A stretch of 63,589 nt of DNA, the filler included, from an uncultured Methanosarcinales archaeon (GTDB lineage Archaea; Nanobdellota; Nanobdellia; Woesearchaeales; CAYZNE01): the NCBI GenBank assembly GCA_964405295.1. It is 5 parts of 4 records of this genome, joined end to end, with 100 filler letters (N's around TTAATTAATTAA, not from the genome) between each part and the next. Parts side by side here need not be neighbours in the genome. Positions count along the whole stretch, not along the records: positions 11,045 to 42,817 come from CAYONI010000002.1; 4 more parts are not named here. One strand, given 5' to 3'. The notes below the pieces were generated by a model that saw only the letters and a list, made by a program, of their open reading frames with translations, searched no databases and was not told where the DNA came from. A program made the position numbers and the translations under genes. Positions 1 through 63,589 of this stretch are shown in pieces (the stretch's first letter is position 1; each line of letters starts with the position of its first letter).

Positions 1-27
1 GATATAAAGCTATTCTTAAGTCATTTA

Positions 28-693
28 TTGGCAGATAAACATCTAAGTGCAAACAGCTTAAACCTTGTTAGAGCAGCTTTACTCTTCTTTTACAATGAAA
101 TACTAGAATTAAACATAGTCAAAATAAAAACACCTAAAATAGAAAAAACACTACCAACTGTTTTAAGTAAAAAAGAAGTAATAAATTTGTTTAAAGCAAC
201 TAATAATTTCAAATCAAGATTAATGTTAAAACTATTATATTCATCAGGGTTAAGGGTTTCTGAGCTAACAAAATTAAAATATGAAGATATACATTTTGAT
301 GAAAAAACAGGTCTTGTCCGTCAAGGGAAGGGTAAAAAAGATCGGATGTTTATTCTATCACAAGAAGTAATTGATGAAATAAAAATATTCCAGAAAAAAC
401 AAGATAAAAACAAAGGCTACATTTTCACAAACAACATAGGCCTACCAATATCAACAAGAAACATACAGAAATTAATCAAGATTTCAGCAAAAAAAGCCAA
501 CATTAATAAGAATGTAACACCACATAAATTAAGACATTCTTTTGCAACTCATCTGCTAGAAGCAGGAACAGATATTAGAATGATACAAGAGTTATTAGGG
601 CACTCAAATCTGCAAACTACACAAATATATACACACATTTCTCGAGAACAAATCAAAAAAGTCAAAAATCCTCTAGATAATTTAAGGGAATAA
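28..693 (+). CDS. xerA: XerA/XerC-like tyrosine recombinase, 5' truncated by window edge
   Basis: LLYSSGLRVSEL, GKGKKDR, TPHKLRHSFATHLLEAG, LLGHSNLQTTQIY: full R-K-H-R-H-Y catalytic set; frame is open to window start. Confidence 0.9.
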   Translation: MADKHLSANSLNLVRAALLFFYNEILELNIVKIKTPKIEKTLPTVLSKKEVINLFKATNNFKSRLMLKLLYSSGLRVSELTKLKYEDIHFDEKTGLVRQGKGKKDRMFILSQEVIDEIKIFQKKQDKNKGYIFTNNIGLPISTRNIQKLIKISAKKANINKNVTPHKLRHSFATHLLEAGTDIRMIQELLGHSNLQTTQIYTHISREQIKKVKNPLDNLRE

Positions 694-708
694 ATGTTTT
701 AATAAAAA

Positions 709-845
709 CTTAAAAGTTTTAAGCGCTAAAAATCCAATAAAATATTGATTAATCTATTTATTGTATAAACAACTTATTGTACATCCTATTTATTGTATAA
801 GCAATCTATTGATTAACAAATAATAAAGCGCTTAAAACTTTTAAG
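709..845. repeat. Perfect 19-bp inverted repeat enclosing five tandem 16-bp TATTG-initiated units
   Basis: cttaaaagttttaagcgct (709-727) / agcgcttaaaacttttaag (827-845); units start at 743, 759, 775, 791, 807. Confidence 0.85.
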
Positions 846-992
846 AAATACTAAAAAAAGATTAATCTTTTTTGACATGTTCAAACAAGATTTGGTATAG
901 TAAAAATTAAAAATTTTTGTTCGAAATTAAAACCTTTTTATCAAAAAATAAATAGATAGATATATAAATATTCTTTCATTCCAAAGATTTAG

Positions 993-1748
993 GTGGAATC
1001 AACAAAAGATCTTGAAGAAATCATAGAAAAAATAGCTACAAATAATGATAATTTACCTGAGGGCATAGATAAAAATATTATTTACGAAGCAGTCTTATCA
1101 TCTGATACAATAAAAGACAGACATAACTATTTAACAAAGTTAGTTAGAATTGGAATAACACACTTAGCAAATTATATAAGTGCAAATAAACATAAACGAA
1201 AATATGATCTAGTTGAGATTATAGAAAAATTGCTATTTATTAACGAATACCAAATTCCTAAAAATATTTATTTAAAGAAATATAATGAGGCTACTGCAAA
1301 AAATATTAATGATCATTTGGAAATACTAAAAACATTAATAGGATATCTAGGTCGTTTAAAAGAAGTAGAGAGTAAAGAAATAAAAAAAATTAAAAAAGAA
1401 TATTTAATAAAAGGAATAAAAAGCGCAGAAAGTGCAATTAAATTAGCAGAAAAAAATAAAACAATAAATTTTGCTAAGTTAAATTATGCAAATTTTACAA
1501 GAAGACTATGTTCAATAATACGAAACAAGACATATATTAAAGAATCAATTAGATATTTGAAAAGTATAATAAATAATCATAAATATAGCAATGAGAAAGA
1601 TTCATTTAATGCATATAGCAACCTCGGCTTTTTTATTAAGAAAAAAAGTCAAGATAGAAAAAAACTACCTTACGAACCGCGAAGGAGTAAGCCTAAAGAA
1701 AGATACAATAGATCAAAAACTAAATTTTCTCAAGCAGAATTTTTCTAA
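993..1748 (+). CDS. Hypothetical basic all-helical (TPR-like) protein
   Basis: 251-aa ORF, TATA-like TATATAAATA upstream, AYSNLG TPR-like motif; overlaps gatE 3' end. Confidence 0.6.
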   Translation: MESTKDLEEIIEKIATNNDNLPEGIDKNIIYEAVLSSDTIKDRHNYLTKLVRIGITHLANYISANKHKRKYDLVEIIEKLLFINEYQIPKNIYLKKYNEATAKNINDHLEILKTLIGYLGRLKEVESKEIKKIKKEYLIKGIKSAESAIKLAEKNKTINFAKLNYANFTRRLCSIIRNKTYIKESIRYLKSIINNHKYSNEKDSFNAYSNLGFFIKKKSQDRKKLPYEPRRSKPKERYNRSKTKFSQAEFF

Positions 1749-3594
1749 CTAACTTACCGTCAGCCTTACCACGGAGTTCTGCCATGCATAAACCCATTAA
1801 TGCCTTTGAAGGAGCATCTTTATTTTTACTGATTACCTTCTGTACAACCTTCTTTATTTCTATCATAGAAAGAGATTTAAACTTAGAATAATCAACTTCT
1901 TCACCTTTGGCCAACGAGACTAACACATCAAAAGAATTATCTTTATTTATCTTACCTGCATTCAATTTAGCAAGTACCTCATCATAAAAATTAAGAATAT
2001 TCACTTCAACATTATATTTTTTCTTTATTTCTTTTGGATAATCAAGTAAAAACTCAACAATAAACTTAGGTTTCAAATTAGAAAATTTATTAGAAACATC
2101 TCCAAGATCAATACCTGTTCTTAATAATTGTTTTATATCTGAATCCCTGATATTAAACTTTGATTTTATTTCATTGATTTGATTACTTAATAATTTTATC
2201 TCAGGTAAAGAATCAATCAGTTCACTATTTAATTCTAGATTAGAAATGTCTGTTTCAGGATACATCCTAGCTGATCCAGAAATTGGCCTTAAATATGCTG
2301 TTGTTGCATCAGGAAGTGCCTGTCTAACATCTTTAGTTAAATTAAGATCTGATAGAAACTTTTTTATCTCATTTATCGCAACTAAACACTTATCTTTCTG
2401 CTCTGCGATCAGAACAAATCCATCATTCTCTCCACAGGCAAGTTTTAACTTAATTGATTCAATTTCAGCATTTGTTATTCCATAGTTTGGAAGTTCATCA
2501 GAATGAAAAAGGCCTTTAACTCCTAGCACTTTTACTCGACCTGCAATATCTGTTCCAAATCTTTTTCCTGGTTGAATCTCCAAACCTAAAAACCCGGCAA
2601 AATTGTTTAATTTAAGAGCGTAAATAGCCCCTTTATTCTCAAGTGCAGAACGAAGTATCTTAGATTTTGTTTCTTTTAAAATAATTGTAATCTCAGTTGG
2701 ATCACCAACAGTTGCATGCCTTCTATTTAATTCATCATAAATTTTTATTAGATTTTCTTGACGCATAGTCTCATAAGTAACTAACTTAGGTATTAGTTCT
2801 AACTGCTGAGCACCTTTTATCTCAACACGCACACCATTCTTAATTGAGACATTAACATCCTGCCTTATTGTTCCAATACCCCTTTTAACTTTTCCAGTGC
2901 TTCTTAAAACCATACCTATAAATTCTGCAACTTCCTTAGCTTGATTAGGAGTTTTTATATCTGGGTCTGTTGCTAATTCTATTAAAGGTATTCCCAATCT
3001 TGAAAGATCATAAACAACAACATGGTTCCCTGAATCAGAAACATACTCCCTTATTTTCTTGCACGCATCTTCTTCAAGACAAATAGATTGTATGCCCACA
3101 TTTTTCTCTTCTAAAACACCGTTTATTGCAACAAGAGCAGTCCTCTGAAACCCGGTTGTATTTGAACCATCAATAACAATTTTTCTCATAAAAGTAACGC
3201 TATCAAAGATTTTCATATTAAAAAAATTAGCAACTTCTAATGTTATTTTTAATGCATCTTGATTTATTTCATGAGGAGGCTCCTCATCAAGCTCTACAAG
3301 ACAACAAGAATCATTAAAACCGTAATATTGATTTTTTCTTAATTTTTTAGATTCAAAACTAGCTGCAACATCTACATCTCCAGTCTCACTTTTTGCAAGA
3401 TTAAGTTTTCTGTTAACAACAAAATCAGGTTTTAAATAATCTTCATTTAAATGAGAATTAGATTCACAATTACAAAACAACTTTTTAGTATTTAACTGCT
3501 GGTGAATTTCAAGACCGCATTTAAGACCTTTCTCAAAATAATCTATATCTTCACTCAAATTAGTAAAACTTTTTTTCGGTATATCATAACTCAT
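1720..3594 (-). CDS. gatE: Glu-tRNA(Gln) amidotransferase subunit E
   Basis: GLEIHQQL, RKIVIDGSNTTGFQRT, GTIRQDVNVS, RMYPETD; start reset to MSYD at 3594 (GGTGA RBS). Confidence 0.95.
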   Translation of the reverse strand: MSYDIPKKSFTNLSEDIDYFEKGLKCGLEIHQQLNTKKLFCNCESNSHLNEDYLKPDFVVNRKLNLAKSETGDVDVAASFESKKLRKNQYYGFNDSCCLVELDEEPPHEINQDALKITLEVANFFNMKIFDSVTFMRKIVIDGSNTTGFQRTALVAINGVLEEKNVGIQSICLEEDACKKIREYVSDSGNHVVVYDLSRLGIPLIELATDPDIKTPNQAKEVAEFIGMVLRSTGKVKRGIGTIRQDVNVSIKNGVRVEIKGAQQLELIPKLVTYETMRQENLIKIYDELNRRHATVGDPTEITIILKETKSKILRSALENKGAIYALKLNNFAGFLGLEIQPGKRFGTDIAGRVKVLGVKGLFHSDELPNYGITNAEIESIKLKLACGENDGFVLIAEQKDKCLVAINEIKKFLSDLNLTKDVRQALPDATTAYLRPISGSARMYPETDISNLELNSELIDSLPEIKLLSNQINEIKSKFNIRDSDIKQLLRTGIDLGDVSNKFSNLKPKFIVEFLLDYPKEIKKKYNVEVNILNFYDEVLAKLNAGKINKDNSFDVLVSLAKGEEVDYSKFKSLSMIEIKKVVQKVISKNKDAPSKALMGLCMAELRGKADGKLVRKILLEKI

Positions 3595-3604
3595 AAAATC
3601 ACCA

Positions 3605-4903
3605 TTATTCTTTTTCGTAAAGATTACGCGAAATAATTTCCCCAACAAAATTTCTTTCCCACTGTTCTTTAATCTCATCTTTAGAGAAATTTGATAATAA
3701 CCATGCAAGTTTAATAAACGCAGTTTCGGTTATCATTGCTTTTGATTCTAAAACCCCCACTCTTTTAATTATTCTTCCTGTTCGATAAATATTAAGATTA
3801 GTAGAACCATTTATACATTGCGAAGAAATAACGATAGGTAGTTTTTTGGCCATTTCAACTAAAGTATTATTTATCTTTTTATGTTCTTTATTTGAACCAT
3901 CTGATTCTACAGGAATATGGCCAAGACCTGTTCCTTCAATTATTAATCCGTCAAAAGCTTTAAAAGCACTTAACTCCTCTTCAAATAAATTTGGATGTGA
4001 TTTCAAAATTCCGACTTTAACCTCAGATCTAAAAAATGCAGGCTCGAATAAGGGTTCAAGTTCCTCAATATTTTTTATAGCAGAATAACTAATTTTACCT
4101 GAAGAATAGACTTTTGCAACAGGAATACTATTTACTTGTTTAAAAGCATCTCGCCTGCTTGAATGAAATTTTCTGAGATTCATACCACAATAAATATTAC
4201 AAGAATCATCATCAGAAGTAGAATGCATTGATGCAAAAACCCCTGTTAAAGGTTTAGCTCTCGAAACTTGATCTGAAATAAATCTTACTGCAGAAACTAA
4301 ATTAAGTAGAGAATCTGTACTTGGCCTATCACTGGATCTTTGTGAACCTACAAAAACAACAGGAATCTTTATTTTTTGGAGTATAAATGATAACGCAGCA
4401 GTAGAATAATGCAAAGTATCTGTTCCATGAGATATAATAACTCCCGCAACATTCTCATCTAATAATCCCAAAATCTCCTTTGCAATAGTATTATAATTAT
4501 CAAATCGCATATTCTCTGACAGAGTATTAGAAATTATCTTTGTTTTAATTCGAGAAAGCTTCATCAATTCAGGGATTGTATCTAAAAGCTCACTAGGTTC
4601 TATCTGAGCACTAACTCCTCCAGTAGAATAATCAACTTTGCTTGCAATAGTCCCACCAACGTGAAGAAGCATTATTAGCGGTAAAGATTTGTCCTGCTTT
4701 AACTCTTTATGTTTCTTAACTTTATCTTTATGTTCTTCTAATAACCCTGTTGACTTAATATTATCTAACTTAATCGCTTGATTATACCCAGATTCTAATT
4801 TAATAATAATGAACTCCTTATCTGCTGAAGGAACAAAGAGGCCTTCTAATTCCTCTTCTGACTTTAATATTATTTTAATTTTATCACCGAAATGAAACTT
4901 CAT
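3605..4903 (-). CDS. gatD: Glu-tRNA(Gln) amidotransferase subunit D
   Basis: Asparaginase-like GGTIAS, HGTDT, GSQRSSDRP motifs; adjacent to gatE. Confidence 0.95.
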   Translation of the reverse strand: MKFHFGDKIKIILKSEEELEGLFVPSADKEFIIIKLESGYNQAIKLDNIKSTGLLEEHKDKVKKHKELKQDKSLPLIMLLHVGGTIASKVDYSTGGVSAQIEPSELLDTIPELMKLSRIKTKIISNTLSENMRFDNYNTIAKEILGLLDENVAGVIISHGTDTLHYSTAALSFILQKIKIPVVFVGSQRSSDRPSTDSLLNLVSAVRFISDQVSRAKPLTGVFASMHSTSDDDSCNIYCGMNLRKFHSSRRDAFKQVNSIPVAKVYSSGKISYSAIKNIEELEPLFEPAFFRSEVKVGILKSHPNLFEEELSAFKAFDGLIIEGTGLGHIPVESDGSNKEHKKINNTLVEMAKKLPIVISSQCINGSTNLNIYRTGRIIKRVGVLESKAMITETAFIKLAWLLSNFSKDEIKEQWERNFVGEIISRNLYEKE

Positions 4904-4969
4904 TATATACCCCTCCGATATTAATGAAATAAGAACAGAACCTTTATAAATTTTACTTAGAAATACTCT

Positions 4970-6475
4970 TTACTTAATAAGTAAAAAATCTTTCTTATTA
5001 TTATCATAAAACCTTGTTGCAAACTTTAATTTAACCATGCTATCAGAATAGATAGTTAACAAAATAGCATTCTTTTTTATTCTTTGACCAAGATTAATAT
5101 TAAGATAAACTCCTGCACCTTTACTTTTTGGTGCACCAGATATCTTTGCAAGCTTTGAAAATAAAAAATTATCAATTCTTACTATCTTGCCTGATTTATA
5201 TGCAAAAACAACCTTTTTGTATTTACCTATTTCTGGCATGGGAACCCTTCCTTGAGCATCAATAATCTCATCCATCTTTTTTAGTGCAGAACCATCATCA
5301 AGTAATTGCTTTGCTAAAATTTTACCTTTCCCTTTCTTAGATCTTCCAATAAGTTCGAACAGATATCCTGCAAGCATTATGCTCTTATTTCTAAGATCTC
5401 TTGGTGCACCTTCTTCATTTTGAAGAACTTTCATTACATCAATTGCCTCTAAAACAGGGCCAAGACCTTGCCCTATTGGGCTTCTACCATCTGTTAAAAC
5501 AACTTTACATTTAATTCCAGATGCCTTTGTAATCATCTCAAATTTTCTTTTTAATGAAAGAGCTTCTTTTTTACTTGTAAATTTAGATCCTTTTCCCCAG
5601 GGAATATCTATTAATAAATGTGTAGAAGAAACAGAAATCTTCTTTGAAATTATACTACTTAACAACAATCCACTCACATCTATAGAAAGTGGGTGCTCAA
5701 TTCTTATAATTTTATCATCAGCAGGCGCAAGATTTAGTGCACCACCCCAAACCATACATGCCCCGACTTTATTTACAACATTAATAATTCTTTTTTCTGA
5801 CAAAGAAACATCACTTAAACATTCCATAGTATTTGCAGTTCCTGAAGGACTTGTTATTGCCCTAGAACTCGTTTTAGGAACAGTGTACCCTGCTGCAGCA
5901 ACGATTGGTGTAACAATCATAGTAGTTCTATTTCCTGCAACACCCCCAACACAATGCTTATCAACAACGATTTTTGATTTAGGTTTAATTATTAAACCAG
6001 TACCAACTATTGCATCAATTAAATGCTTAATTTCACGCATTGTTAGATTATGTGCAGAACAAGCTGCAACAAAATAAGTCAATTCAATATCTGATAAATT
6101 ATCATTAACTATCTCCTCAACAATCTTTCTGTACTCTTTTTTACTTAATTGTGCACCTGAAAGTTTTTTTTTAATAATATTAATTGATTCAGGCCTTTTT
6201 GCAATTTCAACAGAAACAATAGAATTATCTTTTACATTAAGCTTATTAATCGATTCTTGAAATAAAGCAATATGACCTTGAGGTGAATTCCGTGAAGAAT
6301 ACCCAATATCAACAATACAAATTACTTGTTTATTTTTAGTAGAAACATTTATTCTATCACCAGCAAAAAGATCAAGCTTATCAGAATCTACTTTGTTTAA
6401 AACAGCTATACTAGGATTGCCAGTTTGAATATTTTCTGTTATAACTTTTAATCTCAATACAACACCTCTAACCAA
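4970..6475 (-). CDS. AMP phosphorylase (thymidine phosphorylase family)
   Basis: DKHCVGGVAGNRTT, PKTSSRAITSPSGTA, WGGALNLAPADD; N-terminal extension typical of archaeal AMP phosphorylases. Confidence 0.9.
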   Translation of the reverse strand: MVRGVVLRLKVITENIQTGNPSIAVLNKVDSDKLDLFAGDRINVSTKNKQVICIVDIGYSSRNSPQGHIALFQESINKLNVKDNSIVSVEIAKRPESINIIKKKLSGAQLSKKEYRKIVEEIVNDNLSDIELTYFVAACSAHNLTMREIKHLIDAIVGTGLIIKPKSKIVVDKHCVGGVAGNRTTMIVTPIVAAAGYTVPKTSSRAITSPSGTANTMECLSDVSLSEKRIINVVNKVGACMVWGGALNLAPADDKIIRIEHPLSIDVSGLLLSSIISKKISVSSTHLLIDIPWGKGSKFTSKKEALSLKRKFEMITKASGIKCKVVLTDGRSPIGQGLGPVLEAIDVMKVLQNEEGAPRDLRNKSIMLAGYLFELIGRSKKGKGKILAKQLLDDGSALKKMDEIIDAQGRVPMPEIGKYKKVVFAYKSGKIVRIDNFLFSKLAKISGAPKSKGAGVYLNINLGQRIKKNAILLTIYSDSMVKLKFATRFYDNNKKDFLLIK

Positions 6476-6506
6476 TTTCTAAATCAACAATTTATTAAGT
6501 TTACGA

Positions 6507-7619
6507 TTAAAATCTCTTTAAAACACTAATTATTCTTTCAGAAGTAATTTCCCAATTAAAAAAGTTCATTACCGTTTTTCTTGCAGAACTAGAAAAAGTT
6601 TTCATCTTTTCAGGACTATCAATTAGTATTTTTAAAGACTTGTATAAAGAATAAGTATCATTTTTGTTAATTAAAAGTCCATTATCCTCATGCACAACAT
6701 AATCAGTTATTAAACCAGCTTTTGTTGAAACAACAGGCAATCCACAAGACATTGCTTCAATTAAGGATAAGCAACTAGTTTCAGTTAAGCTAGGCATACA
6801 ATATATATCCATTGCTTGTAAATATGGAACAACATTCTTCCTTCCAGGTATAACTATAACTCCCTTACGGATACTAAAATCTACCACTTCATCTAAGCCA
6901 TTACCTAAAAGAACTAGTTGAAGATTTTTATATTTTCTAAATAATTGGCGATAAACTCTTACAAGTACTTTTATTCCTTTTTCATAAGTTAGCCTCCCAT
7001 GATATCCAATGATAATCTTTTTAGAATCTAACCCAATAGACTCTTTTGCCGCTACCTTATCTTTAGTTGGGACGAAAATAGAAGAATCAACACCAACAGG
7101 TATAACCTCCTTTGGAGTTTTAATACCATACCAGGAAAGTTTTTCTGCAATAGTTTTTGAAGGAGTAATAATTAAATCACATTGATTATATGTAACCTTT
7201 ACAAGATGCTTGGCCAAAAGATTTAGAAATTTAGAAAGAAACGGCTTATTTACAGCGCTTGGAACCAACTCCCATTCTAGAGAATGTTTGTAAACCACTA
7301 TTGGTTTTTTATATCGTTTAGCATACTTAATAGCAAGAAAACCAACAGAACTAATTGTCTGCACAAATAGGATATCTGATGATTTCACAGCAAGCTTAAT
7401 AGTGTTTAACTTTGGTTTTGCAATAGGAAAATCTCCAACTATAATTCTAGATAAAGGAATTTTAATTTGTTTAACATTAAGAGAATTATAACCAAAATCA
7501 GGTGCAAGAATTGTTACATCAAAATTCTTTTTCAAAGAAGGTAAAATCTCCAACAGAAAACTCACTATACCATCAATTCTTGGTGCATGATTATCTGTAA
7601 CAACTAATAACTTTTTCAT
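6507..7619 (-). CDS. Glycosyltransferase family 4
   Basis: GRLTYEKG and PSLTETSCLSLIEAMSCGLPVV (EX7E) motifs. Confidence 0.9.
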   Translation of the reverse strand: MKKLLVVTDNHAPRIDGIVSFLLEILPSLKKNFDVTILAPDFGYNSLNVKQIKIPLSRIIVGDFPIAKPKLNTIKLAVKSSDILFVQTISSVGFLAIKYAKRYKKPIVVYKHSLEWELVPSAVNKPFLSKFLNLLAKHLVKVTYNQCDLIITPSKTIAEKLSWYGIKTPKEVIPVGVDSSIFVPTKDKVAAKESIGLDSKKIIIGYHGRLTYEKGIKVLVRVYRQLFRKYKNLQLVLLGNGLDEVVDFSIRKGVIVIPGRKNVVPYLQAMDIYCMPSLTETSCLSLIEAMSCGLPVVSTKAGLITDYVVHEDNGLLINKNDTYSLYKSLKILIDSPEKMKTFSSSARKTVMNFFNWEITSERIISVLKRF

Positions 7620-8281
7620 TTTTCTTTTATGAAAACCTCTGCAAATCTATACCCATATTTTAAACCATTAAAAAAAGAATTTATATATGTTTGAACATAA
7701 GGAATTGACATTTGCATCAAATGCATTTGTGATTTGAAAGTATTTAATGCTTTAGATTTAATGCTAAAAGTATTTGTTATGTCAACAACTAATTTAAAAC
7801 GCCCTGTTAATTCTTTTTTAACCTTAAAGAAATCCCATACAGTAAAAGTATATAACTCAACAGGAAGATTTTCACAAACATCTTTAACTAACTTATATGT
7901 ATTAATATGATCCCTATTCGGGATATCAACATCAACCGAGGAATGCGTAAGAATCCTTCCAATATTGTATTTTTTTATTATGTTCAAAATTTTTTCGGCA
8001 GCATTAGTTTCCTCTGCATCAGATTGAAAATTACCTTCGTTTAATCCTAGAAAAAATACTTGTTTACCACCAATAACCTTGTTTGCTTCTTGAGCTTCCT
8101 TAACTCGAGTTTTTATTACAAACTCCCTTTGCAAATGAGGATGACTTTTTTCACCATAAGATAAGATAATTGTATATACAGGAATTCCTTGCTTAGCATA
8201 TTTAGCGATTGTTCCCCCGCAACCCAATATCTGATCATCTGAGTGCGCACACACAACCAGTACTCCTTTTGACTCATCCAT
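7616..8281 (-). CDS. PIG-L/LmbE family deacetylase
   Basis: AHSDDQILGCGGTIAK, NRDH, KALNTFKSQ; ATGA overlap with the GT4 gene. Confidence 0.85.
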   Translation of the reverse strand: MDESKGVLVVCAHSDDQILGCGGTIAKYAKQGIPVYTIILSYGEKSHPHLQREFVIKTRVKEAQEANKVIGGKQVFFLGLNEGNFQSDAEETNAAEKILNIIKKYNIGRILTHSSVDVDIPNRDHINTYKLVKDVCENLPVELYTFTVWDFFKVKKELTGRFKLVVDITNTFSIKSKALNTFKSQMHLMQMSIPYVQTYINSFFNGLKYGYRFAEVFIKEK

Positions 8282-8308
8282 ATCTCATAAAATAAGGCTA
8301 TTGATTTA

Positions 8309-9157
8309 TTAAGTTTCTTGATAAATCTCTTTTAAAACAAATAATTTATGTATTAATTTGGCTAACGAATAAGCTTCTGCATCATAATTATTATTTGGGG
8401 AAAATTCAACAACATCTGAAGCTAATACCAATTTTTCAGAAAAAATAAGATTTAATGATTCAAGAACATAATCCCAACTTAATCCTCCTGGTTCAGGAGT
8501 GCCAGTATTTTTAATGAAATTAGGATCAAAAACATCTACATCTATTGAAATATAAACTTTTTTCTTAAGTTTTGAAAGTTTTTCCTTTAATACTTTGAGA
8601 TTAAATTCAGTTGTTTTAATGTAACCTATTCTTTCGTCATTGTTCATTTCATTAAACTCTTCAACATCACAAGACCTTAAACCTATAACCAAAATATTAT
8701 GATTATTAATTAATCTTCTATTAACACACCGATGATTATTTTCTGATCCATTCCATGAGTAAAAGAAATCTGCGTGTGCATCAAAAACAATAACATCAAA
8801 TTCTTCTTTAATAGATTTAACAGTAGGTATTGTAATTGAATGATCGCCGCCTATAAATACAGGGAACTTTTCTTTAATATTAATTTTAGAAATCTCTTGC
8901 TTAATATCTCCAAAAGATTTTGGGTTAATTGTTATGGTTTTTATCCCCTTCTCAAAAATTTCTTTTTCATAATCAATATCAAAATATTCTAATTGATGAG
9001 ATGCTTTAATTATCTCTTCTGGACCTTTATTTGCACCTTTTCCATAAGTTACATCTTTTTCCCAAGGAATGTTAATAACTAAAAACCTTGAATTCTCACC
9101 ACAATATTTTTCAGGTAAATTCATAAAATTAATCATTTTCAAAATCCTCCAAAACAA
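8309..9157 (-). CDS. speB: Agmatinase (arginase family); true start probably MINF at about 9136
   Basis: GGDHSIT, FDAHAD, SIDVDVFDP, GTPEPGG. Confidence 0.9.
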   Translation of the reverse strand: MFWRILKMINFMNLPEKYCGENSRFLVINIPWEKDVTYGKGANKGPEEIIKASHQLEYFDIDYEKEIFEKGIKTITINPKSFGDIKQEISKINIKEKFPVFIGGDHSITIPTVKSIKEEFDVIVFDAHADFFYSWNGSENNHRCVNRRLINNHNILVIGLRSCDVEEFNEMNNDERIGYIKTTEFNLKVLKEKLSKLKKKVYISIDVDVFDPNFIKNTGTPEPGGLSWDYVLESLNLIFSEKLVLASDVVEFSPNNNYDAEAYSLAKLIHKLFVLKEIYQET

Positions 9158-9186
9158 CTATTTCTAACTTTTCTAAATCGCAGAAA

Positions 9187-9286
9187 NNNNNNNNNNNNNN
9201 NNNNNNNNNNNNNNNNNNNNNNNNNNNNNNTTAATTAATTAANNNNNNNNNNNNNNNNNNNNNNNNNNNNNNNNNNNNNNNNNNNN
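9187..9286. other. Artificial contig linker (N-TTAATTAATTAA-N)
   Basis: Six-frame stop linker embedded in Ns; identical at 10945-11044, 42818-42917 and 48076-48175. Confidence 0.95.
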
Positions 9287-9457
9287 TAATATATTAGAAT
9301 AGTAATTTATAAATTTATTTAAGTCTAAGAGTTTGCCCCAAGTCTCCCATAATATTTAAAACCTGCTTTCAAGGCTAAACATGGAAGTAGCGTAAACTCT
9401 AAAAAGATCAAATCTGCAAGATTTTAACTAAATGAAATAATAGAAAAAAGAAATAAG

Positions 9458-9530
9458 GTTACACAAAAGAGTAGCAGTGGTACTCATGCACTCGCCGATG
9501 GTCAGGAGCACTGCGACTGTGGTCGGTAAC
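9458..9530 (-). ncRNA. Candidate structured small RNA (four-way junction/cloverleaf), family unknown
   Basis: GC-rich island; closing stem GTTAC/GTAAC and three hairpins; G-U pairs favour the minus strand; TTATAAATA upstream and U-tract downstream. Confidence 0.55.
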
Positions 9531-9655
9531 ATCATTTAGCCTCATATTATTTATAATCATCTCGGAGGTTTTTTATGCTATTATTTTTTTGGTAAATTAA
9601 AATATCCAATAGTAGTAATGTTTATCTTTATATAAAAATAAAAAAATAAAAGAAA

Positions 9656-10912
9656 CTAACCAAATAAGGCTCTGAACCACTTAATTACTTTTTGTAATAA
9701 ATTAGATTCAATACACTCACTATTAATACAAATATTACTTACACATTCATAATTATTATTGCATAATTCATTATTTATATTTTGATTCTCAAATATTTTA
9801 TCTAAACTACAATATTTATCATTAATTCGTGTACCAAAAGGTATACAAATTGAATCTCTTAAACAACCATTACAAACAGATGAACTTATTCCAACCTCAG
9901 ATTCAAGTTTATCTGAAAGAACTTCAAATTCTAATGTTTCAGTATTTATTTTTATCCAAGTTCCATAAACATTATGTTCATTCCAATTAATAAACAATTC
10001 TTCAACTTTGTTTAGTTCTTCAGTTCCGTATGCCCAAATAACCATTTGGATATATTCAGAGTTTTCAAACAACTTAATCATTGCTTCTCCTTCACTTAAA
10101 GTATAATCTAATTGATCAGCTGCCCCTAAAAGAACATTACTTGCAGTATTTTCTCCAATTCCTCCAATAATTATTAAATTTTCAGATTTTGCATTATTAG
10201 AGCCCCATCCTGACCATTGAGAATTTGGGAAAATATTAAATTCATCAGCAGATGCCTCTCCTGTTTCAACTCTTTCCCTGACATTACTTTTAAGATTTGC
10301 AACTATTGCTATTGCAAGGTAAATATCTGATTCTATTAATGGTTCACCTCTAATAACAACTTTGTAATCATCTATAAACATCTTAGGAAAATAAGATAAA
10401 TCTACTCTTTCAGAATGAATTTTAACTAAATCATCAGTAGTATCAACAATAAGATCTGAATTTACACAAGCCCCATCTTTACATCCATTAATACACTCAA
10501 CAATTTCATGTTGTTGAACACAATTATCATCCCAAAAATTCTCCCAAAGATGAGTACCACTTACAACCTTAGGACCCCCTAGCCCATTTTTACAATTGTC
10601 TAATCCAACTAAATTATTATTCTTATAAAGTTCTCCATATTTATAATAATCTATTCCCTCATCTGTATCAAAACAATCAAATTCATATAAACATACTCCA
10701 TGTTCACATCCTTTTTCGCAATTGATAATTTCTTTTTCGATATCATTATTTTGACAAAAAAATTCTGTTAATTCATCACTAGAACATTTATCCTCATAAC
10801 TACGTGCACCCTCAGATATTATTCCCCTAACATACTTATTATTTCCATTATCTGTATCATAACAGTTAAGATTGTTTGAACACTTAAAATCTGAAATATC
10901 ATAAGACCACAC
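9656..10912 (-). CDS. Cys-rich secreted/S-layer-like protein, N-terminus lost at contig edge
   Basis: Two CxDTDxG...G repeats; S-layer-like DLSYFP...NLIIIGG segment; Cys-rich C-terminus ending WFRALFG. Confidence 0.7.
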   Translation of the reverse strand: MWSYDISDFKCSNNLNCYDTDNGNNKYVRGIISEGARSYEDKCSSDELTEFFCQNNDIEKEIINCEKGCEHGVCLYEFDCFDTDEGIDYYKYGELYKNNNLVGLDNCKNGLGGPKVVSGTHLWENFWDDNCVQQHEIVECINGCKDGACVNSDLIVDTTDDLVKIHSERVDLSYFPKMFIDDYKVVIRGEPLIESDIYLAIAIVANLKSNVRERVETGEASADEFNIFPNSQWSGWGSNNAKSENLIIIGGIGENTASNVLLGAADQLDYTLSEGEAMIKLFENSEYIQMVIWAYGTEELNKVEELFINWNEHNVYGTWIKINTETLEFEVLSDKLESEVGISSSVCNGCLRDSICIPFGTRINDKYCSLDKIFENQNINNELCNNNYECVSNICINSECIESNLLQKVIKWFRALFG

Positions 10913-11069
10913 AATTTCCCCATTTGATTCGGCTTCTAGAATATNNNNNNNNNNNNNNNNNNNNNNNNNNNNNNNNNNNNNNNNNNNNTTAATTAATTAA
11001 NNNNNNNNNNNNNNNNNNNNNNNNNNNNNNNNNNNNNNNNNNNNAAAATCTTTCCACAAAAAGGTAGTT

Positions 11070-11462
11070 ATGGATAAAGAATCTGAAGATTTAAAACAAG
11101 AAGTTGATGGAATAAAAGAAACTGTAAATGAAATTAAGAAGACTGTTGACAACATAGAAAAGCTTGAGGAATCTGAGATAACACATATTTTAAATGTAAA
11201 GGATATGGAATCTGAAGAATTATCAAATCTTGATAATTTAAAAGATTTAGAGAATCAAGAGCTAGATAAGTTGCATAAGATTGGTCCAAAAAAGTTCAAG
11301 GATGTTATGACTTGGAAGCAAATGATTTGGGAATCTTGTAAAGAAAGAAAAATGAATGATTCTATGAAGGTTGTAAGTTTTTCTTGTAATTTAACCAATA
11401 AAGTATGTTCTTTCGAGTTATGTCCAAAGAATAAGGTAAATGAAATTTCAACAAAAAAATAG
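11070..11462 (+). CDS. Hypothetical coiled-coil protein with C-terminal 4-Cys cluster
   Basis: Acidic heptad N-terminus; C...SCNLTNKVCSFELCP. Confidence 0.65.
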   Translation: MDKESEDLKQEVDGIKETVNEIKKTVDNIEKLEESEITHILNVKDMESEELSNLDNLKDLENQELDKLHKIGPKKFKDVMTWKQMIWESCKERKMNDSMKVVSFSCNLTNKVCSFELCPKNKVNEISTKK

Positions 11463-12006
11463 GGTAAGAACTTTTATTTCAGTAAATTTATCTGACGATG
11501 AGAAGAGTGTTCTTAGTAGGAGAATCAGTAAGTTTATTGTTTTAGATTATGCAAAGACCCAAACAAAAGTGAAAATAATTGATTCTGTTAAATATCATTT
11601 AACTGTGGCTTTTCTTGGTTCAGTTTCAAAATCTCAATTAGATATTTTGAAAAAAGAACTTAAATTTGTTGTTCATAATTTTAGCAAACCTTTTCATTGT
11701 AAGATTATCGGGCTAGGGGCTTTCCCAAATATGAAAGCGGCAAGATTAATCTTTTTAAAAATTGATTCTCCAGAGTTACAGGAACTAGTAAAACAAATAA
11801 GAAAAGTTGTTATAAAAAATGGTTTTAAGCTTAGCTTTGATTTTAAAGCACATATAACAATTGCCAGATTTAAAGATAAAATAGAGTTAAATGATCTTGA
11901 TAAAATAACCGCTTCTTTTTCTACAAACTCATTTTTCTTGATGCAAAGCGTTTTGACTTCTGCAGGGCCTGTTTACTCAAAATTAGAGAAGTTTCAGTTT
12001 GCATAA
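11440..12006 (+). CDS. thpR: RNA 2',3'-cyclic phosphodiesterase (2H family)
   Basis: RTFISV, HLTVAFLG, GAFP, HITIAR, SVLTSAGPVY. Confidence 0.9.
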   Translation: MKFQQKNRVRTFISVNLSDDEKSVLSRRISKFIVLDYAKTQTKVKIIDSVKYHLTVAFLGSVSKSQLDILKKELKFVVHNFSKPFHCKIIGLGAFPNMKAARLIFLKIDSPELQELVKQIRKVVIKNGFKLSFDFKAHITIARFKDKIELNDLDKITASFSTNSFFLMQSVLTSAGPVYSKLEKFQFA

Positions 12007-12094
12007 TAAAAATCAAAGATTTTTAGTATGTCCAAGCTTTGGACATAGGGAAAATTAAATTTTCAATATGTCAAAATTTTCAATTTTGCACATA
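12007..12094. repeat. Run of four adjacent short hairpins
   Basis: taaaaatc-aaa-gattttta; tatgtccaa-gct-ttggacata; gaaaat-taa-attttc; tatgtcaaaatt-ttc-aattttg(c)acata. Confidence 0.7.
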
Positions 12095-12128
12095 ACATTT
12101 ATAAATAAAATATAGTTCCAATTATAAA

Positions 12129-12509
12129 ATGGTTATAATCCAAGGTAGATCAAAGAGAAAGCCAACTGGTGGCAGGTATAAGTCTAATCAAACAAAGATA
12201 TTAAGTAGATCTGGTTCTAAGCCAATTCTTACTAAAATTGGTGAGAAAAAAGTTAAGAAACTACGAATTATTGGTGGTAGTGTAAAGGCAAAATTGGCTC
12301 AAGTTGAAGTAATTAATGTTTATGATTCTAAATCTAAAAAATATGTTAAAGCTAAACTTGAAACAGTCATGTCAAACCCTGCAAATAGGCACTATGTCAG
12401 AAGAAATATTCTTACAAAAGGAACTATTGTTAAGACAGATAAGGGATCTGTTAAGATAACAAACAGGCCAGGTCAAGAAGCAGCATTAAATGGTGTTTTG
12501 ATAGAATAA
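12129..12509 (+). CDS. rps8e: 30S ribosomal protein S8e
   Basis: QGRSKRKPTGG, NPANRHYVRRNILTKG, RPGQ. Confidence 0.95.
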   Translation: MVIIQGRSKRKPTGGRYKSNQTKILSRSGSKPILTKIGEKKVKKLRIIGGSVKAKLAQVEVINVYDSKSKKYVKAKLETVMSNPANRHYVRRNILTKGTIVKTDKGSVKITNRPGQEAALNGVLIE

Positions 12510-13046
12510 TTAAAGTAGACTTTTTATTTCTAATAATTTTGTGAATTCTTTTTTATTCAAGGTAGTTATAATTGGAATCTTATTAATTATGTGTTTCTCA
12601 AATAATAATTCGGAATCTTTTGGTATATAAACTGTGTTTATGAAGTTATTTTCAAGCCAGTTGGAACAAATTTTCTTATTTATTCCTGATTCTATTCCTG
12701 CTAGCAATAATTGTTTATTAATTGTTTTAATAAGAGTTTCTGTTTCTATTTTTTTGTATTCAGGAAAAACATATTCATTAGTGTGTTTAAGTTTTAAGAG
12801 TTCTATCATTACATATTCTGATGCAATAGCAATTTTTGTTTTATTCTCATAATTTAACAATAAAATATTATCAAGAACAGTTATGTTTTCCCATTTTAAA
12901 TATTTGATCTCCTCTAGAGATAATCCTGAACTAAATAGCAATTTAGACATTATTCTTAGTTCAGCGTTTTCTGGTAAATTTGTTATTGTAAATCCTTGAT
13001 AGATTACTTGTTTCTTTTTTAAGTATCTAATTAGGCTTTTTATCAT
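12510..13046 (-). CDS. Degenerate tyrosine-recombinase catalytic-domain homolog lacking catalytic residues
   Basis: LRIMSKLLFSSGLSLEEIKYLKWENI aligns with XerA SRLMLKLLYSSGLRVSELTKLKYEDI; YVFP segment kept; Arg replaced by Ser; no HxLR or Tyr box. Confidence 0.6.
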   Translation of the reverse strand: MIKSLIRYLKKKQVIYQGFTITNLPENAELRIMSKLLFSSGLSLEEIKYLKWENITVLDNILLLNYENKTKIAIASEYVMIELLKLKHTNEYVFPEYKKIETETLIKTINKQLLLAGIESGINKKICSNWLENNFINTVYIPKDSELLFEKHIINKIPIITTLNKKEFTKLLEIKSLL

Positions 13047-13079
13047 GTTTAATGTTTAATTTCTATATTTAAATTATTT

Positions 13080-13107
13080 AATGGATATAAACCGGATTAT
13101 TTTCGGA
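13080..13107. other. Candidate dif-like Xer site (11-6-11)
   Basis: aatggatataa-accgga-ttattttcgga; ATAA-N6-TTAT core. Confidence 0.35.
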
Positions 13108-13213
13108 CTATTTTGAAATAGTAAAACTATTTAGTTTTTAATATAATAGGAATTTATAATTTTTTATGTAGTAAATCAATAACTATTAAAATGGTTGAAG
13201 TCAATTTGGTTTT

Positions 13214-13855
13214 ATGGTAAATAAAATTGTAAAATACAAATACCCTTTACTAATTATGGTTGGTCCTTCTGCTGCATCTGGGAAAGATCTTATTCCAAGT
13301 ATAGTTAATAAAACTTTAAAAATAAATTTTGTTCCATCAACTACTTCTAGGAAATTAAGAAAAAATGAATATAAGAATACTAGAATTAGTATTTCAAAAG
13401 AAGATTTTGAGAATATGATTAAGAAAAAAGAGTTATTCGAATATGACTTTCATCTTGAGAATTATTATGGTACTCAGTTTGAGTCAATTATTAAGGTTTT
13501 TAAAAAAAGTTTTGCATTTAAGCAAATGGATATTGTTGCTATGAAAAATATTAGGACTAAAAAACAATATAATTACAATTCTAAGAATCATACTGTAACT
13601 TTTGAATATAAAAAAATTAAACACCAATTTAAAATATATTTTATTGGAATATATAGAGAAAACCTATTTTGTTATTTTAGAGATTATTTAAAAAGAGACG
13701 GTCTTAATTGGAATATGTTTTCAAGATTTTTTAGGATTGCAAAAGAACATCGAATTGTAAAGACAAGAACCGATTTTCAGGTCTTTAATCCTAATGGGCA
13801 TCCCGAAAGAGCAGCTGTAGAATTAAAAAGATTAATAAAAAAGCTTATTAAATAG
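13214..13855 (+). CDS. Guanylate kinase-like P-loop protein
   Basis: GPSAASGKD, STTSRKLRKNE, NYYGT. Confidence 0.7.
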   Translation: MVNKIVKYKYPLLIMVGPSAASGKDLIPSIVNKTLKINFVPSTTSRKLRKNEYKNTRISISKEDFENMIKKKELFEYDFHLENYYGTQFESIIKVFKKSFAFKQMDIVAMKNIRTKKQYNYNSKNHTVTFEYKKIKHQFKIYFIGIYRENLFCYFRDYLKRDGLNWNMFSRFFRIAKEHRIVKTRTDFQVFNPNGHPERAAVELKRLIKKLIK

Positions 13856-13867
13856 TTATACAAAGAG

Positions 13868-15016
13868 GTGTATATGGAAGTAAAAACTGTTTATGATTGT
13901 GACTTTAATGATAAAGTTGTAATACTTAGGGCTGAACTTGATGTTCCAATAATTAAGGGTGTTGTTGAGTCAGATAATAGGTTAAAAACTAATCTATCAA
14001 CAATAAATTATGTTTTAGCAAATGGTGCAAGGCAAGTTCTAATTATTGGCCATTTAGGTAGGCCAAATGGAGTTGAACAAGATAAATCTCTTAAGCCTGT
14101 ACATATGTGTTTTGAAAAATTACTTGCACATGAAATTAAGTTTCTTAAAAATTTTAATATTTCTAGACATGAATTACCTCAAAATGAAAAAATAGTGCTT
14201 TTTGAGAATATAAGGTTTTTTGCAGGAGAAAAAACTAATGATAAAGATTTTGCAAAAAAAATTGCTGCACTTGGAGATGTCTTTGTAAATAATTGTTTTA
14301 GTACAATGACCCGAGATCATGTTTCAATAACTGGTATTGCAAAGATATTACCTGCATATGCAGGATTAAGAGTTGTTGGGGAACTAGAAGCTTTGTCAAT
14401 AGCAAATAAGGAATCTCCTAAGGTTTTAATTCTTGGTGGAGCAAAAATGGAAACCAAGCTTCCTATAATAAAAGAAATGCTTGGGAAAGTTGATAAAATA
14501 TTATTGGGGAGTGCAACTGTTATAGATCTACTAAAATCTAAGGGATTCTATAGGGGCAAAGTGATTTATGATTATTCAAATATGGAAGAGTTGGCAGAGA
14601 TTGCTGATAATAAAAAAATAATTTATCCATTGGATTTTGCATGCTCGAAAACAAAATCTGCAGAAGGATTAATTTATAAAAAAGTTCGAGATGTTGAATC
14701 AGATGATTATGTTCTTGATTTAGGCCCAAAAACAACAGAGTCTTATAAGAGGATTTTGGCTTCTGCAAAAACAATTATTTGGAATGGCCCTTTGGGGTTT
14801 TATGAGATAAAAGAATTTGCACATTCTTCAGAGAATATTGCTAAGTTTATTTCTACTTTAGATACGTTCACTTTAATTGGCGGTGGTGACACAGAAGAAA
14901 TTCTTAAATCTGTAGATGTTGAAAATAAAATAAATCATATTTGTGTTGGTGGTGGTTCTATGCTTAAATTGCTTGCAGGAGATAAATTACCTGGCTTAGA
15001 AGTTTTGAAGTGGTAA
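13868..15016 (+). CDS. pgk: Phosphoglycerate kinase
   Basis: GHLGRP, ENIRF, LGGAK, DLGPKT, WNGPLG, GGGDT. Confidence 0.95.
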   Translation: MYMEVKTVYDCDFNDKVVILRAELDVPIIKGVVESDNRLKTNLSTINYVLANGARQVLIIGHLGRPNGVEQDKSLKPVHMCFEKLLAHEIKFLKNFNISRHELPQNEKIVLFENIRFFAGEKTNDKDFAKKIAALGDVFVNNCFSTMTRDHVSITGIAKILPAYAGLRVVGELEALSIANKESPKVLILGGAKMETKLPIIKEMLGKVDKILLGSATVIDLLKSKGFYRGKVIYDYSNMEELAEIADNKKIIYPLDFACSKTKSAEGLIYKKVRDVESDDYVLDLGPKTTESYKRILASAKTIIWNGPLGFYEIKEFAHSSENIAKFISTLDTFTLIGGGDTEEILKSVDVENKINHICVGGGSMLKLLAGDKLPGLEVLKW

Positions 15017-15643
15017 TCATAACTCAACTTCATCAATGATAACATCGCAGTGAGCCTTGTTCTTAAATCTCTCTGCATCTTTCTCTGTGCCAACAATTGG
15101 CCCATAGTGCGCAGGCATTGCCATTTTTGGTTGGATGATTGCAGTTGCATTTGCAGCTTCTTCTGCATTCATAACATATACCCCTGAAACAGGTAGAATT
15201 GCCAGATCAATATTTGTGAATAGACTCATTTCAGGAATTACATCTGTGTCTCCTGCATAATAAATTCTTTTTTTTTCAATTGTAAAAATAAATCCACACC
15301 AATCTGTATTTTTTTTATGAAATTCTTTATTAGTGTTATATGCGGGAACTATTTCAACTCCGAACTCTTTAAAATCTAGTTTTTCACCAAGATTAAAACC
15401 AGTTGTCTCATTTTCTGTGAATTCAAGAACTTTTGGTATTACTGAAGTAGGAACAAATATTTTAGTTGTTTTTTTGAGAAGCTTCTTTATATCTCCAATG
15501 CTTAAATGATCAAAGTGATCATGACAACAAAAAATATAATCTGCTTTGTCATCATTTTCTATTTTATATGGATCAAGGTATATAATCATATTTTTAGATT
15601 TTATTCTTATTGTTGTATGTGTAAATCTTTTGATTTTTACCAT
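15017..15643 (-). CDS. MBL-fold metallohydrolase
   Basis: HDHFDH, YYAGDT, PAHYG. Confidence 0.9.
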   Translation of the reverse strand: MVKIKRFTHTTIRIKSKNMIIYLDPYKIENDDKADYIFCCHDHFDHLSIGDIKKLLKKTTKIFVPTSVIPKVLEFTENETTGFNLGEKLDFKEFGVEIVPAYNTNKEFHKKNTDWCGFIFTIEKKRIYYAGDTDVIPEMSLFTNIDLAILPVSGVYVMNAEEAANATAIIQPKMAMPAHYGPIVGTEKDAERFKNKAHCDVIIDEVEL

Positions 15644-15708
15644 TTACTAACCTATTTGATAATAATACTGTTCTTTTGGAAATTAAGTTTTAAAAACTTT
15701 TTTCTAAT

Positions 15709-16341
15709 CTATCTACTCTTCTTCAACGTGTAATCGTAAAGTATTCCTTCAATTTTGCTTAGGTTCCATTTGATTGCATCATATTTTTTTCTTAATTCAC
15801 CATTATTAAAATCAAATTTTAGAAATTTACCTAGAATATAATCAATAAACTTCTTTATTTCTATTACTTTTTCATATTTGTTCTTGGTTGCACACATAAC
15901 ACAATATCTTCCTAATTCTCCTGTTAGATCGGCTAAGCCACAAAGATAATTATGATAGTTTATTTTTAATTTAGAAGAAGTTGATATTTTTCCCGTAAGT
16001 ATAAAATCAAGAAATGTTCTTGCTTCAACATATTCTTGTAATGCCCCTTTGTACATATTTATTGATTCTAATTCTGATTGTTTGAATTTTCTTCTTAGTT
16101 CTGATAATTCTGTTTCTATATTGTTAATAGCTCTCTTTGCTTCAGAAATTTCTTCTCTGTGGATCGAGTATATTGTTTGTTTGCTACTTTTTATTATTTC
16201 TCTGCTTTTGCTGGTTAGTATACCCTTTCTTTTGTCCGAATTGTTGAATTCTTTCAACAATCTTTGAAAATCCTTGTCTAATTCAGTAAAACTAATTTTT
16301 TCTTTTTTCTTTCTAATTTTCTTAATCATTTTAAATCTCAT
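15709..16341 (-). CDS. Translin family protein
   Basis: ALQEYVEA, YLCGLADLTGELGR, LRKKYD. Confidence 0.85.
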   Translation of the reverse strand: MRFKMIKKIRKKKEKISFTELDKDFQRLLKEFNNSDKRKGILTSKSREIIKSSKQTIYSIHREEISEAKRAINNIETELSELRRKFKQSELESINMYKGALQEYVEARTFLDFILTGKISTSSKLKINYHNYLCGLADLTGELGRYCVMCATKNKYEKVIEIKKFIDYILGKFLKFDFNNGELRKKYDAIKWNLSKIEGILYDYTLKKSR

Positions 16342-16625
16342 AATGTTTTTTAATTTAGATTAACTCGAGTTTTTTTAAACTTTTTTCTAAAATGATGCTT
16401 AAGTGTGATAAATAATTTTGCTCGTCGATAGATTTTCTGTTTAGCGAAGATATATTTAATATCAACAAGGTTAGTTATGTCTCTTTGTTGACGTGAAAAC
16501 AATTTTCATGTTTAATCTTTTTTTTAATAAAGTTTATAAATAAATAATCCAATAATCTAATAGTTTATCCAATAAAGCTTATGTTGGATTATTCAAAATA
16601 TATAAAATAGTTTTGAGGTGTTGCA

Positions 16626-17014
16626 ATGCCAGCAAAAAAGAAAAAAACGACTAGAAAAAAAGTTACTAAAAGAAAAGTTGTTAAGAAGAAAAAACCTGTA
16701 AAAAGGAAAGCAGCTAAGAAAAGAGTAACTAAAAGAAAAGTTGTTAAGAAGAAAAAACCTGTAAAAAGGAAAGCAGCTAAGANNNNNNNNNNNNNNNNNN
16801 NNNNNNNNNNNNNNNNNNNNNNNNNNNNNNNNNNNNNNNNNNNNNNNNNNNNNNNNNNNNNNNNNNNNNNNNNNNNNNNNNNACTAAAAGAAAAGTTGTT
16901 AAGAAGAAAAAACCTGTAAAAAGGAAAGCAGCTAAGAAAAGAGTAACTAAAAGAAAAGTTGTTAAGAAGAAAAAACCTGTAAAAAGAAAGGTTGCTCGAA
17001 AAAAGAAAAGATAA
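16626..17014 (+). CDS. Lys/Arg-rich histone H1-like repeat protein spanning a scaffold gap
   Basis: GAGGTG RBS; 21-aa/63-bp repeat TKRKVVKKKKPVKRKAAKKRV on both sides of the gap; stop at 17012-17014. Confidence 0.75.
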
Positions 17015-17030
17015 GTTCTGACTTTTTTTA

Positions 17031-17085
17031 TTCCGATTATTCGGTGCCAATAAGTCAGTTTGATTTATTGAGTATTTTATTTTTT
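17031..17085 (+). repeat. 3'-UTR structured repeat, copy 1
   Basis: ttccga-ttat-tcgg TGCCAATAA gtca-gtt-tgat TTATTGAGTA then T-rich tail. Confidence 0.8.
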
Positions 17086-17278
17086 TATTATTTCTATTGA
17101 TTTAATTTGTTGTTATAGCTTAAGGAATACTTTCTTTTTTATTGACGAGAAAATGCCAAGAATATATAGTCTTTTAACCACAATATTTATAAAGAAAACC
17201 GCTTTCTTTTTTTATAGGAAATAAGCATTCTGAGTACTTATTTTTAATCTAAAATAATCTAAAAGTAAAGGTGTTTAA

Positions 17279-19231
<1,953 letters not shown>

Positions 19232-19326
19232 TCTCTTCTGAGATTATGCTTAATAATGCTCTTATTATTCTATGTTTAAGGTATGAATCGAAATATTTAT
19301 ATTAGTTTATGTTTTCTTAAATATAC

Positions 19327-19740
19327 ATGATTATAGCAAAAGATTTTATTGGCATTGGTTGTTGGGCAACAATAATTAATGATAAAAATGAAATACTTCT
19401 TATTAAAAGAAAGAATAATCATCTTTGGGAAAGGCTAGGAGGTAAGCTTGAGTTTGGAGAATCTTTTGAACAATGTTTAATTCGTGAAATAAAAGAAGAA
19501 ACAAATATTGTTATTACAGTTAGTGAATTCTCATTAGTTGAAGAAAATTATGATTCAAAAAATAAGTTGCATTGGGTTTGTATAGGTTATTTATGTAAAT
19601 ATAAATCTGGTGAACCTAAACTTTTAGAATTAGAAAAACATGAAGAACTCAGATGGTTTTCACTAAAGGATTTACCTTTAGTAACAAGATATACAAAAAA
19701 CGCTATTGGTAAATATTTGAATAATAGACAACAAAACTAG
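19327..19740 (+). CDS. NUDIX hydrolase
   Basis: GGKLEFGESFEQCLIREIKEETN Nudix box. Confidence 0.9.
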   Translation: MIIAKDFIGIGCWATIINDKNEILLIKRKNNHLWERLGGKLEFGESFEQCLIREIKEETNIVITVSEFSLVEENYDSKNKLHWVCIGYLCKYKSGEPKLLELEKHEELRWFSLKDLPLVTRYTKNAIGKYLNNRQQN

Positions 19741-19816
19741 TCAATCTTATTCAAGTTAAATATATCAATAACATTTATAAATTTCTATCCCAAATATTCT
19801 TTTAAAGAGGTGTTTA

Positions 19817-22552
19817 ATGGAGTTTTATCAGAAATCGACTAGCGAAGCTCTAGAGTCATTAGGTTCTTCGCTGAAAGGTTTAACAGAAAAACAAGCTAAA
19901 CTTAGATTTTCTAAATATGGTTTAAACGAACTCCAAGGTCATAAAGATAGTCGACTTATTGGTATTATTGCTGATCAATTTAAAGATTTCTTAGTTGTAT
20001 TACTAATAGTGGCTGCGCTTATTTCTTTAGTTTTGGGTCATATAATTGAAGTTGTAGTTATATCTATAATGATTATTTTGACAGTTTTATTGGGTTTTTT
20101 CCAGGAATATAAAGCTGAAAAAGCTCTTGAAAAGTTAAAAAAAAGAACTTCAAAAAAAGCTGTTGTTATAAGAAGCGGTTTTGAAGAAAAAATTGATGCT
20201 TCTGAATTAGTACCAGGAGACCTTATTGTTCTTGAAGCAGGAAGTATTATCCCTGCAGATATTAGGTTAATAGAATCTGCATCTCTTAAAATTGATGAGG
20301 CTTCTTTGACAGGTGAATCACAGCATTCTTACAAGCACACGAATATAATAAAGAAACAAATTGATATTGCTAATCAAAAAAATATGGCTTTTATGGGGAC
20401 AGTGGTTGTTTATGGTAAAGGACTTGGTGTTGTTGTAAAAACGGGTATGTCTACTGAATTTGGAAAAATTGCACATTCATTAATAGAAGTTGAAGCTGAG
20501 CCTACACCAATGAAAAAAAAACTTGCAAAGCTTGGAAAACAATTAGTCATAGCAATAGCATTAATTTGTGTTATCGTATTTATTAATATCTTAATAAAAG
20601 GAACATTAAGTTGGAATGAAACATTTATTGTTGCTTTAAGTTTAGCTATTGCTGCTGCACCAACAAGTCTTCCTGCAATTGTTACCATTGCTTTAAGCAA
20701 GGCAGTTGTTGATCTTTCTAAAAAGAATATGCTTGTCAAAAAACTTCCAGCTGCAGAAGGCCTTGGTTCTGTAACTTTTATTTGTACAGATAAAACAGGT
20801 ACTTTAACAAAGAATGAAATGAGTGTTAGAAAAGTTTTTGCTAATAATAATTTATACGATGTTGAAGGTGTTGGGTATTCTATTAAAGGCAGAGTTTCAT
20901 GTAATAATGAAATAACTGGCATGAAAGAAATTAAAAAGTTGTTAGATGTTGCAATTTTATGTAATGATTCTGAGTTAGTTATTAAATCTCCAAATGCGGT
21001 TTCTGATCCTATTGATATTAATAAGGAAATATTGGAAGGTAGATATGATATTATTGGTGACCCAACTGAAGTTTCATTGATTATTTTAGCAAAAAAAATG
21101 GGTCTTGATAAAAAAGATGTTTTTGAAGATTATGAAATATTACAAGAGTTACCTTTTGATTCTGATAGAAAACTAATGTCTGTAATAACTAAAACAACTA
21201 AAGGAAAATATGAATCTTTAACAAAAGGTGCACCAATATATATTATAGATAAGTGTAATAAAATACTTGTTAATGGAAAAATTAAACCTTTTACTTTATC
21301 TAAAAAAAAGAGTGTTAAGAAGACTCTTTGTAAAATGGAAGAATCTGCATTAAGAGTTCTTGGAATTTCTTATAAATCTTTGAAAAAAAGATCTAATTAC
21401 AAAATTAATATGATTGAAAAAGATATGATTTTTATTGGGCTTGTTGGAATGATTGATCCCCCAAGAGAATCTGTTGCTGACTCAATTGCCCTGTGTAGAA
21501 AAGCAGGAATTGATGTTATGATGATTACAGGAGACAGCCCTTTAACTGCAATCTCTATTGGTAAGCAAATAGGATTACTAAGAAAAGGTGAGTTAGTTGT
21601 TACAGGTTCTGAACTTGATGAGATGAATGATCATGAATTAACTGAAAAAATATCAAAAATAAGGATATGTGCAAGATTTCAGCCAATACAAAAGTTAAGA
21701 ATCGTTGATATATTACAAAAGCAAGGACATATTGTCGCAATGACTGGAGATGGGATAAATGATTCTCCTGCATTAAAAAAGTCTGATTTGGGAATAGCAA
21801 TGGGTATAACTGGAACAGATGTTGCAAAAGAAGTTTCTGAAATGACTCTTGAAGATGATAATTTTTCAACAATTGTATCTGCAATTGATGAAGGAAGAAA
21901 TATATATGATAAAATACTTAAATCTATTAAATACTTATTAATTTGTAATGCAGGGGAAATTTTTACTATTTTTGTTGCGTTAATGCTTAATTTTCCAATT
22001 CCTTTATTGCCATTACAAATTCTACTAATGAAGTTGTTAACTGATGGGTTACCTGCATTAGCCTTAAGTGCTGATCCGAATGATTCTGAGGTTATGAATC
22101 GTCCACCAAGGTCTCCTACAGAAAAACCGATAACTTCAGGCATATTGTGGCTTGTGTTAGTATTTGGTGGGCTTATGGCAGGAGGAACAATCTTTTTGTT
22201 TAATTATTTTTATCAAACTACTTCAGATCTTGCTTTAGCTCGAACAATTGCATTTACATCATTAGTTATGTTTGAAATGTTTGCAGTTTTAAGTTCTAAA
22301 ACATTGTACAAATCTGTAATATCAAAAGGATTCTTTAGTAATAAATATTTACATTTTTCAATAATTCTTTCTATAGCTCTACAAGCGTTAGTTATTTATG
22401 TTCCATTCTTACAATCAATATTTGGGACTGTAGCAATAAGTTTGACGCATTGGGGTTATATTGTTGGTGCAGCATTTATTGGGTTTATAGTGATGGAATT
22501 AAGTAAACTTTTCATTAAATATGAGAAAAGGAATCCTGTTAATTCAGATTAA
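19817..22552 (+). CDS. Cation-transporting P-type ATPase (type IIA-like)
   Basis: TGES, DKTGTLT, GDGIND; M4 reads AAAPTSLP rather than canonical PEGL. Confidence 0.9.
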   Translation: MEFYQKSTSEALESLGSSLKGLTEKQAKLRFSKYGLNELQGHKDSRLIGIIADQFKDFLVVLLIVAALISLVLGHIIEVVVISIMIILTVLLGFFQEYKAEKALEKLKKRTSKKAVVIRSGFEEKIDASELVPGDLIVLEAGSIIPADIRLIESASLKIDEASLTGESQHSYKHTNIIKKQIDIANQKNMAFMGTVVVYGKGLGVVVKTGMSTEFGKIAHSLIEVEAEPTPMKKKLAKLGKQLVIAIALICVIVFINILIKGTLSWNETFIVALSLAIAAAPTSLPAIVTIALSKAVVDLSKKNMLVKKLPAAEGLGSVTFICTDKTGTLTKNEMSVRKVFANNNLYDVEGVGYSIKGRVSCNNEITGMKEIKKLLDVAILCNDSELVIKSPNAVSDPIDINKEILEGRYDIIGDPTEVSLIILAKKMGLDKKDVFEDYEILQELPFDSDRKLMSVITKTTKGKYESLTKGAPIYIIDKCNKILVNGKIKPFTLSKKKSVKKTLCKMEESALRVLGISYKSLKKRSNYKINMIEKDMIFIGLVGMIDPPRESVADSIALCRKAGIDVMMITGDSPLTAISIGKQIGLLRKGELVVTGSELDEMNDHELTEKISKIRICARFQPIQKLRIVDILQKQGHIVAMTGDGINDSPALKKSDLGIAMGITGTDVAKEVSEMTLEDDNFSTIVSAIDEGRNIYDKILKSIKYLLICNAGEIFTIFVALMLNFPIPLLPLQILLMKLLTDGLPALALSADPNDSEVMNRPPRSPTEKPITSGILWLVLVFGGLMAGGTIFLFNYFYQTTSDLALARTIAFTSLVMFEMFAVLSSKTLYKSVISKGFFSNKYLHFSIILSIALQALVIYVPFLQSIFGTVAISLTHWGYIVGAAFIGFIVMELSKLFIKYEKRNPVNSD

Positions 22553-22648
22553 CATTGTTTATTATATTAGTTTTTCAAATATTTTGTTTTTATCTTAAAA
22601 TCAAAACTTTTATTAATAAACCTGGTTACGTTAAGTTTAGGTGTAGGT

Positions 22649-23353
22649 TTGATGAATAAACATAAGAAAAAAGAGATTCTTAATTTAAGAGTGCAAAATC
22701 TTCAGAAAACTTGGTATGGTAAAGTAGTATATTTTTTATGGTACGAAGATTCTATTTTAAGTTGGGTTGCAAATATAGTTGTTGCATTTATTTTTATAAA
22801 ATTTATATTTTATCCATTGCTTGCTTTGGTTTTTGCAACAAAACTTCCTGTTGTTGCAGTTGTTTCTTGTTCAATGGAGCATAGATTTACTAATTGTGGT
22901 GAAGAAAGATTGATGGATAATCTTTGTGGTGTTCCTGGGAGTGGTAGTGTTGATCATGAAAGCTTTTGGCAGTTCTGTGGTGATTTTTATGATGACAAAA
23001 ACATAACAAAAGACCAATTTGAAACTTTTCCGCTCAGTTCAGGGTTTAATAAAGGGGATATAATCTTTCTTAGAGGCATAAGCATAGAAAATCTCAAGAT
23101 TGGTGATACAATTGTTTTTAGTGCAAATCAAAAAGCTTATCCTATAATTCATAGAGTAGTATGCATAGATTATATAAATAATGAGTATCTTGTTCAAACT
23201 AAAGGGGATCATAACAAAGCACAAATTAGTGATGTTTACTTGAATGAGCTTGAAATAAAAGAAAGCCAAATTCTTGGTAAAGCAACATTAAGAGTCCCTT
23301 TTTTAGGGTATATTAAGATATGGTTTACTGATTTAATTAATATTTTTAGGTAG
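22649..23353 (+). CDS. Signal peptidase I (Sec11-type)
   Basis: VVSCSMEH, GDII, IIHRV, TKGDHN. Confidence 0.85.
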   Translation: MMNKHKKKEILNLRVQNLQKTWYGKVVYFLWYEDSILSWVANIVVAFIFIKFIFYPLLALVFATKLPVVAVVSCSMEHRFTNCGEERLMDNLCGVPGSGSVDHESFWQFCGDFYDDKNITKDQFETFPLSSGFNKGDIIFLRGISIENLKIGDTIVFSANQKAYPIIHRVVCIDYINNEYLVQTKGDHNKAQISDVYLNELEIKESQILGKATLRVPFLGYIKIWFTDLINIFR

Positions 23354-23357
23354 AATT

Positions 23358-24281
23358 ATGAAAAAAACAAATTGGGAAAATATGTCTTACGGCGGACAAG
23401 CAGTAATGGACGGAGTTATGATTAAATCAAAGAATTTTATCTCTGTTTCTGTTAGAAATGAAAAAAACAAGATAGTAAATGAAACTTATACTTTTAATAA
23501 CTTTCTTACTAAACATAAGTTTTGGAAAACTCCTTTTATAAGAGGTATAGCCAATATGGCTGAAATGCTTTCTGTTGGCATGAACTCTTTAACAAAAAGT
23601 GTTAATATGCATTTAGAAGAGGAAGAAGAAAAGTTATCCCCATTACACATGTTTTTCACGATACTTGTGAGTGTAGGTTTGGCTTTGGTTTTGTTTAAAT
23701 TACTTCCTTTGACAGCTGCAAGTTTTATAACAAAACTTTTCGGTTTAACCTCAGGGATTTTGTTTAATTTAATAGATGCAGTTGTTAAGGTTTTAATATT
23801 AATTATTTATATATTAATAATTTCTTTGTTCAGTGACATAAGAAATTTATTTATGTATCATGGTGCAGAACATAGATCGGTTCATTGTTGGGAAAAATAT
23901 AAGGATTTTAAAAAAGTAACTGTTGCAAATACACAGAAGTTTAAGTCATTACATCCGCGGTGTGGAACTTCATTTTTATTGTTTGTAGTTTTTGTTAGTT
24001 TAATTGTATATTTGCTTATCCCTATGCAAACATACTTTTGGATGAATTATTTATACAGATTGTTATTACTTCCATTAATAATTGGTTTATCATACGAATT
24101 TTTGAAGTTAACTGCAAAATATGAGCATGCTTTTATAATGAAAATTTTAATGCAGCCAGGATTACTAATGCAAAAACTTACTACAAGCAATCCAACTGAT
24201 GCACAAGTTGAGGTCGCAATTCATTCTATAAAGAATGCAATCAAGGCTCAGAAGAAGTTCGAAGAGAAAAATAGTGCTTAA
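23358..24281 (+). CDS. DUF1385 family membrane protein
   Basis: GGQAVMDGVM, YHGAEH, HPRCGTSF. Confidence 0.85.
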   Translation: MKKTNWENMSYGGQAVMDGVMIKSKNFISVSVRNEKNKIVNETYTFNNFLTKHKFWKTPFIRGIANMAEMLSVGMNSLTKSVNMHLEEEEEKLSPLHMFFTILVSVGLALVLFKLLPLTAASFITKLFGLTSGILFNLIDAVVKVLILIIYILIISLFSDIRNLFMYHGAEHRSVHCWEKYKDFKKVTVANTQKFKSLHPRCGTSFLLFVVFVSLIVYLLIPMQTYFWMNYLYRLLLLPLIIGLSYEFLKLTAKYEHAFIMKILMQPGLLMQKLTTSNPTDAQVEVAIHSIKNAIKAQKKFEEKNSA

Positions 24282-24412
24282 TTCAAAAATCTTATATGTG
24301 TTTATTGTGAATTTGAGTATATTATACTAATTTTAGAAAATAAAGGTGATAAAAAAAATGTGGATAAAAATTAATAAATTTTTAGCATATTATAATTTGG
24401 AGGAAAATTAGA

Positions 24413-24685
24413 ATGGATAAAAATAATAATATGATTTTGATTGCGATTGTTGCAATAGTTGCGATTGTAGGAATGGTTGTTATGCTAGTTCCAAAAAATA
24501 CTAGTGATGCTAATATAAGTGGTAATGCTTTTGAAAGCAAAGCTGTTTCTGTTGCAGATTATCCTGAAAGTATGCAGAAAGACCTAAATGATTGTTTTGC
24601 TTGCAGAGGCTGTCCCAGCCCACGTTGTGATGATTGTGAACAATGTCCTGGTTTGAGTGATAACAATCCAGAAATCATTACTTAA
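24413..24685 (+). CDS. Small secreted/anchored Cys-rich protein, paralog A
   Basis: GGAGG RBS; MDKNNNMILIAIVAIVAIVG leader; CFACRGC...CDDCEQC tail. Confidence 0.7.
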   Translation: MDKNNNMILIAIVAIVAIVGMVVMLVPKNTSDANISGNAFESKAVSVADYPESMQKDLNDCFACRGCPSPRCDDCEQCPGLSDNNPEIIT

Positions 24686-24787
24686 TTTTTAATAAGTCAC
24701 AGTTACTAAGAATTCAAAAACTTTATATATGCTTATTGTAAATTTGAGTATATTATACTAATTTTAGAAAATAAAGGTGATAAAAAA

Positions 24788-25212
24788 ATGGATAAAAATA
24801 ATAATATGATTTTGATTGCTATTGTTGCAATAGTTGCAATTGTNNNNNNNNNNNNNNNNNNNNNNNNNNNNNNNNNNNNNNNNNNNNNNNNNNNNNNNNN
24901 NNNNNNNNNNNNNNNNNNNNNNNNNNNNNNNNNNNNNNNNNNNTGGATAAAAATAATAATATGATTTTGATTGCTATTGTTGCAATAGTTGCAATTGTAG
25001 GAATTGTTGTTGCATTTGCCGGAGGTAAAGCAGCACCTGTTAATGATGCAGTAAATACTGGTGGATTGGCTGTTAGTCGAGGTAATTTAGAAGATACAGC
25101 TACTACAACAGTTATTCTGGATGGTTATCTTGATTGTCGTAGTCCTAATGTTTGGGTTAGGCCCCCTGGTAAGTGTATAACAAAAGAAGAATTAGCAACA
25201 CTTATCAAATAA
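24788..25212 (+). CDS. Small secreted protein, paralog B (interrupted by scaffold gap; may hide further copies)
   Basis: Same MDKNNNMILIAIVAIVAIV leader read on both sides of the gap; unrelated C-terminus. Confidence 0.65.
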
Positions 25213-25223
25213 TTTTTATTTTT

Positions 25224-25574
25224 TTATTTTATTTTTATTTCTAATAATAATTTAACTTCTGGATTAAAATAATTCATATCTATTGAAATTTCAAAGTTTC
25301 CTTTGCTGTAAATCTCAATTTCTTCATATTTCTTCATAAACTTATAAAAATCTAAACCATTCAATATTAATGGTTCTATTAGAGAAGGCATTTCATAATT
25401 ATTAATTATGTCCATAAGTTTTTTTTGCTGTTTAAAATTATGATTTAGATTAAATGTTTGCAAATCAAATTGATTCTTCTGTTTAGGATTTGTTCTAGGT
25501 TGTAGAGAATCAGTTGCATAAACTTGAGAAAGTGAATAGAGTGCAATTGCTGCTATAAGAAGAAGTTTCTTCAT
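25224..25574 (-). CDS. Hypothetical secreted protein
   Basis: MKKLLLIAAIALYSLSQVYA signal peptide; abuts argS stop. Confidence 0.55.
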   Translation of the reverse strand: MKKLLLIAAIALYSLSQVYATDSLQPRTNPKQKNQFDLQTFNLNHNFKQQKKLMDIINNYEMPSLIEPLILNGLDFYKFMKKYEEIEIYSKGNFEISIDMNYFNPEVKLLLEIKIK

Positions 25575-25576
25575 TT

Positions 25577-27268
25577 CTACATCTCTTCAACAACTTCAAT
25601 ACCTAATAATTCAAGCCCATTCTCAATTACTTGTGCAATTGCTTCAATTAAGTAAAGTCTTGCGTTCTCTAAGTCTTTGTTATCTTGAATTATTTTTGTT
25701 TTAGAATAATAGTTATTAAATTCTTGGCTTAACTCAAGAATGTATCTTGTTAACAAAGAAATTTTATATTTTTCTGAGATTTCTTTGATAATTTTAGGGT
25801 ATTCTGACAATTTACTAACAAGTTTCTTTTCTTGGTCATTTGTTAATAACTCAGTTTTGTCTTTTGGTTTTGTCTCAGATTTTTTTAGTATACTTTGAAT
25901 TCTTGCGTATACATATTGACAATAGGGGCCTGTTTCTCCATCAAAACTTAAAGATTCTTTTGGATTGTAAACAAAATTCTTTTTAGGATCATATTTTAAT
26001 AAATAGAATATTATTGCGGACATAGCAATCTTTCTTGCTCTATCTTCTAAATTTTTATCTTCTAGTTGTGTATGTCTTTTCTTGATTTCTTCTCTAGCTA
26101 AAATTATAACTTCTTCAACAAGATTATCTCCATCAACAATTGTTCCTTCTCTGGATTTCATTTTTCCTGTTGGTAACTCAATCATTCCATAAGAATAATG
26201 GTAGCACCCATCAGCAAATTCAAAACCTAACATTTTTAGAACTTTGAATAAAACTTGGAAATGATATTCTTGCTCATTACCAACAACATAAATTGATTTA
26301 TCATATTTGAAATCTTTAAATTTTCTTTGTGCAAGATGAATATCTTGAGTCATATAAACTGTTGTTCCATCTCCTCTTAGAAGAACTTTTTTATCAAGAC
26401 CTTGATCTGTTAAATCAGTAATTACTGCACCTGTCTCGTCTTTCTGGAATAACCCTTTTTTTAGTCCTTCAATAATAATGTCTTTTCCGTGTTTGTAAGT
26501 TTCACTTTCAAAATATTCTTTATCAAAATGCATATTAAATGTTTTGTATGTTTCTTTGAATCCATCAAATGCCCATTTATTCATTTTTTTCCATAAGTGA
26601 ATAATTTCTTTATCGTCTGCTTCCCATTTTTGAAGCATTTCTTGTGCTTCTTTTTCAAGTTCAGGATTTTCTTTTAATTTTTGAGCAAACATAACATAGT
26701 ATTTTGCAATAAAATGATCTGATTTCATATTTGATTTTTCAGGAGAATCATCTTTTCCCCATTTTTGATATGCAATCATAGATTTACAAATATGGATTCC
26801 CCTATCATTATTGAGGTTGATTTGTTTTGCAGTATAACCTGTTGCATTCATTATATTAAATAAAGATTTGCAAATTGCCATGTTTCTCACATGTCCAAAG
26901 TGCAGGGGTTTGTTTGTGTTGGGTGATGGCCCTTCAATAAGAACAACTTTATGATTTTTAGATTTTAATCCGTATTTTTCTTTTTGTTTATGAATTATTT
27001 TGAGTGTGTCCATGATTAATTCTGTTTTTAGAAAGAAATTTATGTAAGGGCCAATTGCTTTGACATCACTAAAACCTGATTTATCTATTTTGTTTGCAAT
27101 ATCTTTTGCAATTTCAACAGGGTTTTTCTTTAACTCTTTTGCAAAACTAAAACACGGAACGGCATAGTCTCCCATTTCTGCTTTAGGTGGTTTTTCAATT
27201 AGAGAAATGTCTATGTTAATGCCTGCTTTTTTTAGTTCATCAATAATTTTTGTGTTTATCTCTTCCAT
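25577..27268 (-). CDS. argS: Arginine--tRNA ligase
   Basis: SPNTNKPLHFGH, KMKSREG, DGETGPYCQY; start reset to MEEINT (27268). Confidence 0.95.
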   Translation of the reverse strand: MEEINTKIIDELKKAGINIDISLIEKPPKAEMGDYAVPCFSFAKELKKNPVEIAKDIANKIDKSGFSDVKAIGPYINFFLKTELIMDTLKIIHKQKEKYGLKSKNHKVVLIEGPSPNTNKPLHFGHVRNMAICKSLFNIMNATGYTAKQINLNNDRGIHICKSMIAYQKWGKDDSPEKSNMKSDHFIAKYYVMFAQKLKENPELEKEAQEMLQKWEADDKEIIHLWKKMNKWAFDGFKETYKTFNMHFDKEYFESETYKHGKDIIIEGLKKGLFQKDETGAVITDLTDQGLDKKVLLRGDGTTVYMTQDIHLAQRKFKDFKYDKSIYVVGNEQEYHFQVLFKVLKMLGFEFADGCYHYSYGMIELPTGKMKSREGTIVDGDNLVEEVIILAREEIKKRHTQLEDKNLEDRARKIAMSAIIFYLLKYDPKKNFVYNPKESLSFDGETGPYCQYVYARIQSILKKSETKPKDKTELLTNDQEKKLVSKLSEYPKIIKEISEKYKISLLTRYILELSQEFNNYYSKTKIIQDNKDLENARLYLIEAIAQVIENGLELLGIEVVEEM

Positions 27269-27395
27269 GTCACTCTTTAAACCTTGCTTTCTTTTAAAGT
27301 TTTCTAAGAAATTCCGCACAAAATATATAAACCAGCACATGCTGCGTATAATAAAGAGAGAATAGGCATGTATGTTTGTTCTCAGAGGCGAAAAA

Positions 27396-29303
27396 ATGAG
27401 TGTAATAAATGTAACTTTTCCTGATGGAAATGAAGAAGAATTTGAAAAAGGCGTAAGTGGGTATGATGTAGCTAAGTTTATTAGTGAAGGTCTTGCAAAT
27501 AATGCTTTAGCTATAAAGGTAGACGGAGTTCTACAAGATTTAGGCACAATCCTAACTGAGCATTGCCAGATTCAAATAATTACATTCAAAGATAAAGAAG
27601 GTAAAGATATTCTTAGACATAGTGCTGCGCATGTAATGGCTTGTGCAGTTAAAAGACTTTATCCTGATGTTAAAGTTGCAATCGGCCCTTCAATAGAAAA
27701 TGGTTTTTATTATGACTTTGATAATGTAAAAATTTCAAGTGAAGATTTTGCTAAGATTGAAGTTGAAATGAAAAAAATAATTAAGGAAAAACTTCAATAC
27801 ACAAAAAAAGTTGTTAAAAGAGAAGAGGTATTGGCTATATTCAAAAATGAACCATATAAACTTGAATTAATTAATGAGTTGGGTGCAGCAGAAACTATTT
27901 CAACTTATACACTAGGTGAATTTGTTGATTTATGTAGAGGGCCACATATTCCTCACACTGGAAAAGTTAAAGCTTTCAAATTAATGAAAGTTGCAGGTGC
28001 ATATTGGAGAGGAGATTCTAGTAATAAAATGCTTACAAGAATTTATGGAACTGCATTTTATGATAAAAAAGATCTTAAAGAATATTTAACTCTACTTGAA
28101 GAAGCAGAAAAAAGAGATCATCGAAAAATAGGTAAAGAAATGGATCTTTTTTCATTTCATGAAGAAGGACCTGGTTTCCCTTTCTGGCATAATAATGGCT
28201 TAATTCTTAAAGGTGAATTAATGAAGTTTTGGAGAGAGTTACATTCTGAAGATTATGATGAAATTACAACTCCAATTATTCTTAGTAGAAAACTTTGGGA
28301 AACTTCTGGCCACTGGGATAATTATAAAGAAGCAATGTATTTTACACAAATCGATAAAGATGATTATGCGATAAAGCCAATGAATTGTCCAGGAGGAATT
28401 CTTATTTATAAGAATAATCTTCACTCTTACAAAGAGTTTCCCTTAAGGATTGCAGAGCTTGGTCTTTGTCATAGGCACGAAATGACTGGGGTATTGCATG
28501 GTCTTTTTAGGGTAAGAATGTTTACTCAAGATGATGCGCATATTTATTGTTTACCTGATCAGTTGCAAGATGAATTAGTTAAAGTTCTCGAGTTAGCATT
28601 TGATGTATACAAGCCATTTGGGTTTAAAGGGTTACACATTGAGTTGTCAACTAGGCCTAATAAGAAGTTTATTGGAAAAATTGAAGACTGGGACCTTGCA
28701 GAAGCTGCACTAAAAGCTGCTCTTGAGAAAAAAGGAATTGATTATCAATTAAATGTTGGTGACGGTGCATTTTATGGACCAAAGATTGATTTTCATATTA
28801 AAGATTCTATGAATAGAACTTGGCAGTGTGGAACTATCCAGCTTGATTTTAATCTTCCTGAAAGATTTGATTTGCGTTTCATGGGTGAAGATGGAAATAT
28901 GGATCATCGACCAATAATGATTCATAGAGCAATTTTCGGTTCATTAGAAAGATTTATTGGAATTCTTATCGAGCATTATGCAGGAAAATTGCCCTTATGG
29001 TTAAATCCTGTTCAGGTGATTATTGTTCCTGTAAATGATACTGTCAAAGTGTATTCTGAAAAAATAAATTCTCAATTACATGGATCAAGCATAAGGTCAA
29101 AAGTTGATTTAAGTGATGACTCGTTAAATAAGAAGATTCGGAATGCAGAGTTAAAGAATATTAATTATATCTTGGTTGTTGGTAATAAAGAAGAGAAGAA
29201 CAAGACAATTAATGTTCGAACAAGAGACAATGTTGTTCATGGTGAAGAAAAAGTTGATAAGCTTATTTCTGATTTAACGCAAGAGATTAAAGATAGAAAG
29301 TAG
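27396..29303 (+). CDS. thrS: Threonine--tRNA ligase (TGS-domain, bacterial-type architecture)
   Basis: RHSAAH, DLCRGPH, KPMNCP, FTQDDAH, FYGPKID; start MSVINV after GAGGCG. Confidence 0.95.
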   Translation: MSVINVTFPDGNEEEFEKGVSGYDVAKFISEGLANNALAIKVDGVLQDLGTILTEHCQIQIITFKDKEGKDILRHSAAHVMACAVKRLYPDVKVAIGPSIENGFYYDFDNVKISSEDFAKIEVEMKKIIKEKLQYTKKVVKREEVLAIFKNEPYKLELINELGAAETISTYTLGEFVDLCRGPHIPHTGKVKAFKLMKVAGAYWRGDSSNKMLTRIYGTAFYDKKDLKEYLTLLEEAEKRDHRKIGKEMDLFSFHEEGPGFPFWHNNGLILKGELMKFWRELHSEDYDEITTPIILSRKLWETSGHWDNYKEAMYFTQIDKDDYAIKPMNCPGGILIYKNNLHSYKEFPLRIAELGLCHRHEMTGVLHGLFRVRMFTQDDAHIYCLPDQLQDELVKVLELAFDVYKPFGFKGLHIELSTRPNKKFIGKIEDWDLAEAALKAALEKKGIDYQLNVGDGAFYGPKIDFHIKDSMNRTWQCGTIQLDFNLPERFDLRFMGEDGNMDHRPIMIHRAIFGSLERFIGILIEHYAGKLPLWLNPVQVIIVPVNDTVKVYSEKINSQLHGSSIRSKVDLSDDSLNKKIRNAELKNINYILVVGNKEEKNKTINVRTRDNVVHGEEKVDKLISDLTQEIKDRK

Positions 29304-29304
29304 T

Positions 29305-29400
29305 TTCCGATTTTCGGTGCCAATAAACACAATAATAAAGCATTATTGGTTATTCAAGAAAGTTGAATAAAATATTGTGTTTATTGAGCATTTTATTTTT
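29305..29400 (+). repeat. 3'-UTR structured repeat, copy 2 (long branched core)
   Basis: ttccga-ttt-tcgg TGCCAATAAacacaata ... tattgtgtTTATTGAGCA tttt. Confidence 0.8.
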
Positions 29401-29456
29401 TATGTTTTTTAAAATTAGATAGCTGTGTCTATTAGAAATATTGGTAACTGTTAAAG

Positions 29457-29618
29457 TTATTCTTCTTCAGATTTGCCTTCGAAAGATTCTTCTTCGTCTT
29501 TCTCGTAACCTTGCATGAATGCTGCTTCATTAGCGTCGATTTCGTCGTTTTCTATTTTTTCTTCGACTGTCGTTTCATATTCTGCAGGTTCATCTGTCTT
29601 ATATTCTTCTGATCCCAT
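29457..29618 (-). CDS. Small acidic protein (53 aa), absent from ORF track
   Basis: AGGAG RBS; MGSEEYKTDEPAEYETTVEEKIENDEIDANEAAFMQGYEKDEEESFEGKSEEE. Confidence 0.65.
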   Translation of the reverse strand: MGSEEYKTDEPAEYETTVEEKIENDEIDANEAAFMQGYEKDEEESFEGKSEEE

Positions 29619-29740
29619 ATTTCTCCTATTTTATTATCTATTTTAATACTTTGTGATTTATTATAGTTATAATGGCTAAAAATCAATTAAAGTTTATAGA
29701 CTTTTGTGTTTTATTTATAAACAACTTGAATATTTAGATT

Positions 29741-31222
29741 TTACCCAAATATATTTTTTTTATGTTCTTGATGGGCTTTTATAACTAATGAAAAATAGAT
29801 TGGTATAACTAATATTATGTTTACTAATGTAACTATAATAAATATGTTTTTTAATCCATAATAATAAGCTATTATCGAGAATATTATTATGATTATTGGG
29901 CTGATAAGTGACATCATTTGATTTATTGCAGAGAAATATGTTTTTTTCTCTTCTTCCTCAAGGCTATTTTGAACTATAAAAGATTGAATTACTGCTAAAG
30001 ATGATGCTCCAAGAACTGCAATTGAATGAGAAATTATTAATCCATTATAAGATACTCCAAGGTATATACTCAATGGAAATATTGATATAAGTAATATGCT
30101 GAAAATAAGCATAGGGGTTTTACCAAAAATTCCTGCCATACCTCTTGCAATGCTGGGTGCAATACTTGCAACAATAATACCAACACCAAATATTATTGCA
30201 ACATGAAAAAAGGGGTTGCTTATAGTTCCACTTAAATTTCTAAAAATATAAATCCCTGAGAATGTGGAAATTAGTGTTTGCATCGAACCTGAGAATAGAG
30301 TTCCATAAAACATTGTTTTGATATTCTTATTTCCAAAAAATTTTGAAAGATTAGCCCTTATATTTCGAAAGTATTCTTTAAGAAATCCTGGTTTTTTATT
30401 TCCATCTATATCCAGATTGTTCTTCTTTATATTAATATCTGGTTTTACAAATGAAAACGCGTAACTCGAAAATATAAATGCAAATGCAACAATTTCAAGA
30501 ACTAATAAATAGCCTGAAACTGTAAAGTTTACAAACCCAAAATTAACATTAACTGTATTAAAATCTAATAAGTATGCTGCAGTCATAAATGCTATTGCAG
30601 TAATTATTAAACCAAAATAAGAAACAATTTTTGACGTAACGTGTGATCTCACTCTTGCAAGTTTGTTAATAATATAACTTGAATAAAGGTCTCCATGAAT
30701 AACTACAAATATGGTACTTAAAAGAAAACCAATACTGAATATTAATGATGAACCACTTGCATTTCCAAACGCTATTAATAGCACACTTAATCCAAATAAT
30801 GTTCCAAAGGTTGCTATTCTTTTTTTGCTGACATTATATTTTTTATTATACTCTTTATTCATGGATGAAACTGATAGCGTTATTAAACTTCTTATTGCAG
30901 CAACAATTCCAATAAAAATTATTGGCGTGCCAAGAATAAATAACAATATATATATTAACATTGGTGATGCAAATCCATAACCTATTCTATCAAAGAAATC
31001 TTTAAATAAAACAATGTTTGCATTGCCATTTCTAATTGATCTAGAATTTTTTGAAACGTTATGTATTGCAGAATCTATTTCATTGTCATTATAGCCTCTT
31101 CTGCTTAGTTCAAGTTTGACACTATGAGGGCTCATATTTTGAAGCAAGCCTTTGACTTCTGAACCTAATGTGTTTTCATTTAAATTTGATAAGTAATTTA
31201 GTCCAGGCCTATTTTCATTCAT
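29741..31222 (-). CDS. MFS-like transporter with soluble N-terminal helical domain
   Basis: About 12 hydrophobic segments in two halves with a central loop. Confidence 0.75.
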   Translation of the reverse strand: MNENRPGLNYLSNLNENTLGSEVKGLLQNMSPHSVKLELSRRGYNDNEIDSAIHNVSKNSRSIRNGNANIVLFKDFFDRIGYGFASPMLIYILLFILGTPIIFIGIVAAIRSLITLSVSSMNKEYNKKYNVSKKRIATFGTLFGLSVLLIAFGNASGSSLIFSIGFLLSTIFVVIHGDLYSSYIINKLARVRSHVTSKIVSYFGLIITAIAFMTAAYLLDFNTVNVNFGFVNFTVSGYLLVLEIVAFAFIFSSYAFSFVKPDINIKKNNLDIDGNKKPGFLKEYFRNIRANLSKFFGNKNIKTMFYGTLFSGSMQTLISTFSGIYIFRNLSGTISNPFFHVAIIFGVGIIVASIAPSIARGMAGIFGKTPMLIFSILLISIFPLSIYLGVSYNGLIISHSIAVLGASSLAVIQSFIVQNSLEEEEKKTYFSAINQMMSLISPIIIIIFSIIAYYYGLKNIFIIVTLVNIILVIPIYFSLVIKAHQEHKKNIFG

Positions 31223-31386
31223 AGTAATTGTTTTGTTGGTGTAGTTTTTAAAGCTTTTTCATTATTTGACTATTATACACTTTTATTGTGAATTAATTAT
31301 TAACTACTTTAGAATGATTCCGTTTTATCTTATTATTCTCTTTAAAAACCACAATATTTAAAAGAAAGACTTGCTAATTCTACACT

Positions 31387-32631
31387 ATGCGTAATATAAT
31401 CTATGCGTTTAAAAAAATACTTAACGCTAAATCTGGGAAAATAGGTGAGAAGTGGCAGTATGATGTAGGTAGTTCTATGAGTTCTGGTCCTGTAGTTGCA
31501 GATATTGACGGTGACGGTAATTTTGAAATCATTACAGGAACAAATGATGGTAAGTTAGTTGCTTTAGATCAATCTGGGAAATTAAAATGGTCTTATTCTA
31601 TTACTGAACAAATTGATGAGCTTGAATTAATGTTTCTTGATAATTCTACTATTAATGGTATTGGCAATACTCCTAACACAACAGATCTTTTTGGTAATGG
31701 AAATATAAATATTTTATTCGGAACAGAACTTGGTTATGTTTATTTGTTAGATCATGATGGAAAGTTGGTCTGGAAGTTTAAAACTGGTGGTTCAATTAGA
31801 GGTAGTGTAATTTGTAATAATTTTAATGGATCTGAGAAGAATATTGTTTTTGGGTCTATTGATAAGTATGTTTATTGTTTATCTAAGGATGGTAAATTAC
31901 TATGGAAATTTAATGCTAATTCCGAAGTTGAGGGTTCGCCTGCTGTTTTTGATAATAAAATATTTATTGGTACAGATTCAGGAGATCTTATGTGTTTATC
32001 TAAGGAAGGTGATCTTCTTTGGAAATTTAAGACTAATGGAAAAATTATTGCTCAACCGGTTTCTGATAATTTTGGAACTGATAAGCAAAAAATTGTTTTT
32101 GGTTCAACTGATAATTATCTTTATTGTCTTGATTTGTTAGGAAATTTAGTTTGGAAATTTAAAACAAGCGGAGCGATTTATAGTAAAGTTGTAACTTCTG
32201 ATTTAAATGGCGACAAAATTTCTGAAATTGTTTTTGGTAGTTGTGATAATTTTGTTTATTGTTTAGACTGTAATGGAAAAAAGATTTGGTCTTTTGAAAC
32301 TGATTTTTGGGTCGTTTCAACACCAATTGTATTTGATATTGATCATGATGGAAAAAAAGAAATTATTATTGGTTCTTACGACCATAATATTTATGTCCTT
32401 GATAGTCAAGGAAGTTATTTAATGGATTATGCTCCAGGTATATCTGGAACTGTGACTCAGGCCGGTAGTTATTCAGATGTCATGACCCAACCTCCTGGCA
32501 AGATTATTGGAAAAAAGTTGTGGCAGTTTAATGTTGAAGGTGTTATTGTTGGATGTACTGTGTTGGGTTCAGATATAGTTTTAAACACAAAAAAAGGTCA
32601 CATAAAAACTGTTGGTCATCAAAAAGAATAA
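31387..32631 (+). CDS. PQQ-like/FG-GAP beta-propeller repeat protein without signal peptide
   Basis: Repeated GSxDxxVYCLxxxGKLLWKF blades; DIDGDG/DLNGD loops. Confidence 0.85.
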   Translation: MRNIIYAFKKILNAKSGKIGEKWQYDVGSSMSSGPVVADIDGDGNFEIITGTNDGKLVALDQSGKLKWSYSITEQIDELELMFLDNSTINGIGNTPNTTDLFGNGNINILFGTELGYVYLLDHDGKLVWKFKTGGSIRGSVICNNFNGSEKNIVFGSIDKYVYCLSKDGKLLWKFNANSEVEGSPAVFDNKIFIGTDSGDLMCLSKEGDLLWKFKTNGKIIAQPVSDNFGTDKQKIVFGSTDNYLYCLDLLGNLVWKFKTSGAIYSKVVTSDLNGDKISEIVFGSCDNFVYCLDCNGKKIWSFETDFWVVSTPIVFDIDHDGKKEIIIGSYDHNIYVLDSQGSYLMDYAPGISGTVTQAGSYSDVMTQPPGKIIGKKLWQFNVEGVIVGCTVLGSDIVLNTKKGHIKTVGHQKE

Positions 32632-32651
32632 TTTACAAAAAAGAGGTTAAG

Positions 32652-33443
32652 ATGGTAAATATAAAAAGAATTCCGATGTATATTCAGGGTTTAGACGAAA
32701 ACATCGAGGGGGGAATTCCAGAAAAACATATTGTTCTAGTTTGTGGTTCAGCTGGAACAATGAAATCTTCGATTACGTTTAATGTTTTATATAATGAGGC
32801 TTTAATAGGTAAAACAGGAATATATATTTCTCTAGAGCAGAGTTACGATTCCTTGGTGGAGCATATTAGAAATATGGGTTACGATTTATCAAGAATTAAC
32901 CTAATTCATATAAACGAGTTGCAAAATTTAATTCCAAAGTTACAAGAATACAAGAATTCTAATAAAGGTAATGTGATAATTATAGATTTAGGCTGTATAA
33001 GAAAAGAAATAAAAGATGTTAAAGTTGCAGGAAATAGAAGCTGGATGAATGTGATAAAAAATATTGTTCTAAAGACAAAGCAGGCTCTTCCATCTGAACT
33101 GTTGGCTATTGATAGTTTGTCTGCACTATATGTATTAAGTAAATTTGAAAATCCTAGAATTGAACTGTTCTTTATTTTTGAATTTTTAAGAGATTCAGGA
33201 ATGACTAGTTATTTGATATCTGAAATGCCACTTGATGGAAGTAGGTATTCTCAATATGAAGTGGAAGATTATCTATCTGATGGTATAATTTTTCTAAACC
33301 TTTCTAAACTTAGAAGGACTGTTGTTAGAGAAATAAGGGTTGTTAAGTTGAGAGCAACTGATGCTAATAATGATGTTTTTTCTCTTGAGTTCAAGAATGC
33401 TCAATTCTATGCATTATATGGTGGAAAGACTCCATTGCTTTAG
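32652..33443 (+). CDS. KaiC/RAD55 family ATPase (single domain)
   Basis: GLDENIEGGIP, GSAGTMKS Walker A, AIDSLS Walker B, EDYLSDGII, VVKLRAT; start reset to MVNIK after GAGGT. Confidence 0.85.
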   Translation: MVNIKRIPMYIQGLDENIEGGIPEKHIVLVCGSAGTMKSSITFNVLYNEALIGKTGIYISLEQSYDSLVEHIRNMGYDLSRINLIHINELQNLIPKLQEYKNSNKGNVIIIDLGCIRKEIKDVKVAGNRSWMNVIKNIVLKTKQALPSELLAIDSLSALYVLSKFENPRIELFFIFEFLRDSGMTSYLISEMPLDGSRYSQYEVEDYLSDGIIFLNLSKLRRTVVREIRVVKLRATDANNDVFSLEFKNAQFYALYGGKTPLL

Positions 33444-33489
33444 ATTTAACTTTTTCTTATTTTATTTGTATCTATTTTTAATAATACTA

Positions 33490-33631
33490 ATTAGAAAATA
33501 ATTGTCTCAGCAGTTTCTCTGAGCATTTTGGCTGCTCACTATGTTCGCTAAAATACTCGGCAAAACCAATCACCTCGCTTTGCTCAGTAGATTAGAAAAG
33601 ATTAGAAAATAATTGTCTCAGCAGTTACTCT
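33490..33631. repeat. 31-bp direct repeat (1 mismatch) flanking an 80-bp hairpin-rich insert
   Basis: attagaaaataattgtctcagcagtt[t/a]ctct at 33490 and 33601. Confidence 0.85.
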
Positions 33632-33676
33632 TTGTCATCATTCTTGCGTCAGCCGGGAATAACATCATCATTGACA
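33614..33676 (-). ncRNA. Archaeal C/D-box methylation guide sRNA
   Basis: TGTC-a-ATGATGA-12nt-CTGA-7nt-ATGATGA-13nt-CTGA-GACA; TTTATAAA about 25 nt upstream. Confidence 0.85.
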
Positions 33677-33739
33677 TATCTCTGAATCTTAATAACTTTT
33701 ATAAATTCTATCATTTTCTTTAGTATAAAGCTAATAAAG

Positions 33740-35890
33740 GTGATTAATTTCAAAAATAAAAAAATATTGATAACAAGTGCGTTACCATATGCAAACAATG
33801 TTCCTCATTTAGGGAATATTATTGGTTGTGTTTTAAGTGCAGACGTGTTCGCAAGATTTTGTAGAAGTAAGTATGGAAAAGATAGGGTTTTATACGTTTG
33901 TGGAACAGATGAGCATGGAACAACAACTGAAACAAAAGCAGTTGAATTAGGCATAACCCCTGCTGAAGTCAGTGAAACTTTTCATAAAATTCATATTGAG
34001 ATATACAAATGGTTTGGTTGTTCTTTTGACATTTTTGGAAGAACTTCATCTGAAAATAATCACGAAGTAACAAAAGATATATTTCTTAAACTTGATCAAA
34101 ATGGATTTATAGTTGAAGATGAACTAGAACAATTATATTGTGAAAAATGTAAACGGTATTTGGCAGATAGATTTGTTGAAGGAACCTGCCCTAAATGTGG
34201 TTATGAAAATGCACGAGGAGACCAGTGTGATGGTTGTTCTAATTTGTTGAATGCAATAGAATTAATAAATCCTAAATGTAAGATTTGCAATGGGGCCCCT
34301 ATTATAAAAAAAGAAAATCATTTATTTATCGATCTTCCAAAACTTGCTCCTAAATTAAAGTCCTGGATTGATTCAGTTTCTGAAAATTGGTCTCAGAATG
34401 CAAAAACGATGACGCAAGGTTGGTTAAGGGACGGTCTTAAAAATAGGTGTATTTCAAGAGATTTAAAGTGGGGTATTCCAATACCAAAAAAAGGTTATGA
34501 ACATAAAGTGTTTTATTCTTGGTTTGATGCACCAATAGGGTATATTGGAATAACAAAAGATTTACTCGGTGACAAATATCGAGAGTGGTGGTTGAGTCCT
34601 GAAAATGTCAATTTATTTCAATTTATGGGAAAAGATAATATCCCTTTTCATACAATACTATTTCCAAGTTTTCTGATTGGAACAAAAGAAAATTATACTA
34701 TGTTACACCAAATATCTAGTACTGAGTTTCTTAATTATGAAGATTCAAAATTTTCAAAGAGTAGAGGAACAGGAGTTTTTGGTGATGATGCAATGAAAAC
34801 AGGAATTCCTGCAGATGTATGGAGATACTATTTGTTAAGTAATCGGCCTGAAACTTCAGATACAGTATTTACTTGGCATGGTTTTCAGGAGAAAACCAAT
34901 AATGAATTACTTGCAAATCTTGGTAATTTTGTTAATAGAACTCTAACGTTCTTATTTAGAAATTTAGATGGTGTTGTTCCTGAAAAAACTGAAGATAAAG
35001 AGTTAGAGGTATTATCTAATAATATTTCTGAAAAGCAGAAGGATATTATAAATTCATTAGAAAAAGTAGAATTAAGAAGGTCAATTAATGAGATTTTTGC
35101 ACTATCTAAAATAGGAAATGGATTTTTTCAATCTAGAGAGCCATGGAAGCATAAAGAGGATAAAGCACATCTAAATAATACGTTATATGTTTGTGTAGAT
35201 TTGGTTAGAAGGCTTGCAATTTTAACAGAACCATATCTTCCAAATACGAGCAAAGAAATATTCTCTCAATTAAATTTAGAATCACAAGAGTTTAAAGATT
35301 TAGACAAGGTAATTGAGGTTGGTCATAAGATAAATCAACCAAAAGTTTTATTCCAAAAGTTAGAAGATAAACAAATCAATGAGTTGCATGATAAGTTTTC
35401 TGGAAAAGAATCTAAAGAAATCACAATTAACGATATTGATCTAAGAGTTGCAAAAATAATTAATGTTGAAAAACATCCTAAGGCAGATAAACTTTATATT
35501 GAAGAAATAGACCTTGGTTATGAAAAAAGAACCATTGTTTCTGGTCTTGTTGGTCATTATTCTGTAGAAGAATTAATTGGAAAGAATATTATTATTGTTG
35601 CAAACTTGAAATCTGCAAAACTTCGTGGTGTTAATAGTAAAGGAATGCTTCTTGCTGCATCTAGCGAGGATAAGCAAATCGGATTAATTCTTGCACCTAA
35701 TTCAAAACCCGGTGACAAGGTTTATTTGGAAGGTCAAGAATCAAAGCCTAAAAAACAAATTGATATTGATCAATTTTTTTCAGTAAAGTTGCTTGCAAAA
35801 GAAAATGCAGTTTTGCATGAAGGTAAGAAACTTAAGACTGATGATGAATTCCTGATTGTTGATAAAAATCTTGATGGTCTTGTTGGGTAA
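33740..35890 (+). CDS. metG: Methionine--tRNA ligase with C-terminal tRNA-binding domain
   Basis: ALPYANNVPHLGN, Zn knuckles, KFSKS, HPKADKL. Confidence 0.95.
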   Translation: MINFKNKKILITSALPYANNVPHLGNIIGCVLSADVFARFCRSKYGKDRVLYVCGTDEHGTTTETKAVELGITPAEVSETFHKIHIEIYKWFGCSFDIFGRTSSENNHEVTKDIFLKLDQNGFIVEDELEQLYCEKCKRYLADRFVEGTCPKCGYENARGDQCDGCSNLLNAIELINPKCKICNGAPIIKKENHLFIDLPKLAPKLKSWIDSVSENWSQNAKTMTQGWLRDGLKNRCISRDLKWGIPIPKKGYEHKVFYSWFDAPIGYIGITKDLLGDKYREWWLSPENVNLFQFMGKDNIPFHTILFPSFLIGTKENYTMLHQISSTEFLNYEDSKFSKSRGTGVFGDDAMKTGIPADVWRYYLLSNRPETSDTVFTWHGFQEKTNNELLANLGNFVNRTLTFLFRNLDGVVPEKTEDKELEVLSNNISEKQKDIINSLEKVELRRSINEIFALSKIGNGFFQSREPWKHKEDKAHLNNTLYVCVDLVRRLAILTEPYLPNTSKEIFSQLNLESQEFKDLDKVIEVGHKINQPKVLFQKLEDKQINELHDKFSGKESKEITINDIDLRVAKIINVEKHPKADKLYIEEIDLGYEKRTIVSGLVGHYSVEELIGKNIIIVANLKSAKLRGVNSKGMLLAASSEDKQIGLILAPNSKPGDKVYLEGQESKPKKQIDIDQFFSVKLLAKENAVLHEGKKLKTDDEFLIVDKNLDGLVG

Positions 35891-35973
35891 TTTTGATTTA
35901 TACTATTAAATGTTTCTTAAATATAAGCAATACCTTTTTAAATCATAAAAGCAAGTTTATGCTGTGAATATAA

Positions 35974-36477
35974 ATGGTTGTAGATTATGATGATGAAGAT
36001 TTGGCTGAGAATGAAGATTATATTAAATCTGCCCAGGAAGAATTGAAAAGAGTTGAACATCAAGTTTATGTTACTTTAAAATATACTAGGACTGTCGATG
36101 TGCTGCTTAATCTTTTGGAAAGAATGATTAGTTCTTATGATGAGTTAATTAATGCTCTTTTATTTCTTAAATCTGATGATGAAAACTCATTTAAAAATTT
36201 ATCAATTTTAGAAAAAGTTAATTCTGCTAAAGAATTATATCCAGATGTCCAAGTGGAAGAAAATCTTGATATTTACTTATTATTAAGAAAAATTGTTAAA
36301 GCAAAAAACATAACTAAAGCTAGCGAATACAGAAGACCAGTAAATTTATCGACTATTATCGATGGTAACGAAATTGTTATTGACATAGATATTGTAACTC
36401 ATTATTATGCTGTAATCATGAGTTTTTACAAATATGTTGAGCTTTTATATAAGAACGAAGAGCTTGGTGTTGATTAA
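35974..36477 (+). CDS. Hypothetical protein
   Basis: 167-aa ORF with upstream TATA; EELKRVEHQVYVTLKYTRT segment. Confidence 0.65.
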   Translation: MVVDYDDEDLAENEDYIKSAQEELKRVEHQVYVTLKYTRTVDVLLNLLERMISSYDELINALLFLKSDDENSFKNLSILEKVNSAKELYPDVQVEENLDIYLLLRKIVKAKNITKASEYRRPVNLSTIIDGNEIVIDIDIVTHYYAVIMSFYKYVELLYKNEELGVD

Positions 36478-36491
36478 TTATTTATTTTTAG

Positions 36492-37277
36492 GTGAGAATG
36501 AAAAAGATTCATAAAATTGCAATAGTTTCTGGAAAGGGTGGTGCTGGTAAGACCACCATAACAGTTAATCTAGGTCTTGCATTATATAATCTTGGTGCAA
36601 ATATAATACTTTTAGATGGAAACATAACCACCCCTAATTTAGGTTTATATATGGGTATACTAAAGACTCCAACATCATTAAATGATGTATTGTCTGATAG
36701 AGCTGATATTTCTGATACTATATTCACACATAGTTCTGGTTTGGGTATAGTATCAAGTGATCTTGCAGTTGATGCGATGAATGATATTGATTTTAGAAAA
36801 ATAAAAAATGTTCTTCCGGATTTAGGTAATCATGCTGACCTTTTGCTTGTTGATACTGCTGCGACTCTTGGAAGTGAAACACAGAGGGTTTTAGAGGCTG
36901 TTGATGAAATAATTATTGTTACGAATCAAGATAAAGGTGCACTGGTTGATGCTCTTAAGACAATTGGTACAGCTAAAAGGATAGGAACCCCTGTTATTGG
37001 GGTTATAATCAATAGAGTTAAAAAGAAATTAGATTATTCTAGAATAGAAAACTTTTTAGGTATTCCAATTATTGGTACGATTAAGCACGATGAAAAATTC
37101 TCTAAGTCAACTGAGAAGGGAAAAATATACTTAGAAACTTACAAAACAAATAATGTAAATAGATTTTACGAAATTGCAGCAAGGTTTTTGGGTGATAGTT
37201 ACACTGTTAAATTAAAAAAAGAGAAAGATTCATTGTTTCAGTATATATTAAGACAGATTGGTTTATTGCCAAGGTAG
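36492..37277 (+). CDS. MinD/ParA family ATPase
   Basis: SGKGGAGKTT deviant Walker A, LLVDTAA, GVIINRV. Confidence 0.85.
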   Translation: MRMKKIHKIAIVSGKGGAGKTTITVNLGLALYNLGANIILLDGNITTPNLGLYMGILKTPTSLNDVLSDRADISDTIFTHSSGLGIVSSDLAVDAMNDIDFRKIKNVLPDLGNHADLLLVDTAATLGSETQRVLEAVDEIIIVTNQDKGALVDALKTIGTAKRIGTPVIGVIINRVKKKLDYSRIENFLGIPIIGTIKHDEKFSKSTEKGKIYLETYKTNNVNRFYEIAARFLGDSYTVKLKKEKDSLFQYILRQIGLLPR

Positions 37278-37285
37278 GTGTTCAA

Positions 37286-38311
37286 ATGAAAAAAAATAAA
37301 TATTTATTATTAATTACAATTGTTATAATTATAGTTTTATCTTATTCTGTGTTTGCGGAATCTCGATCTCTTAGTTATGAAGGTTTTACTTCACCAAATG
37401 GAGTTTCTGAGGATTGTAGATGTAAAGAATTTTGTGAGGTAGATTTTAAGTGTTTCTTTGGTGTTTGTGATAATGCAACTTTAGATGCGTTGAATTGCAC
37501 TAATCCTTCTGCAAGCAGTAGATATGAACGTGCAGAAAGGTGTCCTGTTTGCCCTGCTTGTGATCTTTGGCCTGATTGTACATACGAGTCTGAGGGGCAA
37601 CCTAATGTTTTTAGGTCACCTGAAGAGGATATTATTTGTCAAGAATATTATGATTATTTAATTAATACTGATCCTTATTGTATGCAAACTATTAATTATA
37701 CAGTTAATGATTCAGATGGTTACCCTGTTACTCAGGTAAATCTTCTTTTAGGGTCTTTAATTGATGGAATAGATTATTCTAATGTTTTTGATAGTAATAA
37801 TAATAATCGTGATTCAAGTGGTGAGGCAGAGATACCTCGTTGTCAAGGTAGTGAAATTATTACGATGATTGCTGCCAAGCAGGGGTATGATGCAGATGTT
37901 AAAGAATTGAATGTTTCTAATGATGAAGATTATGGTAAAGTTTATGTAAATTTTACTTTGCCTCTTGGAACTTGTCATGTAGATTGCACAGATTCATTTA
38001 ATAGGTGTAATCCTGAGTGTGAAGGATTTACTGTTGATAATGTGGATATTTGTAATTATCATCAACATCTTGTAAATGGTAAGAATATAACTCAGATGTG
38101 TGCATATAAGCCAATTGGTACAGATGTTGTTTTAGATATTCAGGACGATAAATATGTTGTTGTCGAATGTTGTGAAGGTCTTCCAAGGGATATTCCAAGG
38201 CCAACATACGATATTCGATTAGTTAATGATGATAATCTTGTTTCTATTCAGAAACCTGTTAGATTGGATAATGGTGAGCAAGCAAAATTAAGTATATTTT
38301 ATTGGAATTAA
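37286..38311 (+). CDS. Cys-rich secreted protein
   Basis: Signal peptide ending VFA; many Cys; beta-rich central domain. Confidence 0.7.
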   Translation: MKKNKYLLLITIVIIIVLSYSVFAESRSLSYEGFTSPNGVSEDCRCKEFCEVDFKCFFGVCDNATLDALNCTNPSASSRYERAERCPVCPACDLWPDCTYESEGQPNVFRSPEEDIICQEYYDYLINTDPYCMQTINYTVNDSDGYPVTQVNLLLGSLIDGIDYSNVFDSNNNNRDSSGEAEIPRCQGSEIITMIAAKQGYDADVKELNVSNDEDYGKVYVNFTLPLGTCHVDCTDSFNRCNPECEGFTVDNVDICNYHQHLVNGKNITQMCAYKPIGTDVVLDIQDDKYVVVECCEGLPRDIPRPTYDIRLVNDDNLVSIQKPVRLDNGEQAKLSIFYWN

Positions 38312-38329
38312 ATTATTATAAGATATAAG

Positions 38330-38614
38330 GTGATTATTATGTTTAAACAAGAACCACTAAGTAGTACATATATGCTCATAAGTCTTATGGGTTTTATAGT
38401 TAGTGCGATTATGATTGATGTTGTGCCTTCTTGGGCTTTTGCATTTATGATGGTGTTCATAGTGATGTTTATTTCTTCTGTTATAAGCATGAGCAATGTT
38501 CCTTTTGAGTATCCGGACTTGCTTGAAGAATTAAATGTGCATGATCCAATGCATCATAAAAAGAAGTGGTTAAAATCTACTAAGAAGAAACCAAAGAGGA
38601 AGTATAAAAAATAA
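38330..38614 (+). CDS. Small two-TM membrane protein with basic tail
   Basis: AGGTG RBS; two hydrophobic segments. Confidence 0.65.
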   Translation: MIIMFKQEPLSSTYMLISLMGFIVSAIMIDVVPSWAFAFMMVFIVMFISSVISMSNVPFEYPDLLEELNVHDPMHHKKKWLKSTKKKPKRKYKK

Positions 38615-38631
38615 TTGAGTGTCGTGTTAAA

Positions 38632-38976
38632 ATGGCAAATTATTATTCATATGAAGATGGCGAAAAATTAAAGTCTTTAAAGTATGAAGTAAATTTAATA
38701 ACAAAAGAAAAACTCGAATCTTACTTTAAGATTACTGCTGAAGCATTAGAAAAGATTGATAATTCTGAAGTCGATGAAGAGCGTAAAGCTCAAGTTGATG
38801 ATTTTCTTCTTATGGCAGTTTCGTACTATAATGATGCAAAACATTTTGCATTTGAGAAAAAGAATTTTGTTCTAGCGTTTGCAACACTCAATTATGCTCA
38901 TGCATGGTTGGATGCAGGTGCAAGAATTGGTTTATTTAAGGTGAAGGATTCTCGATTGTTTACTGTAGATGATTGA
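38632..38976 (+). CDS. DUF357 family protein
   Basis: SYYNDAKHF...AFATLNYAHAWLDAGARIG. Confidence 0.8.
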   Translation: MANYYSYEDGEKLKSLKYEVNLITKEKLESYFKITAEALEKIDNSEVDEERKAQVDDFLLMAVSYYNDAKHFAFEKKNFVLAFATLNYAHAWLDAGARIGLFKVKDSRLFTVDD

Positions 38977-39079
38977 ATAGAATTAATAAATTTTTATTCT
39001 TCTTATTTTTTAAGTTTAAGACAAAAGAAAATAAAAATCAATAAGATTTTTTGTCCTTTTTATATAAAGAAAAGAGAAT

Positions 39080-39131
39080 AGGCTCTTCATTCTTGGGGGT
39101 TAGGGGTGTTAAGAATTTAGCTGAAGAGCCT
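39080..39131. other. Stem-loop with G-rich loop between convergent genes
   Basis: aggctcttca-ttctt-gggggttaggggtgtt-aagaa-tttagc-tgaagagcct. Confidence 0.55.
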
Positions 39132-39184
39132 TTTCTAACGTGAATTTGTGAGTTTTAATATACGAATACTGACAACCTTTGTTG

Positions 39185-39595
39185 TTACCTCTTTATCCCG
39201 AGTGGACTTCGTCTTAATTCTTGTAGCCACATTAATCCAACTCTCATCATGTTTTTATTGAATTTTTCTGAGAGTTTGTATGTTTTTTTGAAATTGTCAT
39301 AATTGATAAGACCCATTGTTTTCATTGGTGTCAGTATTCGATCATAAAATTGTCTTTTATTGTATGATATTCTTTTGGCTTTTGTTATGCCTTTCAAACC
39401 TTTTCTTTCAGGTGCAGTTGTTATTCCTTCATGCAGTGATGTTGCGAACATTGACATTTGAGTTTTTCCTATTTCTCCTTCATGCATTTTCATTTCTATT
39501 ACAAGGAGTTTAGCTACCTCTACTTGTTGTGACGTAGCAAATACGATCTCATAAATGTCATCAGGTAGGTTAAATTGGTCGAATAATATTACCAT
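39185..39595 (-). CDS. Hypothetical protein, possible winged-helix
   Basis: FYDRILTPMKTMGLINYD...YKLS wing-like C-terminus. Confidence 0.65.
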   Translation of the reverse strand: MVILFDQFNLPDDIYEIVFATSQQVEVAKLLVIEMKMHEGEIGKTQMSMFATSLHEGITTAPERKGLKGITKAKRISYNKRQFYDRILTPMKTMGLINYDNFKKTYKLSEKFNKNMMRVGLMWLQELRRSPLGIKR

Positions 39596-39795
39596 TTTTA
39601 GTTTAAAGTTCTCTTTTTAATTATTAATAGTATAGCTTATATATAAATGTTACTATTTTGTATACTGGTTTACTAAAACAATATATAGATTTAGTATATT
39701 AGCAACTAGTATCGATATTAATTTATTACTAGGTAATCCCAAAAAATTTATAAACAACCGGTTCATTCCTATGTTAAATTAACTATTATTATTAG

Positions 39796-39822
39796 TCCGT
39801 AAATACTACTTCGGTAGGAGGA
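39796..39822 (+). promoter_or_regulatory. Putative L1-binding translational operator over the rpl1 RBS
   Basis: tcc-gtaaata-ctac-TTCG-gtag-ga-gga; mimics 23S L1 site strands GUAGGAG and AAAUACUAC. Confidence 0.6.
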
Positions 39823-39827
39823 GAAAA

Positions 39828-40478
39828 ATGAACAAACAATCTATAATCAAAGCTTTAGAAGAGCTAAGAAAGCTTCCAAAAAGAAAATTCTCCCAAAGTG
39901 TAGACCTTGTAATTACTCTTAAGGATCTTGATTTGAAAAAACCAACAGATACTGTTGATTTCTATATGTCTTTACCGGCAAACATAACCAAAAAGAAAAA
40001 GGTATGTGCTTTTGTTGGTGCAGAATTAGCAGATCAAGCTAAGGATCATTGTGATAAAGTAATTCCTGAGCCTGAATTTGGAAAATATGATAAGAAAGCT
40101 ATAAAAAAATTAGCAGAAGAATACGACTATTTTATTGCACAAGCTAATATTATGGTTAAAGTTGCAGCTAAATTTGGTAGGATTCTAGGAACTAGAGGTA
40201 AAATGCCTAATCCTAAAGCAGGATGTGTTGTTCCACCAAAAGGTAATGTTCAATCAGTAGTCGAAAGATTGCAAACAATTATTTCGCTTAAAGCAAGAAA
40301 GTCTCCTGTTGTTCATGCAGCAATTGGAACAGAAGATGCAAGTGATGAAGATATTATTAAAAATGCTACTTCGGTAATTGACCAAGTTATTCATCATCTT
40401 CCTAAAGAAACTTCTAATATTAGAGGTGTTTTTATTAAATTTACAATGAGTAAGCCTATAAAGCTTGAGAAAATATAG
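39828..40478 (+). CDS. rpl1: 50S ribosomal protein L1
   Basis: RKFSQSVDL, GRILGTRGKMPNP, KFTMS. Confidence 0.95.
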   Translation: MNKQSIIKALEELRKLPKRKFSQSVDLVITLKDLDLKKPTDTVDFYMSLPANITKKKKVCAFVGAELADQAKDHCDKVIPEPEFGKYDKKAIKKLAEEYDYFIAQANIMVKVAAKFGRILGTRGKMPNPKAGCVVPPKGNVQSVVERLQTIISLKARKSPVVHAAIGTEDASDEDIIKNATSVIDQVIHHLPKETSNIRGVFIKFTMSKPIKLEKI

Positions 40479-40488
40479 GTTATCAAAG

Positions 40489-41361
40489 ATGGCAGAGAAA
40501 TATAAATCAAAAATTGCACAAGCGAAAAAGGACGCAGTTATTAAGGTCAAAAAGCTTGTTGATAAATACGATGTTATTGCAGTTGTAAACATGGAGAATC
40601 TTACTGCAAGACAACTTCAGATTATGAGGGCTCAACTTAAAGATACTGTTGAAATTTTCATGACAAAAAAAAGAATTATCAGAATTGCTCTTACTGAACA
40701 AGATTCTAAGAAAAAAGGTTTAATTCAACTTGCTGAAAGAATGAAAGGAATGCCTGCGCTTCTATGTTCTAATGATAATCCATTCAAATTATTTAAAATT
40801 TTAAAAAAGAATAAGTCATCTGCACCAATTAAAGCAGGTCAAACCGCTCCAGCAGACATAATTGTTCCTGCAGGACCAACTGGTTTTGCTCCAGGCCCAA
40901 TTATTGGAGAACTTGGTATGTGTAAAATCAAAGCAGGAATTGATGCAGGAAAAGTTATTGTAAAAGAAGATAGTCTTGTTGCAAAAGAAGGTGACGTTAT
41001 TAGTCAAACTCTTGCTGCAGTATTAACAAGGCTAGGAATTGAGCCAATGGAAATCGGTTTAGATCTTGTTGCAGCATATGAAAATGGTGAAATACTTGAT
41101 AAATCCGTTCTTGATATTGATGAAGAAAAGTTTATTGCAGATATGAAATTATTTGCAACAGAATCTCATAATCTTGCAATTTTTGTTGCTCATCCAACTA
41201 AAGATACAATTCATCATTTAATTGGAAAAACAGCAATAGAAACAAGGGGATTAGCAAAGCATGCAAAAATAGTCAATAAAGAAACTGTAAAAGAAATCTT
41301 GGCTGAAGTTCATGCAGGTGTTAGTAATGTTCACGCTAAGCTTCCAAAAGAAGCAAAGTAA
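40489..41361 (+). CDS. rplP0: 50S ribosomal protein L10 (P0)
   Basis: NPFKLF, PAGPTGFAPGPIIGEL, LGIEPMEIGL; start reset to MAEKYK. Confidence 0.95.
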   Translation: MAEKYKSKIAQAKKDAVIKVKKLVDKYDVIAVVNMENLTARQLQIMRAQLKDTVEIFMTKKRIIRIALTEQDSKKKGLIQLAERMKGMPALLCSNDNPFKLFKILKKNKSSAPIKAGQTAPADIIVPAGPTGFAPGPIIGELGMCKIKAGIDAGKVIVKEDSLVAKEGDVISQTLAAVLTRLGIEPMEIGLDLVAAYENGEILDKSVLDIDEEKFIADMKLFATESHNLAIFVAHPTKDTIHHLIGKTAIETRGLAKHAKIVNKETVKEILAEVHAGVSNVHAKLPKEAK

Positions 41362-41397
41362 TGACAAATAGAATAATGTTTATCGGAGGATAATAAA

Positions 41398-41700
41398 ATG
41401 GAATACGTATATGCAGCAGTGCTCTTGCATAAAGCAGAAAAAGAAATTAATGAAGCTTCAATAAAGAAAGTGCTTGAAGCAGTCGGTATAAAAGTTGATG
41501 ATGCTAAAGTTAAAGCTTTAGTTGCAGCATTAGAAGGTGTTAACATTGAGGAAGCAATTAAAACTGCAGCAGTAGCTCCAGTGGCAGCCGTTCCTGTAGC
41601 AAGTGCACCAGCAGCAGACACTCCTAAAAAAGAAGAAAAGAAAGAGGAGAAGAAAGCAGAATCTAATGCAGCTGCAGGTCTAGGTGCTTTATTCGGATAA
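41398..41700 (+). CDS. rpl12: 50S ribosomal protein L12 (P1)
   Basis: [11 protein letters not shown]...[10 protein letters not shown]. Confidence 0.95.
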
Positions 41701-41770
41701 TTCCGGTTAACGGTGCCAATAAATTCAAAGAATTTAAATTCAAAGAATTTATTGAGCATTTTTATTTTTA
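41701..41770 (+). repeat. 3'-UTR structured repeat, copy 3 (internal 15-bp duplication)
   Basis: ttccg-gttaa-cgg TGCCAAT [aaattcaaagaattt]x2 ATTGAGCA ttttt. Confidence 0.8.
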
Positions 41771-41813
41771 TTATTGTTTTTTAATTTAATAATAGTTAGG
41801 TAAGTGAGAGCAC

Positions 41814-42701
41814 ATGTTAAAACAAGAAGATATCAATAAAATACTTGGTGAATTTGATAACCTTAAGAAAGAGATTAGAAGAAGTAAGCAAGAATTAAAC
41901 AGGCTTAATTCTCAGAAAGAATCTTGGTTTAAGAAAAAGAAAGAAGTTTCTTCTCAAATATTTTCTAAAATTAATGAGTTACGTAGTTCTAAATCTAAAG
42001 TCGCTAATATTAATAAAGAAGTTAAAGTGCTTAAGGATGAGAAAAATACTTTTTCAGGTAAAATAGGGGAATTGATTTCTGAAGTTAAAGAACTTAAACA
42101 AAAGTATCAAGATGAGTGCAATAAACATTCTATAACTGATAGTCCTGGGTTTATGAAGAAAAAGATTGACAAGGTCGAGTTTGCTTTAGAGACATCTGCA
42201 ATTGGTTTTGATCAGGAAAAAAGGCTTAATAAAGAATTAAAAAAGATGAAGAAAGTTTATGCAAAAATGTCCGAAGTTGGAAAAATTTGGGCAATTATTT
42301 CTGCAAAAGAAAAAGAGATTTCTAATTTAAAGAACAAAAAGTTTGGAACTTTAGATAAATTAAAAGAAGATAGTACTCAGAAGTATGGATTAAATGAAGA
42401 TTTTATTTCAAGTTCTCAAGAAATAATGGATCTTAAGAAAACAGAATCTGGTCATTATGATAATTTTATCAAGCTTAAAGAAGAGTTTAAAGTAAAGAAT
42501 GATGGATTAAAAGGCTTGCTTAAGAAAAAAGATGATATGATGGTCACACTTGAGGAAAATAATGTTGTTATGAAGGACATTGCTAAGCGAGCTGAAGAAA
42601 AGATCATAAAAGAAAAGTCTGCTGAAGTTAAAGAAAAGATAAAGAAAAAAGAAAAATTAACTACTGAAGATCTATTAATCTTTCAAAGTGCTAGTAAATA
42701 A
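41814..42701 (+). CDS. Archaeal coiled-coil protein (COG1340-like)
   Basis: Long heptad pattern ending KLTTEDLLIFQ. Confidence 0.75.
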   Translation: MLKQEDINKILGEFDNLKKEIRRSKQELNRLNSQKESWFKKKKEVSSQIFSKINELRSSKSKVANINKEVKVLKDEKNTFSGKIGELISEVKELKQKYQDECNKHSITDSPGFMKKKIDKVEFALETSAIGFDQEKRLNKELKKMKKVYAKMSEVGKIWAIISAKEKEISNLKNKKFGTLDKLKEDSTQKYGLNEDFISSSQEIMDLKKTESGHYDNFIKLKEEFKVKNDGLKGLLKKKDDMMVTLEENNVVMKDIAKRAEEKIIKEKSAEVKEKIKKKEKLTTEDLLIFQSASK

Positions 42702-42743
42702 AAATAAATTTTTAAAAGCACACATTCTCTTACTGTTATTATT

Positions 42744-42816
42744 GCCTCTGTAGCATAGTGGCTAATGCACCTGACTTGTAATCAGGAGATCATGGGTTCA
42801 ACTCCCATCAGAGGCT
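42744..42816 (+). tRNA. tRNA-Thr (UGU), CCA not encoded
   Basis: Acceptor gcctctg/cagaggc; anticodon arm cctga-ctTGTaa-tcagg; T-arm atggg-ttcaact-cccat. Confidence 0.95.
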
Positions 42817-42937
42817 TNNNNNNNNNNNNNNNNNNNNNNNNNNNNNNNNNNNNNNNNNNNNTTAATTAATTAANNNNNNNNNNNNNNNNNNNNNNNNNNN
42901 NNNNNNNNNNNNNNNNNAGAACTCCGTTTGGAATGTT

Positions 42938-43522
42938 TCAAACAACAGGAACATGTTCTGAATGTGGAGGAGTAACATTTATGTTAAGTGCAATTGGACT
43001 ACCGTCAATAATTGTTGTTGTAATACTTCCTCTTACAGATTTCTCTATTGTTGTTGCTATTCCTACGGTATATCTTATATCAAACAAAATAGTTTTTTTA
43101 GAGTCTATAAAACCAAATATGCCTAAATCCACAGCTGTATCAATATTTAATACATCTGTGCCTTGAGTCGCAAAACTATTATTTATTACTCCTCCTGTTT
43201 CCCAAGCCGCATCAGCAATTAAGTCTACACTATAATCAGGAGCTAGCTTTTCTTTGGCATAAATATGAGTTATGACAATACCCTCTGGTAAAAGGTTAGT
43301 AAACGATATTTGTATCAGATTATCATCAGTCGCTGTAGAAGTTACTGCATAAGCACCAGAACAACTCATTACAGAACCAAAGTTACAAGAATCTGGTATA
43401 TAGTTTTCTGGACTTAAAACTCCAAAATAACTTAAAGCACCAATCATAACAAGAATTACTAAGAATGCCCATCCATATGTTGTTAAAAATTCTAGGGCCG
43501 CTTGGCCTTTTTTATTAAACAT
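42938..43522 (-). CDS. Archaeal type IV pilin-like protein (class III signal peptide)
   Basis: KKG/QAALEFLTTYGWAFLVILVMIG. Confidence 0.85.
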   Translation of the reverse strand: MFNKKGQAALEFLTTYGWAFLVILVMIGALSYFGVLSPENYIPDSCNFGSVMSCSGAYAVTSTATDDNLIQISFTNLLPEGIVITHIYAKEKLAPDYSVDLIADAAWETGGVINNSFATQGTDVLNIDTAVDLGIFGFIDSKKTILFDIRYTVGIATTIEKSVRGSITTTIIDGSPIALNINVTPPHSEHVPVV

Positions 43523-43708
43523 CTAAAATCACCTCATATCATATTTTATAATGTAAATGATATTCATAGAGTCAATTTACGTTTATGAATTTATAAATCT
43601 ATTTATTTCTAGAGCATTAATTAATAAAAATTATGCATAAAAGCAAAACTAAAGATTTTTCGGAAAAAAACAACTAAAATAAATAAAGAGTTTAATTTTA
43701 ATAAGAAT

Positions 43709-44065
43709 ATGGACACTTTAGGAAAAATTTCTTTAATCATAAGCATAATAGGAATTATTGCATTATTCTTTGCAGCTAAAACATATAACTTCAACTTAAT
43801 TGGTGCTAACAACTTAACACAAGAAAATATTCAGAAAAGTATAGAACTACAAGGAACAGTTATTGATTATATAAAATTTAATAATTCTTTTATGGTAATA
43901 TTAGAAACAAAATGTACTGTTAATGCATTTTACTATGACAAAGAACAGAAGTTCACAAAACAATCAATAGAAAGCCTCATTAATAAAGAACTAAAGATTA
44001 CAGGGGTATTACAAAAAGGAGCTATTCCAGAAATATCAATAGAAGAACTACAAATAATAGGATAG
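43709..44065 (+). CDS. Membrane-anchored OB-fold-like protein
   Basis: N-terminal TM; IELQGTV...LKITGVLQ...EISIEEL. Confidence 0.6.
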   Translation: MDTLGKISLIISIIGIIALFFAAKTYNFNLIGANNLTQENIQKSIELQGTVIDYIKFNNSFMVILETKCTVNAFYYDKEQKFTKQSIESLINKELKITGVLQKGAIPEISIEELQIIG

Positions 44066-44130
44066 TTCAAAACTTTTATAAATTCTATTAACAAAGACTA
44101 AGATAACTTGAGTTTAAAGGAGGTTAAAAT

Positions 44131-44292
44131 ATGACAAAAGCAATTAAGCATTCTTATGGATGGTCTTTGACAATATTTATTCTAGCAATTATTGTTGCAA
44201 TACTAGGATTAATAAAAATAGAGTTAAGTGTAACATTCTTATTACTAGCAATATTTTTGATGTCTGCAGCAACATTCATCAAAATTCATTAA
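44131..44292 (+). CDS. Small two-TM protein (53 aa), absent from ORF track
   Basis: AGGAGGT RBS; MTKAIKHSYGWSLTIFILAIIVAILGLIKIELSVTFLLLAIFLMSAATFIKIH. Confidence 0.65.
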   Translation: MTKAIKHSYGWSLTIFILAIIVAILGLIKIELSVTFLLLAIFLMSAATFIKIH

Positions 44293-44308
44293 ATTTTTCT
44301 TTTTTTTA

Positions 44309-44345
44309 TTCCGTTTATTAATGCCAATAATTTATTGAGCATAAT
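44309..44345 (+). repeat. 3'-UTR structured repeat, copy 4 (minimal/degenerate)
   Basis: ttccgtttattaa TGCCAATAA t TTATTGAGCA t. Confidence 0.7.
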
Positions 44346-44444
44346 AACTTAATTAGACTTAGCTATATATAATGGTCAAATTTATAAATTCATAGAGTAA
44401 AAATAACATATAACTAGTTATCAATAAAAAGAGGTGCTATTACT

Positions 44445-45020
44445 ATGAAATCTAAAAATAACAAAGCACAATCCTCAGTGGAGTTCTTAACTACATATGG
44501 ATGGATTATGATGGTCGTTCTTCTCGCAATAGGGATTCTTATAAATTATGGGTTTTTTAATCCTAGCAGATACCTGCCTGAAAATGTTGATTTTGGACAA
44601 CAACTTAGAGCAGAAGAATTCTTTGTTGATTCAGATGCACATAATGAAGGCTTAATTGCACTCAGATTTAGAAATAATTTTGCAAGAGACATAAACATCA
44701 CAGAAATGAGGGCTAAATTAAGTGGTGAACAAAATTATGTCAATTGTAATATAGAGGAAGTTAATATTAGCGTTGGTAGAGATGCAATTATTTCCTGTCC
44801 TGGAGTTACATTAAATGATAATGTTAAAAATAATATACAAGTTCAAGTAACCTTTAGAAGAGACTCTCCAGGAACAATAGCTCACAACATATCAGGGACA
44901 ATTTTTGCAGAACCAACAATTGGAGATTACTGCTTTATGGAAGATGATTCAGGAGACCTGATACATTGCTATGATAATAATTTAAATGATTGCAACAATA
45001 ATGCCGGTTGCACCCCATAA
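44445..45020 (+). CDS. Archaeal type IV pilin-like protein (class III signal peptide)
   Basis: NKA/QSSVEFLTTYGWIMMVVLLAIG. Confidence 0.85.
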   Translation: MKSKNNKAQSSVEFLTTYGWIMMVVLLAIGILINYGFFNPSRYLPENVDFGQQLRAEEFFVDSDAHNEGLIALRFRNNFARDINITEMRAKLSGEQNYVNCNIEEVNISVGRDAIISCPGVTLNDNVKNNIQVQVTFRRDSPGTIAHNISGTIFAEPTIGDYCFMEDDSGDLIHCYDNNLNDCNNNAGCTP

Positions 45021-45038
45021 TAATAAAATTTTAAACAA

Positions 45039-46484
45039 ATGGAACAAAAACAAGAAAAACCAAAATCTGTATGGGAACAATTCCTATATGATAATGGGTT
45101 CAAAGAAGAAATTGCAGAAGTTGCAGATGGAATATATGAAAAAACAGGTTATCCTATACCTGCGAAAAGCTTTCGAATAAAAGTAGAAAGTTTTGGAACT
45201 CCTATTGAATCAATATATTACTGGTTTTTAGATCATTTAAAACAAGATCAAGCATATACTGCAGTTGAGAAAATAATAGACACATTTTCAGCAAGTGAAA
45301 GCAGCGCGTTTTGGGGTCAAGCTTCACAAAGAATTGGATTACAACAAGATAAAGCAGGGGGATATTTAAGAATTATTTCTGAACTCATAAAACAATTATT
45401 CCAAATTGTTAGAGAACTAAGAATGATTGATGAAAAACTTGCTGTTAGAAAAGCTTGGCTAGACCCAGAGACAGGAGTAAGATTAAAAAGTGCAGATGTA
45501 ACTCTTAAAAGCGAGTTTGTGGAATTAGTTGAGGGTGGTGCAAAAGAAGTTGGATCAGTTTATGGATTAGCAAGAGAAGTAGGTTACCACATTCTTCCAG
45601 ATTTATTCTTTAACACTCATGTTTACAAGATAAATGCGATAGATGATAAAATTGATAGTATGGAATACAATAAAAGAGTTAAGAATGTCCTAAAAAAGAA
45701 ACTATTCAATTTTCTAAACTGGAAAGAACAAACAGACAAAGAATTTGCCACAAGAAGAGAATTCCAACTTAGATACATGTATCAACACTGGCAAACAATT
45801 AAAACTTATATGAATTGGATGAAACCTTATCTTAGAAACATAAAAAGATTATCCATGAATCAAAAACATATTGAGAGTGCAGATATAATCAGCGCATTTG
45901 AAACCTCAATGATTGAAATTGAAATTCTTGCTCACAAAAAAATAAAAGGCAATGTTCACGCATGCACACTTGCAAACTTTACATACACAACAAAACCAGA
46001 TATGAGTTTTCACACACAAGATTACCAACATAAAGGCCCAGTCCATGTTGGAAGTGTAACAGTTAAACTTAAAGCATATGGTTGGAGCGAACAACAAATT
46101 GAAGCATACAAAAAGTATAAAGAAGATGAAGATCTTGAATTATTAGGTTTAGCAGATAATAAAATACAATCAGCAATGGACATGCTAGGTGATAGTTTTA
46201 AAAAATACTTAGAAGAATGCGGAGAAATTTTTGATAAAAATAAAGAAGAAAAACCAAAACCAAAAGGGCCGCAACAAGAAAGTATACTTGGACCATTCAT
46301 AGCAATCTTCCAAGGATTTGCAGAGATTGGAGGAGGATTTTTTCCTAAAAAACAAAAAGAAGATGATAAAGGTCCTAAACTACCAAAGAAAAGTCATGTC
46401 GAGGATGCAGAGAAAGCTGCGACAATATCAACTTGGTTAGCATATAAAATATATAAAAAAGCAAACGGTATGATAACATGGTAG
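45039..46484 (+). CDS. Large helical hypothetical protein
   Basis: 481-aa ORF in an overlapping operon; no motif recognised. Confidence 0.75.
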   Translation: MEQKQEKPKSVWEQFLYDNGFKEEIAEVADGIYEKTGYPIPAKSFRIKVESFGTPIESIYYWFLDHLKQDQAYTAVEKIIDTFSASESSAFWGQASQRIGLQQDKAGGYLRIISELIKQLFQIVRELRMIDEKLAVRKAWLDPETGVRLKSADVTLKSEFVELVEGGAKEVGSVYGLAREVGYHILPDLFFNTHVYKINAIDDKIDSMEYNKRVKNVLKKKLFNFLNWKEQTDKEFATRREFQLRYMYQHWQTIKTYMNWMKPYLRNIKRLSMNQKHIESADIISAFETSMIEIEILAHKKIKGNVHACTLANFTYTTKPDMSFHTQDYQHKGPVHVGSVTVKLKAYGWSEQQIEAYKKYKEDEDLELLGLADNKIQSAMDMLGDSFKKYLEECGEIFDKNKEEKPKPKGPQQESILGPFIAIFQGFAEIGGGFFPKKQKEDDKGPKLPKKSHVEDAEKAATISTWLAYKIYKKANGMITW

Positions 46485-47017
46485 ATTTAAATAAAACTAG
46501 TAATCTTCCGCCAGAAGAAAGAATTGCAATTCTAAAAAGATTAAAAGAACTTGATGAAGAAAAGATAAAACGAATAGAACAAGAAAAACAAAAGGAACTT
46601 GAAGAACTAAAAAAGAAGTCAAAAAAACTTGAAGATGAATTAAGTGATGAAATAAACGAATCAATAGAAGAACTCACTCAAATTGAAAGCAAAAAATTAC
46701 AGAAAAAACCTAACGAAGAAGAAATAATACAGCAACAAAAAGAAATTAAAGGAGTTAATTATGATTCACTTGTTGATAAACTACGCTCAGAAACAAATGC
46801 AGATAAAAGTAATGCTTACCATATGATAAAAGAATTTGCCCAACATCAAGGAGATCAACAATCAGAACACATATTCAACTATGAATCATTACAAAAAATA
46901 AAATCTGTTGTTGATAAAATGAAAGATGAAGGAGATGAATTTGGTTATAAGAAAAGAATGGGTTATATTTTAGACCAAGCATTTGATAACGTTCAAAAAT
47001 ATGATGGGGATACATAA
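46478..47017 (+). CDS. Hypothetical coiled-coil protein
   Basis: Overlaps both neighbours; charged heptads. Confidence 0.7.
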   Translation: MVDLNKTSNLPPEERIAILKRLKELDEEKIKRIEQEKQKELEELKKKSKKLEDELSDEINESIEELTQIESKKLQKKPNEEEIIQQQKEIKGVNYDSLVDKLRSETNADKSNAYHMIKEFAQHQGDQQSEHIFNYESLQKIKSVVDKMKDEGDEFGYKKRMGYILDQAFDNVQKYDGDT

Positions 47018-48075
47018 TGGCTGTATTTAATACAGGTTATTTTCAATCAATGGACAGAGAATATGTTTCTACGGTAGATCCTGAACACCCAGAACTAGGT
47101 GAACCTATAGAAGCAAAAGACAAACCAATCTCTGGGCTAGGACCAAAACAAATAGGTGTAGGAACAAACCCCTTTGTACACCCAACTCAAGGAGTTGAAG
47201 CAAGACTTCATGATGGTGCATCAAAAATGGAAATTACTTTCTTTGGGAAAGGCAAAGGAAATAAAGATAGCTTCACACCTGAAAGCATTGGTAGAGAAGA
47301 AAGGGAAGAAATAAGAAATTTATTAAAAATTAATGAAGCTAAATTAAGCACTCACGCAAGTGTTGCTGTTGAAGGAGTTGCAGGATTTGGAAGAGAAGGA
47401 TTTGATGACAGACAAAGAGAAACTGCAATGAATGAAATTGAAAAGGCAATTGATTTTGCAGCAGATGCTAGCACCGGCGGCGCAATTGTTTTCCATACAG
47501 GAGAATGGCAAAGACCAATTAGTGAACAAAATTTTACAACTAAGTCCGGAGAGTTTAAAGGATTTAGCACAGAAGAAGATAAAGCCGCACTCTACACTGT
47601 TGACAGATTAAGTGGACAAATTAGTGGCATAAGAAAAGATCAGCTAGTATATGAACCTGAATTCTTAACTGTAAAGAGTTTTTCTGAAACAGAAGGATAT
47701 AATGAGGATAGTAACGGGAACTATATTGATGAAAAAGGTAATGAAGTTTTCACATATATTGGCAAAGATCAATTTAATGGAGACACATATAAGAAATATA
47801 AAGATAAATATGGAAATGAAATATTTGAAGACGAATGGGTTGATCAAAAAGGAAAGTTCATAAGTCCTGATCCATCTCAAACAGAAAGATGGTTTGAAAG
47901 AATACCCAAATGGAATTCAAATAATACAAATTTTGATGTTAAAATGATGAGTTTTGATGACTTTGCAAAACAAGCAGAAAAATTTAATAAAAGACACGGC
48001 CTCAATGTTTCTCCAGAAGAGTTATATGTAAAATCTCAAACCAGCAATAAAGTTCTACAAGCAAAAGGAAGTTCT
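47017..48075 (+). CDS. Xylose-isomerase/AP-endonuclease-like TIM-barrel protein, 3' truncated
   Basis: LSTHAS, EIEKAIDFAA, AIVFHTGE; large insertion follows. Confidence 0.65.
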
Positions 48076-48177
48076 NNNNNNNNNNNNNNNNNNNNNNNNN
48101 NNNNNNNNNNNNNNNNNNNTTAATTAATTAANNNNNNNNNNNNNNNNNNNNNNNNNNNNNNNNNNNNNNNNNNNNCA

Positions 48178-48294
48178 CTTGTTTTAGGGAATCCAATGAG
48201 AATCATCAGAGAACTTACTGATTCTGAAATAGAAGCTAATATTAATAATTCGAAAGCGTATATTAGTTTAGCTAAGGATTACTTTAATGGATAA
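48178..48294 (+). CDS. C-terminal fragment of a gamma-carbonic-anhydrase-like (hexapeptide) protein
   Basis: LVLGNPMRIIRELTDSEIEANINNSKAYISLAKDY. Confidence 0.65.
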   Translation, partial: LVLGNPMRIIRELTDSEIEANINNSKAYISLAKDYFNG

Positions 48295-48877
48295 CTATGA
48301 AATGACCATTGTCGAAGCTGCAAAAGAATATGTTTATCAACTATTAGGAAATGATTCATCTGGCCATGATTATTATCACTCAATTAGAGTTTATAATACT
48401 GCATTAAAAATAGCTAAAAACTATAGTGTTAAAACATTTGTTCTAGCACTTGCGGCGATTTTACATGACTTGGATGATTATAAGATTTCAGAAAACACAA
48501 ATCACGTTAAAGAATTCCTAGATAAACACGGATTATTAGAAAAGTCAGAAATACAAGATATAATTAATAACATGTCTTTCTCTGCACACCTTAAAGGAAA
48601 GACAGTCAACACTATTGAAGGTAAAATAGTACAAGATGCAGATCGCCTAGATGCATTAGGAGCTGTTGGCATTGCCAGATGTTTTACATATTCAGGCTAC
48701 AAAAACAGACCAATGTATAAAGGTCAAAAAGATGATGATTCTAGCATCTCTCATTTCTACCAAAAACTCTTTAAATTACCAGAATTAATGAATACTACTG
48801 AAGCACAAGAAATTGCTTTAGAAAGAGTTAAATTTATGAATGAGTTTTTAAAGAATTTTTATAATGAATGGGAGTGA
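48287..48877 (+). CDS. HD domain phosphohydrolase
   Basis: GHDYYHSIRV, ILHDLDD, VQDADRLDALGA. Confidence 0.9.
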   Translation: MDNYEMTIVEAAKEYVYQLLGNDSSGHDYYHSIRVYNTALKIAKNYSVKTFVLALAAILHDLDDYKISENTNHVKEFLDKHGLLEKSEIQDIINNMSFSAHLKGKTVNTIEGKIVQDADRLDALGAVGIARCFTYSGYKNRPMYKGQKDDDSSISHFYQKLFKLPELMNTTEAQEIALERVKFMNEFLKNFYNEWE

Positions 48878-48880
48878 ATT

Positions 48881-50296
48881 ATGAAAGAGTATAGTTTAAA
48901 AGAATTAAGTAACGGTTTAAATAAAGGAGAATGGACATCAAGAGATTTAGTTAAAATGTATCTAGACGAAATAGATAGAATAGATAAATCCGGTCCTAAA
49001 TTAAATGCGATATCAGAAATTAATCCTGATGCATATAAACTAGCTGACTTATTGGACAAAGAAAGAAGTGATTCAGGTCCTCGTTCAATTCTGCATGGAA
49101 TACCTATTGTTATTAAAGATAACATTAATACTAATGATCAGATGCATACAACGGCGTCTTCATATGCTTTAAAAGACTTTTATGCACCTAAAGATGCGTT
49201 TATTGTAAACAAGCTAAGAGAAGCAGGTATGATTATTCTGGCTAAAACCAATTTATCAGAATTTGCTTACTTTATGAGTAATGAGAATATGCCCTCAGGC
49301 TATGGCAGTTTAAATGGTCAAGTTAAATCACCTTATAGTAATAAGATAGACCCTTTAGGTTCATCTACTGGCTCAGCTGTTGCTGTAGCTAGTAATATGA
49401 TTCCAGTTTCTATTGGAACAGAAACAAATGGGTCATTAATGGCTCCAGCTCAAAACAATTCAATTGTTTCAATAAAACCCACACTTGGTTTAGTGAGTAG
49501 AACCGGTATTATACCTATCAGTCATTTACAAGACACTGCTGGACCTATGGCTAGAACTATAGAAGATGCTGCAATTTTATTAGAAATTTTAGTAGGAAAA
49601 GATCCAGAAGATAACCAAACAAAGAAAATGCCTAAAAAGAGTTACAAATTCAGTAAATTATATAAAAAAGCTACAGCTGATTTAACTATTGCATTCTTAA
49701 GATTTTCAAATGTAAAATATAGTAAAGAAGAAGTTGCTATTTTTGAAGAAGCGAGAGATTTATTAAAACCTAAAGTTGCCAAAATTGTTAGTATTGAACT
49801 AGAGATACCTGACATGCTAAATTATAAAACACTGATATATGATTTTAAGTATAATTTGAATAAGTATTTTGATACAAATAAAAAGAACTTAAAAATTAAA
49901 TCTCTAAAAGAATTAATAGAATTTAATATCAAGAACAAAGATAGATGTTTAAAATATGGTCAATCAATTTTTGAAGCTGCTGAAAAAACACAAGGAACTC
50001 TTACTGAAAAAGAATACCTTAGTGAAAGAACACAAATTGAGAGACAAGCAAATAAATTTACGGCTTTAATGGAAGATAATAATATTGATGTTATTGTAAC
50101 ATCAAGAAGAACCTCTCATGCGCCTGTGGCTGGTAATCCAGTTATAACAGTTCCAGCTAAAGCTTTGACAGATGATAAACCTATAAGTTTGTTCTTTGTA
50201 AGTAAGAAATTTGATGATGAGTTATGTATTCGTGTTTCTTATCAATACGAACAACTAACAAAATATAGATTAAGTCCAAATTTTGAAACACGCTAA
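48881..50296 (+). CDS. Amidase signature family protein
   Basis: IKDNI, GSSTGSA, IGTETNGS. Confidence 0.9.
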   Translation: MKEYSLKELSNGLNKGEWTSRDLVKMYLDEIDRIDKSGPKLNAISEINPDAYKLADLLDKERSDSGPRSILHGIPIVIKDNINTNDQMHTTASSYALKDFYAPKDAFIVNKLREAGMIILAKTNLSEFAYFMSNENMPSGYGSLNGQVKSPYSNKIDPLGSSTGSAVAVASNMIPVSIGTETNGSLMAPAQNNSIVSIKPTLGLVSRTGIIPISHLQDTAGPMARTIEDAAILLEILVGKDPEDNQTKKMPKKSYKFSKLYKKATADLTIAFLRFSNVKYSKEEVAIFEEARDLLKPKVAKIVSIELEIPDMLNYKTLIYDFKYNLNKYFDTNKKNLKIKSLKELIEFNIKNKDRCLKYGQSIFEAAEKTQGTLTEKEYLSERTQIERQANKFTALMEDNNIDVIVTSRRTSHAPVAGNPVITVPAKALTDDKPISLFFVSKKFDDELCIRVSYQYEQLTKYRLSPNFETR

Positions 50297-50312
50297 TTAG
50301 CGTGTTTTTTTT
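50286..50312 (+). terminator. Intrinsic terminator
   Basis: aaacacgcta-at-tagcgtgttt followed by T-run. Confidence 0.7.
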
Positions 50313-50450
50313 GTTTAAAAATGAATATCGCTATATACAAAAATGCGTTGTGTGTTATTTACATGATGTTTTATTAAATTACCTTGACAGACATAGTAAT
50401 TATTGCTATTCTAATAATACATAAAAAGTATAGATAAGGAGATTGTTGTC

Positions 50451-51296
50451 ATGAAATTAGCAATAATTACTGATTCAGGAAGTAACCTATCATTAAAATA
50501 CATTGAATCAATACCAAATTTAAAATTAGCAGCATTACAATTAAATGTTGCAGGTGAATACTTTAGAGATATTATAGAAATTAGTTCGGAAGAAGTTTAT
50601 GCTCAATTAAAACATAAACAAATAACCACAAGCCTGCCAAAGGTTGAGGATTATTTTGAAGCTATTGATTCGTTAAAAAAAGACGGGTACACAGATATTT
50701 TGGTAATATCAATATCTAGTGGTTTGAGCGGTACGTACAATGCGTTCAGAAACGCTAACGCTGAAGTCAAAGGCGTCAACATACATCTATACGATTCAAA
50801 AACTTTAGCGATGGCTCAAGGATATCTAGTTATGGAAGCTGTAGATTTAGTTAAAAAAGGTAAATCGATAGAAGAAATAATAAAAAGACTAGATGATTTG
50901 AGATTTAATAAGAGTTTGGCTTTCTTTACTGTTGAAACACTTAAATGGTTAAGAAAAGGTGGAAGAATTGGATTTGTTGAAGGAACTATAGGAGACATAT
51001 TACATGTTAAACCGATTATAGGGGTAAACGATGATGGCGTATACCACACACTCTCAAAAGGCTTTGGAATGAAAAGAACTTTTATAACCATGAAGAAAAA
51101 ATTAAAAGAATTCTTTAAAGATGACGAAGTATTACTTACAGTACATTATGGTGATGATATTGAATCAGCAAAAAAAATAGAAAAAATGCTTGAAACTGAT
51201 ATTAATGTTAAAAGAATTGATCTAATTCCAATAACGCCAGTATTAGGTGTTCATACAGGGCCAAGTATCATAGCAATTTGTGCAATGAAAATATAG
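50451..51296 (+). CDS. DegV family fatty-acid-binding protein
   Basis: IITDS, SISSGLSGTY, GGRIG, VHTGP. Confidence 0.95.
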   Translation: MKLAIITDSGSNLSLKYIESIPNLKLAALQLNVAGEYFRDIIEISSEEVYAQLKHKQITTSLPKVEDYFEAIDSLKKDGYTDILVISISSGLSGTYNAFRNANAEVKGVNIHLYDSKTLAMAQGYLVMEAVDLVKKGKSIEEIIKRLDDLRFNKSLAFFTVETLKWLRKGGRIGFVEGTIGDILHVKPIIGVNDDGVYHTLSKGFGMKRTFITMKKKLKEFFKDDEVLLTVHYGDDIESAKKIEKMLETDINVKRIDLIPITPVLGVHTGPSIIAICAMKI

Positions 51297-51323
51297 AAGC
51301 TGGAATATTCCAGCTTTTTTTTT
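51297..51323 (+). terminator. Intrinsic terminator
   Basis: aagctggaa-ta-ttccagctt followed by T-run. Confidence 0.75.
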
Positions 51324-51395
51324 GGAATTTTTAGTATCTTGTTGAATAAATAGCGAGTTCAATATAGAATTAAATATAAGTTTGGGGGTGATTAG

Positions 51396-52730
51396 ATGTC
51401 CCGTCTCAAAAAATTTAAAGAACAAAAGAAAAAATTATCTAGGTTTCAAGCATTGAAATCTATTTTTTCTTCGTTGTTAATAACGATCACAGCGGTTGTA
51501 ATAGTGACAGTAGTAATCCCAAAAAGTCCTGAAGCAGCAATTGAGAATTTAGAAGCGTTTAATAATGCTGTAACCTATACAATAAATGTTACTGATAGTG
51601 ATAATGCAATAATAGAAGATACTCTGAAGGTAACTTTAGAAAATCAATTTGAAGAATATGTTACATACTTAAATATAGGAAGCAATATTGGTGTCTTTTT
51701 AGATTTAAAAGTTGATACAGAATATATGATTAAAGTGCTCGCAGATAAAGGATTTGGATTAGAAGTTCTTGATAGCCAAACTATAAGTACGTATCCCGTT
51801 GCGGGAGGAATCTTGATTTCTACAGAGATAGATGATCAAACTGAAATAAATATATCATACAAGATTCAATATTTAATTAATGATATATTCGATGAATATA
51901 AAAATGTACAAGTACGATATGGCTTTAAATATCCTGGTTCAGATGATGTTTATCATTATCAAATTATACCAATATCAATTAATGAAACGAGTTTTATTCT
52001 AGAAGGAGCTGATAGTAATTTGGAAGTATTTGTTTATTTAGAAGCTATCACTCAAGAAGATGTTACAGTAATTTTAGATGAACTTGTATATAGCACGCCG
52101 TTTGAGCTTTATGGGTCTTTATATCCAAATAGAGTAAGTCATACATCAGCTGAATTTATGGTATGGGTTGAACATAGCCCAAGACTGGAAGTCGAGTATG
52201 AAGTGATTCTCAAAAAACACGACTATATAATCGAAAGGAAATCAATTGAAGTAGAAGAAAACGAAGATCAGTTTCACGAAGGTGGAAATCTTATAGAATT
52301 TAGTAATCTAACTACTGATCAAGAGTATAAAGTGGTGTTGGTTGCTAAGTATATTGACCCTGTCACGTTGGAATATAGCGAAGTTGAAGTTAGTGAAGTG
52401 GATTTTAAAACATTACCTGATTTTGAAGCAAACGTCACTGTGACTGATAACGAGACATATTTTGAAGTAACAATCAATTTGAGTGGTTCACAAGATACAT
52501 ATGATCAAGCATACTACGTTATCTGGGAAGTAAATGAATTTGGAACATGGGTATATGAATCAATGTCTTATGATTTTGAAGTTAATGGTGATGAATCAAC
52601 TATTAGTTTCATACTTTCAGTTCCAGTATTAGATGAAATGTTTATTGATATTGGAATAATCGATTCAACAGAATTTTATTATAAAGTCATTTTAGAAACA
52701 TTAAATAATACCGAGGAGGTAATAGGATGA
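51396..52730 (+). CDS. Membrane-anchored acidic protein with FN3/Ig-like domains
   Basis: N-terminal TM; LKVDTEY and FSNLTTDQEY FN3-like motifs. Confidence 0.65.
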   Translation: MSRLKKFKEQKKKLSRFQALKSIFSSLLITITAVVIVTVVIPKSPEAAIENLEAFNNAVTYTINVTDSDNAIIEDTLKVTLENQFEEYVTYLNIGSNIGVFLDLKVDTEYMIKVLADKGFGLEVLDSQTISTYPVAGGILISTEIDDQTEINISYKIQYLINDIFDEYKNVQVRYGFKYPGSDDVYHYQIIPISINETSFILEGADSNLEVFVYLEAITQEDVTVILDELVYSTPFELYGSLYPNRVSHTSAEFMVWVEHSPRLEVEYEVILKKHDYIIERKSIEVEENEDQFHEGGNLIEFSNLTTDQEYKVVLVAKYIDPVTLEYSEVEVSEVDFKTLPDFEANVTVTDNETYFEVTINLSGSQDTYDQAYYVIWEVNEFGTWVYESMSYDFEVNGDESTISFILSVPVLDEMFIDIGIIDSTEFYYKVILETLNNTEEVIG

Positions 52731-53686
52731 AATTTAATTTTAAAAACAAATCAAAAGAAGATCAAAAGAAAATTATAGTAGTAACAACGGTAATACTTTT
52801 ATTTGTATTGGTAGCTGTATTATCTCCAATAATTTTCCCAGGTACACAGTTTGCTTTAATTATTGATAATTCTATAGGAAAATTTTTTAACGTAATAGAT
52901 TTTTTTACAAATAATTATGTGACTCTTTTGGAATCAATTGCTGTTGTTATCTTTATTTGGATATTATACAAGGTTCTCGTATTAATTATCTCGGTATTTA
53001 TTAAAAGAGGTCATAGAAGTGAAACAATTGGAAAGCTACTTATGAACTCTATTAAATACATAGCTGTAATAGCAGTTATTTTCTTAATACTTTCTGCTTG
53101 GGGTGTTCAAACACCTACATTGTTAGCAGGTGCTGGTATAATAGGTTTAGCAATTTCTTTTGGGGCACAAAGTTTAATTGAGGATATATTTGCTGGGCTC
53201 TTTATTATTTTCGAAAATCAATTTGCAGTCGGTGATGTAATTGAAATAGGTGACTTCAGAGGGATTGTTAAGGAACTTGGTCTTCGTATTACTAAGTTTG
53301 AAGATGTCAATGGAGATATCAAGATGATAAATAACTCTGATATTAGAGGGGCAATTAATTCATCGAACGTATTATCTCAAGCAATATGTGAAATCGAGAT
53401 TTCATATAAGCAAGACATTGAAAAATTCGAGACGTTTATGAGAGAAAATGTCAAACTTATCAAAAATGAAGTTTCAACAATTAAAAAAGGTCCGTTCTAT
53501 CAAGGAATTGAAAAGTTTGGTGAATCAGGAATGAGAATTAGAATTGTCGCTTGGTCAAAAGAAGTTGATAGATTATATACAATAAGAGAATTAAATAAAC
53601 ATGTCAAAGTTTTATTTGACAAGAATAATATTGAGATTCCTTTTCCTCAAGTAGTAGTTCATAATGAAATAAAGAATGAATTATAA
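52727..53686 (+). CDS. Small-conductance mechanosensitive channel (MscS family)
   Basis: LAGAGIIGLAISFGAQ, VGDVIEI, IEIPFPQ. Confidence 0.9.
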   Translation: MKFNFKNKSKEDQKKIIVVTTVILLFVLVAVLSPIIFPGTQFALIIDNSIGKFFNVIDFFTNNYVTLLESIAVVIFIWILYKVLVLIISVFIKRGHRSETIGKLLMNSIKYIAVIAVIFLILSAWGVQTPTLLAGAGIIGLAISFGAQSLIEDIFAGLFIIFENQFAVGDVIEIGDFRGIVKELGLRITKFEDVNGDIKMINNSDIRGAINSSNVLSQAICEIEISYKQDIEKFETFMRENVKLIKNEVSTIKKGPFYQGIEKFGESGMRIRIVAWSKEVDRLYTIRELNKHVKVLFDKNNIEIPFPQVVVHNEIKNEL

Positions 53687-53690
53687 AAAA

Positions 53691-53728
53691 TATATTAAAA
53701 GGCAACCATGGGTTGTCTTTTAATATAT
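53691..53728 (+). terminator. Intrinsic (possibly bidirectional) terminator
   Basis: tatattaaaaggcaacc-atg-ggttgtcttttaatata. Confidence 0.7.
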
Positions 53729-54088
53729 ATACAAATATAAAGTTGTTGTTATTTGTATAATAAGTGGCTAGAAAAACTACATAAGACTTTTATTGTTCGA
53801 CAAGTTTTGGTCATTGAAACAGTTTCTGACTTTTCCAACAATTTAAAATCCTGTTGAGTCATCAATTAATAAGCTGATTCTACCATGAAATTCATCGTTA
53901 CAATCCGCTAATTTTTTTTCATATATAAAGCAAAAAAAAATCATGTATTTTGGATGAACATTCTATTTATATTATTTCATTTTAGTTGTTCTTCTAAAAT
54001 ATTGTTCTTTTTAGAAAAAAACAAAAAAAAGTGATTGATTATATGATAAACACACGATATAATAGAAAGCGCTTACTTAATAAAAAAT

Positions 54089-55531
54089 ATGGAGGTAATA
54101 ATGGCTAAGACAATTCAAGAAGCTTTGACATTTATCAAAGACAACAAGATTTTAATGGTAGATTTTAAGATTATTGATTTAGATGGTAGATGGAGACACT
54201 TAACGATACCAGCTGAAAACTTTAAACCGAGTTTATTTGAATCAGGTATAGGATTTGATGCATCTAACTATGGATATGCCCCTGTTGAGAACAGTGACAT
54301 GGTGTTTATACCTGATATTTCTACTTTAACAATAGATCCTTTTACAATGATTCCTACTGTAAATATGGTAGGAGATGTTTTTGTAATAGGAAAAGAAAAT
54401 AAGCATTTTGAACAATATCCTAGAACTGTCGTTAAACGTGCAGAAGATTATATGAAGAAGACAGGTTTAGCTGATACTATGTTATTGGGCCCTGAGTTTG
54501 AATTTCATATTTTTGATAATGTAGCATTTGAGGTTAAATCAAATTCAGCTTTTTATTATGTGGATACATCTCAAGCAGAATGGCATTCAGGAAATAGAAC
54601 GAAAGATAACAACGGGTATCAAGTATCTACTAAAGGTGGATACCACATGGATATACCGAATGATATTAATTATGATTTGAGAAGCAAAATTTGTCTTATG
54701 ATGAATGAATGGGGTGTTCCTGTAAAATACCATCATCACGAAGTAGGAGGCTCTGGTCAGCTTGAAATAGAAGTTGAATTTGGGACTTTAGCTAAAATGG
54801 CTGATAATACAATGGTTGCTAAATATATTATAAAGAATGCGGCTAATCAAGCTGGAAAAACCGCAACATTTATGCCAAAACCTTTGGGGTCTGAAGCAGG
54901 AAACGGAATGCATGTTCATATGATGTTGTTTAAAGATGGTAAACCACTATTTTATGATGAATCAGGCTATTCAGGTTTAAGTGAATTTGCAATGTATTTT
55001 ATGGGCGGAATTCTAAAACACATTAAAAGTTTATGTGCTTTTACAAATCCTTCAACGAATTCATATAAAAGATTAGTTCCTGGTTTTGAAGCACCAGTAA
55101 CAATTGGCTATGCTACTGCCAATCGTTCAGCTGTTGTACGGATTCCTGCGTATGCAAGGAAGCCAAATGTGAAACGTTTTGAACTTAGAAACCCAGATGC
55201 ATCATGTAATCCTTATTATGCATATTCAGCTATATTGATGGCTGGTTTGGATGGCGTATTAAATAAAATCAATCCGACAGATTATAATTGGGGACCTTTT
55301 GATTTTAACTTATACAATTTGTCTGAAGATGAAAAAAGTAAAATTGATTCATTACCAAGAACATTGAATGAAGCTTTGGATGCTTTAGAGAATGACTATG
55401 ATTATTTATTAAAAGGAGCTGTTTTCCCAAAACGACTTATCGATGTGTGGATTAAAGAAAAACGCGCAGAAGTAAGAAGAATAGGAAATATCCCTCATCC
55501 AGCTGAGTTTAAGAAGTATTATGATTTTTAA
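54089..55531 (+). CDS. glnA: Glutamine synthetase type I (start probably MAKT at 54101)
   Basis: FDAS, GPEFEF, HHEVG, ATFMPKP, GNGMHVH, NRSAVVRIP. Confidence 0.95.
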   Translation: MEVIMAKTIQEALTFIKDNKILMVDFKIIDLDGRWRHLTIPAENFKPSLFESGIGFDASNYGYAPVENSDMVFIPDISTLTIDPFTMIPTVNMVGDVFVIGKENKHFEQYPRTVVKRAEDYMKKTGLADTMLLGPEFEFHIFDNVAFEVKSNSAFYYVDTSQAEWHSGNRTKDNNGYQVSTKGGYHMDIPNDINYDLRSKICLMMNEWGVPVKYHHHEVGGSGQLEIEVEFGTLAKMADNTMVAKYIIKNAANQAGKTATFMPKPLGSEAGNGMHVHMMLFKDGKPLFYDESGYSGLSEFAMYFMGGILKHIKSLCAFTNPSTNSYKRLVPGFEAPVTIGYATANRSAVVRIPAYARKPNVKRFELRNPDASCNPYYAYSAILMAGLDGVLNKINPTDYNWGPFDFNLYNLSEDEKSKIDSLPRTLNEALDALENDYDYLLKGAVFPKRLIDVWIKEKRAEVRRIGNIPHPAEFKKYYDF

Positions 55532-55627
55532 AGAAAGATAAGACAATGAAAGATTACTTTTAAGTAATCTTTTTTTTTAATATTTTCGCGAATATGTTAT
55601 AATATTTATTAGTCAAAGAGGTTACAT

Positions 55628-57544
55628 ATGAAAAATTTATTAAAAAACAAGTTGGGAATTATATTAGTATTTATATTATTTTATTTAATAGTTGAAATGA
55701 CAACTTTTATTTGGGTTGATTTTAACATTTTACCAAAAGATTATATTATTGATATAGTAATAGCATTTGCCATTGGCTCGATAACATTTTTATTTAAGTC
55801 AAGAAAAGTATCTATATACTTCTTAAGTTTTTTCGCTTTTATATTTATAGTATTATTCTTACTCAATGTAAACATGTATACTGTCTATTTAGATTTATTT
55901 ACAATTCACCAAATCCAGTTAATTGGGGAAGCAGCTGATGTTATTAATATTGAGCACATTTCAATTTTAAGTATTGTAATAGCTCTTATATATGGGGCTT
56001 TATATTTCTTTGGAATGAGAAGTACATACAGACATCTTAAAAATACTGCGCCTACAATAAATATGTATTATAGAAAAGCAGTACCTAGCTTTGTCTTATC
56101 TATCTTATTGGTATTTGGATTCTTTATGATTGATACTAGTTCTATTAGTGAGTTTTTAAGTGATACAAACGTTTCGGCTTTTAAAAGAGCTTCATTAGAA
56201 AAGTATGGGTTACTGGGATATTATACTAAGGAAGTCGAAGGGTTAATAGAACAAAGGAACCATAATGTAGATAATCCTGATGATGAAAATAACATAAATA
56301 ACACAAGTGAAACAAACCTATATCTGTCAGAAGCAACAGATTACTTTGGATTGTTAGAAGGCAAGAATGTTATTACTATTCTATTAGAGTCCGTTCAATC
56401 ATTTGCGATAAATGAGACACTAACACCAAACATGTATCAAATGGCAGAAAACGGGTTATATTTTGACAATAGTTATAGCGAAAATAAAACCAATCACTCA
56501 GAACTTATATCAATGTTAGGTAATTATCCGATGACACCGGTTAATTTTGAATCAAGTATGTATGATTTTTCATATGGTATGCCTTCTGTATTATTAGAAA
56601 ACGGATATGAAACAAATTACTTTCATGATAATCTTGAAACATTTTATGATAGAGGGCTCTTAATGCCTAATTTAGGTTTTGAAAATATATATTTACATGA
56701 CGACCTTTTCCCTGGCGAAGAAATTTGGAGTTGGAATGGTGATTACACTCTTGACAGTGTAACGATGGCAAGAATGTTAGATAACCTGTCAACCACTGAT
56801 GGACCATTCTATTCTTATTGGGCTTCTTTGTCGACTCACGGGCCATATAGTGGGACAAAAACAAATGTAGATTTATTTGAGGAACTCGGATATTTCACAG
56901 CTATTGATCAAGCGGAGACAGACGGATTATGGTCAAACATATTAGAAGGACACGATGAAATAGACGTTGAAAGAATAAGATATTATCAAGCAGCTGTTAT
57001 GGAATTAGATAAAGCAATGGGATTAATGCTTGATGATTTAGAAGAAAAAGGAATTTTAGATGATACAGTTATCGTGATGTTCGGGGATCATAATGTATAC
57101 TATCACGAAATTTATCTAAAAAGATTTGATGACTTTAATGATTATTATAATATGGATATGTATGAGAACTTTTTCTGTATTTACAATACTACATTAACGG
57201 AAGAATACTTAAGAATTTCTGGTGATGATGATTCAACAATATCAGAATTTGTAAGTCCCTATACAATAGTACCAACTTTATATGATTTATTAGGTATTGA
57301 ATACAATACAGAGATGTTTATTGGAAATTCAGTTTTTGCGGAAGGACAAGATGTTTTTTATTCTATGAAACTTACAGGATTCTTTGATAATCAATTTTAT
57401 TCCGATGATGGCCTAGAAGTTACATATGCTAAAGAATTTAGTTTAGAAGAAGAAAGAGCTCTGTTCCTAGAAAAATGTTTGGTTATAAGGAATAAAATGG
57501 AGTATATTAACAATATATATATACAATCAAAAGAGTTAAGATAA
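55628..57544 (+). CDS. LTA synthase/sulfatase family membrane protein
   Basis: Five N-terminal TMs; NVITILLES, STHGPY, MFGDH. Confidence 0.8.
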   Translation: MKNLLKNKLGIILVFILFYLIVEMTTFIWVDFNILPKDYIIDIVIAFAIGSITFLFKSRKVSIYFLSFFAFIFIVLFLLNVNMYTVYLDLFTIHQIQLIGEAADVINIEHISILSIVIALIYGALYFFGMRSTYRHLKNTAPTINMYYRKAVPSFVLSILLVFGFFMIDTSSISEFLSDTNVSAFKRASLEKYGLLGYYTKEVEGLIEQRNHNVDNPDDENNINNTSETNLYLSEATDYFGLLEGKNVITILLESVQSFAINETLTPNMYQMAENGLYFDNSYSENKTNHSELISMLGNYPMTPVNFESSMYDFSYGMPSVLLENGYETNYFHDNLETFYDRGLLMPNLGFENIYLHDDLFPGEEIWSWNGDYTLDSVTMARMLDNLSTTDGPFYSYWASLSTHGPYSGTKTNVDLFEELGYFTAIDQAETDGLWSNILEGHDEIDVERIRYYQAAVMELDKAMGLMLDDLEEKGILDDTVIVMFGDHNVYYHEIYLKRFDDFNDYYNMDMYENFFCIYNTTLTEEYLRISGDDDSTISEFVSPYTIVPTLYDLLGIEYNTEMFIGNSVFAEGQDVFYSMKLTGFFDNQFYSDDGLEVTYAKEFSLEEERALFLEKCLVIRNKMEYINNIYIQSKELR

Positions 57545-57648
57545 GAAGAAGATATTGTTCTTCTTTTTTTCTTGCAATTTCTCTTTCTTTTTTTCGAAAA
57601 TAATGTATAATATTCTTGTGAATTTGAAAGGTTATTAAAGGTGATATT

Positions 57649-58212
57649 ATGTGGCAATCTATACTGGTTTTTTTAACATCTGTTGCGTTATGGGAAGTTT
57701 TATTAATATTTTTTGCAAAGGTTATTGAAGTAGCTTTATCTACCCTTAGAATTATATATGTTAATAAGGGATATAGAACGCTAGGAACGGTATTATCTTT
57801 AGTTGAAATATTATTATGGGTATTTATAGCTTCTAGAGTAATTGTTGGTGTTGCTGAAACGCCAATGAAAGGTATTATTTACAGTATAGGTTTTGCATCT
57901 GGTGTATATATTGGTTCTATTCTTGAAAATAAATTGGCTGTTGGAAAAATTTATGTCCAAGCAATTATTATGAGAGAAGAGGCTAGCAAAGTTGTGAAAG
58001 CTATTAGAGATGCTGGATTTGGTGTAACTGTTATGGCTGCGCAAGGTAAACTTAAAAGTCGAAAAGTGTTAATGATTTTTTCTAGCAGAAAGAACAAGGA
58101 AATATTAATTAACCTAATTAATAAGTTAGATGATGATGCTCTAATCGTTGTTAATGAAGTATCAATGATTAAAGGCGGGTATGTTAATTCGTTTAGAAGG
58201 TTGGCGAAATAA
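57649..58212 (+). CDS. DUF2179/UPF0316-type membrane protein
   Basis: FFAKVIEVALSTLR, GFASGVYIG, GFGVT. Confidence 0.8.
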   Translation: MWQSILVFLTSVALWEVLLIFFAKVIEVALSTLRIIYVNKGYRTLGTVLSLVEILLWVFIASRVIVGVAETPMKGIIYSIGFASGVYIGSILENKLAVGKIYVQAIIMREEASKVVKAIRDAGFGVTVMAAQGKLKSRKVLMIFSSRKNKEILINLINKLDDDALIVVNEVSMIKGGYVNSFRRLAK

Positions 58213-58333
58213 TAACGATTTTAGAGTCGAAAAAGACGCCTAATGAATATTTGGATTAAATTTTATAGAAAACTGTAGAAAACAGTTGAAAATTTGAGTG
58301 ATATCATATAAAATAGATAATGTTATCACTCAT

Positions 58334-58407
58334 GCAGGTGTAGTTTAATGGTAAAACAGATGCTTGCCATGCATCAGATGGCGGTTCGATCCCGCTCGCT
58401 TGCTCCA
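58334..58407 (+). tRNA. tRNA-Gly (GCC), CCA encoded
   Basis: Acceptor gcaggtg/cgcttgc; gatgc-ttGCCat-gcatc; ggcgg-ttcgatc-ccgct; ends tcca. Confidence 0.9.
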
Positions 58408-58930
58408 ATTAACACCGTATATAGGGAAGTATGATTTTATCATATTTCCTTTTTTTTATTGTTTTGTTGCAAAAGGGTGTCAAAAAAGGTGTCAAACTAC
58501 TTTTTGGAAAGGGTTACGTTCATATATTTGGCGCTTTAGATACATTTCTTTTTGATGCTTATTACGTATCTGATGAGTATACAATTCGACTTGCTCGCTC
58601 AAATTAAAAACGCAGAGAGTGTCTGATTCTTGGTCTTGAAGGTAAATTCATATAAAGCAATAAGCAAGAATTTCACTGATTATTATCATTTAGGTTATCA
58701 AACCAGTTGATAAGTTACATGAAACGAATTAGGTTCTTTGACTCGTTAACTTTAAATGTATTTAGCATTAAGAACAACGATCCGTACCACAAGTAATTGT
58801 AAAATATGATATGAACGCCTTAACAAAGGCCTTTTTGTTTGTTTAGAATGTGGTACGCATATTAGGGCTTGTTTATCGTAATGGAGATATAAAATTGAAA
58901 ACATAAAAAAAACAGCTATTTGCTGTTTTT

Positions 58931-59155
58931 TTACTTCAATGTAACTTGGATAACATCTTCAATAGATACATTAAATATAGTGGCTATTTTTTTAACTAAT
59001 ACTAATGATGGAGAATATCTATTTTTTTCAAGAGCATTAATAGTTTGTCTAGAACAACCTACTTTATCAGAAAGAAGTTGCTGGGACATATTATCTTTTT
59101 TGTAACGTAAATCTTTAATATTGTTTGTTACTTCTTTAATCTCCATAGCCTGCAC
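58931..59155 (-). CDS. XRE/Cro-type HTH regulator
   Basis: SQQLLSDKVGCSRQTINALEKNRYSPSL. Confidence 0.9.
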   Translation of the reverse strand: MQAMEIKEVTNNIKDLRYKKDNMSQQLLSDKVGCSRQTINALEKNRYSPSLVLVKKIATIFNVSIEDVIQVTLK

Positions 59156-59570
59156 CTTTAAATGATACAGCTACATAACTTAGGTTGAGTACGATGTTAG
59201 TGAGAAACAATGTACCAAAGCTAATATACCAAAGCCAAGATATTGGGAATGATCCATTATCTCTATAGATAAAGTATAATGCTAAACAACACGCAATTAG
59301 TATTCCTACAACCACAAACATGGTAACGGTAGCACTAAGAAGCATTAATTGACTATTCCTTTCATCATCTTTTTCTTTATTTTTAAGGAAAAATATAAGA
59401 AAAATATTACTAATATTTGCCAATATCAGAATTACTACAATAGCCGGTTTGTAATTTGAAATTGGAATAACAATTGGATAATTATTTGAAAAAAATATAA
59501 TTGAAAAAATAACGAATAATACTAACCAGATACCACCATTAATCATTGAATATTTTGTTCTGTAATCCAT
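59136..59570 (-). CDS. Four-TM membrane protein (DER motif) coupled to the HTH gene
   Basis: KDDERN between TMs; overlaps HTH start. Confidence 0.75.
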   Translation of the reverse strand: MDYRTKYSMINGGIWLVLFVIFSIIFFSNNYPIVIPISNYKPAIVVILILANISNIFLIFFLKNKEKDDERNSQLMLLSATVTMFVVVGILIACCLALYFIYRDNGSFPISWLWYISFGTLFLTNIVLNLSYVAVSFKGAGYGD

Positions 59571-59701
59571 AAAATATCACCTCATATGTAATGTAACATA
59601 TTTTTTCCATTATGTCAAATATATATTACATAAATTATGAAAAATTACCAAGTATTAAAGTCCAATTTATTTCCTACTCTAAATAAAATGATATAAATAT
59701 G

Positions 59702-59777
59702 ATAATAATTTAAAACTAAAAATTGTATACCGAGTGAATTGATAGGATGTTAGTAGACACAAAGTGTTACATGTGTT
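59702..59777 (+). repeat. About 76-bp direct repeat, copy 1 (copy 2 at 61276-61351)
   Basis: Exact 20-mer gatgttagtagacacaaagt at 59746 and 61320 plus shared aactaaaa, cgagtgaat and acatgtgtt. Confidence 0.85.
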
Positions 59778-59829
59778 TATTAATACCTTTTTTGTAGGCT
59801 TAAAGAAAAGAGTGAGGAAGATAATATAT

Positions 59830-59930
59830 TAAACTATCGTCGCAAAATGAAACGATAAGATAAACTATCATTGCAAAATAAAACGATAAGACGAACTATC
59901 GTTGCGAAATGAAACGATAGGTGATATAAT
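59830..59930 (+). promoter_or_regulatory. Three tandem 31-bp palindromic operators overlapping a sigmaA promoter
   Basis: aactatcgtYgcRaaatgaaacgata-like unit x3; TTGCGA-17-TATAAT with extended TG. Confidence 0.75.
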
Positions 59931-59948
59931 TGAAACAGAGGTGATACA

Positions 59949-61220
59949 ATGAAATATAAAGAGGCTAAAGATGTTGAATTAAAAGAAATTTTTTCAAAGA
60001 CATTATTGAAAACTATTTCTGCATATGCGAATTATCGTGATGGGAAAATATATATTGGAGTTGATGATAGTGGCATGGTAGTAGGCCTGAAAACTATTAT
60101 AGATTTAAAAATAAATATAGAAAATAGTATTAATGATTCAATAACCCCAAAACCTCAGTACGAAATAAACACACTGAATCATTCTGGAAAAGAAATTTTA
60201 GAAATTCTTGTTTTCAAAGGACAAGATGGCCCATACTATTACAAAAATAAAGCATATATGAGGAATGATACATCAACAGTAGCAGTTGATGCTGTAAATT
60301 TAACAAGATTAGTATTATCTTGCAAAAATCTATCATTTGATCAATTAGATAATAGCAGTAGCAAATTAGAGTTTGAGTACCTAACAAAAAAATTAGTAGA
60401 TGAACTTAAAATTAATGAAGTTAATAAATCTGTTTTAACAACTTTGGGTTTGGTAAAAAATCAGACTTTTAACAATGGAGCAGTACTATTATCTGATAAT
60501 GGAAATCTTAATCAATCATATGTAGATATTGCTAAGTTTCAATATAACACAGATATATTTATTGAAAGAATGAAATTTTCAAATCAGTCAATATTAACTT
60601 ACTATGATGAATCAATTAAATTTTTTAATAAATATTATATGCCTTATCAAGTTGTCAAAGGTGCAAAAAGAATATCAAAAGAAAAAGTACCTTTAGTAGC
60701 TTTTAGAGAAGTGTTAGCAAATGCAATAGTTCATCGTGATTATTTATTAAATAATGGTGTTCAAATTGCCATGTTTGATAACAGAATTGAAGTTTATTCT
60801 CCCGGAGGATTACCTGAAGGTATCACTAAAGAAATGTATTTTAATGGGTTAACTTCTCTCACTAGAAATCCAATCATTTCTTATGTGTTTTTTAGACTAG
60901 GCATAATTGAACAATTTGGTACAGGGATTAAAAGAATTATCAACAGCTATAAGAAATATAATACACATCCGTCTTTTCTCATTCAGTCAAGTCAAATTAA
61001 AATTATCTTACCTGTGTTGGATTATGACTATTCTACAATGAATAAAGTTGACGCGATCGTTGCTTATTTAGGAGCATATCCTAATTCATCTAGAAAAGAT
61101 ATTGAAACTTCATTGGATTTGGATAAAAGTTATATTATTAGAAGATTAAATGAATTGCACAAAAAGCACATTATTAGTATAAGTGGAAATGGACCTTCGG
61201 TTAGATATACAGTTTTATAG
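59949..61220 (+). CDS. AlbA_2/Schlafen + HATPase_c_4 (RecG-C-like) + C-terminal wHTH protein
   Basis: EAKDVELKE, SAYANYRDGKIYIGVDD, REVLANAIVHRDY, SPGGLP, EQFGTGI, C-terminal HTH. Confidence 0.85.
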   Translation: MKYKEAKDVELKEIFSKTLLKTISAYANYRDGKIYIGVDDSGMVVGLKTIIDLKINIENSINDSITPKPQYEINTLNHSGKEILEILVFKGQDGPYYYKNKAYMRNDTSTVAVDAVNLTRLVLSCKNLSFDQLDNSSSKLEFEYLTKKLVDELKINEVNKSVLTTLGLVKNQTFNNGAVLLSDNGNLNQSYVDIAKFQYNTDIFIERMKFSNQSILTYYDESIKFFNKYYMPYQVVKGAKRISKEKVPLVAFREVLANAIVHRDYLLNNGVQIAMFDNRIEVYSPGGLPEGITKEMYFNGLTSLTRNPIISYVFFRLGIIEQFGTGIKRIINSYKKYNTHPSFLIQSSQIKIILPVLDYDYSTMNKVDAIVAYLGAYPNSSRKDIETSLDLDKSYIIRRLNELHKKHIISISGNGPSVRYTVL

Positions 61221-61600
61221 TTTTGGATTAGTATGGAAGTTAAACAGTGGGTACCCATGTTATCTTATGTGTATTATAATAAGTTGCAACTAAAAGCGAT
61301 ACAACGAGTGAATCGGTAAGATGTTAGTAGACACAAAGTAAAACATGTGTTAAGATTTTCACAAAAAAAGGCAAGTAAAAAATATAAACCTTTAAATAGA
61401 AATGATGTCATGATTTTTTTGTTTACATAATGTCGATTAATTGTGTAAATAGTAATTAGATTTAAATAGGTATCAGAATAGGTGTCAAATTACTTTTTAG
61501 TAAGCTTGATGTTGCTAAATTTGGCGCTTTAGGTACATAGCAATTTTATGCTTGCCATGCATCAGATGGCGGTTCGATCCCGCTCGCTTTCTCCAAATAA

Positions 61601-61630
61601 GAAAAAAGTCGCTTTATGCGACTTTTTTAT
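61601..61630 (+). terminator. Intrinsic terminator after the attR-like tRNA fragment
   Basis: aaaaaagtcgc-tttat-gcgactttttt. Confidence 0.75.
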
Positions 61631-61940
61631 TTGCAAAATAATTTGCCTAAGAACACAGAATATTGTCATTTAGGATTTCAAAACCGCTTACAAGGCACAT
61701 AAAATAACTGAAAATCTACGACTCGTTACTTTCTGTGTATTTAACATAAAGAATATCGAGTCATCAAATAATTTATAAAACAGTTAAGATACATAATCTA
61801 TAATAATCATCTGTAAAATCAACCTTCTATCTGAGCTTGCACGATAATATCAATCATAGATTAGAATAATACGTTTTAGCAATTCTAATAAAACAGTTAT
61901 TATTTTTTTTTGATTTGGTATAATGTAAAAAGAGAATAAG

Positions 61941-63110
61941 GTGACGAAAATGAATAAAAAACAAAAAATTTCTATCTTAAGTATTTCATTGCTTATTATT
62001 ATGTCAAGTGCTGCGGTTTCACCTGCTTTACCATATATTGGTGAATATTTTAGTAATTCAAGTGAATTGATGATTAAGATGGTAATCTCTTTACCCGCTA
62101 TCTTTATAATTCCTGTAACTTTGGTCACAGGTAGGTTGATTTTTTGTGTTAAAAAGAAACATTTATTATATGTAGGGTTATCATTATATATAATTGGGGG
62201 ATTGGGTGGAGCATTACAAAATTCAATTTATTCTTTGTTAGCATTTAGAGCATTGATGGGAATCGGAATAGGTGTCCTGATTCCTTTAACAAGAGGCCTT
62301 ATCGCAGATTTTTTTACAGGTGATGAAAGATCTAAAATGATGGGATACTCATCTGCTTTCAATAACCTAGGCGGGATAATAGCTACAATACTCGCTGGTT
62401 TACTAACAGTGTATGGCTGGAGATATCCTTTCTTGGTTTACATACTTGCTTTTGTCGTTTTACTTTTAGTTATCTTTTATTTGCCAAATCAAGATATTCC
62501 TCCAAAAGAAACACACAAAATTCATATTAATAAAAATGTGTGGATGATAGGACTTACCCATTATATGATGATTATTACTTTTTATGCAGTTCCTTCAGGG
62601 TTAGGTTATTTTGTTTTAACAAATAATTTTGGTGGCGGGGTCACTACAGGTCTTTTGATTTCAATTACAACTTTATGTTCTTTCTTTTTAGGGATAGTTT
62701 TCCATCGTTTAAAATTACTTTTAAAAGGAGGGACAATTTTATTTGGGTTAATTATACTTACATTAGGTATGCTTGGTATTGGAATTTCAAGTAATCTATT
62801 TCAAGTAGCTATTGCATTGGCACTTGTGGGATTTGGAATGGGTATTATACCACCGATGATATATTTACAAACTTCATTAGTTAGCTCCAAAAATGATGTT
62901 GTTTTATCTTTGGCAATAGTATCAATATTTTCATTTTTAGGTCAATTTTCTTCTCCTATTATTAACAGTTTCTTTCAAAGTATCTTTAACTATCGTGGTG
63001 CTGAATCAACGTTTATAATTTCAACGTTTATCGGATCATTTACAATCTTAGTTATAATAGTCAACAAACTTATTAATGCGTATAGAAAATCAAACAAAAA
63101 TGATGAATAA
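61941..63110 (+). CDS. MFS transporter
   Basis: SPALP, FRALMGIG, GWRYPF; 12 TMs. Confidence 0.9.
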   Translation: MTKMNKKQKISILSISLLIIMSSAAVSPALPYIGEYFSNSSELMIKMVISLPAIFIIPVTLVTGRLIFCVKKKHLLYVGLSLYIIGGLGGALQNSIYSLLAFRALMGIGIGVLIPLTRGLIADFFTGDERSKMMGYSSAFNNLGGIIATILAGLLTVYGWRYPFLVYILAFVVLLLVIFYLPNQDIPPKETHKIHINKNVWMIGLTHYMMIITFYAVPSGLGYFVLTNNFGGGVTTGLLISITTLCSFFLGIVFHRLKLLLKGGTILFGLIILTLGMLGIGISSNLFQVAIALALVGFGMGIIPPMIYLQTSLVSSKNDVVLSLAIVSIFSFLGQFSSPIINSFFQSIFNYRGAESTFIISTFIGSFTILVIIVNKLINAYRKSNKNDE

Positions 63111-63172
63111 GAAAATCCAATTCTAAGTATAGATAATTCAGTTGTTAGAGATTTAACCATAAATGAGATACT

Positions 63173-63310
63173 TTGACTAAACACTCAAATCATGGTATAA
63201 TTAGCTATAATATGGTTGTCCTATAGGTAGCAATCGTATCCCTATTTTTAAATAGTCGCATTTAGCGAATCAAACTATTTTAAGACGGCCAAAGGCCGGC
63301 TTTTTATTTT
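63173..63310 (+). ncRNA. Candidate sRNA/attenuator: sigmaA promoter, structured ~100-nt leader and terminator
   Basis: TTGACT-17-TATAAT (63173-63201); hairpins; cggcc-aaa-ggccg followed by T-run; no ORF. Confidence 0.45.
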
Positions 63311-63589
63311 GAACACAGATTTGATCAAAAAAAGATAAGATTTACAAATGAAATTTGAAAGTATTAACACATTTTCAAAACAACATTTATTAGCAAAAAA
63401 GCTCCACTAAATCTCTATTTTATCGAAATAATTAAAGACAATTAAAAAATGATAAATGGGTTGCATTAGTATTTAAGTACATAATTAAATGCGTTGAATT
63501 TTCACTAAAAGAAAAAACTCTAAATAAGAGATTGAACCTTTTATGGATATATTTACAGCAATTGAGAATGAAAGTGCTTTTGGAGTCAT

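Follow-up and report, generated by a model that had tools for sequence, protein, structure and literature searches.

The window, that is, the whole stretch of 63,589 nucleotides analysed here, joins pieces of contigs C1, C2, C3 and C12 of one archaeal genome (G000; 1.27 Mb, 31.5% GC, 96.8% complete). Its N-runs at 9187-9286, 10945-11044, 42818-42917 and 48076-48175 are joins of separate contigs or contig pieces, across which neighbours are not real, and those at 16783-16882 and 24844-24943 are 100-N scaffold gaps. The depositors' label Methanosarcinales on the closest relatives is taken for a mislabel, and the host is taken for a member of the Woesearchaeota. Four copies of a short structured repeat occur in the window, each following the stop codon of a different gene:

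16883..17014, + strand: 3' part of a Lys/Arg-rich (H1-like) ORF, the stop of which precedes copy 1; the 5' part lies beyond the N gap
17033..17074, + strand: copy 1, hairpin A 17033-17044 and bulged hairpin B 17045-17074, 11-nt core
27372..29303, + strand: thrS, upstream of copy 2 (Pfam tRNA-synt_2b, TGS, tRNA_SAD)
29307..29390, + strand: copy 2, hairpin A 29307-29317 and hairpin B 29318-29390, 54-nt core
29327..29380, - strand: nested module of two hairpins that forms the core of copy 2, inverted with respect to the module in the copy at G000 C3:65535
41398..41700, + strand: rpl12 (acidic ribosomal protein), followed by copy 3 (Pfam Ribosomal_60s)
41703..41758, + strand: copy 3, hairpin A 41703-41713 and hairpin B 41714-41758, 26-nt core
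44131..44292, + strand: hydrophobic ORF of 53 aa that precedes copy 4, with counterparts conserved in the relatives G001-G003 and no Pfam match
44311..44341, + strand: copy 4, degenerate hairpin A 44311-44321 and minimal hairpin B 44322-44341, 1-nt core

A first-pass annotation of the window had listed four repeats lying 0-17 nt after stop codons on two contigs, with cores of different size, and this description was reproduced throughout: TTCCG begins at 17031, 29305, 41701 and 44309, the distances from the stops are 16, 1, 0 and 16 nt for copies 1 to 4, copies 1-3 reside on C2 and copy 4 on C3, and the cores measure 11, 54, 26 and 1 nt, respectively. The single unpaired A ascribed to every outer stem is present in copies 1-3, which fold on the + strand with z-scores of -4.6, -3.8 and -3.2, whereas copy 4 folds more weakly (z -2.4, with 7/200 shuffles folding equally well) and its hairpin A has lost the CGG arm. 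The stem of hairpin B in copy 1 contains G.T pairs. In scans with a covariance model, which was built from 57 short-core copies and matches these training copies by construction, E<1e-6 was reached in the window by the four copies only, copies 1 and 4 being training members.

Throughout the family, the unit of the element is a hairpin A followed by a bulged hairpin B, the two abutting each other and being flush at both ends, with a total length of ~35-110 bp. Hairpin B follows the architecture TGCC-stem...stem-G[A]GCA, in which one extrahelical base is located three pairs above the foot and the loop is freely variable, its core having a median of 7 nt and a range of 1 to 62 nt. Among 307 distinct copies, the feet TGCC / GAGCA are present in 277, the bulged base is A in 295 and T in 12, and the base following B is C or T in 254. 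An upstream hairpin A closed by the base 5' of B, or by the next one, was detected in 177/307 copies, compared with 53 in shuffled and 56 in downstream controls. It begins with C or T in 165/177 copies, is preceded by the dinucleotides TT (60), AA (42), GA (12) and others, and ranges from an 11-nt mini-hairpin in the genus of G000 up to an inverted copy of B in the genome G135. The two bases before B, which mostly close hairpin A, are GG in 168, TG in 41, CA in 35, AG in 28 and CG in 23 of the 307 copies. Head-to-head doublets of B are common in G135, mostly within larger MITEs, and are not the usual form in G000.

The covariation anticipated for the stems was found, with 97.7% of the cells paired and five pairs showing two-sided changes in a 57-row alignment, the pairing score of which was reached by 0/500 shuffles and is partly circular because the alignment was built from motif matches. 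With the arms left free to vary, stem 5-mers, which occur in four interchangeable spellings, were complementary in 102/125 metagenome matches as opposed to ~40 expected by independence, a ratio that is not a p-value because the copies share ancestry. Moreover, G.T pairs exceed A.C pairs in the stems by 10 to 5, a weak excess. The long cores consist of nested modules of similar architecture, with further nested forms in G002, and these long "variable cores" exist because the element inserts into its own loops and junctions. In copy 2, the core aligns with that of the copy at G000 C3:65535 with a score of 68 as reverse complement and 22 in the same sense, and the nested module is itself a weak covariance-model match (29320-29375, minus strand, E 0.079).

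The repeats are far more frequent than in shuffled controls, as the annotation had expected of a genuine family. A genome-wide pattern search in G000 yielded 22 exact left and right pairs, and a relaxed scan gave 35 matches, at least one of which is a chance match in a coding region, versus 0, 0, 0, 0 and 2 in five block-shuffled genomes (strict scan, 28 versus 0). At E<=0.05, the covariance model matched 51 times in G000, 26 in G001 and 48 in G002, while G003 gave 2 weak matches; at E<=0.01, 47 remained in G000, four weaker ones being dropped. No matching Rfam family was found for the window or for the element loci. Across 401 genomes of the phylum, a degenerate exact pattern for hairpin B was present in 61/278 genomes of the same order (60/400 overall without G421, the one unpublished genome among the 61) and in 0/123 genomes of other orders, and a reversed-pattern control gave 0 matches. 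Under strict filters, the covariance model was positive in 23/151 genomes of the order, and the hairpin-forming matches in a collection of named records belong to entries titled Woesearchaeota, Nanoarchaeota, Nanoarchaeia or Nanobdellota. G135 alone contains 92 exact pattern matches, many of them carried by multi-copy MITEs. Separately, 37 viral matches to the motif were set aside, nearly all being chance coding matches.

The repeats represent a mobile, non-autonomous DNA element. When filled and empty sites were compared as the annotation had proposed, 21 copies of two close relatives gave a G000 site that was empty in 8 cases, filled in 8 and without a clear call in 5, three more distant loci having no usable synteny; filled shared sites in G000 often differ in the core and in hairpin A. 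All four sites of the window are polymorphic among G001-G003. The site of copy 1 is filled in G002 and empty in G001, that of copy 2 holds a different short-core copy in G002 and is empty in G001, that of copy 3 carries a longer nested copy in G002, an A-like remnant only in G001 and an unrelated hairpin in G003, and that of copy 4 has no copy in G002 or G003 and a degenerate variant in G001. G003 carries a broken IS200 tnpA element upstream of gyrB (C23:9097-12420), close to where copy 1 lies in G000.

The ends of the element are defined exactly by insertions into coding sequences. The elp3 gene of G000 contains an exact 36-bp antisense copy, which is in frame, adds 12 residues and is absent from the orthologues in G001-G004; in G135, an unrelated longer stretch occupies its position. 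Because this exact insertion can be compared with empty alleles, the leading TT and the T-run are target DNA, and the earlier consensus, which had included a leading TT and a T-tract, is incorrect in that respect wherever empty alleles exist; T-tracts are also present at empty sites. The tail of uS5 in G000 (C3:68752-69820), a long C-terminal one, likewise has a nested in-frame copy in antisense orientation. In an IS200 tnpA family of G135, an empty allele (L488) occurs alongside L410, with a +51-nt in-frame insertion, and L429, in which a second unit of +52 nt sits at the A|B junction and another of +53 nt at the codon for the catalytic tyrosine, each insert being A+B with flush ends and without target duplication. 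Target-site duplications are absent at elp3, in the G135 tnpA series and at tRNA T-loop junctions, and insertion usually takes place directly before a pyrimidine. We infer the direction of change, insertion rather than precise loss, from absence in outgroups. Neither a circle junction nor excision was seen, in that no joint skipped a copy among the matches listed (DNA contigs of four runs).

The targets comprise the T-rich ends of genes, tRNAs at the T-loop and at other arms, IS200/IS605 elements at their ends and in their genes, ORFs, and the loops and junctions of the element itself. Of the 47 G000 matches at E<=0.01, five are tRNA-linked, two lie within an IS200-derived MITE and 40 elsewhere; 35 of these 40 are in sense orientation <=130 nt from a stop and five are antisense or intragenic, the classes being hand-assigned on crude ORF calls. 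Seven copies in the distant genome G274 were placed by eye in T-rich spacers, several just past stop codons. With respect to replichores, 27 copies are leading and 18 lagging (p=0.23; 55% of genes leading, strand from GC3 skew). Among 35 tRNA calls in G000, five have a duplicated 3' end <=400 nt away; in each of these the element sits at the T-loop, antisense in four and sense in one, adjoining a fold-back copy of the T-arm. In other genomes, tRNA insertions are found in both orientations and at other arms, with sense copies in G055. Hence the uniformly sense orientation noted previously is correct inside the window and fails genome-wide, where the copies in elp3 and uS5 are antisense and the tRNA-linked copies face both ways.

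Several individual loci were recorded in addition. The end of the Trm1 ORF at G000 C4:48940-50019 overlaps a copy on the opposite strand. At G000 C1:52311-52427, a copy is antisense to the 3' flank of a 5S rRNA gene, since this minus-strand gene ends just past it, and on a large metagenome contig (L291:2001-2301) a copy is situated directly at the end of a cas2 gene. A conserved structured non-coding segment of ~120 nt at G000 C7:23700-23800, which is inverted between G000 and a relative and has no Rfam match, has been entered twice independently by the element. Copies within IS200/IS605-type ends occur in G000, G003 and G135: the region G000 C5:61430-61700 is an IS200-derived MITE remnant, with a right end matching IS200 copies of G003 and several hairpin modules inside, and G135 has at least two multi-copy MITE families of ~290-330 bp and 86-100% identity, built from IS200/IS605-type ends plus stacked hairpin modules.

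The predominance of gene 3' ends prompts one to ask if the repeat is primarily a cis-acting RNA motif, acting in termination, processing or stability and selected at gene ends, as one of the earlier suggestions (a 3'-processing/stability RNA) would have it. Such a role accords with the 35/40 sense copies near stops once tRNA- and MITE-linked copies are set apart, with the T-rich spacers of G274, with the combination of a hairpin and a T-tract, with the weak excess of G.T over A.C pairs, and with shared sites at which the ends are kept and the cores change. Yet congeners differ in whether the repeat is present at housekeeping genes, elp3 and uS5 contain antisense copies in frame, copies face both ways in tRNAs and lie inside transposase genes, and the T-tracts exist at empty sites too, so that an RNA motif as the primary nature of the repeat is very unlikely. 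Since the element is found in tRNA T-loops, facing either way, and in IS200/IS605 ends as well, sense 3'-end placement is a local bias, which in this genus most likely reflects T-rich terminator targets combined with selection against harmful sites. What stands of the suggestion is the bias itself, because of which the copies may serve, in a secondary role, as mRNA 3'-end hairpins. In a bacterial-style terminator scan no copy was flagged, the stems being too AT-rich for the rule of the scan.

A mobilising enzyme was sought in several ways. Y1 transposases were found in none of G000, G001 and G002 (PF01797 in 41 relatives; the MAGs are incomplete), neither a tblastn search with 16 Y1 protein queries nor an HUH regular expression gave a match in G000, and in a 68-genome panel Y1 was not enriched (10/34 motif-rich versus 9/34 further genomes, p=1.0), the "negative" genomes lacking the exact pattern only and possibly holding variants, and kin not being independent. 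In five copy-rich genomes, RAYT (NF047646) gave nothing above the cut-off, TnpB was present in 0/5, IS110 in 1/5 (absent in G000, G001 and G002), DUF559 as one weak match, and reverse transcriptases in 3/5, that of G000 on a small contig. This 4-kb contig (C54) encodes a 355-aa reverse transcriptase, has neighbours unlike those of the main contigs and is possibly foreign to the bin. Small GIY-YIG forms were found in 10/34 versus 5/34 genomes (p=0.24), with the motif not nearby. At 92 loci around candidate enzymes, the model matched at two only, both insertions in or near tnpA, with no REPtron, and at 50 Y1 loci the motif was not found at element ends, its two matches being insertions in or beside tnpA with a known empty allele. 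What looked like a REPtron in G135 was discarded because its hairpins lie inside or downstream of an IS200 tnpA for which an empty allele exists, and a divergent motif pair in G094 encloses, by eye, no transposase-like ORF. No recurrent nuclease emerged when 469 flank proteins were clustered or when adjacent ORFs were scanned with Pfam (104/113, nine duplicates or probably non-archaeal ones being left out). The co-occurrence check proposed for RAYT, TnpA and tyrosine recombinases, once run, gave nothing consistent and showed none of the linkage expected for REP or attC systems. Taken together, the searches for Y1, RAYT, TnpB, IS110, GIY-YIG and integrases yielded no mobiliser, and the enzyme may be lost or transient in G000.

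Tyrosine recombinases were considered separately, as the same element might be moved by XerA or an integron-like integrase acting on a folded single strand, in the manner of attC or phage attP hairpins. The bulged hairpin with its variable terminal structure and the median B core of 7 nt would fit, as would the distribution of a 278-aa integron-like tyrosine recombinase, which is intact in the copy-rich genomes G000, G001, G002 and G135 and frameshifted in the copy-poor G003; furthermore, the left arm of hairpin B bears what we take to be a resemblance to the bacterial XerC-binding arm. However, this recombinase has an array of its own, located at G000 C2:111500-115544 and composed of small unrelated ORFs and long TAAC-type hairpin spacers, unlike the element, with the recombinase gene terminal. 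Its subfamily is not enriched (9/34 versus 6/34 genomes, p=0.56), and 30 recombinase loci contained three descriptor matches of the element, none as an array spacer. At the junctions in elp3 and tnpA, the bases of element and target are not identical, unlike a recombination core, and core lengths span 1 to 62 nt, which together make this route improbable. An XerA-like recombinase scoring above the NF040815 cut-off is encoded in the window itself, at 28-693 (G000 C1:170278-171102).

A further possibility is that no dedicated enzyme exists and that host repair or replication copies the hairpins by cruciform nicking, template switching or gene conversion. This would agree with a copy-rich genus in which no candidate mobiliser was found, with same-site cores that differ between relatives and can be inverted, and with the fold-back and tandem duplication accompanying tRNA insertions. 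It does not readily produce ends that are precisely flush in targets unrelated to one another and lacking homology, and the one bulge position is fixed over dozens of genera, which implies a specific protein reader; copying by the host alone is accordingly a slim prospect.

Overall, the best explanation is that the repeats form a non-autonomous two-hairpin element moved as folded single-stranded DNA by an enzyme acting in trans, which we consider likely. According to this model, the enzyme would read the foot and the bulge of hairpin B and nick the element at its two outer feet (5' for A, 3' for B), and the nicked ends of A and B would then be joined to give a small closed dumbbell with A and B stacked. 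The dumbbell would subsequently open again and be joined to targets exposed as single strands or hairpins; joining of A and B in such a closed form would explain why both ends are flush.

As to the chemistry, an HUH/Y1-like enzyme related to IS200 TnpA or RAYT appears the most likely candidate given mobility, a proposal drawn from analogy on which we are about evenly divided. According to PMC3479197, TnpA-REP requires a stem bulge and forms a 5'-phosphotyrosine at a pyrimidine, and passages of PMC6006769 report that some TnpA-REP genes hold in-frame copies of their own repeats and that IS200/IS605 elements prefer the lagging-strand template. Against such an enzyme stand the absence of Y1 in G000-G002, the lack of enrichment, of a REPtron and of a replichore bias, and the want of a fixed guide or target tetranucleotide; moreover, simple peel-and-paste leaves the T-arm fold-back at tRNA insertions unexplained. 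A more far-reaching reading, tentative and on balance somewhat unlikely, is that of an order-wide class which moves as a closed two-hairpin dumbbell, nests in itself, relies on an enzyme other than a Y1/RAYT transposase or a known integrase, and has been domesticated in some lineages as a gene-3'-end structure; as part of the same tentative reading, the enzyme would belong to an unrecognised family or be a co-opted host enzyme.

How REP-like repeats spread is unsettled even in bacteria, and a literature search found no REP-like system with a known enzyme for these archaea. Since its ends are known exactly, alleles occur both empty and filled, nested insertions form a series within a single genome and presence or absence is recorded over hundreds of genomes, the mobiliser of the element can be hunted directly. 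In addition, the element accounts for several oddities of these genomes: tRNAs with duplicated 3' ends or intron-like inserts, proteins with short in-frame insertions, and contigs that break at repeats.

Among known systems, Rickettsia palindromic elements insert in frame into conserved genes, including those of tRNA-modification enzymes. The element does likewise, though it is shorter, of different structure and archaeal, as far as a comparison by description only can tell. For attC sites, the defining anatomy consists of R boxes and an unpaired central spacer. The element shares with them an extrahelical base and a variable terminal structure, but lacks the RYYYAAC / GTTRRRY boxes and the unpaired central spacer and has no adjacent integrase; its copies follow housekeeping genes instead of forming an integrase-linked cassette array, and the integron-like array of this genome uses other sites, so that an attC identity is not supported. 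Archaeal integrons are treated in bioRxiv 10.1101/2022.02.06.479319, and Rickettsia palindromic elements are mentioned in PMC3733652. A classical MITE was rejected, A+B copies having neither terminal inverted repeats nor target duplication, and so was a PATE, as the element is not derived from IS200/IS605 subterminal palindromes and TnpA was not found in G000-G002. It resembles IS200/IS605 ends and PATE/MITEs in its dependence on hairpins and the absence of duplication, and co-occurs with them in G000, G003 and G135; unlike them, it is inserted into such ends and into tnpA rather than being an end itself, and has neither a fixed 4-5 nt target 5' of its left end nor a replichore bias.

A description of the family was not found in a literature search that left most subscription papers outside, and the accessible part of an archaeal IS survey (PMC13343696) does not treat such elements. 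The closest parallels are bacterial REP/REPIN/BIME repeats, associated with RAYT, and the SMR elements of Haloquadratum. Like the former, which an excerpt of PMC3733652 places downstream of and within genes, the element is a small multicopy imperfect hairpin with a conserved bulge, lies mostly downstream of genes, and has in-frame copies inside ORFs and Y1 genes, as in TnpA subclass 2.4; inverted doublets occur in G135, there mostly within larger MITEs. It differs from REPs in that the hairpin foot bears no GTAG/GTGG/CGTC tag, REPtron and RAYT were not found, the unit is a flush A+B heterodimer, the host is archaeal, and insertion into tRNA T-loops with 3'-end duplication is frequent. SMR-A and SMR-B, as portrayed in PMC3119063, are archaeal, 80-110 bp long and transposase-free, make no target duplication and enter IS605-type palindromes and PATEs by a mobilisation called enigmatic. 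The element is likewise short, transposase-free, free of duplication and directed at IS605-type ends. The same descriptions (PMC3119063) set it apart, SMRs being characterised by terminal inverted repeats and high identity, whereas the element has internal hairpins, fixed feet, highly variable loops and A and B ends unlike each other, with SMR-like terminal inverted repeats in the B-B doublets of G135 only. The earlier idea of a REP-like hairpin family has thus held up, through covariation, the lack of an Rfam match and the filled and empty sites in relatives, and by analogy the family appears to act, order-wide, like REP/REPIN and Haloquadratum SMR elements.
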